Part shown: in pieces, positions 1 through 64,000 of the stretch | How the letters are laid out: every line of letters starts with the position of its first letter | Numbering within the stretch: the first letter of the stretch is position 1 | Assembly: GCA_964016885.1 (NCBI GenBank) | Contig: OZ024742.1 | Coordinates: forward strand, 188,604,001-188,668,000 | Length of the DNA stretch: 64,000 nt | Source: Eledone cirrhosa | Taxonomy: Eukaryota | Reading direction: 5' to 3' | Position numbers and translations under genes: made by a program | The notes under the pieces: generated by a model | Database searches by the model: none | What the model was told of the DNA's origin: nothing | Seen by the model: only the letters and a program-made list of their open reading frames with translations

Positions 1-1407
1 CAAAGCTAATAGAGTTTTATCTTATGACCTTAATGCATTTATAGAAAATGGAAAATTCTGTTCTATTTGCAGTTGCAGTGTTCCCTAGTGAAACTCATAT
101 CTCTGTCAAATCTAAACAAGTATTTGGCTATTAATGTGTCGTTAGGGAGATCTCTTCGCAACCACTTCTTTTTGAGTTCGCTTCATTTACCTTACTCTTT
201 GCTCCAATTCTCTCGGTACCAGCGGCAACTGAATATTAACCTTGTGGTGAACTGGTGTCATTTCTCAGCGGTAGCGTGGTACTTTCAGTCGCTTATTGCC
301 CATGAAACCGGTATAAGATCCGGACTTCCTTCCAGGCGTGGAAATATATAAATACAGACGTAAGACGATAAATTTAAATCTCTAAGAAATATATGCTGTT
401 GCTTCCATGCTATATAAAGATTGACGACTGGTTTTCCGGAACCATTTACGCCAACATCATGCTGGACTTTTCGTCTTGCATATACAGTAACAACTTCCGA
501 TGAATTTCCTAACGAATTTATCTAGTGTAGATAGATACAGACTGCCTACAGAAGTATCTCAGCTACTCTTATGTAACGAATCGCATTGCTACGTTTTTCC
601 CTGATTTCCTATTCAAAAGGCTAATAACATATATACACACGGACATACCAGTGAAACACGCAAGCCCAGATATACAGAGGTCCAAACACACGCATATGTT
701 CAAATATACGTATATATAGAGAAAGAGATATTCACACACGCATGTATTTATAAATGTGTGTTTTGTGGTGGATAGAGAAAGAGGGGGAGCTGATTGATTC
801 ATTGACACATCTATATAAATATTCCTCTACAGACATATATATAAACGCACAATTCACATCTTTTCCTTTCATCTCTCTGACTTATTCTTAAATTTATCAC
901 ATTTCTTTGGCTCTCTAGAAAACTTTCCAGATCATATATAGAAGATCACAGGAGGCAATAAAATTGCACACACATATATAGGCACATATACACACACATG
1001 AGAACACACATACATGTATACATAGATACATCCGCATATGCATATATATGTCCATCCATCCGACTATATATATATACGTAAAATATATGGAATGGGCCTT
1101 CGCCGATTTCACTGTAAGAGTTCCAGTTGTTCGATCACAAGAACAGCTTGCTCGATACATTAAGGTGTAAATGGCATACATATATACACACAGATGTTAA
1201 TGCAGACACACAAACACACAAACACTCACACACACATACATACATAGAAACATTAAAAAATCAGGCATACAAAAACACATAAATACATGCAAACATATGC
1301 CCACATATACATCATAATATACTGACATATATACACATATATATAAATGCAGATACACACATACAAACATAAAAAACTAGCCATACAAAAACACTTAAAT
1401 GCATCAT

Positions 1408-1685
<278 letters not shown>

Positions 1686-1773
1686 TGAAAACATACAAAA
1701 ATCAAGCATACAAAAACACATACGTATATACCTATGAACATAAATGCATCACTATATACTGACATACACACAC

Positions 1774-1818
<45 letters not shown>

Positions 1819-2204
1819 GTGACACACACATACATTCATACATACATACATACATGCATTCATACATTCATACAAACATATCAACACACTCATAAGCATA
1901 GAGGCAAACATATATTCAAATGCATGCGTACGTGATTCTTTCATATCTATTGTGAAAATCCTAGCATATGCTGTGCCTGGTCAATTGCAGACATCCATTA
2001 ATCTTGGTAGGGTATATTACACTCAACACACAAACAGTGAAGATAGAATATGAGAACAAGAGAGCCGTCCAGATGAAGAAATACAACAGAATTACATAAA
2101 TAGAAACCTTCATTTTGACAAGAGTAAAATAATGTGATAGAAAGAAGAAACGAAATCTGTTGTTGTACCTGAATTATCATAACATTGCTTTTTCACATGA
2201 CTAG

Positions 2205-2742
2205 ATTCGGTTAATCGTGCCAGAAATTAAATGTTGGATATATCAGAATATAGCTATTTCCCTTGGTTCGATTAACCGAGCAAGGTATTGAGTGTTGAAC
2301 ACACTACAATATAGCTTGTTTCCCTTGGTTCGGTTAACCGAGCAATGTGTTTAATGTTGAACATACTACAACATAGCTTGTTTCCCTTGGTTTGGTTAAC
2401 CGAGCAATGTGTTTAATCTTGAACATACTACAATATAGCTTGTTTCCCTTGCTTCGGTTAATGGAGTAAGATATTAAATGTATAATTGTATACCTATATG
2501 AATTTGTTCGGTTAACCGAGCACTGTATTGAAAAGCTGTATATGTCAGAATATAACTATTTGATTTTGGTTTGGGTAACCATTCAATATTTTGACTGTAT
2601 CTGAAGAGAGCTATTTGACTTTGTTCGGTTAACCGAGAAGTATTTTGACTATATCAGAACATAGCTATTTAACTTGGTTTGGTTAACCGAGAAGTATTTT
2701 GACTATATCAGAACATAGCTATTTGACGTGGTTCGGTTAATA
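2205..2742. repeat. Minisatellite, about 10 degenerate 54-63 bp units with a palindromic core TTCGGTTAACCGAG
   Basis: Core recurs at about 2206, 2266, 2329, 2390, 2453, 2507, 2570, 2624, 2678 and 2732, with ATATAGCT...TTG between cores. Confidence 0.85.
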
Positions 2743-3206
2743 GATTGAATTTTCTTCTACAAATTGTTCATAATTATAGACAAAGGAATAGATGAGTTAA
2801 ACACTACTAACTATTCAATAGCAAGTGTCCTTAGTATAGCTTCAGGTTGACCTAATCCATGTAGAAGCTCGCCCTACCATATCACGCATTATGACATGCC
2901 GTATCTGCAAGAGCATTGGATAAAGGTTTCACGTGTCTGTGGAATAGTCAGCACCTTAGAAGGTAATTTATTAGTTGGAAGTGTATTTGATCGAACTGCT
3001 GAATGCGCTTTATATGAAAATAATTATTTACAGCACCTCGTGGATATCATATTTTTATACATACATATATCATATGAGAGAGGATATATATATATAAAGT
3101 AAGAATATTTTCGAAACAGCGAGTGGGTTTGAAATTATTAGAAATGTAAGCTATCGCCGTATTTTGACTAAAGAAATTAAAGAAATTATTTAGCCTAATA
3201 GTGGGG

Positions 3207-3252
<46 letters not shown>

Positions 3253-3292
3253 GATATTAAATAAATGGAAACTATATTTATAAAACCATATT

Positions 3293-3358
3293 TATTTCAT
3301 TATATATATTTCAGGGATAACATATTAACAATATGCTATGCCTTCCTCAGACAAAATA
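3293..3358 (-). ncRNA. Type I hammerhead ribozyme in a PLE pseudo-LTR fragment (3255-3400)
   Basis: Minus strand reads tattttgt-CTGAGGA-aggcatagcatatt(gtt)aatatgttatccct-GAAA-tatata-TA-atgaaata. Stems I and II pair and stem III is palindromic. Flanks match those of the 53307 and 55588 copies. Confidence 0.8.
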
Positions 3359-3398
3359 CAATATAGACAGTTTTATAGATAAATAGATTTGACATACC

Positions 3399-3464
<66 letters not shown>

Positions 3465-3468
<4 letters not shown>

Positions 3469-4155
3469 TTGAAAATTAACGAACAAAACACAAGATATAT
3501 TAGGTTCACGCTTGGTGGAAGTGGAAGAGATTTCATCGTTTTGGACTGAAATACTTCATATTGACTCGACAACTCCAAACCCGCATTAAAGAACACCTGA
3601 ACACAAGCATCCTCATTCAAAAAACATATTGACAAATGTTGATACACCAACGACAACAACAAAAACAGCAAATATAGAAGCCAAATCGAAAAATATGGGC
3701 AATTTAAGAATAAAGAGAGCCCTGCTTATACATACAAACAATCCAGAAATCAATAACAGAATGGAACTCAACACATGATACTTGGCATAAAAGAGCACAC
3801 CCATACGTACACACACACAACCTAAACACAACCATTTGCACAAGGAATTTGCTTCCTTGAGATAACACATACGGCAATTGAAGTCATCGTGTTGTTTTTC
3901 GTTGATACTACAGCAAACGTTAAACAACGCTTGAAAGCGTTTTATAAATTTTAAATTCAAATATAATTTCAAAGCGGATAGACCGGGAGATTTCTCTTTG
4001 CAACTCCCCTATACTGCAAATAAGGGAATTCTAAGTTCCTAAATATTACGGCGAAAGAAAAAAATGATTACTAGGTAAAAGGCATTATCGTTGCCTTCAT
4101 CTTACAGCCCATTTGGCATTGCTTTAGCCTTCTTACGTATATCACTTTCCCCATT
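3465..4155 (-). mobile_element. Decayed 3' end of a Penelope-like element
   Basis: Minus-strand remnants IMPF and KFIKRFQALFN resemble VFPFY and MFIQKYRPALN of the GIY-YIG C-terminus at 43580. Flanked by (TA)n on both sides. Confidence 0.4.
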
Positions 4156-4158
4156 GTG

Positions 4159-4630
<472 letters not shown>

Positions 4631-4945
4631 GTTTACATATATATAAAGTCACTTTGTGGCTCAATGAAGAATTAATAAATTAAATAATCAAATAATTAAA
4701 TAATCAGAGCTATATATCATAAAACATGTCTATAGAATCGCCAGATAAAATATATACCGTTTTCTCTCCCAATTAGTATAATTAATATATATATATATAT
4801 ATATATATGGATTTATGAGCTAACAAACCATACCGAACTGAAAGTTATGGATCTTTGTCATATCTTCAAACAAATGTACAGTAACGCAGGCATGGTAGCT
4901 CGTGAAACCGTTAGTTGCAACAAATGAAATATCATGTGAAAGAAT

Positions 4946-5132
4946 AATTGTTTCTAGTTTAGGCACAAGGCCAGCAATTACCCAGTGCATTACTGGTACT
5001 TTATTTTATCGACCCCGTAAGGATGAAAGGCAAAGTCAACCTCGGCGGGATTTGAACTCAGATCGTAAAGGGACGTAACTATGCTGGAAAGCATGGCGTC
5101 TGACCCTCTACCGATACTGCCAATCCACCGCC
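4946..5132 (-). mobile_element. tRNA-derived SINE with Meta/MESC-like core
   Basis: A-box-like TGGCAGTATCGG, B-box GAGTTCAAATCC, core GTTGACTTTGCCTTTCATCCTTACGGGGTCGATAAAATAAAGTACCA. 16-bp TSD CATGTGAAAGAATAAT at 4933-4948 and 5133-5148. Confidence 0.9.
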
Positions 5133-5223
5133 CATGTGAAAGAATAATGAATAAATATTTGGACTGCATTTATATATAGAGCGTTCTTTCTCATGTTGAG
5201 ATTTTTGTTACACATACATACAC

Positions 5224-5302
<79 letters not shown>

Positions 5303-5547
5303 AGAGAGAGAGTGAGTGAGAGTGATAGAGAGAGGGAGAGAGAGAAAGAGAGAGAGTGTCTGCAAGACAGAATTAGATAAGACCGTCTTATCATCACTAT
5401 ATATCAGTTTACATGTCATACACATGGTAGTTATATATGGACATGATCAGCAATGTACTTTCCTGCCCGCCGAAGATGCGATTCTCGCTAAATCTTTATT
5501 TGTATATGTATATATATATATATATATATACATAGATACACACACAT

Positions 5548-5644
<97 letters not shown>

Positions 5645-5648
5645 TATA

Positions 5649-5830
5649 GGATTGGCAGTATCGGTAGAGGGTCGGACGCCATGCTTTGCAGCATAGTTAC
5701 GTCTCTTTACGATCTGAGTTCAAATCCCGCCGAGGTTGACTTTGCCTTTCCTCCTTACGGGGTCGATAAAATAAAGTACCAGTAATGCACTGGGTAATTG
5801 CTGGCCTTGTGCCTAAAGAAGAAACAATTA
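5649..5830 (+). mobile_element. SINE, same family as 4946
   Basis: Near-identical to the 4946 copy; inserted in (TA)n. Confidence 0.9.
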
Positions 5831-5854
5831 TATATATATATATATATATATATA

Positions 5855-7080
5855 GTTGAAAAGCACAAACAAAGAGACAAACGTAGGAGTCATAGTACAT
5901 AGTGTTATTAGCTTCAGAGTTGTGGAAATGGGGGACGTACGACGTGTCGAACATAAGTCCTTCATCTGGAAATTAGGGAGGAACTCCGAGAGGGACTGGG
6001 GGCAGAGTTATTAGGAAAAACATGGAAGGGCGGGAACAATAGAAATAAAAATAAACATGAAAGTCAAAATAAATAGAAACAGAATCAAATGTATGTGTAG
6101 ATGTGCTAGGGTGTGTGTGTTTGTGTGGTTAAGAGAAGGGGATGCGTGGAGTGTCTGTAGGTGATGTGGGTACGTGTGAAATGTGTAGTTGCTTGGGTGT
6201 GGAAATGGTGCAAGTGCCTGTGTGCGTCTAAGTTTCTGAACGGATGTTGGTGTGTGTGTGTTTGGATGGTAAAGAACTGGGGTGTGACGGGTGGATTCCA
6301 CGTGTGGTAAATTCCGGGTTCAAGTAGCAGAGAATGGCGATGAGGAAGTGAAATGCTATTGCGGCGTACGCAACCGGAAACTGGTCAAGTCGAAGGTGTG
6401 GGAGGAGAGGGTGGAGAGGGTGATGATGGCAGGGCAAAGTGTGAGAGGGAGAGGAGGAGGTGGTGCCAACAGATCAGACCTTGGTGGGTGGGAAAGATAG
6501 TAGTACTACTATGTGTGCGTGAGGGTAGTAGCTGTGTAGACAGGCAGGTGTGTGTGGGTGAGAGTGGCAGGTGTGTATGTGTGTATGGAGTTAAGTGTAT
6601 TTGTGTGTAGAAGGCGTAGTGGACATGTGAGGAGGTAAAGTTGGTGTGAGTGAGTGTATATACTGGTGTGTGTGTGTGTTTAGGGTGTAAAAGTGCGTGT
6701 GTTTTTTTGAAGGTGGTGGTGGAGTTTTAGTAGTGTTAGTGGGGTGGCGAGCTGTGGGTGTCTGTGTGTGGGTAGAGGTTAGTGGTAATAGTAGGGGGAG
6801 AGGAAGAGAGAGATAGGAAGGTACATGTGTACATACTCGTCGTGTATATATACTGGTGTGTGTGTGTGTGTGTGTTTGGGATGTAAGAATATGTGAATTG
6901 TAAGGGGGAAGGAAGGGTGTTGGTGGGCCTGTCTTTTGTAGAGTTAGTGGGGTAGCGAGGTGTGGGTGTGTGTGGGTAGAGGTTAGTCGTGATAGTAGGG
7001 GGGCGGGGGAGTCAGTCGGAGTACAAAGGAATGGGTGGGGAGTTCAAACGGGGATGTTACTGTTCATGTTCATATAGGTA
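5855..7080 (-). mobile_element. Possible PLE 3' UTR/pseudo-LTR remnant, GT-rich, with an internal duplication (about 6655-6810 and 6845-7005)
   Basis: Abuts (TA)n. Degenerate hammerhead-like CAGATGA...GACACG on the minus strand near 5940-5970. Composition resembles the 3' UTR at 43060-43580. Confidence 0.3.
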
Positions 7081-7770
7081 TTGACAGTTAGATAGATATA
7101 TGATTTGATATTTATGAGAACTTGTCACGATCGACTCCTGTATATAAATAGGACACGTGTGTGTATATAAGTAAACATACACATGTATGTATGCATGTGT
7201 GCGTATACGTGCATGCAATAAGAGATTAACTGTTAGAAATATTGATCATATATAGGAAAGTAAATCTGTGATGATACCAATCTTATATAACGTCGATATC
7301 AATGTGATGTCTGTGTGATATAAGATATATACCATTCTGAAATCTTCAGCATATATAAACGTAAAAAAATGACAGAAATGATTCATAATTATTACTATGC
7401 TAGTAATTATTACTAACATGCTATTGTTTTTATTGTTTTAATCTTCTACTGGTTTCAGTAATTAAACTGCGCTTATGTTAGAACACTGTCATAAAGGGAT
7501 TCAGGTAATCCGATTGATCACTGTACTCATTTCTTTTTGTCTAACTGAGAAAACAACAGAGAATAATACAAGCTCAGACGCCTACATGTTACATGCAAAT
7601 TTCCACATAATCATATATGCATACTTACCTAAATATATATACATATATATACATATCTATATGTATATATATATATATGGTCTTTCCTGATGAATTCCTT
7701 CTGATGAAACAGTTCTATATTAAACATGTATGTATATATATGAAGCCGAGAATCATTCGGTTTCCTAGTT

Positions 7771-8020
7771 AGAATTTTAGCCTACGACTTCAGTTATACC
7801 ATTTACGTGGTTTTGTCTTTGCGTGCAATTGTTCTTCCAGCTCCACATATGACGTATTATCTTCGTTTTTTTCCCGTTCATTGCCAGAGAACGTCTCTAT
7901 GAACCACCTAATAGAATATTAGTCTACGACTTCTTTTATACCATAAATGTGGTTTTGTTTTTGCGTGTAATTGTTTTTCACCGCTCCAAATAATGACGTA
8001 TTATATTCGTTTTTTTTCCA
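7771..8020. repeat. Diverged tandem duplication, about 142-bp period
   Basis: AGAATTTTAGCCTACGACTTC...GACGTATTATCTTCGTTTTTT at 7771 is repeated at 7913. Confidence 0.75.
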
Positions 8021-8105
8021 CGAACCGAAGTATCGTCTTTCTGTCTTCCTCCGGTTGCAACGTTTTTTGAAATATTCACTTCTGCCATCACAGATTGACT
8101 GTGTT

Positions 8106-8156
8106 AGTTTCAGAAGATCCCGTTAACGGTGAAAGCAGCGACTCTTTGCTTAAACT
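8106..8156 (+). ncRNA. Hammerhead-like motif with a substituted core (CAGAAGA), in a PLE terminus
   Basis: agttt-CAGAAGA-tcccg(ttaa)cggt-GAAA-gca(gcgactctt)tgc-TT-aaact. All three stems can form. Related termini at about 35236-35360, 41990-42068 and 61140-61212. Confidence 0.55.
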
Positions 8157-8171
8157 TTAATCTGTTATTTT

Positions 8172-8338
<167 letters not shown>

Positions 8339-8406
8339 CGGTATATCGGTATGTGTTTGACGGGTGAGAGAAAAGAGTACTCGATCCCGAAGTAGAGAAT
8401 ACAAAA

Positions 8407-8440
<34 letters not shown>

Positions 8441-8447
<7 letters not shown>

Positions 8448-8806
8448 GTGAGGTTTTTTTTTACAAAATGAAAAATAACCGAGGTGTCCTACACGAGTGG
8501 AAGTATAAAGAAAAAGAGATGAAATCGAAAATGCAACTGAAGTCTTATTTTTTTTAAAAATATATATATTTATTTGGTTCCTTTACCGGTTTCGCAGTTC
8601 TTCTGCTTTTCAAAAGGTGAGTTGAGATGGAGGGTCTGTGGTTTTTCTCACATCTGATGTGAGAAAAACCACAGACCCTCCATCTCAACTCACCTTTTGA
8701 AAAGCAGAAGAACTGCGAAACCGGTAAAGGAACCAAATAAATATATATATTTTTAAAAAAAATAAGACTTCAGTTGCATTTTCGATTTCATCTCTTTTTC
8801 TTTATA
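8441..8806. mobile_element. Perfect fold-back of a PLE pseudo-LTR, same family as the GIY-YIG element at 42503-44553
   Basis: 151-bp perfect inverted arms 8504-8654 and 8656-8806 with a 1-nt centre, a one-sided extension at 8441-8503, and (TA)n on both sides. Confidence 0.85.
8693..8730 (+). ncRNA. Minimal type I hammerhead ribozyme, U3-A8 variant (mirror copy on minus strand 8580-8617)
   Basis: cctt-TTGAAAA-gcag(aagaa)ctgc-GAAA-ccgg-TA-aagg. Confidence 0.75.
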
Positions 8807-8909
8807 TATATATATATATATTCATTTTCTTTAGACTAAATAATGAGTCTTGTTACTCTGGAGTTTCTCCTGGATAAATAGCCGAAACACCAGAGTCTAA
8901 ATAAAATGA

Positions 8910-8944
<35 letters not shown>

Positions 8945-9333
8945 CGTTGGCTTCTGATGTTTGCGTCTAAAAGTTGTCCCACACAATTCTATAGTAGACA
9001 GTACCTGCCCAAAATGCCTCTCAACTGCAGTCTGTCTGAGTCGATGTGATTTTAAAGCGTAATCGTTGATCATACAACCAGGCATAAACCTATCAATATG
9101 AGGATGAAATATGATTAATAAAAGACATAAATATTATGAGAATACCACAGACATGCATGATATCACACGAAATTATATATGCCATTATTCCGATATGTTA
9201 CGATATATGACATTTATAACAACGTAGAACATCTATCTATTATACATAGTACACTACCAATGTTTGGACGCGTTGTTTTGTACTTTGCTACTGCAAAGAT
9301 TTTATACGTTTCCCTCATTCTGTATAACAATAT

Positions 9334-9400
<67 letters not shown>

Positions 9401-9408
9401 AATACACT

Positions 9409-9459
<51 letters not shown>

Positions 9460-10133
9460 TTTTATATACACACATATAAACTGTACACACACATATATAT
9501 GTATGTGTGTGTGTGTGTGTTCTTAGATGTGATGCAGATAATTTGAATTTACGTTTAGTAGTCCTATATATGTTCCGCATTCTATACATGTTTCCAATAT
9601 AACCTTTTTCACACCGAAACGCCTGAAGTTCACCCAAATGTTATGACACAAACGTGTCTGCGTTATGTTCGTATATTCATATTATAAGCTTCTAGAATAA
9701 TTTTATGTATTATCATGTTTTATGTTTCACTCCAAACAGCAGCTTCTTAATGATAAACTTATATTAATAAAACCTTACAAATTATTGATTATTTCGAAGG
9801 TTATTTGGAATTCATATACAGTGTCTTTCATTTAAAATATTGTAACGAACGGGTTACGTATCAATCTTTAAAATGTGTCAATATGTAATAGAATCTCTGA
9901 TAGCATTTGGATATAGAAAGTATAATTTCAATCCGATACTAAGTGGGTGGGTAAGAAGGTTGTTCTAGAAAGATAAAGATAGCATAATTTCCTTTGATAA
10001 TAATTTTAATATCTTAAAATGTTTAACTGAAAATGTGTCACTGTATTTTGAATTTTTTTGTACTTTTTATTTAATTACATATATGTAATAATGCATTTTT
10101 CTATCACATACCTGCACGTGCACGCACATACAC

Positions 10134-10191
<58 letters not shown>

Positions 10192-10250
10192 CAGAATAAA
10201 TGGAGAAGCCAGTACGTATAAAAACAAACTTTACATCTTACACAGTTTCG

Positions 10251-10312
<62 letters not shown>

Positions 10313-10681
10313 ATAGGCAACGGCATTTCTTTCAAACATGTTATATTGACACCATGACTATGAACCCGTTTGTATCATTTTTATTGAGGAATTTTTTTGT
10401 TTTCTTATTTGAACGCTATGTTTAGGTTCAATGTGTAGTTCTTTATTAAATCCATATGAACATTAATGTTTCGAAGTATTCCACGTCTCTATAGTCAGAA
10501 TTATAACGAATCTACTAGTGTTGCATACTAGACACTTATTTAACAGTTGTGAATATTATGTTCAAACTGCTGGAAAATTTGAAATCAGGCGTTCATGGTT
10601 TCCTTCCATTACCATGATAGTATACAACCACGTTTAAACGCCAAACAAATACATTAATTTTATGATTTTATGATGATTCTG

Positions 10682-10720
10682 ATTCTGAAGATGGAGTCGT
10701 GGCGGCTTCGAAACGTAAAT
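10682..10720 (+). ncRNA. Minimal type I hammerhead ribozyme
   Basis: att-CTGAAGA-t-ggagtcg(tgg)cggcttc-GAAA-cg-TA-aat. Stem III is the palindrome ACGT; stem I is short. Confidence 0.6.
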
Positions 10721-10855
10721 ACAAATATAGATTTAGCATAGCTACTCTTTGAAACCAACCATAAGGAACTCAGAGAGAAATACGAGAAACTCTAAATAAA
10801 AATGATAAAAGTGGATCAGGGATGTATTTCCAATATTCCACACTCACAATTTCTA

Positions 10856-11028
<173 letters not shown>

Positions 11029-11091
11029 CCCCTCTCTCTCTCTCTCTCGTTCTCTTTCTCATTATCTCTGTCTCTCACACACACATATATG

Positions 11092-11122
<31 letters not shown>

Positions 11123-11168
11123 TTATACACACACACACACACTCACACGCACACAAATACGCACACGC

Positions 11169-11262
<94 letters not shown>

Positions 11263-11299
11263 CGAATGTAGAAAAGTAACACACGAGGTGATGTATATA

Positions 11300-12319
<1,020 letters not shown>

Positions 12320-12378
12320 GTATATATGTATATATATATATGTATGTATATATATATGTATATATATATATGTATATA

Positions 12379-12475
<97 letters not shown>

Positions 12476-12619
12476 GTATACATATATGTATACATATATA
12501 TATATAACTTCTAACAATCAGCGGCTTTTAGACTCACCTGATTAATGAAACAATTGTTAATACTCTAAATAAATGCTTTTGTACTTTTGTACAGCCGACC
12601 ATGTTATTCTTCATTCGTT

Positions 12620-12678
<59 letters not shown>

Positions 12679-12729
12679 TATATATATATATATATATATT
12701 TATTTATATATATATGCATATATATACAC

Positions 12730-12801
<72 letters not shown>

Positions 12802-13258
12802 CCATGACGACAATACTGCCTTGCCGGTCTCATTAAATATTTTGAACGCAACAGAACTCTCAGAAGAACAGATTCCAAACAATTATCAATAACTTCATTG
12901 TATCTATAATCACAGGATACATTTGTCAATAGAATTTCTAGTCTTTATAGTAATTTAAGTAATTTCAATTGTTCTACTTCATCATCTAGGCCATTTTACA
13001 CAGGGCCATACATAATATTAATATATATTGAATGTCTCATCCGGATGTGGATGTCTTCAATCAAAAACAATTACTCGGGAAGTTCAGGATGAATACTATC
13101 TATGAACAACCTTAATTATGTAGGGAGAAACTGTCACTCGGATTTATATAAAGCCGTGAAGACAACTTGAAGACTTGACATATTCAATATATTTTAGACA
13201 AGGAGCTAAATGTCAATTCTTTTCGCGCCTGAGAACAAATACCTTAAATCATTATTGT

Positions 13259-13305
<47 letters not shown>

Positions 13306-13308
13306 GTT

Positions 13309-13480
13309 GCGGTGGATTGGCAGTATCGGTGGAGGGTCGGACGCCATGCTTTGCAGCATAGTTACGATCTGAGTTCAAATCCCGCCGAGGTTGACTTTGC
13401 CTTTCATCCTTACGGGGTCGATAAAATAAAGTACCAGTAATGCACAGGAAATTGCTGGCCTTGTGCCTAAAGTAGAAACA
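13309..13480 (+). mobile_element. SINE, same family, inserted at the 3' end of the R4/Dong LINE
   Basis: 17-bp TSD ATTATTATTATAGTTGC at 13294-13310 and 13481-13497. Confidence 0.9.
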
Positions 13481-13490
13481 ATTATTATTA

Positions 13491-16400
13491 TAGTTGCATT
13501 TACCTTGCTTTATGTTCATACGAGTTATCACCAAGTCACAACCAGTGACCTCAAGAAACAACAAGGTCCGCCATGTTCAAGAAAGAACATACATACACAC
13601 ACATACATCTTTAGGTGTTTAGACTTGTGATGTACTTATATTGACAGAATATTCCTTAGTATATGGGCATTTCACATTAGTACTATCGTTTGTATTTCTC
13701 TTATACGCGGGTTTCCTGGGATTTGCGATAAGTAATCATTAGACTTCTTACGTATCATTCCTAGAGCGCCTACAACCACTGCTATTGTTTTAGTTCTCAG
13801 TTTCCACATTTTCCTAATTTCTATCTCCAGGTCCTTATACTTGCTTAATTTTTCAAATGTTTTTATTGATACATTCTTGTCTATTGGAACGGACATATCA
13901 ATTAGCAGGCATACCCTCTTTTTAAAGTCCTTCAATATTATATCAGGTCTATTTGCATCTATTTTTCGGTCTGTTTGGATGCTAAAGTTCCACAAGATTG
14001 AGATGTGATCTTTTTCAAGTATGGGAGGTGGTTGATGCTCCCACCAATTCTTTTGATGGGGCAGGTCAAAATGCTTACACATTATCCAATGTATGTATTG
14101 TACAGCTCTGCCATGCCTGTTTAGGTATTCGGTTGGAGCTATAGGACTGCACATTGAAATTATATGGTCAATGGTCTCTGGTTGTTTTTTGCATACACGG
14201 CATAATGGGCTGCACCCATTTTTTATTATGTTGGCTTGGTAATTTTTTGTTGGCAGACACTGATCTTGTGCCGATATAATCAGTCCTTCAGTCTCCGATT
14301 TCAGTCCAGAGGATGCCAACCACTGATGGGTTAAAGTTTTGTCAACATCAGGATTGTTAGCTCGCTCTGGGTATTTTCCATACAGAGGCTTTTCTTGCCA
14401 TTTCTTAGCCAGTTTCTGTAGCAGTTCTTTCTTTGCAGTTACTTTTACCTGCTTTGCTTTTTCTGTGTTTTCCATTTCAGCAGTAAATGGGACTTCCGAA
14501 ATTTGTAGTCCATTACTGTATCTTTGTGCATCTGTTGTAATGGAATATGATCTTTTGATGCTTTCGTGTTTCAAAACGAGTTTGATCATCCAATCATGTG
14601 ATTCCCTTAGATATGTAGATAATCCAATTGTTGCAGTTTTCAACGCAATGTCTAACTGGATTAACCCACGTCCTCCTTCTTTCCTAGGGAGATATATTCT
14701 ATCTATATCTGCCTTAGGGTGATGCATTCTGTGCATGGTTAAGAATTTTCGAATTTTTGTATCGAGCCTACGGATCTCTGTGCTTGACCAGTTGATGACA
14801 TTGTAACTGTAGGTTACATCTGGTATGGCAAGCGTGTTTATGGCATCGATCCTATTCCTTGCATTCAATTCCGTTCTTAAGATTGCTCTTACTCTGCGGT
14901 AACATTCCTTCCTTATCCTTTCCCTCATTGTCGAGTGCTTGATTCCGTCTCCTTCACAAACACCTAGATATTTGTAAGTTTTTTCTTGATCAAGTTCTCT
15001 TATCACGTTCCCCCGATCAAGATTAATGCCTGAACTCTTCAGCAGCTTTCCTCTGGTGAACGTTGCTTTGGCGCATTTATCTAGTCCAAACTCCATTTTA
15101 ATGTCATCACTGAACTGCTTCACAGTGGATAATAGCCCTTGCAATTGTTCATCATTTTTTGCAAATAGTTTCAGGTCATCCATGTAGAACAGGTGATTAA
15201 TGGTTTTGTCATAGACTTTATATCCATGTTTTGTTTCATTGAGCATTTTACTTAATGGTATAAGTGCGATGCAGAATAAAAGCGGTGATAAAGAGTCACC
15301 CTGAAAAATTCCACAATTAATATCAACTTCTCCAGCTTCCAGTGATTTTGTTTCAGTATTCAAAAGGAGTGTCGTTTTCCATGTCTTCATACTGAATGAC
15401 AAAAACCTCCTGACAACGGGGGATATTTTGAAAATCTCTAAACATTTTTCAATCCAACTGTGTGGCAAACTATCGAATGCTTTTTTATAATCTATCCGAG
15501 CAATCGATAGATTTTTGTGTCTATTATGACAATCTTCCAGTATCATTTTGTTAACCAGAAGCTGATCCTTACAGCCATATGAGCCTCGTTTACACCCTTT
15601 CTGCTCAATGGGAAATAGGTCATTTGTTATCAGGTGGTCATATGTGTATTCAGTTAGGACTGATGTTAAAATTTTATAGATTGTGGTCAAGCAAGTTATC
15701 GGTCTGTAATTTTTGGGATTGTTTGTCTCATCATTCTTCGGAAGCAGGAATGTAATGCCGTTAACTAGCCATGATGGTATCTTTTCTGGCTCCTTAACTA
15801 TTTCATTGTAAAGTTGGGCTAACAGCCCATGGGACTCTGTGAAGGTATTTATCCAAAAGTTTTGTATTTTGTCTTTTCCTGGGGATTTCCATTTGCTGGT
15901 TTTTCTTAGAGCCAAGCGCAACTGTTCAACTGTTATATTTTCCCATGTTTGTTCCTCAAGGTGAGCTGTATCTTTCATTTGTCTGTCTATCCATGGGGCA
16001 TGTATGTTATGAACTTTTTCTTCGGCCCAGATCTTTTCCCAGAATTATTGCACTTTCTCCTTGGGTGGTATTGATTTAGCAGTTATTGTTGACTTACCAA
16101 TTTTTCTGTAGAAGTTTCTTTGGTTGTTTTTGAACATATTATTGTCCTTATAGAATCTAGATCGTTTTTCAAAGCGCCTTATACGAGCAGCTTTGGCCGA
16201 CACTTTTTGCTTGATTATTTCTAGCAGCATGTCTATGTCACATGTTGATTTTATACTGTACTTTTTTTTCAATTTTCTAAGTTTAGTTTGTTTAACATGT
16301 TCACCTACTTTATAGTTTGTTAAAATTTCTATGTCAGATCGGAGAAGGTTTATTTGGCGATTGATGTTCTCTTGCCAAGTAGATTTCTTGTGGGAATTCC

Positions 16401-17445
16401 TTTGTTTTTTCATCTTCACTCCACATAAATGAGTGGTGACTTTAGCCGATGCATAATAGAGATGATTTAAATCAGTAATGTTTAGTTTGTTTGTGATGAT
16501 AATGTTTTTGAGAATTATGTTAGTCTTGTGTATTATCTTTTGGTTCTGTTTGGAGTTCTGGATCTTAGGGAGGGTGTCTCGTTGCCCCATGTCAGATTCT
16601 TTCATTTTCCTCCATTCGATCATAATTTCATCCTTCAAGTTGGCAAGTTCATTCTCATTAATTTCTTTATCATTTACGATCTCATTATTTTAATTTGGAG
16701 TTTCATCCTGAGCATGCACTCACTCCACTTTTTCGATCCTTTCTTAAATTTGTTCTGTTGCCAGTGATTCCGCCCCAACCCTGGGATTCGAAGTGTTACA
16801 GTTTACCTCGTTTTGACTGACACATGTTTCATTTTCCCTTCGCTGACTTTGTGCTAATAGCTTGACCTGATCAATTTCTATATCAGTTAGTAACTTTTTT
16901 CTTACAATATTTCTTCGTATATTGGCTAGTTTGTTACTGTCAATATAGCCTCTGTTTTCGGGATGTTTCTTTTTCCAGTTGATATATGTCTGTTCTGTAT
17001 TCGATGTATTTGATGGGTAGTACATGGCAGTGTAGAAAGCCTCAAGGACTTCTTTATTATCTTCCCTTGACCATTTTTCTCTCTTTTTCTTTGGATTTCT
17101 TGGTGGTGAGCATGGAGGGCCAACAGTAGGAGTATTCCGGTTATGGGAGGTCTCCAGCTCCGAAGTGATGGGAAGATTTGAACCATTAGCTGATTTTTCG
17201 ACCCCAGTCTGGTTCCTCTCTGAGGGACGCGGCCCTTTTTTACCCGGGTGACGGCCGATCCGGTATGAGATTTTATCATTAGACATTTACTTCATTTTGT
17301 CGCGTTTTATCCTTATCCGCCAAGGGGTAATCATTTCGTGTTACCACTTCTAGAACGACTGTCAACCAAGACTAGAGGGGTCGTTCTCCCCTAGAAACAC
17401 GGCTATTCCCCGCCAGCCGCCATCCCGGTATTTCTTGGTCACGGG

Positions 17446-17446
<1 letters not shown>
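13491..17446 (-). mobile_element. Full-length R4/Dong-clade non-LTR retrotransposon (RT plus restriction-like endonuclease) in (TAA)n
   Basis: Single-ORF architecture with a C-terminal CCHC finger and RLE. (TAA)n on both sides (13264-13303 and 17447-17481), the known target of Dong-type elements. Confidence 0.85.
13636..17286 (-). pseudogene. Disrupted RT-RLE polyprotein (pieces 17286-16744, 16638-16045, 15978-13672)
   Basis: Motifs NYRPITCL, DYKKAFDS, GIFQGDSLSP, FYMDD, CRVC..ETIDHIISMC, RPDI..IDMSVP, EKLSKYKDL. In-frame stops at 16045 and 13672 (read-through continues NAHILRNILSI* to 13636) and a break near 16744. Confidence 0.9.
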
Positions 17447-17481
<35 letters not shown>

Positions 17482-17696
17482 GAATGCCATGGTTGACGGA
17501 GGCTCGGCTCTGTAAGGTATAGTAATTTTTAACCGTTAAAACAATTGTAAATTGTTTAAAACTTGAACCAAATTGTTGATAAAGACACCCTCCTCCTCGT
17601 GAGAGGGGTCTTTCTGTCCGTTATTTGGCCCTTCGGGGTTAAATAACCAGTTATTGGGGTTTTGTACCCAAAATTTCATTTTAAACAAAAAACAAC

Positions 17697-19793
17697 ATGG
17701 CTACGAAAAAGAAATTTCATACGTCACTCCCACTCATTCCGTCTTCTTCTTCCTCAATCATCACTACAGCAGAGAGAAGATTGTCTCTCTCCCTCACTTC
17801 TTTAAATGTGTCTCTCTCCCTCCCTTCTCTTTCGCAAGTGACGAAAGAAAAGAAAAGTCTCGTGCAAAGCGTGCAAGGTTCCTCCACGACGACGACGACA
17901 GCGACGAAACAGGTGTGCGGGAAATACGAAAACCCAGTTCATTCGTCTGACGTCAGGAATAATAGCAGTAGCAGCCGTAATAACAACAGCAACAGTGACA
18001 ATGAAAACAACAGTAGCAGCCGCAACAGCATCACCAGCAGCATAAACAACAACAGCATTAGCAGCAGCAACACCAACAACAACCACAGCAACAGCGGCGG
18101 AGGCAGTAGTCGTAGTACCTGCGGCAACAACAAAAGTACCAGCAGCTCTGACGACAACAACAACAGCAGAGAAAAACCAATCTCATTTGCAGGTATTGCG
18201 AAAAACTTGGAAACAATCCTCATAACAAATGAGGAATTAGAGGAAGCGAAGAAGATGGTGACAAAGAACGGACACCGAGCAATCTGCAAGGCAGCGAAAA
18301 ATTTTTTCGAAACCCAAGAGCACTGTACGGTCACGTACCGTACAGTAAGTACAAAATCCCGTAGGGTGGAAAGAGCCACAGAGGCCCAAATACAAAAAGC
18401 CTTGGGGTCTGTGTGGCAGCGGAAAACGCACATCACCCGAGGCAAAAAATATGCCACCGTAGACGTACTTTTTGCCACACCCCAGGAGGCAAAGGCCCAA
18501 TCAGTAGTGACCCTAAGGAGCGAGGAAATGGTGTTGGTGCCCTCCTACTGTGGGCAAAAAATTGTGAGGGTCAAACTGACCCACGTCCCCCCCGGAATGA
18601 CCCCTTCTTGGCTGGCCGCGTCTGTCCTCGTCGGAATCGAGGACAAAACAACTGTACTGCAAGTACAGAAAAAAGTAAGAGAAGATTGGGTCGGCTCCTC
18701 CATTGAGATGCTAATCCAAACCAACCAGGAGTGCATCGAAGCTATCCCGGATGTGATAGACTTCGATAACGGCACCCAACTGCCCATAAGTGTTGAGGGC
18801 AAACGCCCGAAATGCTTTCGCTGTGGATCGAAGACTCACCTCAAGGCCTTCTGCAACGAGAAGACCCTGAGAAAGGAGAAAACCCCCCTCCTTCCGAATC
18901 CGGCTCCACGGCTACCAGCAACAGGACAAGCGGCAACCAGGAACGATAGGTCCGTGGCACCCATACCCACGCCACGGAAATCAAAAACAGCAGCAGCAGT
19001 GGAAATATTAACAACAACAACAGCAATACCAAATGCAGCTGCAACAGAGACTCCAGTGCAAACATCACCAACAACAACAAGTGAAAGAGTGGAGCTGGTA
19101 CCCCTCCCCGACCTCACAGAATCAGACATGGAGTGTGAGGTGGGAGAGAGATGGCAAAAGGTCGCAAGAAGACACAAACGCAGAAGCAGCGCATCGTCGC
19201 CTTTGAAAAGGGAGGAAAGAAATGAGAAAAGGGTAAAGTCTACTGCAAAGAGACCCACAGCAGCAACAACACCAACACCATCACCACCCACACTAGCGCC
19301 ACCATCACCACCGGCGACAACCCCACCGCCAACAACACCTTCAACACCACCACCACAAGCACCAACATCGCAAACACAACAACAAAACACACACACCCAG
19401 CAACAACGACAAGAAAATAGCAGAACCACACCCCACCCCCAGAAAAACAAATGCACGGCAATAAATACACACAACAAGAAACTAATGACTTACATAATTG
19501 AACACACAGACATTTCACAACAGGACTACATAATACCAGCACCAATCAAAACGCCAACTAAAATAAGACTGCTAAAAATAGCACAGAAACAATACACAAA
19601 CATTAAAACGAAATTCCCCAACGCAGTTGGTGATTTCAGGGACCTAGGAGGAACCATCAATCGAAGAGTATACTCAGACATTCTCTTAGAAGAGCCGACG
19701 ACCAGCCGAAGGGACGATTCAACGGTCCCTTCACCAGACGACCAAGTGAAAAGGGATGTAAAAACCATCCCTCCTCTACCAAAAGTACGGTAA
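17697..19793 (+). CDS. Tx1-like ORF1, gag-like nucleic-acid-binding protein, 698 aa
   Basis: Zinc knuckle CFRCGSKTHLKAFC (CX2CX4HX4C), Asn/Ser-rich and Pro/Thr-rich linkers, position directly upstream of ORF2. Confidence 0.85.
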   Translation: MATKKKFHTSLPLIPSSSSSIITTAERRLSLSLTSLNVSLSLPSLSQVTKEKKSLVQSVQGSSTTTTTATKQVCGKYENPVHSSDVRNNSSSSRNNNSNSDNENNSSSRNSITSSINNNSISSSNTNNNHSNSGGGSSRSTCGNNKSTSSSDDNNNSREKPISFAGIAKNLETILITNEELEEAKKMVTKNGHRAICKAAKNFFETQEHCTVTYRTVSTKSRRVERATEAQIQKALGSVWQRKTHITRGKKYATVDVLFATPQEAKAQSVVTLRSEEMVLVPSYCGQKIVRVKLTHVPPGMTPSWLAASVLVGIEDKTTVLQVQKKVREDWVGSSIEMLIQTNQECIEAIPDVIDFDNGTQLPISVEGKRPKCFRCGSKTHLKAFCNEKTLRKEKTPLLPNPAPRLPATGQAATRNDRSVAPIPTPRKSKTAAAVEILTTTTAIPNAAATETPVQTSPTTTSERVELVPLPDLTESDMECEVGERWQKVARRHKRRSSASSPLKREERNEKRVKSTAKRPTAATTPTPSPPTLAPPSPPATTPPPTTPSTPPPQAPTSQTQQQNTHTQQQRQENSRTTPHPQKNKCTAINTHNKKLMTYIIEHTDISQQDYIIPAPIKTPTKIRLLKIAQKQYTNIKTKFPNAVGDFRDLGGTINRRVYSDILLEEPTTSRRDDSTVPSPDDQVKRDVKTIPPLPKVR

Positions 19794-19828
19794 GTGGTCT
19801 TTCCCATCTTTTCCACTCTATTTTAAAC

Positions 19829-22800
19829 ATGACCTCACTCAGAATAGGCAGCATAAATGCGCGTGGCTTGGGGTCGTCATGGAAGCAGGGTCACCTGCTC
19901 AACGACCTCAGGTCACTAAACATAGATGTAGAGGTCATCAGCGAGACCAGAATCTCAGAAGCACCGGCCTTCGCACCGATCTTCGGCGGCTACGATGTGT
20001 ACGCATCTCCCAGCCGTCCTGGATCGGGTGGAGGAGTTGCTGTGCTTTTTCGGAGAGGTTTGGATCTCGCCATACGGGCCATCTTCCTGGACCCAGAGGG
20101 TAAGCTGGTGGTGCTGGACGTGACCAGCGGAGACGGGCAAGCTTTCAGGCTAGTGGCCGTCTATGCCCCGACAGGAGCAGGGCGGCCTGATTTCTTCCGG
20201 CGTCTGGAGACCTTTCTTGGAACGTCCCGCTCTTTAGTGTTAGTGGGCGACTGGAACGGGATCTTAGATGCACGCTGGGACTGTGTGGGATTAGCGGATA
20301 GGGGTGGAGGGTGCAAGAGCCTCACCAACCTGCTCAGGCGTTTTGAACTGTCTGACAGGTACCGATTGGATTTCCCGAATGTGCCAATGTGGACTTGGAC
20401 AAACCGCATAGGGTCATCCAGATCATATCTAGATAGAGTATTTTGTAGGGAAATAGATAAGTCTAGCATAGGCTGTCCACAATTCAAGATAGTCAGCTAC
20501 ACGGACCACAAATTCGTGACCTGTGTGCTTGACTTAGATAGGCTTCATAGACGAGGACCCGGCTACTGGAAGCTAAACGCGTCCTTACCAGCGCGCAAGG
20601 CCTACAGAGACCGGATTAGCGAACTAGTTAAGCGGGCGTTGACGGGGGCCATCGTCAACAACAAGTGGTGGTTTGCTCTGAAAAGAGCGATTAGAATAGA
20701 ATCGATTAGGTTTAGTAAGGCTTTAGCAATAGAGAAAAATAGAGCAGAGGGAGAACTAGTTAGAAAATTAGACGAGGCGCTTAGCAAAGGCATTGCGACC
20801 GACGTGCTTGCGGCGAAATTGGCCCTTGACCAATTCTTCAATGCAAAGCACGAAGGCTGCGTTGTCAGAGCTAGGGTGCGTGCTCTCAGACACGAGGGGA
20901 CGAAAGCCGTTCAATGGGCCCGAGTGGCGGAGGCGCGTCGTGGCAACAAAGCCACGATCCGGTCTTTGGTGGACCACGACGGGCGCATGCTACTCGATCC
21001 CGGGCAAATGTGTGAAGCTTTTCAGCGACACTTCGCTCAGCTGTTCGGGGGCAGCGGGGGGCCGGGTAGAGGGATGGACTTTAGTGTCTACCTCGACGGA
21101 CTGCCGCGGCTCTCGGCCACTGAGGCGAAGTGTTGCGAAAAGCCGATAACAGCCGCTGAAGTACGGGAGGCAATGACTGGCTGCACAAGGGGTAAATCGC
21201 CTGGTTTGGATGGTCTGCCCTATGAACTTTACGTACAGATGCCAGACTTGTTCGGAGGCCTCTTGGCGGACGTCTACTGCAACTGGCAACAGAACGGGAG
21301 AATTCCCAGTTCTGTGAGCCGAGGAGCGGTGGCACTGCTGAGAAAGGATCCGAACAAGGGGGATAACATAGACAATTTCCGGCCCATATCTCTGCTAAAC
21401 ACAGAGTTTAAGATTTTGGCCAAGGTGCTAGCAAAGAGGTTGGCGCTTGTCGTTGGTGGTCTGGTGGGAGAGGCGCAGACATGCGCCATTCCCGACAGAT
21501 CCATCCACGACAACCTCCACCTCATGCGATACATCGTAGAGAGGGTAGCTAGGGAACCTGGCACGGGTGGGTCCTTGATCAATTTAGATCAGTCGAAAGC
21601 TTTCGATAGGGTCGACCATCGTTACCTAGCGGCAGTCCTGAGGGCGGCTGGCTTTGGGCCCGTCTTCAGAGGCTGGATCGCTGCCATGCACAGCGACATC
21701 TGCTCTGTAGTGAGAGTGAACGGTCACCTGTCGGAACCGTTCAACATCATGCGCTCGGTCCGCCAAGGATGTCCCCTCTCGTCCCTCTTGTACGTATTGA
21801 CTCTCGAGCCATTACTGCACAAACTGGAGACGTTGAGGGGAGTCCCGCGCGAACTAGGATGCGGAAGATCCGTGTCAGCATATGCGGACGATGTCACCGT
21901 AGTGGTGTCGAACGCCAAACACATCGAGGCGATCGGCACTACACTAAGAGAATACGAAGCGGTGACAGGAGCAATGATCAACCAGGAAAAGTCAGTGGGC
22001 CTGCAGCTCGGCACCTGGAGAGGCAGGTCCATGCCGTCCAACAGCGTCGTCGGGCGCTGGACGGACGGACCGGTTAAATTGCTAGGGGTCTGGTTCGGTC
22101 CGGACCTCCAGACGGACAAAAACTGGGACGAGGTGACGAGCAGGGTGGCTTCTCTCACCCAGAAATGGGCGGAGAGGAAGCTATCCCTGAAAGGTCGAGC
22201 GGAGGTGGCTAACGCGTACATCGCGTCTGTCATCTGCTACCGCCTAACCGTTGTACCTTGTCCTAAGCCTCGCCTGACTGCGCTGGAGCGTTTGCTCTTT
22301 CGCTTTTTGTGGAAGGGACGTGCTCCGATGGTCAGGCGGTCCATCTGTTGTCAACACCCGCTACGTGGAGGGCTGGGCATGCCGTGGCTGATGATGCGCA
22401 GGCACGCGCTCAGGCTACGACATCTCCACCTCTTCCTCGACGGTGATCAGGTGTGGTCGCCGTTTGCTAGACGCGTTTTTCCCCAGCTCGTTTCCTTGAC
22501 GGAGCTGCAGTCCTGGGTCAAGCGAAGACCGAGAGGGAGCGCCTGGAGACTGGAATGTCTTCAGGCGCTCACAGCCCTCGACCAATCGGGCAATGTGATC
22601 GGTGGAAACTCCACCTCGGCGTTCTATAGAGGATTAGTGGAGGGGAAGAGCGACGACGTACTTGGGGAAACTCTAGGCGTCGACGAAAATCAACTAGCCA
22701 ATCTCTTCGGAAGAACCTTCGGGCCAGGGCCTATGGACAACTTCCAGAAATCTCTGGCCTGGCAGTGCTACCGAGGAGCCTTGCCAGTTCGGGATAAACT

Positions 22801-23248
22801 CTACAGGCATGGAGGTGCCGTCAGCCGGGCATGTCCGAGATGCGCGCAGGGCGACGAAACCGTCCTGCACGCACTCGTCCAGTGTCCGAAAATTGCTGAC
22901 TTGTGGGTTTATGTCGAACACCTGCTGTCGCGTTTAGGACGGATCCAGCTATCATCTGAGTCTATCGTGAGGATTGCCCCGCCCTCCTCCTTTAGCCGGG
23001 AAGGGCAGGCAGTTTTTATCTGTCTGGTGGCCATGGCGAAAGAGATAGTATGGTGGACACGTTTGAAAGGGCTGAAGACGAGCACTTACCTCTTCGGTGA
23101 TGCTCTGATTGACTTTTTCAAATTTCATTTGAAAAGGAAAATCAGAGTAGAGAAGGAAGTGCTCTCTTCCCAGCATTTTGTTGAAAGATGGGTGAGAGAA
23201 GCAAGAATGGCCCGAGTGAATGGGCCGACTCTGAGTATATATCTGTAA
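19829..23248 (+). CDS. Tx1-like ORF2: APE endonuclease, reverse transcriptase and C-terminal zinc finger, 1139 aa
   Basis: EN motifs SINARGL, ISET, GDWN, YLDRVF, TDH. RT motifs FRPISLLN, DQSKAFDRVDH, RQGCPLS, YADD. C-terminal CPRC...ETVLHALVQC. Confidence 0.95.
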   Translation: MTSLRIGSINARGLGSSWKQGHLLNDLRSLNIDVEVISETRISEAPAFAPIFGGYDVYASPSRPGSGGGVAVLFRRGLDLAIRAIFLDPEGKLVVLDVTSGDGQAFRLVAVYAPTGAGRPDFFRRLETFLGTSRSLVLVGDWNGILDARWDCVGLADRGGGCKSLTNLLRRFELSDRYRLDFPNVPMWTWTNRIGSSRSYLDRVFCREIDKSSIGCPQFKIVSYTDHKFVTCVLDLDRLHRRGPGYWKLNASLPARKAYRDRISELVKRALTGAIVNNKWWFALKRAIRIESIRFSKALAIEKNRAEGELVRKLDEALSKGIATDVLAAKLALDQFFNAKHEGCVVRARVRALRHEGTKAVQWARVAEARRGNKATIRSLVDHDGRMLLDPGQMCEAFQRHFAQLFGGSGGPGRGMDFSVYLDGLPRLSATEAKCCEKPITAAEVREAMTGCTRGKSPGLDGLPYELYVQMPDLFGGLLADVYCNWQQNGRIPSSVSRGAVALLRKDPNKGDNIDNFRPISLLNTEFKILAKVLAKRLALVVGGLVGEAQTCAIPDRSIHDNLHLMRYIVERVAREPGTGGSLINLDQSKAFDRVDHRYLAAVLRAAGFGPVFRGWIAAMHSDICSVVRVNGHLSEPFNIMRSVRQGCPLSSLLYVLTLEPLLHKLETLRGVPRELGCGRSVSAYADDVTVVVSNAKHIEAIGTTLREYEAVTGAMINQEKSVGLQLGTWRGRSMPSNSVVGRWTDGPVKLLGVWFGPDLQTDKNWDEVTSRVASLTQKWAERKLSLKGRAEVANAYIASVICYRLTVVPCPKPRLTALERLLFRFLWKGRAPMVRRSICCQHPLRGGLGMPWLMMRRHALRLRHLHLFLDGDQVWSPFARRVFPQLVSLTELQSWVKRRPRGSAWRLECLQALTALDQSGNVIGGNSTSAFYRGLVEGKSDDVLGETLGVDENQLANLFGRTFGPGPMDNFQKSLAWQCYRGALPVRDKLYRHGGAVSRACPRCAQGDETVLHALVQCPKIADLWVYVEHLLSRLGRIQLSSESIVRIAPPSSFSREGQAVFICLVAMAKEIVWWTRLKGLKTSTYLFGDALIDFFKFHLKRKIRVEKEVLSSQHFVERWVREARMARVNGPTLSIYL

Positions 23249-23508
23249 ACTAAAGGTGGAAAACTGGGAGAGGGCACTTGCCTTGGTGGTCAGGGTCATT
23301 GTGGCTTTTTACTGGGCTTTCTCCACAAATGTCCCTCCGAAGTCTCCCCCCTATTGGGGAATTTTTCATTGTTATTCTCATTGTTATTTTTGTTACATCC
23401 TCTGTTTTTGTTTTTTTACACGCAGAAATGCCCATTTGTACCGTCCTGCATTGTCCTGCACTGTCCTTAATGTCTACTTTATGTAAACCCTTGTGGTTAA
23501 TAAAGAAA

Positions 23509-23570
<62 letters not shown>

Positions 23571-24309
23571 TTGAAGATATCAGAAACTAATTATTGTGGT
23601 CATCTCAAATATAAGCTATGTCATTTGGAATAGATCATCATTGTTATGCACAACAGAACAATAAAGGCGAAAGTAATTACCAAGAATCCGCCCTATAAGG
23701 CCAAAGACTGTGGTCGAATAAACCTTTCACTCTCTGCATATTTTCCTCTGTATTTTAATTGATGTCTGCACTGTATTTTGAGCAACAAGGTTCGGTGGTC
23801 AGAGAGATGACAAGACACCGCACCATAATTGGGTTTGCTTCTCCACGTTTGAAGGTAACAGAATCAGTTATACACCCCCATCTGATCCAAAGAACATTTC
23901 ATCTCTCAGTTTGGTCACAGAGAGACGTGCTGCATAATCAGATATACTTTTTTACATGTGCAAGTGATTGAGCCAATTCTGTTCTGTCTTAACAAATAAG
24001 CTTTTGAGAAAAGATTTACTGAAATATTACACTGAAAGTAGAATATTAGATATTTTCACCTCGGAGCAAAATAATAATATAAGCTATAGAAGTACGTATT
24101 TAGATGTATATATTTAGAACTAAGAAGAGAGACAGAAACAAAAAAATATGGAGGAAAGTGAATAGAAGAGTAGAAATGGGAAGATTGCAAACTCAACATC
24201 ATTGGCTGTGCGGTATATCTCAGCTTTACTCTCTTTAGCTCTCCACTAATTACTTTAGTCCAGAAATAGCCGTCGAAACGGCTTGAGCTCTGCCGTCGGG
24301 GTCATACTT

Positions 24310-24351
<42 letters not shown>

Positions 24352-26074
24352 CGCGTTAATTATAATTCTCATGAAACGCTTGATATTCAAACACCGTAGC
24401 GAAATTGATTAATAATTAGAATGCAATTTGTAGTGACTCTGGACATGCTTTGGTCTTCGAAGTTACTGAACGCCAAACAAACTCTCACTACATATTTTTA
24501 TTCAATATTTAATTATCCTTAATTGCGTATAATTTATGGCTCACTACATAAAACATTAGTACCAATGTAACTATTACCTTTTCATGTATATGTCGCTTCT
24601 TAGTAATTTTCTCGCCTTTCACCTATATTTTACAGATATTCGCAAATGTTTATGATTTTCGTCTAGCCACAGTTCTGCATTTGATGTTTAAAACGTTATT
24701 TAAACACTGACTCCATTAGGAAATACACAATGCATATACATATAGATACGTACGTACATAGATGCATACCTACATACATATACGGAAACATATGCAAGTG
24801 TACACATATAAATCGAAACATACATATCCACACATGCAATGAAACCCAAACTTGCACATGCGCATACAATCACACACACACGCACACACGCACACACACA
24901 CATACACACACACAAACACACACGCACACATTGAAAAGACAGCCGACGAGCGAGAATTGTCCTTGCGTTTGTGTTTGTTAGATTAATGCTTGTTATAGCA
25001 GGAAACGTTTCTTAACTATTCTGTCAGTAGTCCTTCATCAGATGATAGAATGGGAAATAAAAGTTAAAAGAAAGATAGACAATGAGAAGAGGGAGGAAAG
25101 TAAAATAATAGGGGTGGGGTGTTCAGTCACCCATTCTGATATTAATTTAAATAGCTTTCCATATTATATTTGATCCCTCCCCCAAAATAGAAACATTAAC
25201 CCATGGATGGATCGCTCCTTTTACGTATATATGAACGATGAATACAGATATTTAATGTTTGATTAAATTCCACCTTCATGCAATAACAATTAGCTATTGG
25301 TTTTTATATATTTCATCCCACAATGTGTCCAGTCAGTGAGGTGCATAAAATCTGTCTCTAATTTCCTTTGAATCATTTTCCCTTAAAGTTGTAAAGACCT
25401 ATTAATACATGTTCTACAGAGCGTTATTATCATCAAAGTAAATTACTTTTAACTAATTGTGGTTAATGAGGAAAAAAGTACAGAAAAAATACTGAAAGTG
25501 AAATGGATGCCAGAATTATTTTCTTCTTTCAGATATTTTTTTGTTATATTGAATAGGAATCCATATTTAAAGACATCCACCCTGGTCGAACTTAACTCAT
25601 TACGGATATCGAATGAAAACGAATGAAAAGCAGAATATGTGCCAGTGGCAGAAGCTCTTTGATTACGATCTATTATTAGATTTTCATTGACGAGAAAGGA
25701 TTAATGAACTGAAGTTATATCCTCCGATATAGTAGTTCTACTATGCTTTATAGCTTTTATTCTTCAATGAAAATCTTCAGGGAATAGTTCTAAGAACAGA
25801 AACTAATTGAAGAAAGTTGTTCAACGAGGCATATGAAGTAAAGGTTGAATTAATACAGTTATAATTAAATGCAAACGAGGAATACCCCATGTCCGCATTC
25901 TTTTCAAGTCAATCAGAGTTACTTTAAGCATGTCTTTTACCGCATACTAAATTATAAGTAGTAGTATTGATAGAGGTGTCTACTCATAGCAAACTCTGCC
26001 AACATTCTACACAGAAATCTAAACAGAATGATAAAGTGTAAAGTTAATATATTTGTCAATGCACTTAAATGCTA

Positions 26075-26182
<108 letters not shown>

Positions 26183-26744
26183 AATATATATATATATATA
26201 TATATATATTGAGAGATATATATCTCCCTATATATATATATATATATAGGGAGAGAGAGATAAACGAATAGAATTATTTAAGATTCGTTCTTGAAAGCGG
26301 TGCGTAAAGCAAATTCATATTTTTTAAGAGGTGTTAAAGAGAATTTGTGTAATTCAAGTTCGCGTGAAAAGCGAGCAGACTGTATAAATACATATATACA
26401 AAAATAGACAGAGTTAGAGAGAGACACAGAGAGAGAGAGAGATAGATAGAGAGGGGGGCTAGTATATGGCAGTGGAACGATTAAATGGCTAGAGGGGTTA
26501 GCTTAAATACATATGTATTCCATCTACTTACCCTCGCAGTTCAAATCCACTTTACACTTTCCGAGTCAATAAAGTATTGCTCAATATATAGAGTGAGTTA
26601 TCATTGAAACCACAAAACACACTGAGCCTTTTGTTCCAGTAGTAGAGAAAATGTAAATCATGTTCAGAAACACTTTAACACTTTACTCATGAAATAGTAT
26701 TCGAGATGTGGTATTTTATAATCAATGAAAGTGTTTATGCTCAA

Positions 26745-26814
<70 letters not shown>

Positions 26815-26819
<5 letters not shown>

Positions 26820-27896
26820 AAATATGGAGAAAAATACTGCAGGTAGCGCATGGATAACATGTAATAAAATGAGTCCCTCATCAGTGATTTGCCGACGATC
26901 ATAGATATTTCATTGCATTAAAAATCATATACCTCACGTCGGTGCAATAATAACTAAAATAAGTTATTAGGACAATTAAAACGCGTAAAGCGAGTGAGAC
27001 AGGAGAACAACAAAGAGTATAGCTAACCGTAGGGGAATGAAACAAGCTTCATAATTATTCTGTTTAGCATAAGCTAGGTGAATATATGAGCGCTTTAGAA
27101 AAAAGACCTGACACGAACGAGTGCCATGTGAGAAGAGAGAAAAATATAGCTTTCATCGTGTACAGGATGAAGCGAAGAGAGGAGAAACAGTGAGTGAGTG
27201 AAAGTGTGAGGAAGAGCTAACTGACATGACAGAGGGGGCGAAAGAAAGTAGGAGAAACAGAGAGAATGGGGGAACAGTAAGAGAGAGAGAGAGAAAAACA
27301 CAGAATCGCAGTTTGGGTAAATATATGTAATAAAATATGGAGAAAAATACTGCAGGTAGCGCATGGATAACATGTAATAAAATGAGTCCCTCATCAGTGA
27401 TTTGCCGACGATCATAGATATTTCATTGCATTAAAAATCATATACCTCACGTCGGTGCAATAATAACTAAAATAAGTTATTAGGACAATTAAAACGCGTA
27501 AAGCGAGTGAGACAGGAGAACAACAAAGAGTATAGCTAACCGTAGGGGAATGAAACAAGCTTCATAATTATTCTGTTTAGCATAAGCTAGGTGAATATAT
27601 GAGCGCTTTAGAAAAGAGACCTGACACGAACGAGGGCCATGTGAGAAGAGAGAAAAATATACCTTTCGTCGTGTACAGGATGAAACGAAGAGAGGAGAAA
27701 CAGTGAGTGAGTGAAAGTGTGAGGAAGAGCTAACTGACATGACAGAGGGGGCGAAAGAAAGTAGGAGAAACAAAGAGAATGGGGGAACAGTAAGAGAGAG
27801 AGAGAGAAAAAGAGAGAATCGCAGTTTGGGTAAATATATGTAATAAAATATGGAGAAAAATACTGCAGGTAGCGCATGGATAACATGTAATAAAAT
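26815..27896. repeat. Tandem repeat, 513-bp unit, about 2.1 near-identical copies, adjoining (TA)n
   Basis: TAATAAAATATGGAGAAAAATACTGCAGG starts at 26815, 27328 and 27841. Confidence 0.92.
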
Positions 27897-27933
27897 ATAT
27901 ATAAATACCTCCGATTCTACCCGGAATAACTTA

Positions 27934-27980
<47 letters not shown>

Positions 27981-28174
27981 CGAAGGAAATGTGGTAAGGA
28001 ACCAGGTGGACCATAACGCACCAAAGTACTCAATACTTAGGGTAGTAGAGTGGGTAATAGGAACCAGTAAGACCCCTATATATATATAGGTAAGTTATTC
28101 CGGGTAGAATCGGAGGTAACCACAGTAAGTAAGGTACTCAATACATAGCAGAGTATAAATGTGTTAATATAGAT

Positions 28175-28227
28175 GAGATCCTACAGGACTAGAACTGTTT
28201 CATTCTTTAGAAATCATCCGGAATCTC
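28175..28227 (-). ncRNA. Type I hammerhead with core CGGATGA, in a PLE terminus (about 27905-28290)
   Basis: gagattc-CGGATGA-tttc(taaa)gaat-GAAA-cag(ttctagtc)ctg-TA-ggatctc. Homologues with canonical CTGATGA at 36729 and 7687. Confidence 0.65.
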
Positions 28228-28415
28228 ATATATTTTTGAGGTAAACCGTGTATGTATATATATATACACGGTGTACCTCAAAAATATATGCTCCACACTC
28301 CAACAGCATTCTAATAAATATGTGTATACATATTTTGTGGGGGCACCATTCCTTCCATATACTGTACCGTTTCTGTTGTTATATCTGTTTACCTTTTATA
28401 CACACACACACACAC

Positions 28416-28464
<49 letters not shown>

Positions 28465-29337
28465 GAAATAAATATAGTTTGAGCTACACGCATATGTGTA
28501 GAACATGTTTGTATAGTATGAGTATTAACGTTTTCAACAAACTCGATTTAATCCACTGTAATTTAATGTGCTCAAAGATTGAAACCGGGCCCTTTATAAG
28601 ACAGTATATAGAGACATATACACAAAGAAGCATGTGTTGAATTATAGGGGACAGAACACCACCAGAGCGAAAAACATTGCCTACGAAAGGACAAGTATTA
28701 ACGTTACTATTTGGAAATATACCTATAAATGGCTAGGTTAGAGTTACATTGGAGAATATAGAATACACGAAAGACATAATACATTATTACACTCAGTTGA
28801 AAGAATATAATATAAATCTTGTAGTAGCAGTCACCAAATGTTCACGGTTCGTTTGATACTGGCATTTATAGAAAAGAATTTTATGATGTTTCCTACTGAA
28901 TAAAATAACTGTGGCTTCGTCTCAAATGTCACTTGTCATATACGATGATAAAAAATCGAAGAATATGTACTGGTATTACAGACATCAATAATACAATGCA
29001 GCTAATTATGATAACGCGTTCTCTATGCTCAGGTTATTTATTAGCTAACCAGAAAAAAAAAATTTTGGATAGAACGATTTTGTTTTCAATTTATATTTTC
29101 ATATTTTTTCTTTTGTTTTTCAGCATATTTGAAATTGGATAATATTCTTTACCAGATTGTGGGTTAATTAACAATATTCGATGATAGATGGGTCATTAAA
29201 ATCTGTTTCCTTTATATAAATTATCATTTCATTATGTCATGCTATTTGCATAGGTTATTGAAGAAATATAATACTGGGTGCATTTTTTGTCATCGCGTAT
29301 TATTTTCCCGATTTTACGAAAAAACTAAAGACTTCTT

Positions 29338-31045
29338 AAATCTTAAACTCTGTGTTTAGCAGAGTTATGGGCCTGAAATTATCTGTTATCCCCCGTGTTC
29401 GGATACTTTCTCAGCAGCGCCACAGCTCCTCGGCTCACAGAACTGGGAATTCTCCCGTTCTGTTGCCAGTTGCAGTAGACGTCCGCCAAGAGGCCTCGGA
29501 ACAAGTCTGGCATGTGCACGTAAATTTCATAGGGCAGAATCCAAACCAGGCGATTTACCCCTTGTGCAGCCAGTCATTGCCTTCCGTACTTCAGCGGCTG
29601 TTATTGGCTTTTTGCAACACTCCGCCTCAGTGGCTGAGAGCCGCGAGCCGCGGCAGTTCGCTAATCCGGTGTCTGTAGGCCTTGCGCGCCGGTAAGGACG
29701 CGTTTAGCTTCCAGTAGCCGGGTCCTCGTCTATGAAGCGTATTTAAGTCAAGCACACAGATCACGAATTTGTGGTCCGTGTAGCTGACTATGTTGATATG
29801 TGGACAGCCTATGCTAGACCTATATATTTCCCTACAAAATACTCTATCTAGATATGATCTGGATGACCCTATGCGATTTGTCCAAGTCCACATTGGCACA
29901 TTCGGGAAATCCAATCGGTACCTGTCAGACAGTTCAAAACGCCTGAGCACGTTGGTGAGGCTTTTGCACCCTCCTCCCCTATCCGCTGATCCCACACAGT
30001 CCCAGCGTGCATCTAAGATCCCGTTCCAGTCGCCCACTAACACTAAAGAGCGGGACGTTCCAAGAAAGGTCTCCAGACGCCGGAAGAAATCAGGCCGCCC
30101 TGCTCCTGTCGGGGCATAGACGGCAACTAGCCTGAAAGCTTGCCCGTCTCCACTGGTCACGTCTAGAACCACCAACTTACCTTCTGCGTCCAGGAAGATG
30201 GCCCGTATGGCAAGATCCAAACCTCTCCGAAAAAGCACAGCAACTCCTCCCCCCGATCCCGGACGGTTGGGAGATGCGTACACATCGTAGCCGCCGAAGA
30301 TTGGTGCGAAGGCCCGTGCTTCGGAGATTCTGGTCTCGCTGATGGCCACTACATCTATTTTTATTGACCTGAGGTCGTTGAGCAGGTGGCCCTGCTTCCA
30401 TGACGACCCCAAGCCACGCTCATTTATGCTGCCTATTCTGAGTGAGGTCATGTTGAAATGGAGTGGGAAAGATGGGAAAGACCACTTACCTAACTTCTCG
30501 TAGAGGAAGGATGGTTTGTCCATCCTTTTCACTGCTTGTGGCCTCCTCCGGAAGGATGTCCTTATAAATACTGCTGGAGAGTGCTTGTCGGAAGTCTCCG
30601 ATGTCTTTGGGGATTTTTTGTTTTAGTGTCGTGTACGTTTTCTGTGTGATGCGGGTGATTTGTATGTGTGGAGGTGGTGTGAACTTTTGGGGTGTTGTGT
30701 AGTCTTTTTCGGTGATGCTGGTGTTGTGTTGGATGAGTGTAATAATTGGTTGTTGTTCAAATTTAATGCTGTCTAGTGTGTATCGTTTTGGTTGTTTTGT
30801 TTTGCTTGCGTTTGTTGTGGGTTTGTTTCTGTTTCGCTTTTTGGTGACTTTTGTGATGTTGGTGATGGTTGTGTTGGGGTTAATGATGGTGATGGTGTTG
30901 GTGATTGTGGTGAATGGGTTGGTGATGCTGGTGTGGATGGTCGCACAGCTGTCCTAACTTTTTTGTTTGATAGTTTATTTGTTTCCCTTTGTAGTTTGTT
31001 TTTGGAGGGGGACGGAAGAGGATTTTTTTCTTTTTTTCTTTTTTC
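29338..31045 (-). mobile_element. Truncated, internally deleted Tx1 copy (ORF1 C-terminus, EN, part of RT)
   Basis: EN region is nearly identical to ORF2 at 19829. A 477-bp deletion (20626-21102 of the full copy) is joined at an ACT microhomology near 29655. Confidence 0.9.
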
Positions 31046-31046
31046 A

Positions 31047-31335
31047 TGATACCAGGACTTAAAGTTGGAAGTAAAAAGGATTTGGAACTGCCATGAAGTC
31101 AAAGTGGTCCCGATTGTCATAGGCGCACTAGGTACTATCTCAAAACATTTCCAGGGATGGTTAAAGAAAATTGGCCGCGCCGCGCTTTTTGGAACACTTC
31201 AAAAGCATGCTTGCTGGGAACAGCAAGAACCCTCCGATACGTCCTGAATATCTGAGGCTGCAGGTAATGGCTTGATATTCATTTCAACAAACTTTCCAGT
31301 TAACTAACATCAATGACTGAGACTCAAAGAACAAT
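31047..31335 (+). mobile_element. 5'-truncated 3' end of a second R4/Dong-like RLE LINE family
   Basis: YQDLKLEVKRIWN..VVPIVIGALG..LLGTARTLRYVL aligns with YKDLEIEIRKMWK..IAVVVGALG of the 13636 element; ends in (TAA)n. Confidence 0.8.
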
Positions 31336-31353
31336 AATGGTAATAATAATAAT

Positions 31354-31543
31354 AATTGCTTCTACTATTGGCACAAGGCCAGCAATTATCCAGTACATTA
31401 CTGGTACTTTATTTTATCGACCCCGTAAGGGTGAAAGGCAAAGTTAACCTTGGCGGGATTTGAACTCAGAATGGCAAGGGCCGTAACTCTATGCATCAAA
31501 GCATGGTGTCCGACCCTCTACCGATACTGCCAATTCACCGCCC
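31354..31543 (-). mobile_element. SINE, same family, in (TAA)n
   Basis: Same head, core and tail as the other copies. Confidence 0.88.
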
Positions 31544-32465
31544 TAATAATAATAATAATAATAGTAATAATAATAATAATAATAATAATAGTAATAATAA
31601 TAATAGTAATAATAATAATAATGGTGCTCATTTCTTCATTGAATAACTCACTGCCTTATGACTACTATTATTTCTCGGATTCACATCTATTCAATAGCAA
31701 TTAATATATAATCTGAAAATTACTGTAATGTCGATGTTGGACTCACGAGAATAATGTATTGCAGTCTGTCGTTAGGTACAATAATACATCTGTCTGACTT
31801 ACGTAGAAAATAATGGTTAGAAAACATTTGTTCAATGAAATTGTAAGTCAATCTTGATTAGTTAACAGTTTAAGCGTAGGACATTTAGCTATAAATGGTC
31901 TCAAACGAGAATGAATTATATTTTATTTTACCGCTGTCTTCGATCACTTGCATTAGGAAAATGGTTTCCCAGTATATGTCGTTTGCAAGATTATTCATGT
32001 ATTAATAGTTTGGGATGCGCTGAATCCCCAATATTTATTGTTCTTCAATATTTATCTTTATACGTAATTATTGACATCTGTACACAGATATAGATCACAT
32101 TACTAACTCTTCCACATTCCCTCTCTCCCTATTTTCTCTCTTCTTTACTTTCTTAGTGATTTTTTCCTTGCTTCCAAGTATTCTTCTTCATTTTTTATCG
32201 GTGATGTAAATGTTTTAATGTTGCGTGATTATCCTTTTCAAGATATGAGATGAAAGGCTGGGTACAGAAGCGTCATTAAACACTCGGAGATGGTTCTGTC
32301 CAAGACGTCGTTCAAGATATTTTTTATTTCTACTAGGGAATTTCATATTTTTCTTTAGCCATATATATTACGAATATAAAGTTACCTTAATACCCAGACC
32401 TCTGGTTTACTTATTTCACACCCACAATTTGTTTCCAGAGTCCTCGGCAATCCATCAATTTCAAC

Positions 32466-32538
<73 letters not shown>

Positions 32539-32549
32539 CATATATATAT

Positions 32550-33058
<509 letters not shown>

Positions 33059-33072
33059 TCTCTCTCTCTCTC

Positions 33073-33105
<33 letters not shown>

Positions 33106-33145
33106 ATGTAAATCTGAGGTTTTGGAATATTAACAATTGTATTAG

Positions 33146-33178
<33 letters not shown>

Positions 33179-34289
33179 TACTAAAACTTTCTCCCTCTCT
33201 CCCTCTTTCACTATATATGTGTGTGTGTGTGCGCTTGACGGACAGAGATGAGTACAGATTATTGATTGAGTACATAAACACGGAAATAAGCTTCAACTGT
33301 ATGAAGAACCTTTCCTAACATTAGAAATAAAAGAATAGTTTCAATTATATGTCACCACAAACATCTTTAAAAGTTACCATAAAGATTTTTTAATTAATTG
33401 ATTTTGCTGTAATCATTTATATGAAAAATTGAGATTTCTTAAAAAAAAATGTGAACTTTTATTCTAACAAGTCATTGAATTATGAATTTATTTGAAAGCA
33501 GAACACTCCTAAATGTCGTCGGGGAATTTATTCATTATTAAAGTTTATGCCGATTATCGAGTTTTGAAATGAAATTATTGTGAGAATTGAATCTAATTGA
33601 CATAAATTCGGAAAATTGCTATCTTTTACCGGGATATTTAATTAAAATACTGTCACATTGTAGAATGTTATATATGCTTTCAGAAAATAGGTTCATAATA
33701 TTTATTTCATTAAGCACCAAATTTGTATAATTGATAAAAATTATGAAAAGAGATATGAGAAATTATGCTGGATGTGTTTTTCCAATGGCGTTAGCTGTGT
33801 CAATCTTAGGTTCTATCATATTGTGTGACTTATTAGCCAAGTTTCATATATTAGCCGCAGGTCGGCCCAAGCCATCTGAGTAAAATTGAATAGACAGAAA
33901 CTGTTCAATAATTATATTTTGAAATCACTATTCTCACTATTAGATTGAAATGTCTCATTTTGAAATCTTACTTTTCAATGATTTTCCTCAGTTAGAGTAG
34001 AAAAGTTTGGTTTATATAGATGTGAAGTATTTCATACAATTTGGTGGTTTCATCTTTCATACATATGTAGCTGACACACTTGTACAAGTGATAGAATTAC
34101 TAGTAGTAGTAATCTTAGTAGTGTTGATAACAGTAGCAGTAACGGTGGTGGCGATAGTGGTTATATAGTAACATTAGTGTTTTCTGGTGGTAGTGGAGTT
34201 AGTGATGGTATTGTTAGTTGGAGTATGGTTAGTGGTGGTAGTGTCAGTAGCAGTCATATTAATGATGGCCGTAGTAGTCGTCGCCGTCG

Positions 34290-34304
34290 TCGTAGTACTA
34301 GTAA

Positions 34305-34366
<62 letters not shown>
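34290..34366. repeat. (TAG)n microsatellite; also (CTT)n at 46968-47038 and (CTA)n at 61951-62010
   Basis: Directly visible. Confidence 0.95.
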
Positions 34367-34367
<1 letters not shown>

Positions 34368-34471
34368 CTCCTCTTGTGTCCATTTTCTTCGTCTCGCACT
34401 TAAATATACCAAGTAGAATCAAGTTATCAGTTGATCAGTTCGGAAATTGCTTAAACTGATTAGTATAGACC

Positions 34472-34553
<82 letters not shown>

Positions 34554-34738
34554 GAGAGAGAGAGAGAGATGGGGGGTATAACAGTTTTGTCCAGCTTCAC
34601 GTCATTATGTTTGTATCTGTACTTTTATGAACGTGATGGTGATTGTATACGTTTGTATGCGTATTGTGTGAGTATGTCTCCGTATATATTTACATGTATA
34701 TGTATATATATTGTATATATTTATATATACATATATAC

Positions 34739-34809
<71 letters not shown>

Positions 34810-34818
34810 TGTGTCTGT

Positions 34819-34872
<54 letters not shown>

Positions 34873-35175
34873 GGTAAATATTGATGTAATTCAAATCAAG
34901 AACTCAACGTACGTTTATCCACATAGGAATGACGGGCTATATCTAGAATAAGGAAATACAAGGTAGTTTACATGTTAAAGTCATTTATTGATGAGGCCCT
35001 GATACATATTCCGATGACGACAGTGGCCACGCTTTTCCGCGTAGTACCTCATCAGACAGCTTCTTAAATAATAAGGTTAAAATTAGGAGATAATCCTAAA
35101 TTGAAGCGGCAAGGGAACAGACAAACATGATGTTCTTGAAGTGAATTACCGTTCCCTTGGAACTACTTTGTATTT

Positions 35176-35239
<64 letters not shown>

Positions 35240-35362
35240 ATAGTAATACATTTGAAGACTAAAATCCAAAGAGGGCTCGATAAGGATAAATATATATCAG
35301 ATATATAAGAACCGTAGAGCAAATATTCATTAAATATTTCTTAATCTGTTATTTTAATAAAT

Positions 35363-35460
<98 letters not shown>

Positions 35461-35498
35461 TCCTTTATTTATAAATACATGTAAACATACATACACAC

Positions 35499-35560
<62 letters not shown>

Positions 35561-35561
35561 G

Positions 35562-35756
<195 letters not shown>

Positions 35757-36247
35757 GTGTATTTTTATATGTTATGTATTTATATATATACAATCTATTT
35801 CTATGCATGCGTTTTCAGAGCTGAGTATGTTTACTTTCAGGAAATTGTGTTATGTTTTATATTAATATAATTAATTTCACAGCCATTCTTCATCTTCTTT
35901 CTGTATTTCTTTTTATTGTCGGTCAACACGAGCCAATAGAACGTACGATTGAATGTGAAGTTGTTAAGTCAGGTAACACTCTTGATTAGTCTGAGGTGGG
36001 GATAAAAATACAACTTGTTAGGGATCAGAAGTCATTCGGTAGAAAAAGTTGGCAAAAATTTATTCAGAGAACTAAAAATTAACACCTTATTTAATTATCT
36101 GTCAGCAGTGAAAAGGAATAATTGTTATGATTAGAGGTCATCGTATAAAGGCATATACAGCATTCTTGTTTCATATGTACGTTTCCCTTTCTGTTCTTCC
36201 ATATCACTTTCTCATTCACTCACATTTTATACGTGTTTATGTACACA

Positions 36248-36280
<33 letters not shown>

Positions 36281-36285
<5 letters not shown>

Positions 36286-36480
36286 AAAATGTGTAACCCC
36301 GACGGCAGAGCTCAAGCCGTTTCGACGGGTATTTGTGGACTAGAAATAGCCGTCGAAACGGCTTGAGCTTTGCCGTCGGGGTTAAACATTTTCCTATTAC
36401 CCACTCTACTAACCTAAGTATTGAGTACTCTGGTGCGTTATGGTCCATCTGGTTCCTTACCACACCTCCTTCGTTATATA
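36281..36480. mobile_element. Fold-back PLE terminus with a hammerhead 3' half; family also at 24256-24315, 27978-28075 and 52964-53158
   Basis: Arms at about 36281-36334 and 36343-36397; GAAA-cggc(ttgagcttt)gccg-TC-gggg; one-sided 80-bp extension. Confidence 0.75.
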
Positions 36481-36689
36481 ATTATATATATATATATATA
36501 TATGTGTGTATATATATATGTGTGTATATATATATATATATGTATATATATATAATTTTATATGTATATAACAGTAGACGTTCATATACATCTAGAATAC
36601 ACATATATGCATGTGTACATATACAACCCATGCTAGCGTGGAAAATGGACGTTAAACGAAGATGATGATGATGGTGATGATACACGTCT

Positions 36690-36870
36690 GACTAGAATTG
36701 TTTCATTCGTATGGAATTATCAGGTATCCTGATGATTTCATAAGAATGAAACAGTTCAATCTTTTGGAAACCATTTCTATATTAAATATTGATGCTTTCA
36801 CTCTATTAATGCACTGAGTACCTTATTCACTTAGGTTATCCCCGATTTAACTCGGGATATATACATATAT
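36690..36870. mobile_element. Fold-back PLE terminus with a degenerate hammerhead at 36723-36772
   Basis: Palindrome centred on ATCAGG-TAT-CCTGAT. Downstream sequence is homologous to the reverse complement of 28090-28175. Confidence 0.6.
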
Positions 36871-37210
36871 ATATGGGGGGGGGGGGGGCATGCGTGCGTG
36901 TGTATGTATGTGTGTGTGTATGCGTCTGTGTAATGGTTGATAATGTGTTATGGTGGTGTGTATGATAAATGATATAATGCTGATGATAACGACGACCACG
37001 ACGACAACGATGATGATGATTCATATGAGATATAATTGGCGATGATTATGACTGACTCGTACGTGATAAAGTATCAAAATGTATTTAATTGTAATAATGA
37101 AGATATATCAGTATTTCAAGTCGAGCTTCGTAATGGAGAGGATAAAAAGAGGACGAGAGAGAAAGCAGCAAAATAACAATTATAATATAACAAATGGTAC
37201 ATCATATTAG

Positions 37211-37800
37211 GCAGTGAATTGTGTGAGTTATTAGAACGTCGTAGGGAATCCATTGAGGTATTCGTCCTGGTTCTTTGGACTCTTAGTTTAAATCCCACCG
37301 AGGTTAATTTGATTTCATTATTTCAACGTCAATAGGTGGTGGATTGGCAGTATCGGTAGAGGGTCGGACGCCATGCTTTCCAGCATAGTTACGTCCCTTT
37401 ACGATCTGAGTTCAAATCCCGCCGAGATTGACTTTGCCTTTCATCGTTACGGGGTCGATAAAATAAAGTACCAGTAATGCACTGGGTAATTGCTGGCCTT
37501 GTGCCTAAAGTAGAAACAATTATTTCAACGTCGATAACCACAGCGGAATGGCAGCATCGGTAGAGGGTCGGATGCCATGCTTTGCAGCATAGAGTTACGG
37601 CCCTTTCTTTATGATCTGAGTTTAAATCCCGCCGAGGTCAACTTTACCTTACGGGGTCGATAAATTAAAATACAAGTCACGGTCTGGGGTCGATTTAATC
37701 GATTTTCCCCTCTCCCAAAATTACTTGCCTTGTGCCTATAAAAGAAACCATTATTTCAACGTCGATTAAAAGGTATCGGCCAAAGATTGGCAGCGATTCG
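37211..37800 (+). mobile_element. Three nested SINEs: an old host SINE plus insertions at 37335-37518 and 37541-37749
   Basis: Target ATTATTTCAACGTCRAT is present three times (37317, 37519, 37750). Confidence 0.85.
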
Positions 37801-38365
37801 TTAGAGTTAAGGATACACGTGCTTTTTAAATACAGATACATATATATTGTAATTTGACGAGAAGGCTGATCCGTTGTCCGAACAAATAGGAGACACAGAG
37901 TCGAAAACGACAGAGATCCATACTATTCAACTATATATATTTGGCTGGTTATAATCAATTTTGAAATCAAGCATTCTTTTAATCGAAAAGACCTATGTAT
38001 TAAATGGAAAAAATGAAATTTCATTTCTCACACTTAGTACGGCTGATACTTAAATATAAGTATGTATACGTACATACATATATGTGTAGAGACGTACAGT
38101 AGTATGCATATACATACATGCACACATATATATATAAGTACGTATGGGTTTACCGAACATTTATTATAATGCCCATTTTGTTTGTAAACAAACAGCCCGA
38201 ATTGGTAGCCGTACAGTATTCGGCAACCATCGTTGCCCTTTTGTTCAACACTGACTAAGGAACGATGAACTAGTTTCTAGCTTATTAGCTGTCCTGTGTA
38301 TTATTCTTTCAGAATCTAAACAATTTTTCCTGTCTGAAGCTATTGTTACCGTGTATATATCATTG

Positions 38366-38453
<88 letters not shown>

Positions 38454-38586
38454 GTGTGTGTGTGTATGTGTGCGTGTGTCTGTCTGTGTTTATGTGTGTG
38501 TGTATGTATGTGTGTGTGTCGGTGTTTGTGCGTGTGTGTGTGAGCGTGTGTCTCTGTGTTTGTGTGTATCTGTGTGTATGTATGAT

Positions 38587-38629
<43 letters not shown>

Positions 38630-38844
38630 TTGTATGTGTGTGTGTGATTACACCTACATCTGTTTGAACTACACTGGAAAAACATATATTGATTCAACAA
38701 AAGTAATGGCTTTTTACAGTTAGGAGAATGCTTGATTCCGAAGATTTTTATATACAGACAATGTTATTGGTCGTTAAGGGAGTACAAGCAAGATCACACA
38801 TGTATGTACACATGTATATGCATGACTAAATCTCTCTCTCTCCC

Positions 38845-38984
<140 letters not shown>

Positions 38985-40538
38985 AATTTTTTTTACATTT
39001 CAATTAAACATATAGAGTTAATTGCGTAAAATCAATATAGCAAATATTGATGGAGTGCAACTGAACATAACATAACGTTTTCATTAATATTATCACTTTT
39101 TTCATCAGAACATGTTTCTAACGAATATTAGAAAATGGAGATGTTTTCTTCTTTGTTGCGCAATTGAATTCATGATGGATGTTGCATCACCAACGTGTAT
39201 GACAAGCCTTTGCTCAACTTTCACCCCTTTAATAATACACCCCTTCCTTATGTCTGGCCCTCAATATAATGAATACGTACGCTATGACAAATATTTACTA
39301 AGAACCCACTCTCACCTTATAGGCACCAACACTACTTCAACTTCAGAAAAATTGTGCATATTCACATCTGTATTTAATGTTCTATATGATGCAACTACAA
39401 ATGTAATGGTATGTGTTTATTTCTGGTTGCCAATAATAGTCCAACCAGAGCAGTGAAACATCCGATCGTTCTGTATCTCCAAGAATTATGTGTCCTAATT
39501 TGTTCTGTATGTGGCAGACATTAATAAAAACGAAATACGGAAAATCGAAAATATGCGTACGAAATATTTAATAAAAACAAATATTTGTGCGACACAAATA
39601 TCACATAAATTTGTAAAAATTATATATAATCTTCAGAAAGATAGAGTAATTTCAAATTCAACTTGGCATATTTGAATAATACAAAACATAACTAGACATC
39701 CATGATGAATGGTGAAATTACCCGCAGCGAGATTTTAAATTCAAACATCAATGCACATATCTAAACATATTAATGGAGGAATTCAATTGACCTATCGTAT
39801 CTATTTTCTTTTAAGAACGAATAATATTCGTGCTAAAATATACTCCATCAACATACCATGTTGATGGAAATTCCACGGCTGTTGAAATCTAAAGCACAAT
39901 TATCAATCTGGCATATACTTTCTATTTTTTTATCGTTTCATTCAATCATACATCATTATCACAATATATTCTGTTCATTTAATATTTCTTTAGATAAAAT
40001 AGATTTAAGTATTAGTATTTTCTTTTTCCTTTCCATGCTTTTTTCAATTAGCTTCCCCAACAAAAAATCAGTTACTTGCTTAGCCCTAATGTATGCAGCA
40101 TATTACTCTCCATGAATAAAGGCTGGCAGTGGTCAGTAAATTCCTCCATCTCGCGTTCTGCGTCGTAACTCACATAGAATAAGTTAATCCAACTTTGTAA
40201 AGTGTACAGTATGGAGGCAAGAATTATTTGCACTGAAGCGCAGGCGTTAAATAATTGAAGATATAAGATAGGAAAAAATCGTCTTCGTTTAGTCATTTCT
40301 TTAGAGAGTGAAGACTTTCCATGGAAGATGGAGAAGTTACGGTCTTACCACTCATTTTCCTTTTATTCTTTAGCATGTTTCTAAAGTCATGTGATTTATT
40401 GTTAAACCTTGCATATACTTACTAAATTACAGACACGTTAACACTCAAGCGCATGAGGTTATCTTTCTTTTCCTTCACACTATATTACACTCACGCTTAT
40501 CAACATTCTTCTCCCCCTTCTCTCTCTGTATATATATA

Positions 40539-40656
<118 letters not shown>

Positions 40657-40760
40657 GTAAATTTGTATTCCAATGTTACTAAGTAGTTGCATTGGATGGA
40701 GTCAACCGACGTCGGAGATTGCTCACCGTATAATAAAGTGTGTTTTAAAATCCGGAGAAA

Positions 40761-41699
40761 ATATGGAGAAGAAGTTTATGAAACGGAAATGCGGGTATAA
40801 AGAATTTATTAGGTAACAATTGTTTCTATAGTGTATGGGTTACCTATACCTCGCTATTTGAATAATATAAAAATATTATCATAAACCGAAGGTACACTGC
40901 AAGTAAACACACCATGTTGTCAGACCTTTGGCAGCTCCGGAGGAACAATCAAGCATTCTCCCTTGATGCGCCTGCATATTAGCAAAATCATCGATTCTGT
41001 AAATTATGCAATATGGAGATATACTGCATTTTAACGTCGGTAAACAAACTTTTGAACAGCAAAATTGAACGTTCACTGTACTGTAACCATCGTTTGAAAA
41101 CGACCTTTTCTTTTTTTAAATGCATGTAATGTTACCTTTTTACACCACCGTTTGCAAATTTCTGTTATATATACACAAGATATGGCTTTCTATAATAATA
41201 GTACAAAACACTGTTTTCTGGACCCCTTTAGAAATAACCTGCTACTATAATAGCCCCAATATCTTGTCTGTAACTCTGTACCACTTTGACCCCTTTAACT
41301 AAATTTTGTCCAAACAACACCAATAGAAGAATTAACTCCCCCGCCAACCCTAACACGCCTCATTAAGCTAACTGCTGCCAAAACATTCTCTCCTTACAAT
41401 CTCTACTAGTCTGACAGTGTTAAATCCTAGGACTCCCTCCCCCTTACTCACTTCCCTCTTCCCCTTCTCTTCCTACCTCCTTCTTTCTCTTTTATCTAGT
41501 GTATAAAATATTTTCATATCATTCCAATACAAAGGTCTGACGACATGGTGTGTTTACTTGCAGTGTACCTTCGGTTTATGATAATATTTTTATATTATTC
41601 AAATAGCGAGGTATAGGTAACCCATACACTATAGAAACAATTGTTACCTAATAAATTCTTTATACCCGCATTTCCGTTTCATAAACTTCTTCTCCATAT
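40761..41699 (+). mobile_element. PLE 3' fragment with 170-bp inverted pseudo-LTRs
   Basis: 40761-40930 is the reverse complement of 41530-41699, nearly identical; ends in (TA)n. Confidence 0.8.
41533..41649 (+). ncRNA. Type I hammerhead with a 90-nt extended stem-loop II (mirror copy 40811-40927 has core CTGACAA)
   Basis: aggt-CTGACGA-catggtgtgt...atacactata-GAAA-caattg-TT-acct, followed by AATAAA. Confidence 0.7.
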
Positions 41700-42068
41700 A
41701 TATATATATATATAGCGTTTCTTGTTCAAACATTGTGTGACATACATACTAGCATATTAATATCGTAGATATCCTTTACTATCTTATGACGTTTTACAAA
41801 TCTATTTACTGAAAAAAATATTATAAAACTTCGATTGAAAGATTGTATATGAGAATATTTAAATACCTCTTTTAAATGATATAAATCTAAAGTAGAAATA
41901 CACAAAAAGAAACAAAATCGCTGTGCTAACGATAAATGGGGCATTTTAATATTGTCAGTTAATATACATACACACACACACATATATATATTTATTAAAA
42001 TAACACATTAAGATTTATCCTTATCGAGCCCTCTTTGGATTTTAGTCTTCAAATTTATTATTATTACT

Positions 42069-42250
42069 CGGTGGATTGGCAGTATCGGTAGAGGGTCGGA
42101 CGCCATGCTTTCCAGCATAGTTACGTCCCTTTACGGTCTGAGTTCAAATCCCGCCGAGGTTGACTTTGCCTTTCATCCTAACGGGGTCGATAAAATAATG
42201 TACCAGTAATGCACTGGTTAATTGCTGGCCTTGTGCCTAAAGTAGAAACA
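42069..42250 (+). mobile_element. SINE, same family
   Basis: Full consensus match; ATTACT on both sides. Confidence 0.9.
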
Positions 42251-42289
42251 ATTACTATATATATATATTTATATATTATATATATATAT

Positions 42290-42455
<166 letters not shown>

Positions 42456-42502
42456 GAGAAAGAGAGATTTTTGTGTGCATGTATGTATATATATATATAT
42501 AT

Positions 42503-44709
<2,207 letters not shown>

Positions 44710-45287
44710 AGTGAGTGTGTATGTGTGTGTGAGTGCAGTTTGAAAGATTAAGCAATGAATTTCTACAATTACCGGAAGCAGGATGATCTGGATCTGAGAA
44801 AATTCAATCACTAGATGCTGTAAAGTTTTGTGTTGACCGCTGTGGATGCATGCATTAACGAATGTATAGTGTATGGACATTTTACAAACACATATGAAAA
44901 CGCACGCGTACATACGTATGTGCATATACACATGCATACATATATTAGTATACATACGCACATGCATACACGCAATTTTTTCCTCGCGCTCCTTATAATG
45001 ATGTAATTCTTTTTGCATATATTTCGCTCTCCTCAAGAGCACGTCTTCAATCACTATTGTTATGCCTTGTTGTTTACTAAAGGCAATAGTTGGTCGTAAT
45101 TCTTTTGAAATATTTAATTCTCGGCTTACAGATCGATTTTTCTCAGTTTCAGTTGATCTCGCTTAGGGTGAAAGCAGAAATTCATAAATTAAATTTAATC
45201 TCAACTAATCCCAAATATTTGCTTTACGGGTTTATATCTACAAACTTTCCATCCGAATCTTCTTTATTTTTACTATATATATATATA

Positions 45288-46049
45288 CTAGCAGCAGTAC
45301 CCAGCGTTGCATGGGTAGGTAAAATAATATCTGCTTTGATGAAAAGGTGTTGATCTTAGAAACTGCGAGTTTCTTGAAAATCGGTCGTAAAGTGTAGCAA
45401 ATGGCGAAATGTTGAGTGAAATTGTATGGAATATGTGGGAGGTGGAAAAAATCGTATTTTGAATAGTTAAATGGCTGCAACGCCGTCCCTGAAGAAAAAA
45501 TGCAAAGTGTAAAGCTACTATAAGATGTGCAATGATAGGTTCTATCGTAGTATAACAGTTGAAGCAAATAAATTGATTTATGTGTGTGGTGGAGCCGAAG
45601 TTTCGAATTTGAACGAAATCGGTTGAAAAATGTAGGAGCTAGAACCGAAAAGGCGGAAATTTGAGCGAAAAGATGTTATTTTCGAATATTTAAGCGGCTG
45701 ACACGCCGTTCCTAAACAGAAAAATCCAAAATATAAAGCCATTACAGGATGTGCAATGATAAATTCTATTTTGCTTTAAAATCTGAACGAAATCGGTGAC
45801 AAAATGTGGGAGCTGGAGCCTTAAATCTTCTTTTCCGATACCTAAAAAAAGTTGACCCCCCTATCGATTTTCATCTGCAGAATGACCCGGAATAAAAAAA
45901 AAAACGATACGCTGATATATAGAAAACACTCCCCGTTGAGTAATCTATGAGCCTGTAAAGTTTCATGAACATCGGTCGTAAGATGTAGGCCCCTATAGGT
46001 AATACACAGACACACAGACACACACATGCTTAATTTTATATATATGCAG

Positions 46050-46050
<1 letters not shown>
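45288..46050 (-). mobile_element. Non-autonomous Helitron
   Basis: Minus strand has a 5' A|TC end, a subterminal hairpin TACCCA-TGCAACGC-TGGGTA and a 3' CTAG|T end. Internal AAATCGG..AAATGTAGG subrepeats; no TSD. Confidence 0.8.
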
Positions 46051-46136
<86 letters not shown>

Positions 46137-47339
46137 GGTGTGTGTGTGTGTGTGTGTGTGTGTGGATTCAGAGAGAGCGAGAGAAAGGAAGAGAGAGAGC
46201 TATTTCATATATCTATATAGAAGCAATATTTCTATTCTGTGAAAGCATTTCTATCAAGTACGTTCTACTTCTTCGTTTATCACGCAAACTCCACTTTCTA
46301 ATTACAAAGTTATCCGAACCTCTTGACTTCACCTGTTTCATCAGTGTTTGTAATATGATTGATGACTTTTCTATCATAACTCGTAACCTCAAATCAAAAT
46401 CAGCTGTATCACTTCAATCATGCAAGTGTCAGAATCGTGTCCGAATTTGTGGCATCAACTTCGTATGCTAGAAATGGTACAGGCATTGTTATGCGTCACT
46501 TGGGGATTTAGTGGAAGAGGAACTATAACTACATTTGAAGGCATCTCAGGATGATTGAAATAAGAAGAGTAAATCGATTGTTCAATATAAGAAACGTGAC
46601 CTCTTTCACAACGATAAATGGATTAAGTGATTATCCGTTAATACCCAGTCTAAGACCCAATATATAAACTTACACGGTTGAAGGTCTGTTTGTGTGCTTT
46701 TCAAGAAATGTCAGAATTGAGTAAATTTTGCGCTGCCCTTCCAAATATATAGAAATAGTAGTTAATCCTCCTCTCACACAACACACAACATCGACTTAAA
46801 ACAGAAGGACGAGGATATGTTGTACACAATCAGGCTTGATCTGGGGAGAAACAACAAAGTTTTCGTACGATGTATCTATGTATGGATACGTAACACGTGA
46901 TGGAATTGTAGGGATATATAATGTATCTTTTGAATCTTTTTAAAAACGCTGGCGGAGCTCACCTCCTCCTTCTTCTTCTTCTTCTTCTTCTTCTTCTTCT
47001 TCTTCTTCTTCTTCTTCTTCTTCTTCTTCTTCTTCTTCCCTCTATCTATGTATTTTTTCTATCTGTCTCTCTCAACCCTCTTCCTGCTATTTCAAGCGTT
47101 GACCTAATATATTATTTCCATATGCTGTACTGATTGTGTTGTTATTTCTGTTTCACCTTTACATACATACATGGTGGCTGCCAACTCGTTTTCGAGTACG
47201 GCCACTACGTTATATCCATGTAGGAGAACCCCTGCCGTTGTGCTGAACGAGAGTGACTTTTTAGTTCTGCCAGCGACTTGAAAACTCTGGTACAAACACT
47301 ACACTTGTGGCAATTATACATACATACATATATATATAT

Positions 47340-47532
47340 ATCAGAGCAAACAGCACGGACACTCTATCTCAAAATTATTTTTGAAAAGCATTTAGAAATG
47401 CGCAACCGGTAAAAACTTAAAAACTTAAAACCACAACTGAATACTAACCCATACAATCACTAATACTCTTTTATTCCTAATTAAACCATTTTTCAACTGT
47501 GAACAATTTGTCAGCATTTTCTATTCCGTTTA

Positions 47533-47536
<4 letters not shown>
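47340..47536 (+). mobile_element. PLE pseudo-LTR fragment with a hammerhead-like TTGAAAA...GCAA motif
   Basis: Homologous to 57410-57590 (-); lies between (TA)n runs. Confidence 0.65.
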
Positions 47537-47578
<42 letters not shown>

Positions 47579-48300
47579 CGTGTATATATATGGGTGGGGT
47601 GTATGTGTATGATGGATATTCTTACAATTTCCATCTATCAAATTTCATCCACAAAACATTGTTATACCCAAAGCTATAGTACTTGCCCTCGAAAGTATTA
47701 AGTTCTAATGAAGCCGAACCCACGTCGTTGCGTGGAGAAATCCTTAACTGTACAAGCATGCCTACGTCTATTTCTACATATAAAAAAATGAAGGGGTATT
47801 TTCATCTTTGGAAATGTTTATTTAATCCTACGTCTCATGCAATTATTCCCCGCCTTCTACTGTCAGCATCAAACAGCCGACCTCAACTGGAGAGATATTA
47901 TCGATTATTTAACAGGCTACTTATTTCCCTGTTCATCTCTGCAATATAAACGAAAGTAAAACTGAATCAGGTGGTATAAACTGCCCATTACATTATACTT
48001 GAGATATTTCGGTGTGTAAATGAGATATTCCAATCACACAGCTGCTAATACAGGAAATGATGGAATATGTTTGATTTGTGAATAATTTCCTAGTTGCTAT
48101 AGCTACACTAAATTCTTTGTAAATAATTCTAATACTAAAGATGTGTGTTTGGCGTGGCATGTTGATAATTCGCTATTTGCTCTTCCACAACAGGACATTT
48201 TCTTTTTCCATTTACACCAAAAAGGTTTAAGAATGAAGACAAATTATATAACCCTAAAGGGATAGAGAAAAATAATTTAGTTTGATGATAATCCCAAAGC

Positions 48301-48337
<37 letters not shown>

Positions 48338-48346
48338 TCTCTCACC

Positions 48347-48382
<36 letters not shown>

Positions 48383-48483
48383 ATCTATCTACTATCTATC
48401 TATATCTATCTCTCTTTCTCTTTCTGTATATATATATATATATATATATTTATACATGTATATATATACATATATATATATAC

Positions 48484-48557
<74 letters not shown>

Positions 48558-49455
48558 TTTGTGTGTATTTGAAATGTTGAAACATTGAAATCGATCCAAA
48601 TGTCAGATATAATACCTTGCGGTATATCATTTGTTTACGAATCTTTACGATCCTAGTATCAATTCGACCAAAGTCATCCTCGTGGGCTTGTAAAACATTA
48701 ATTAATTATGGAGTGGTAGAGGGTGCTTTTAGCTACTGTACCACCCATGCAACATTAGACATAGACAATAAATGACAGCGTATCAATAAATATAATCAAT
48801 ACGATATATAATATTCTTAAAGCATAGAGAAACACATTCACACACCTTTTACTATTTATATCTACGTATCACGTGATTATGGTGGCATATATTAATTGAA
48901 AATGTTGGAAATATATATCTTAAAGATGATACCGATGCTAATTCTGTTAGGAATATTCTACAAGTCAGCATCAGTATCAATATCTTTGTGATGCCTTACT
49001 TACATGTTCCATCTGTATGAATCCTAATCAATGTAGTATATTTAGAAGTGGGATTAAATGGAATAAGACTGTCAGTTATTTAACCACACCTTAAAGAGAT
49101 ATTTCCCTCTACGTTCTACTAGTTTTATCATTATTAACGATATAAAAGAAATCCTAGTCGATAGTACATTCTAGATTAGCAAATATTTTTATTTTATGAT
49201 ACGAATAATGATTTATAAATTCAGAGACGTTAGGTCGTTTTCTTTTTTATTTCACCGCACTCTCTACATCTGTGAATAATATATAAATGGTTTGCATAGG
49301 AGAAACCCTATAATTTATGTTGTTTCATGAGGCAGAAATGATTAAAAACAAGAATGCTATTTTAAGAATATATTTCTATGCTTAAATACATAACTGGCTA
49401 GTATTTATGTACGCCTGACATTAGGAATTAAACGCATGTGTAACTCTGGAGATAT

Positions 49456-49678
49456 CGAGAGTCGATCGACTTTCGTCAAATCGGATTGAGGAAATAATGT
49501 TTCCATTGGTCTTTCCAATTGCTAATACTATCTATCGGTCGCAACTCCAGGTAGAAGGAGCAACGTGAAATAAAGTGTCTTGCTCAAGGGCATAACGCAC
49601 CGCCCAGTCCGGTAATCGAACTCACAACCTCACGATTGCGAATCCTATACTCTAACCACTCAGCCACGCACCTTCACA
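49456..49678 (-). mobile_element. tRNA-derived CORE-SINE
   Basis: Minus strand has A box TGGCTGAGTGG, B box GAGTTCGATTACC and CORE-like CCTTGAGCAAGACACTT. 11-bp TSD TCTGGAGATAT at 49445 and 49681. Confidence 0.8.
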
Positions 49679-51348
49679 TATCTGGAGATATATATATATA
49701 AATCTACAAGGGGTAATACATGGTTAGAACTCGGGACCCTGGGACTCGATTGACAAGCGAAATGCTTGTTGTAGCAATATGACTTAAATTTGGAATTAAT
49801 TATGTGAAAGTGTATATTTTTGTGTATATAAATTGAATGGGTTACAGATGGAAATTATCTCGATATACAAGCACGTGTAGCGTATTATTATGGTTCATTG
49901 ACATTTGAATATTAACTGTAAGTCGATTGCTGTTCGATTCTATTTCGAAAATTATGCAAATATAGGAAGTGCAATGTGAGCAATGGTTTGGGAGAATTCT
50001 GATGAGAATCTCTACTCTTTCAGAAATAAAACATGATGTGAGAAAAAGGTTTAAGAACAACCAGAAATATCTTCTACAAAATTATTATCCTCTGCAATTA
50101 CAAACACTACCAAAGCTATGATGATGATCATCACTACCACCAGCACTGCTAATGATCCAACAAAGAAGCTGTATGTCATATGTCAAGCTATGTTAGCGTT
50201 TAAATTGTTTCATTGGTTATGTCGACATTTCAAATATCGTTCCATCAATTAAAGTGCGTTTCCTGATTGACACATGCTGCTAATGTAAATGTGATCGACG
50301 TCTTGAATTCAGTATCGATCTGGCTGTCGTTAATTGCTATACATTTTTTCTACTATGACTATAAGTGGAATTATATCAGATTATTGTAATGGTAATGATA
50401 GAAGTGACTAACTGTTAATCTGCATGGGAATTTCAACATAAGCGCTATTGTTAATTCTTCTAAAATTTAAACTGTTATCATTCTTATTAATACTTATTTT
50501 ACCGTCCTCTATTTATATGTAACCGACAATCCATCATGGATCTTAAGCTCCTGATTGAATTGTAAAGGTGAGGTTGCAACATATATTTGTGAATTAATTG
50601 TTATTTCGAAATCCAAGGTCGAAAAAGTACTTTTGTTTTGCTATTTCCTCAAGAAGTGAAATGCAGTGTCGACGAGGCGTTCACTGCGATAGAATCAGTT
50701 GGGAATTTAAAAAATAGACATATTCTCAAACATATGATATGGCCTAAATGTTTGCGATAAATCTTCTGTTTACCTGGATATATGTAGCATCGCAGTATTT
50801 CTTATAATAAGGAATTAACGATAACTATTAATTGTTTTAGGAGATTTGTTTATTTGGTATTGTCTACTGTCAAAAGTTTCGATACCACTGATGGCCAACA
50901 TAATGAACAATAGCGCAGTATTTAATGGAGGCAAAGAGGGCAATTGCCCTGTGTCCCCTGAAGTGGTGGGGATGGTGTAACAGCTTAGCAATGTATGTGT
51001 GCCTTCAGCCTGGTCTTTTAGATTCAGGCTGGTTAGAATTTTAGAATTTTAGAATTTATACCTATGTGTATACATGCATACATGTATACTTCCACAAATA
51101 ATTGCACAAAGCCAACCGGGTTGTGTAAAATTGGGGGTATTTCCTGTGTATTCTAATAGTTTTGTGTATGAGGAGTCCCTCAAACCTGAAGTGCCTCAGC
51201 CCAAAGTCTAAATCCAACCCTGATTACCATCCTGTACTGTTCGTATATAGTAACTATGTACCTACTAAATCTGTCTTCTTGATATTATACTTCAATATCA
51301 ATTGCATCAGATTCACTGGCCTAAGAGGGTATATAAATATCACGAATT

Positions 51349-51535
51349 AATTGTTTCTACTTTGGGCACAAGGCCAGCAATTGTTCTAGTGTATTAATCA
51401 TGCTTTATTTTATCGACCCCATAAGAGTGAAAGGCAAAGTTAACCTTGGCGGCATTTTAACTCAGACCACCAAGAGCCGTACCTCTTTGTTGCAAACCAT
51501 AGCGTCTGACCCACTTCCGATACTGCCAATCCACC
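51349..51535 (-). mobile_element. SINE, same Meta family, more diverged
   Basis: Head, core and tail are recognisable. Confidence 0.85.
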
Positions 51536-51649
51536 ATTAATAAAAACAAATTTGGCAACGAGTGAAGAATTCCGAATATGGATTACAATAAGAAGTATTA
51601 ATGAACATATGACAAACCTAATATATACACATATCTATATCTCTCTCTC

Positions 51650-51694
<45 letters not shown>

Positions 51695-51924
51695 GCACAC
51701 AAGCACACACACATATATATATATAAGTATAAACATATATATGTATTAATAACAAACTTATGGCAGACATAATGCATATATATATATCCATGTATATACA
51801 TATAAATATATATATATATATATGCACAAAGTAAAGATAGATAGCAAAGAAAACGACACCGTAGAATGAAGAAATATATTTGTTTAACGCTTCATATATA
51901 TGTTTATATATATGAAGCGTTAAA

Positions 51925-52907
<983 letters not shown>

Positions 52908-53155
52908 TGTTTTCTTTGAATGATTTTTCAGTGATTCATTATAAATATCATTGATATATATATATAGGAAAAAGTTGAACCCCGACGGCAGAGCTCAAGC
53001 CGTTTCGACGGCCATTTTAGTCCAGAAATAGCCGTCGAAACGTCTTGAGCTCTGCCGTCGGGGTCATACTTTTTCCTATTTCCCATTCTACTATCCTAAG
53101 TATTGAGTACTCTGGTGCGTTATGGTCTATCTGGTTCCTAACCACATTTCCTTTG

Positions 53156-53215
<60 letters not shown>

Positions 53216-53306
53216 GTGTGTATGTGTACGTATATAGATGTAAGTATATATATATATATATATACAATATATTAACAAATGGAAACTATATTTATAAAAC
53301 CATATT

Positions 53307-53372
53307 TATTTTATTATACATATTTCAAGGGCCACCAAGGCAAATTATGGTGCGCTTTCATCAGATAAAATA
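53307..53372 (-). ncRNA. Type I hammerhead ribozyme in a PLE pseudo-LTR fragment (53270-53450)
   Basis: Reverse complement of the 55588-55653 motif. Confidence 0.85.
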
Positions 53373-53901
53373 CAATACAGATTAGTTTTATAGATAAATA
53401 TTGACATACCCTGAAAAAAGACAACCTTAACGGTTGGAGCTTCCTGGATATATATATGTGTCCGTGTGTGTATGGGGGGGGGGTTATGTTTGTAAGTGTG
53501 TATATTAATAATAATCTCTTTCCTTTAGCTATATCTGTGGTATTTGCAAGGTGATTATATTCCTCAATTTCGCTTTCTTTAATATTAATATATATATATA
53601 TATATATATATTTGTATCCGTCATATAGCCGTGACTATTATTTTGTGTTATATATACGAATGAAAATTTGTGAATTTATTCACACCCCTGATTGAGTTCA
53701 TATGTTATTCGATGTTTCTATATTTATATAGACATAAAAACAACAGCTTTCTACTGCTGTATATTGCTTCGTTCAGTATTATTTTTTTTCTAGTCTGTGT
53801 AACAATTATATACTTGCAAGATTTTTTTTTAGTATTATAAGCATAAGTGAACGCACTTTCATTTTGTTTTCCTTTGTCTATTTATCTATCCACAAACACA
53901 C

Positions 53902-53980
<79 letters not shown>

Positions 53981-53984
<4 letters not shown>

Positions 53985-54223
53985 TGTTATGCTTTGGGAG
54001 GGTCATGTTGCCAATAAGAAACACACGCACCAGATGCTTTCACTTCAATTTATTATAATAAATTTATAAATTCCTAAATTTATAAATTTATTATAATAAA
54101 TTGAAGTGAAAGCAACTGGTGCGCGTGTTTCTTATTGGCAACATGACCCTCCCAAAGTATAACAATATCGGTTTCAACACACGCTTTCAGATAAAGAATC
54201 TTGCTAAACAAATTCAGAAACGA

Positions 54224-54226
<3 letters not shown>
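53981..54226. mobile_element. Fold-back element of uncertain class; same family at 56925-57405
   Basis: Inverted arms ATATTGTTATRCTTTGGGAGGG...CCCTCCCAAAGTATAACAATAT with a one-sided 57-bp extension; microsatellite flanks. Confidence 0.7.
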
Positions 54227-54255
<29 letters not shown>

Positions 54256-54258
54256 TAA

Positions 54259-54298
<40 letters not shown>

Positions 54299-54402
54299 GC
54301 AGAGGTTATATTTAATTTGTTGGGATTCAACAAGCTTAAAAAATGTTATAACTGATGTAAAGCACTCAACCGATTAGTGGCGTAAATACACAATATATTA
54401 AT

Positions 54403-54586
54403 TGTTTCTACTTTTGGCACAAGGCCAGCAATTACCCAGTGCATTACTGGTACTTTATTTTATCGACCCCGTAAGGATGAAAGGCAAAGTCAACCTCGGC
54501 GGGATTTGAACTCAGATCGTAAAGGGACGTAACTATGCTGGAAAGCATGGCGTCCGACCCTCTACCGATACTGCCAATCCACCGCC
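54403..54586 (-). mobile_element. SINE, same family
   Basis: 12-bp TSD CAATATATTAAT at 54391-54402 and 54587-54598. Confidence 0.9.
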
Positions 54587-55587
54587 CAATATATTAATAA
54601 ATGGAAACTATATTTATTTATTTTTTTTATATATATGTGGAGTAACCTATGGTTTATGCTTTAAATATATTCTTAAGATAAATTTTTTTTAATGTTTTAA
54701 CTTTATAGCAAATAAATTTATGACTTCGTATAAAATAACATATGGTTCATATTATAATTATATTCTTAAGATAAAAAAATTTTTAATTTCTTAACTTTAT
54801 AGCATTTAATCCTTAGAGTCATCTGGGTTCTTAAAAAATCACTTATAACTTCCTTTACGCTTCCTTACTGTTTTTATAATATAACTAAATGTGTATTCTT
54901 TTGTAAACTCTCGAAAATTTTCCATAAATTTAGAATTATTCGGATGTTTAACATTTTTGACTTACAACTTTTAATAAAAATAAACTATACTAGATTTGCT
55001 CTAATGTAAAATAATATATATTTATTTAAATAATTCATAATCCTTAACATACACATTTAAACTAATTATTAAATTATTAAATTAAATCTTTAATATTAAG
55101 GTAAATTTTAATTTTGATTTCTAATTTTTTATTTTTACTTTAATCTAATTTTTCCACATATCATTATAAATATTATAATCAAAACATAATGAATACTGCA
55201 TTATGAATATTATTCTTCCACGCTATTCTCATTTCTTCATTTCTTCTCTAACGTAATACTTACGCTGTATTTATCCTTTGAAACTATTCTCTTCACGCAC
55301 GCTATTTTCACTGTCAAAATATATATAATCGTTCTTTCTTTCCTCTTCTATCCTTCTCATCTCTTTATTCTTTTTGTCTTTTTTTTTCTCTCCCCCTCAC
55401 ATATCACCTTCTTCCAACAGTTTAATTTAAATAAACCGTTATCTTTTCAACCTTTCGGACACTCATTTGCATACTCACTCATAATTTTCTATCACCCTCA
55501 ATAAATGTAATATCTCCACTATCCAGGAAGCTCCATCCGTTGTCTTTTTTTCCGGGTATGTCAATATTTATTTATAAAACAAATCTG

Positions 55588-55653
55588 TATTTTATCTGAT
55601 GAAAGCGCACCATAATTTGCCTTGGTGGCCCTTGAAATATGTATAATAAAATA
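55588..55653 (+). ncRNA. Type I hammerhead ribozyme with a canonical core
   Basis: tattttat-CTGATGA-aagcgcacca(taatttgcct)tggtggccctt-GAAA-tatgta-TA-ataaaata; 8-bp stem I. Confidence 0.85.
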
Positions 55654-55695
55654 AATAACGTCCAGTTACTATATGTTCAGCAGAGTGGTAATAAT

Positions 55696-55882
55696 TGTTT
55701 CTACTTTTGGCACAAGGCCACCAAATACCCAGTGTATTACTGGTACTTTATTTTATCGACCCCGTAAGGATGAAAGCCAAAGTTAACCTCGGCGGGATTT
55801 GAACTCAGAATGGCAAGGGCCGTAACTCAATGCGTCAAAGCATGGCGTCCGACCCTCTACCGATACTGCCAATCCACTCCCC
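55696..55882 (-). mobile_element. SINE, same family
   Basis: 16-bp TSD GCAGAGTGGTAATAAT at 55680-55695 and 55885-55900. Confidence 0.9.
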
Positions 55883-56222
55883 TTGCAGAGTGGTAATAAT
55901 AATAGTTTCATTCTGTCAGTACCACAACAAAGTTCCGACGACCTTTTGATTCCAGAGTCCGTGGCGTGGGGAGGGGAGACCGGTGTTGTTGGGTCACTAC
56001 TGATCTACCGCGAACAGCATTGCCTAGTCTTTTGCAGACTTGTATTTTTGAGGGGATCTTTCTGGGTGCAAATTCAATTTTCATTCGCGATCGAAGGTTT
56101 TTTGTTTACCCTTTCTATCTATCTATCTATCTCTATATATAGAGAGAAATAAATAGATAGATACATACATACATAGATGCTGATGTATATGTATGTATAT
56201 ATATATATATGTATGTATATAT

Positions 56223-56280
<58 letters not shown>

Positions 56281-56282
<2 letters not shown>

Positions 56283-56790
56283 CAGACATAATTTCATTTA
56301 TAGCCAGTCAAATTACATTTATAAAAAGAAACCTTCGTCAGCCACCTTTTTTCTAAGTAAAAAGAAATTCAAACACAAACTGGCGCGAAAGCTGGTGTGC
56401 TTATTCACGTGACTGCTTCAACCAACCAAACTTCACTCATATATAAAAGTAACAACCTGAGCCCCAAACCCTTTTTTTTAAAGTCAAATATAATAAGAAC
56501 TTTGTAACACGAACTGGCGCGAAATGTATTATACTTATTCACGTGACAGTCTTCAACTATCCAAATTACTTCTCTAAAAACCTAGCATTTCGAGCCACTT
56601 TTTTCCATATAAAACAGAAGTAACATTCAAAGATCAACAAGATGTGAGAAAACCACAAACCCTCCATCTCAATTTTACTTACAAAAAGAAAAAAATACTT
56701 GAGTTGCATTTTTGATTTCATCTTATTTACTCATACTTTCACTCGTGTAGGGCATCTCGTCTTTTTTTCTTTTTGTGAAAAAACCCTCAC

Positions 56791-56797
<7 letters not shown>
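56281..56797 (+). mobile_element. Solo PLE pseudo-LTR of the 42503 family with the hammerhead segment deleted
   Basis: Colinear with 43990-44553 but lacks the TTGAAAA...GAAACCGGTA block; lies between (TA)n runs. Confidence 0.8.
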
Positions 56798-56877
<80 letters not shown>

Positions 56878-56891
56878 AGTCTTCAATTTTA

Positions 56892-56924
<33 letters not shown>

Positions 56925-56926
<2 letters not shown>

Positions 56927-57405
56927 TTCGTTTCTGAATTTGTTTAGCAAGATTCTTTATCTGATATCGTGTGTTGAAACCGATATTGTTATACTTTGGG
57001 AGGGTCATGTTGCCAATAAGAAACACACGCACCAGTTGCTTTCACTTCAATTTATTATATATATATAAACAAATAAATAAATGAACATAAACACACACAG
57101 ACACCCAGATGTGGCGCATGCGCAGACTGAGCACACAACACACACACAGAAACAAAATGGCGTAGGACAGAACAAAGGAGAGGCACAGAAACAAAGAAAG
57201 GAATCCCCAGTCACTGAATAGGTCACGGAGTGTGTGACGAAAGAACTATGACTATATATAAACAACTATCTGGTTGTGGAACCAACCAACCAACCAGAAA
57301 TTTATAAATTTATAAATTTATAAATATATAATAAATTGAAGTGAAAGCGACTGGTGCGTGTGTTTCTTATTGGCAACATGACCCTCCCAAAGTATAACAA
57401 TATAT
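56925..57405. mobile_element. Fold-back element with a 260-bp unique centre
   Basis: Arms at about 56983-57058 and 57328-57402 match the 53981 family. Confidence 0.7.
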
Positions 57406-57409
57406 ATAT

Positions 57410-57911
57410 ATTGGTAAACGGAAAAGAAAATACTGACAAATTGCTCACAGTGAAAAATAGTTTAATTATGAATAAGTGAAAATTAGTAATAGTTAGTATT
57501 CAGTTTTGGTTTTAAGTTTTACCGGTTGCGCATTTCTAATGCTTTTCAAAAATAATTTTGAGCTAGAGCGTCCGTGATGTTTGCTCTAATCTGATTAGTT
57601 TTGGAAATTCTACCTGTTTTTATGTGAAAAAAAAGTGGCTCCAGATGTATTAAAATAAGTTTCGCGCCAATTCGTGTTGCAAAAGTCTTGTGGTCAAAAC
57701 AATTTTGATTGGTCGGTAAAGGTCATGTGAATGTTAAAAATTGATTTTGCTCCAAATGTAGGTTTGTGTCGGGTGATTGAGAAGTCACTGAAAAATAAGT
57801 CTTTCAAAACAAATATGTGTCTGTGTGTGTGTGTAGTAGTAGTAAAGAGATTCGTTGTTGTGATAATGGTCAGCAGGGATGTGTGTGCGAAACGCAGCCT
57901 GTTGACATTTC

Positions 57912-57943
<32 letters not shown>

Positions 57944-58050
57944 AGCAGAGTAATTCGTGGTAGAGGGATGGTCAGTAGGAATGTATCTGTAAATGTGTGG
58001 GGGATATTTTAACATGTTAAAATATATTTTTCAGCTCTTGTCTTATACGG
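57410..58050 (-). mobile_element. PLE 3' end: pseudo-LTR, 3' UTR and possibly the last codons of the endonuclease
   Basis: Hammerhead-like motif at 57517-57552; TTCGCGCCA motifs as in the 42503 family; ..ELKNIF* resembles ..PALNIF*. Confidence 0.55.
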
Positions 58051-59990
58051 AGAAGTGTGTGTATGTGTGTGTGTGTGTGTGTATATGTCGCTTTGTATGT
58101 TAATGTACGCGTGTGTATGTGTGTGTGTATATATGTGTGTATATATGTTTGTGTGTGTGTGAGAATGTGTGTATGTGTGTGTGGGTGGACCAGTATTTTT
58201 GTGATACTGGTAAAATGGTGTACATTATTCGATATTTTCAGTAAAAACGATTCTCTCAATAGAACATCAAAAACCTTAATAATAAAAGGTGTGAAATGAT
58301 ATATAGTATTGGCATAATACCAAGGTGTGTGTGAGTGTCCAGATTGTACGTACTGCAAGGGGAATCCATTAGGCCGTGCCGTATTGGAATACTTGTGTAC
58401 AAATATGTATGTGCCCATCAGTGTGTAATGCATGTGTGCGTTTATGTATGTGTGTGTGTCGGCACGTTTATATCTATAGACATCAAAAGGTATGCAAATT
58501 TGTGTATATTTGTGTTGCACCATAGAGCATGTGTGTTTACGTATGTCATTGTGTTTATATGTGGATAGAGATGTATGCTGATGTAGGTATGTATGTTGAC
58601 GTGTGTATGTTTTGGGTTCGTCTTAGGGAGAAGTGTTTTGACGGGGTCCGTATTTGTTAATAAAGTATATATTATATACAATATTGTTAATATTGTATAT
58701 ATATATATGCATGTATGTAATTTTCATAACTTTCAGCCAGTACTGGCTCAAAACTATGTGTTTATATATTCAGTGACGTTATTTATTGAGGCATCTAATT
58801 CTCAATAATGATTATATCGTATTTTGTAATTTACAACTCAAGCAATATTATGCTTATTATTAAATAGTCACTTGCATTCATCAAGCACACTTACCTTTCG
58901 AAAACTTTGCCGTCTGTTAGGTATTTACTTATTTAACTTTAATCCCTATCATATTGTTTGAAATTTAAAAGGAACTGAAATTTAGAGCTTTCACACATGC
59001 ATGTTTAGGTGGCCTTCTATGAGGTATTTCATTGGAGCTTTCTAGGAATAATAATAAATGGGTCAGTTTATCCTGGAAAGCAGAGTGGAATGACGCATCT
59101 ATTTCCAGCATACAACGTACCGCACCCTCCAGGAACTCAACCCGCGACGTTTTGATCGTTAGCCCAACACCACAACCACAAGACAACATATTTTTATACA
59201 ATCGTTTATCAATGTATCTATGAATTTGAGACGGAAGAATAGCAGTCTACCAGCAAGACTGATAAAAAATACAAACGAACATTAAAATAAGAAGAAGAAT
59301 CTTATGTTGATTTAAAGAGAAAGGTAAACATTTTCATTTGTCTATGAATGATGAGATGATGGTGTCAAGGGAAGGATTAATAAAAGAAATATTCTTCAAG
59401 ACATGTCAAAAATCTTTGTTGTTTCATAAAAAATAACCAAACTGCATGCACGTTTTCCTTTGCTTTACTTTTAATTATGTCTATATTCTCTTTCTTTCAA
59501 TGCGGCAAATTGTTTTTTGAATTTTGGATAGAATAATTTGAGTTATTCGTTCAGGTTTCCTACGCACTGAATGTAAAACCCACCATCATCAACCATGTCA
59601 TTCATCGTTCCCCCGTCAATAAACAGACCCGCCAACCTCTAAAACCCCAAACGGGAGTACTATGTAAAAAGATGCCTCAAAACAGGGAGAAATAAGGCTA
59701 TATGAGGAGATTTTACATAATGAGGGCTATACCCATTTTCATAAGAGAAGACATCTCTCACCCACCCCAAAGTGAGTGGAAGATCTCCCCATCGGACGGG
59801 AATAGTTGACAGGTCTGTCAATAAATATAGTATTAATTTAATATCGGGGTTGGTCTTCATTTATGAATTCTTTCTCAGTTCTCTTTTGATTTTTTCTCTC
59901 TATTTCTATTATTCTGGTTGTGTTACGACCGGGTGAGGGATTGCCACCACTACGTATAAATGCCCAAGATAAGCCGGATATAATATAAAG

Positions 59991-60279
59991 TAGTCATAGG
60001 CAACCTGCGGCCCGCGAAGCTTTCTGAATGGCTCTCCTAAGTCACCTAAGTGACATTTTTCTGATTTTTTACCCCAAATTTTCAGTCGTAGTTTATCTTT
60101 CTATCATTTTTACGATCGAGGAAAACAACGTGTACGAATTCTGGAGATACAAATCAAAACAACCTAAGTTACCGCCTTATTTTTAATGTGGGCACGAATG
60201 TACATTAGCGCTTGCGGCCCGTCTGATGATGAGCCATATCTCATGTAGCCCGCTTTTCGAAAAAGGCTGCCAATGCCTG
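59991..60279. mobile_element. hAT-superfamily MITE
   Basis: Imperfect TIRs TAGTCATAGGCAACCT and AGGCTGCCAATGCCTG, subterminal GCGGCCCG motifs, 8-bp TSD ATATAAAG at 59983-59990 and 60280-60287. Confidence 0.8.
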
Positions 60280-60921
60280 ATATAAAGCCTCAAACAACCC
60301 GTATATAACTCTATCGGGAGTTACCTGTTCATAGCATGGTATCCCCTGTCTCTTGTTAAATCGTTGTGTTTGTGTATGCATTTCTGTGTGTGTGTTTGCG
60401 AATAAGGATGGAATTTTCTATTGTCTCGCGTCACATTCATCATGATAATTTCATCACCACAATCAAGATAATGTCCACCACTACCACAACCGCCACCGCC
60501 ACCACTGCTTACACCAACGGCTTTAGGCTCGTCATCACCAATATTATCCCAGTTATCACAATTATCACAATCATCCATCGTCGCCGCCGTCACCACCACC
60601 AACATCAGCACCACCATTATGACCAACATAAAACACAATGTAGTTATACTGTTCAACAACAAGTAGTTAGGTTAACTTATAATCAATCGATAAAAGATTC
60701 ACTTCCTGCACTTTGCTACATATAGAAATTTCTTCTGTAGACAAACATAGCACAAACATAGAGTTAAACAAGATTGACTACACATACGTACACCTGTACA
60801 GTCGTACACACATACACACATGCAAACATGCATACGTATATTCATGTACATATACATACATTTGCATACAGGCAAAACCTCATACGCTGACCTGCAAGCA
60901 AGCTCACGCTTGCCTACAAGT

Positions 60922-60954
<33 letters not shown>

Positions 60955-61003
60955 ATATACATACAGACAAGCTATCATGTATATCAATCTCTCCCTCTTA
61001 CTC

Positions 61004-61044
<41 letters not shown>

Positions 61045-61209
61045 TCATATATGTATATGTGTGTATGCGTGTATATATAATATACGTAAATATACATATA
61101 TATATAAATATATTTATATATATATATATATACATATATTTATTAATATAACAGATTAAAGTTTAAGCAAAGAATCGCTTTGGATTTTAGTCTTCAAATT
61201 TATTATTAT

Positions 61210-61289
<80 letters not shown>

Positions 61290-61950
61290 AACCACCCCAC
61301 TATTAATTTTCTTTAAGTTGCTGAGTTCGTTGGGTCCATATTTAATAATCGATCGGAAATTATAATATATATATTTTTTTCAGCTTCGGCAAACAAGGAA
61401 AAGCAATTTGAGCAATTCTGTTTAAAGATATTATTTTTCTTATCCTTAATTTTTTTACTTTGGGTTTTCTTTCTAAATGATGAAATTTCTTAGGTTTGTA
61501 TTATTAATATTTTACGTGGAAATGGGTAGGATCCTACAAAATGTAATAAAGAAATTAAGTGAATACATATAGGTGTTATATAGAACGTGTTAAATCAAAT
61601 GTATAGGTGGTGAGGGTGAGTGAAATAAAATGCCAATTGAAAGCCTGTACCGAATGATACTGAAATATAAAGTTAGTAAATGAGAGAAGTGAAAAATTTA
61701 AACTGATTATTATGGCGTTCTGGTTATCACGACATTACCATTCCTTAACATTAACGAAAAAAACCCAACGTTATTGCGTTAGTCTTAGACATATAACTAC
61801 GAAGGCGTGGGGTGACGAGGAAATTAATTTAAAAAAGAAATAATAAACGCAGTACATAATTAAATTTCAAATTATTAAATCAAACATACTCCCTCCTTCT
61901 ATTTACTACTACTACTACCAAAGCCACCACAACGACTACAACAACAACAG

Positions 61951-62020
<70 letters not shown>

Positions 62021-62239
62021 CACCACTAGTGTTGCTGATAATACTACTGCTGCTATTGCTCCTTTTGCTAATAAGGGTATTAGTATTATTAGTAGTAGTC
62101 ACATTACTGTTGCTGCTGTTACTACTACTACCAATCATATTACTGATGCTGCTGATGATGATGATTACAATAATGTACTCACTGCTGCTGCTACTACTAC
62201 TGCTGCTTTTGATGGTGGTGTCGACGATGACAATAATAA

Positions 62240-62415
62240 TTGTTTCTACATTTGGCATAAGGCTAACAGTTTAGAAGGGTAGGGAAAAGTCGATTAAATC
62301 CACCCCGCTGCTTTATCGGTACTTTATTTTAACGACCTCGTAAGGATAAAAGGTAAACATGACCTTGGAGGGATTTGAACTCAGACCGTGTAGCATGGTG
62401 TCCGACGCTCTACTG
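62240..62415 (-). mobile_element. Older Meta-domain SINE copy
   Basis: Diverged core and tail; 3' end lies in AATAATAAT. Confidence 0.75.
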
Positions 62416-62555
62416 CACAAGTGAGGTGAGAGTCAATTATGTCGACATCGGCACGGCTGTTATTCTATTTCCTTGACCCCGGAGAGTGAAATCAGAGTTG
62501 CCAATCATAGCATATACCTGGTCCACATCGGTGATACCATTCAAAATTCACTTAC

Positions 62556-62813
62556 GATGGGTGTTTTCAGCAGATGGACTTTCTAACAGGTGAGATGTGT
62601 CCCCTTCCCGAGAAATACATGTATCAACATGGCTAGTGTTTCCATGGACAAGACACGGCGACCAGGTGTAATATGTTAAAGATTTGGAGCATAGGAGTTT
62701 GGGACATAGGATTATATCATATGGCCACACGTAAAGAAACCGGACTTTCTGTCTTTCTTTATATCTTATTTTTCTCCATTTACGATGGGATATAGCAGCG
62801 GGATATCTTTTAC
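62556..62813 (-). CDS. Candidate host coding exon, 258 nt, phase 1-1, product unknown
   Basis: TTTTCAG| acceptor and |GTAAGT donor; only one frame is open (GKRYPAAISHRKW...YTWSPCLV...AENTH); non-repetitive sequence. Confidence 0.35.
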
Positions 62814-63384
62814 CTGAAAACCTAATTTCTCTTCTTTGATTTGCCCCTAACTCTGTGTTCCTCATCTGACCTTACTTCGCTGGAAATTTTACAGCGATTC
62901 TAAGCACTAACAGCAGTAACATTGTTTTTGAATGTGTCCAGTGTATTCCATTGATCCATTGCGACACGAGCTTATAGAAAATCGTGTGGTTAACCTATTG
63001 GGCCTGATTTCTTATTTCTCCTTAACGAGCGTACACGTGTGATCATATTCTCCACGCTGGTTACAACGAATTGAACATTTAGTACTAATAAAGTTGTATA
63101 CATTTGACTAAAGCATAGCACAATAACATCTTATGGTAACACCCAGAGCTGGTTAACTGAAGGCTATCGATGTATTGACTGGGTCGTTAATGTATAATTT
63201 ATGTTGGATCATTTCGCCCCGAATTCGAATCCTGTTGATAAATATATTGGTGATCTTACAGAAGTCTAAAATAATCGGATGTCGTGCTCTGTGGTATCTG
63301 TTTTGGGTATGTGCGTTCTGAGTTTAAATCCCGTCTAACGTTATCGGGAAAATGAAAAAGGTTCTGCCAAGTGTTGATCCTATC

Positions 63385-63885
63385 AGCAATAAGGATACCA
63401 GTTTCTTTTCTACGGTTTGAAGATCGACTCTTTCAATTCGGTAATCGTGTCAATCCTTACCTATGGTAATGAATCTTGGGCTATGGCGGAAAGAATGCGA
63501 TCGCGAATACAGCCGGTCGAAATGGGATTCCTCCGAAGGGTCTTTGGAGTAACGTTATTCGATAGAGTGCGTAGCTTGGAGATCAGAGATCAGAGATCAG
63601 AGATCAGAGTAACGGTAGTGCCGTTACTTGTCCGAATTGAAAGATCACTGTTACTATACAATGGGCATGTGGTTAGTATCGCTGGACAGATTTTACGGGC
63701 AAATCAAACCAGCAAGAGACCCGGAGATAGACCCTGCGCAAGATGGTTGAATAACATTCATGAGTTTGGGTGGTCTGGCTTTGTGATCCAGCCGGATCTG
63801 TTGAAAACGGATGCCACATACGGAACCCGCTGGAAGGAATATTTGATGTCTCTGCTCCCTCGATCACCCACTCAAGAATAAGTGG
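63385..63885 (+). mobile_element. Decayed RTE-clade LINE 3' fragment
   Basis: LTYGNESW...EMGFLRRVFGVTLFDRVRS..IR...GHVV...KRP..RP..RW, typical of the RTE C-terminus. Confidence 0.8.
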
Positions 63886-64000
63886 GAGAAGAAGAAAAGG
63901 AGACAAACTTCCATATTTTCCTATAACAAACAATAATGCTAAAACACGTCATGTTTGTAATATTTGACAAGGCTGTTGTATCTAGTTGACACCTAGTTAG

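Follow-up and report, generated by a model that had tools for sequence, protein, structure and literature searches.

The sharing of 3' tails between SINEs and LINEs is textbook knowledge. The window studied here, a stretch of 64,000 nucleotides from the 3.0-Gb assembly of Eledone cirrhosa, carries a LINE of the L1 group as well as copies of a SINE with a similar end, and this raises the question of which LINE copies the SINE and how the two find each other. According to the sequence-only reading, the LINE is a Tx1 element that shares its 3' tail and its target with the SINE and drives the dominant SINE of the genome. It is an open question whether the L1 group started out by reading its own RNA tail strictly or by reading poly(A) in a relaxed manner. 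In the surveys, as far as the passages cited here go, tail-sharing pairs of the L1 clade have so far come solely from plants and one green alga (PMC3472496, PMC3747384).

The window contains a full-length, putatively Tx1-type LINE

The LINE (lineage A) and its flanks comprise the following features.

17449 to 17481, plus strand: 5' flanking target array, (ATT)11
17482 to 23510, plus strand: full-length LINE of the Tx1/L1 group, lineage A, with two open ORFs (from sequence)
17697 to 19793, plus strand: ORF1, with a CCHC knuckle (CX2CX4HX4C) downstream of an RRM-like region (translation, Atlas)
19829 to 23248, plus strand: ORF2, 1139 aa, with AP endonuclease, reverse transcriptase and zf-RVT (Pfam)
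23486 to 23498, plus strand: predicted 3' hairpin, stem AACC/GGTT, loop CTTGT (sequence and folding)
23499 to 23510, plus strand: AATAAA and GAAATC, the end of the element, conserved across all Tx1 lineages aligned
23511 to 23570, plus strand: 3' flanking target array, (ATT)20

The coordinates of ORF2, already proposed from the letters, were confirmed. Its top PDB match is human L1 ORF2p (E value of 2e-52), with R2 at 5e-21. ORF1 found no match in Pfam but matched CCHC/ZCCHC3-type clusters in the Atlas at 0.89 to 0.93; a CCHC knuckle in ORF1 is a feature of the Tx1 clade. Because of these features of ORF2 and ORF1, together with the target specificity, we call the element a putative Tx1-type LINE of the L1 group. 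Homolog search, cluster look-up and Atlas returned no named Tx1 reference.

Lineage A is a young, abundant family, with 9,501 exact tails genome-wide. The last 182 aa were identical in 150/150 scored lineage A hits, many of them with an open ORF2. ATTA followed the tail in 29/30 cases, and the 5' flank lay in ATT arrays in all full-length copies (8/8). Elements are also found in head-to-tail stacks with a period of about 6.05 kb and 8 to 13 ATT units between them (C1:234592724-234617934 and C1:441104837-441135702; L061 to L067). Furthermore, some copies (window positions 29338 to 31200, minus strand; L070, L072, L076, L077 and L080) combine the ORF2 of the window element with a different upstream ORF1 region from about element position 2264, which suggests ORF1 swaps among subfamilies.

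The dominant SINE has tRNA-type traits and lacks the tested Meta motif

The SINE gave 12 hits within the window, including the copies listed here together with a neighboring LINE.

4949 to 5132, minus strand: SINE copy, 16-bp duplication starting with ATTAT
5649 to 5826, plus strand: SINE copy within a TA repeat (from sequence)
11396 to 11553, plus strand: SINE copy, 16-bp duplication starting with ATTAA
13311 to 13480, plus strand: SINE copy with a 17-bp duplication, antisense within the R4/Dong (AAT)n tail
13493 to 17446, minus strand: R4/Dong-type LINE, near full-length and stop-broken, with reverse transcriptase and a REL-type end; tail (AAT)n in its own sense
31357 to 31542, minus strand: SINE copy within an ATT array (from sequence)
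37335 to 37518, plus strand: young short SINE, A-box-like 37345 to 37356 and B-box-like 37408 to 37419, 14-bp duplication from 37318
37495 to 37505, plus strand: predicted hairpin of this young SINE, GGC/GCC, loop CTTGT (from sequence)
37539 to 37749, plus strand: older long SINE with a C-rich segment, GAAACC end and 17-bp duplication, at the same cut site as the copy at 37335
42070 to 42250, plus strand: SINE copy (from sequence)
51352 to 51536, minus strand: older SINE copy (from sequence)
54403 to 54586, minus strand: SINE copy, 12-bp duplication starting with ATTAA
55696 to 55877, minus strand: SINE copy, 16-bp duplication starting with ATTAT

The description of this element as the dominant SINE of the genome held up: it was the top interspersed repeat of a 600-kb sample (69 segments, compared to 27 for the runner-up), and 150,743 exact tails were counted genome-wide. 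It has the traits of tRNA-derived SINEs, being short, non-coding, dispersed and present in high copy number, with A and B boxes and duplications; a search for the source tRNA of its head gave no Rfam match and no ARAGORN gene. Of its two subfamilies, the older is long and terminates in GAAACC, and the younger is short and terminates in GAAACA. Among four of 24 contig sets, one was rich in both the SINE and Tx1 and three contained traces, which is uninformative on expression and on cross-species covariation.

The element had also been taken for a Meta-domain SINE, and this classification was not confirmed. Members of the MetaSINE superfamily carry a 66-bp Meta domain right behind the tRNA head, and in the passages of that work cited here their partner LINEs are stated to be unknown (Nishihara 2016, PMC4824008). 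Like them, the E. cirrhosa SINE has a tRNA-type head and a central body. However, this body does not resemble that of the bivalve Meta members: compared by eye with BivaMeta-SINE1 and BivaMD-SINE1 (supplement of PMC4824008), it showed a likeness over only about 10 nt, in a comparison restricted to bivalve members of the superfamily. Similarly, a 12-nt motif common to these two SINEs gave 66 hits at up to three mismatches, none inside a SINE copy, and was absent from all window copies. The CORE-SINE superfamily (octopus OR1/OR2) was rejected for the dominant SINE, whose body was judged by eye to be without CORE motifs. A different tRNA SINE has a CORE-like body, with motifs of bivalve CORE SINEs recognized by eye (L081:9618-9764; 18 segments per 600 kb).

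The SINE and Tx1-type LINEs share a 22-nt tail

We recomputed the two alignments on which a shared tail had been proposed. Both were reproduced, with 19/26 matches between Tx1 positions 23489 to 23514 and the young SINE at 37497 to 37522, and 21/26 between the same Tx1 positions and the SINE copy ending at 37749. The final four of the 26 columns (ATTA) are target DNA, the Tx1 element stopping at 23510, and the match within the elements is therefore 15/22 and 17/22, respectively. By chance, at least 15/22 is expected with an iid probability of 3.6e-5 per site; empirically, 116 of 1,197,360 22-mers reached this score in a 600-kb sample that included true SINE and Tx1 tails. The homology is limited to these 22 nt, which are partly A-rich, and an 80-nt local alignment of the SINE and Tx1 ends detected no significant longer homology (z of 0.8 and 1.6).

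Nineteen LINE ends, sampled from about 1.7 Mb of the genome, were then compared with the SINE tail. Six Tx1 ends scored 12 to 17/22, whereas twelve non-Tx1 ends (seven R4, four RTE-type and one Hero) scored 5 to 11/22. Tx1 was the best match (15 to 17/22), and none of the 19 sampled ends outdid it; no L2 LINE was found in the 1.7 Mb. Furthermore, 5'-truncated SINEs retain the tail, even those of a few dozen bases.

A predicted 3' hairpin carries stem changes on both sides

The mismatches beside the shared core of the tail fall on stem positions of the predicted hairpin. We aligned 20 hand-picked tails without gaps, 6 from the SINE and 14 from seven groups of Tx1, one of the latter chosen by a stem-containing pattern. 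The middle pair (5-13) is C-G in 14/14 Tx1 rows and G-C in 6/6 SINE rows, and in lineage A the pair 4-14 is changed to A-U. Covariation reached 0.329 compared to 0.133 in shuffled alignments (0/500 shuffles reached the observed value) and lay above all six slid controls. RNAalifold, unaided, returned the identical three pairs, and a fourth stem pair fails in 13/20 rows. The 14 Tx1 rows are related, and the covariation is made up of two independent swaps, the one between SINE and Tx1 being a single event counted six times. When folded as single sequences, the SINE tails did no better than shuffles (z of 0.12 and 1.12), and most SINE 72-mers are predicted to fold in some other way.

Sister lineages were recovered from evenly spaced genome stretches totaling 600 kb and by pattern searches (13,178 and 1,858 tails). 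A tree of 37 C-terminal peptides, composed of Tx1-type lineages from the E. cirrhosa assembly and outgroups only (near-identical copies kept to at most three each; hits with fewer than 150 aa or with no readable tail excluded), resolved one clade that targets ATCT (support 95/91) beside the lineages A, B and C/D, which target ATT. The ORF2 C terminus is 53 to 100% identical across the Tx1 lineages, and their 3' untranslated regions are divergent except for the loop and stem, which are retained. Six Tx1-type lineages have a 3' end made up of a 3-bp stem with a loop of the CUUGU type, followed by AATAAA and GAAA. Both SINE subfamilies retain loop and stem as well, and changes occur on the two sides of the stem together. 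At least three ATT-targeting lineages match the SINE tail equally (14 to 17/22), and the ATCT-targeting lineages, at least one of which has an open ORF2, have a SINE-like tail too (16 to 17/22). Genome-wide, the exact SINE stem turned up in none of the Tx1 lineages. Among the oldest sampled copies of lineage B, 3/4 end in GAAACC, as in the old SINE subfamily.

The age ranges of the SINE and of lineages A and B overlap. Short SINE copies diverge from the column majority by 1 to 13% (50/52 copies), and nearest-neighbor divergence is 0 to 9% in lineage A (25/26) and 2 to 13% in lineage B. The youngest burst of lineage A (13/26 neighbors below 1%) has no SINE counterpart among the 52 copies.

The SINE and the LINE use the same core motif on the same strand

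The six SINE duplications cited in the sequence-only reading (at 4933, 11376, 13294, 37317, 54391 and 55680) all start with ATTA in SINE orientation, as had been claimed, and measure 16, 16, 17, 14, 12 and 16 bp, respectively. In a wider set of 43 non-microsatellite SINE duplications the length was 10 to 21 bp (median, 15), with C or T as the -1 base in 41/43. The duplication begins at the SINE element end in 41 of the 46 readable cases (104 tails examined, 58 unreadable), and SINE junctions show no added tail units. Genome-wide, 123,857 of the 150,743 exact SINE tails (82%) are followed by ATTAT and none (0/150,743) by TATCTAT. The SINE cut site is Y^ATTAT, on the same strand as the Tx1 target, and Tx1 copies with readable junctions have duplications of about 11 to 20 bp that start with ATTA. 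At window positions 37318 to 37766 an old and a young SINE occupy the identical cut site, and the target therefore remained unchanged between the subfamilies.

The SINE target had been described as having the motif and strand of the Tx1 target. This applies to the core of the target logos and to the strand but not to the stringency, the preference for arrays being different. Arrays of at least four ATT units were found in 23/30 insertions of lineage A and 16/30 of lineage B, compared to 0/30 and 4/68 for the SINE and 200/1,788 (11%) for background sites. The SINE requires just ATTAT. Longer (AUU)n read-through tails or ORF1-aided cis targeting may explain this difference, as may another driver.

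An ATT-targeting Tx1-type ORF2p probably copies the SINE in trans

The best explanation, to which we give a probability of about 0.7, is that an ATT-targeting Tx1-type ORF2p copies the SINE in trans via the predicted CUUGU-loop hairpin of its tail. The claim that this Tx1 family drives the SINE is supported at the level of the Tx1 group, by the tail with its compensated stem, by the motif and strand of the target and by the length of the duplications. It is not supported for a single family, as at least three ATT lineages match equally and the ages of lineage B overlap those of the SINE. That lineage A of the window is the main driver falls slightly short of an even bet, the remaining probability going to sister lineage B or to successive lineages.

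In the mechanism we propose, Pol III would transcribe the SINE from its A and B boxes, and the transcript would extend into the AUUAU supplied by the SINE's own duplication. ORF2p would hold the tail hairpin, a recognition suggested by analogy with work on L2 LINEs (passages of PMC4176376). Judging from the junctions, the bottom strand would be nicked at ATAAT^R, and the freed 3' end would pair with the AUUAU of the RNA and prime reverse transcription. Reverse transcription would often stall, which would give rise to the 5'-truncated copies. The top strand would be cut about 15 nt further on, in keeping with the duplications observed. Each insertion would rebuild an ATTAT site, hence the head-to-tail stacks of SINE and Tx1.

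The ATCT lineages have the same tail, and the SINE is never at their target. The tail alone is therefore insufficient for the choice of partner, and something besides the hairpin, either target pairing or another determinant, must be involved. We tentatively suggest, at marginally less than even odds, that two keys are needed, the CUUGU hairpin common to all lineages and the pairing of the RNA end with the nicked microsatellite, and that the animal L1/Tx1 group is stringent. With two keys, the ATT lineages would have built a SINE family of more than 150,000 copies while their ATCT sisters placed none.

Alternatively, Tx1 could be relaxed, so that pairing with the nicked target involves no more than the terminal AUUAU of the RNA and the tail is a relic of the origin of the SINE or a chance A-rich likeness. 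This would agree with a hairpin that is weak and not the dominant predicted fold of the SINE, and with ATCT lineages that have the tail but not the SINE. Likewise, target and 5' heads are the basis of the crocodilian pairing of SINEU with Tx1-Mar, for which the passages of PMC4494074 used here cite no homology of the tails. We nevertheless consider a relaxed Tx1 unlikely: loop and stem are retained across divergent Tx1 lineages and both SINE subfamilies, with changes on both sides, and truncated SINEs keep the tail.

It is more improbable still that the partner is an unsampled, low-copy or extinct LINE (an L2 or another member of the L1 group) to which Tx1 is merely a relative or neighbor. Such a LINE could have escaped, given that about 1.7 Mb of 3.0 Gb were covered and that protein searches saturate on young families, and the SINE is much less array-bound than any Tx1 lineage measured. 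However, all 153 SINE-type tails proved to be SINE bodies or truncations (the 45 lowest-scoring judged by eye), none being on a LINE, and the SINE stem with AATAAAGAAA occurs four times genome-wide, each time in a SINE and never in a LINE.

A PF14529 search and 20 genome stretches brought up families of the CR1 and I types, including a young CR1-type family with a sense (ATT)n tail. With 6,969 exact tails, copies 99.4% alike, a 957-aa ORF and the ATT motif on the same strand, this family might seem capable of mobilizing the SINE. Its tail, however, matches the SINE tails at 8/22 and 10/22 (z of 0.4 and -0.6). It also appends an (ATT)n tail, unlike the SINE, whose duplications begin directly where the element stops, and in 0/26 readable copies did the best duplication start with ATTAT (5' ends called by all-versus-all BLAST, at least three confounded by adjoining SINEs). 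The CR1-type family therefore has the motif of the SINE but not its junction signature, by which its role as partner is largely refuted; we rate it as very improbable. The family comprises several subfamilies that differ at the 5' end and have the last 113 bp in common. Its ATT tails are frequent SINE targets (L265, L267 and L285 to L314), and one copy (L314) has an imperfect duplication of about 30 bp.

R4/Dong, RTE or Hero elements as partner are barely credible and, for the families sampled, ruled out by strand and tail: although R4/Dong elements use the same microsatellite and often have SINEs within their tails, R4 tails read (AAT)n or (ATAC)n in their own sense with the SINEs antisense to them (of 189 SINE ends, 41 are followed by ATTATTATT and one by AAT-type repeats), RTE elements terminate in (GAT)n, (GAA)n or (AAT)n, and all three groups match the SINE tail at 5 to 11/22. 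Tx1 copies, like SINE copies, often lie antisense in the (AAT)n flanks of R4/Dong elements. One RTE-like LINE has a PHD finger after the reverse transcriptase domain and a (GAT)n end (L116:6805-9999, L102, L103 and L129).

Comparison with known SINE-LINE pairs

The one Tx1-SINE pairing that we found in print is that of SINEU and Tx1-Mar in crocodilians, where, in the passages cited, a Tx1 group with target specificity was deduced from targets and heads to move the SINE (Kojima 2015, PMC4494074). Like the E. cirrhosa pair, it shows a shared target, concurrent ages and tandem insertions at a rebuilt target. Unlike it, SINEU has a U1/U2 snRNA head and a Mariner target and was argued from target and 5' heads. 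The head of the E. cirrhosa SINE is of the tRNA type, its target is ATTAT, and it has in common with the LINE a 3' tail whose stem is compensated.

ZmSINE2/3 and LINE1-1_ZM of maize, as well as SINEX-3_CR and L1-1_CR of Chlamydomonas, resemble our pair in their L1-clade 3' hairpin with a conserved loop and a compensated stem, as described in the passages cited (Ohshima 2012, 2013; PMC3472496, PMC3747384). These plant and algal pairs share 50 to 80 nt, while the pair described here is of the animal Tx1 type, shares 22 nt and has a microsatellite target. In the passages of PMC3747384 considered, only 3 among 58 pairs are L1-clade tail-sharing SINEs, and Table 1 contains no Tx1 or mollusc pair. 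The fixed loop, with a stem that is exchangeable if paired, is also known from the stringent L2 LINEs ZfL2-1 and ZfL2-2 (Hayashi 2014, PMC4176376, in part); these belong to another clade, and their recognition was established by assay, whereas the E. cirrhosa case is a sequence pattern.

An octopus SINE paired with Tx1 was not found in the literature searched, which did not cover Repbase Reports and the early octopus SINE papers. Such a pairing is absent from the passages considered of PMC13282606, PMC8967140, PMC12988792, PMC5804259, PMC5786205, PMC3531059 and PMC4758252. The E. cirrhosa pair is thus likely to represent an animal L1/Tx1-group LINE that drives the dominant SINE through stringent tail recognition, a partnership rarely reported for this group. 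If true, this would name the likely engine behind the main expansion of SINEs in this octopod genome and the rule (Y^ATTAT) by which they insert. The pair combines intact young ORF2 copies, sister lineages that differ in target and a passenger of 150,000 copies, which makes the question of strict versus relaxed reading directly testable.

Tx1-type LINEs that insert into microsatellites are known from Kibi, Koshi and the crocodilian TTCC/TTTC families, as far as the cited passages go (PMC4494074). The Tx1-type LINEs of E. cirrhosa have (ATT)n as their target, apart from one clade that inserts into (ATCT)n; neither repeat appears in those passages. In the (ATCT)n-inserting clade the predicted 3' hairpin is unchanged (L127:4035-7484, L097, L094, L180, L184, L188, L196 and L199). 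The use of ATCT in place of ATT represents a natural target switch, useful for studies of endonuclease specificity.
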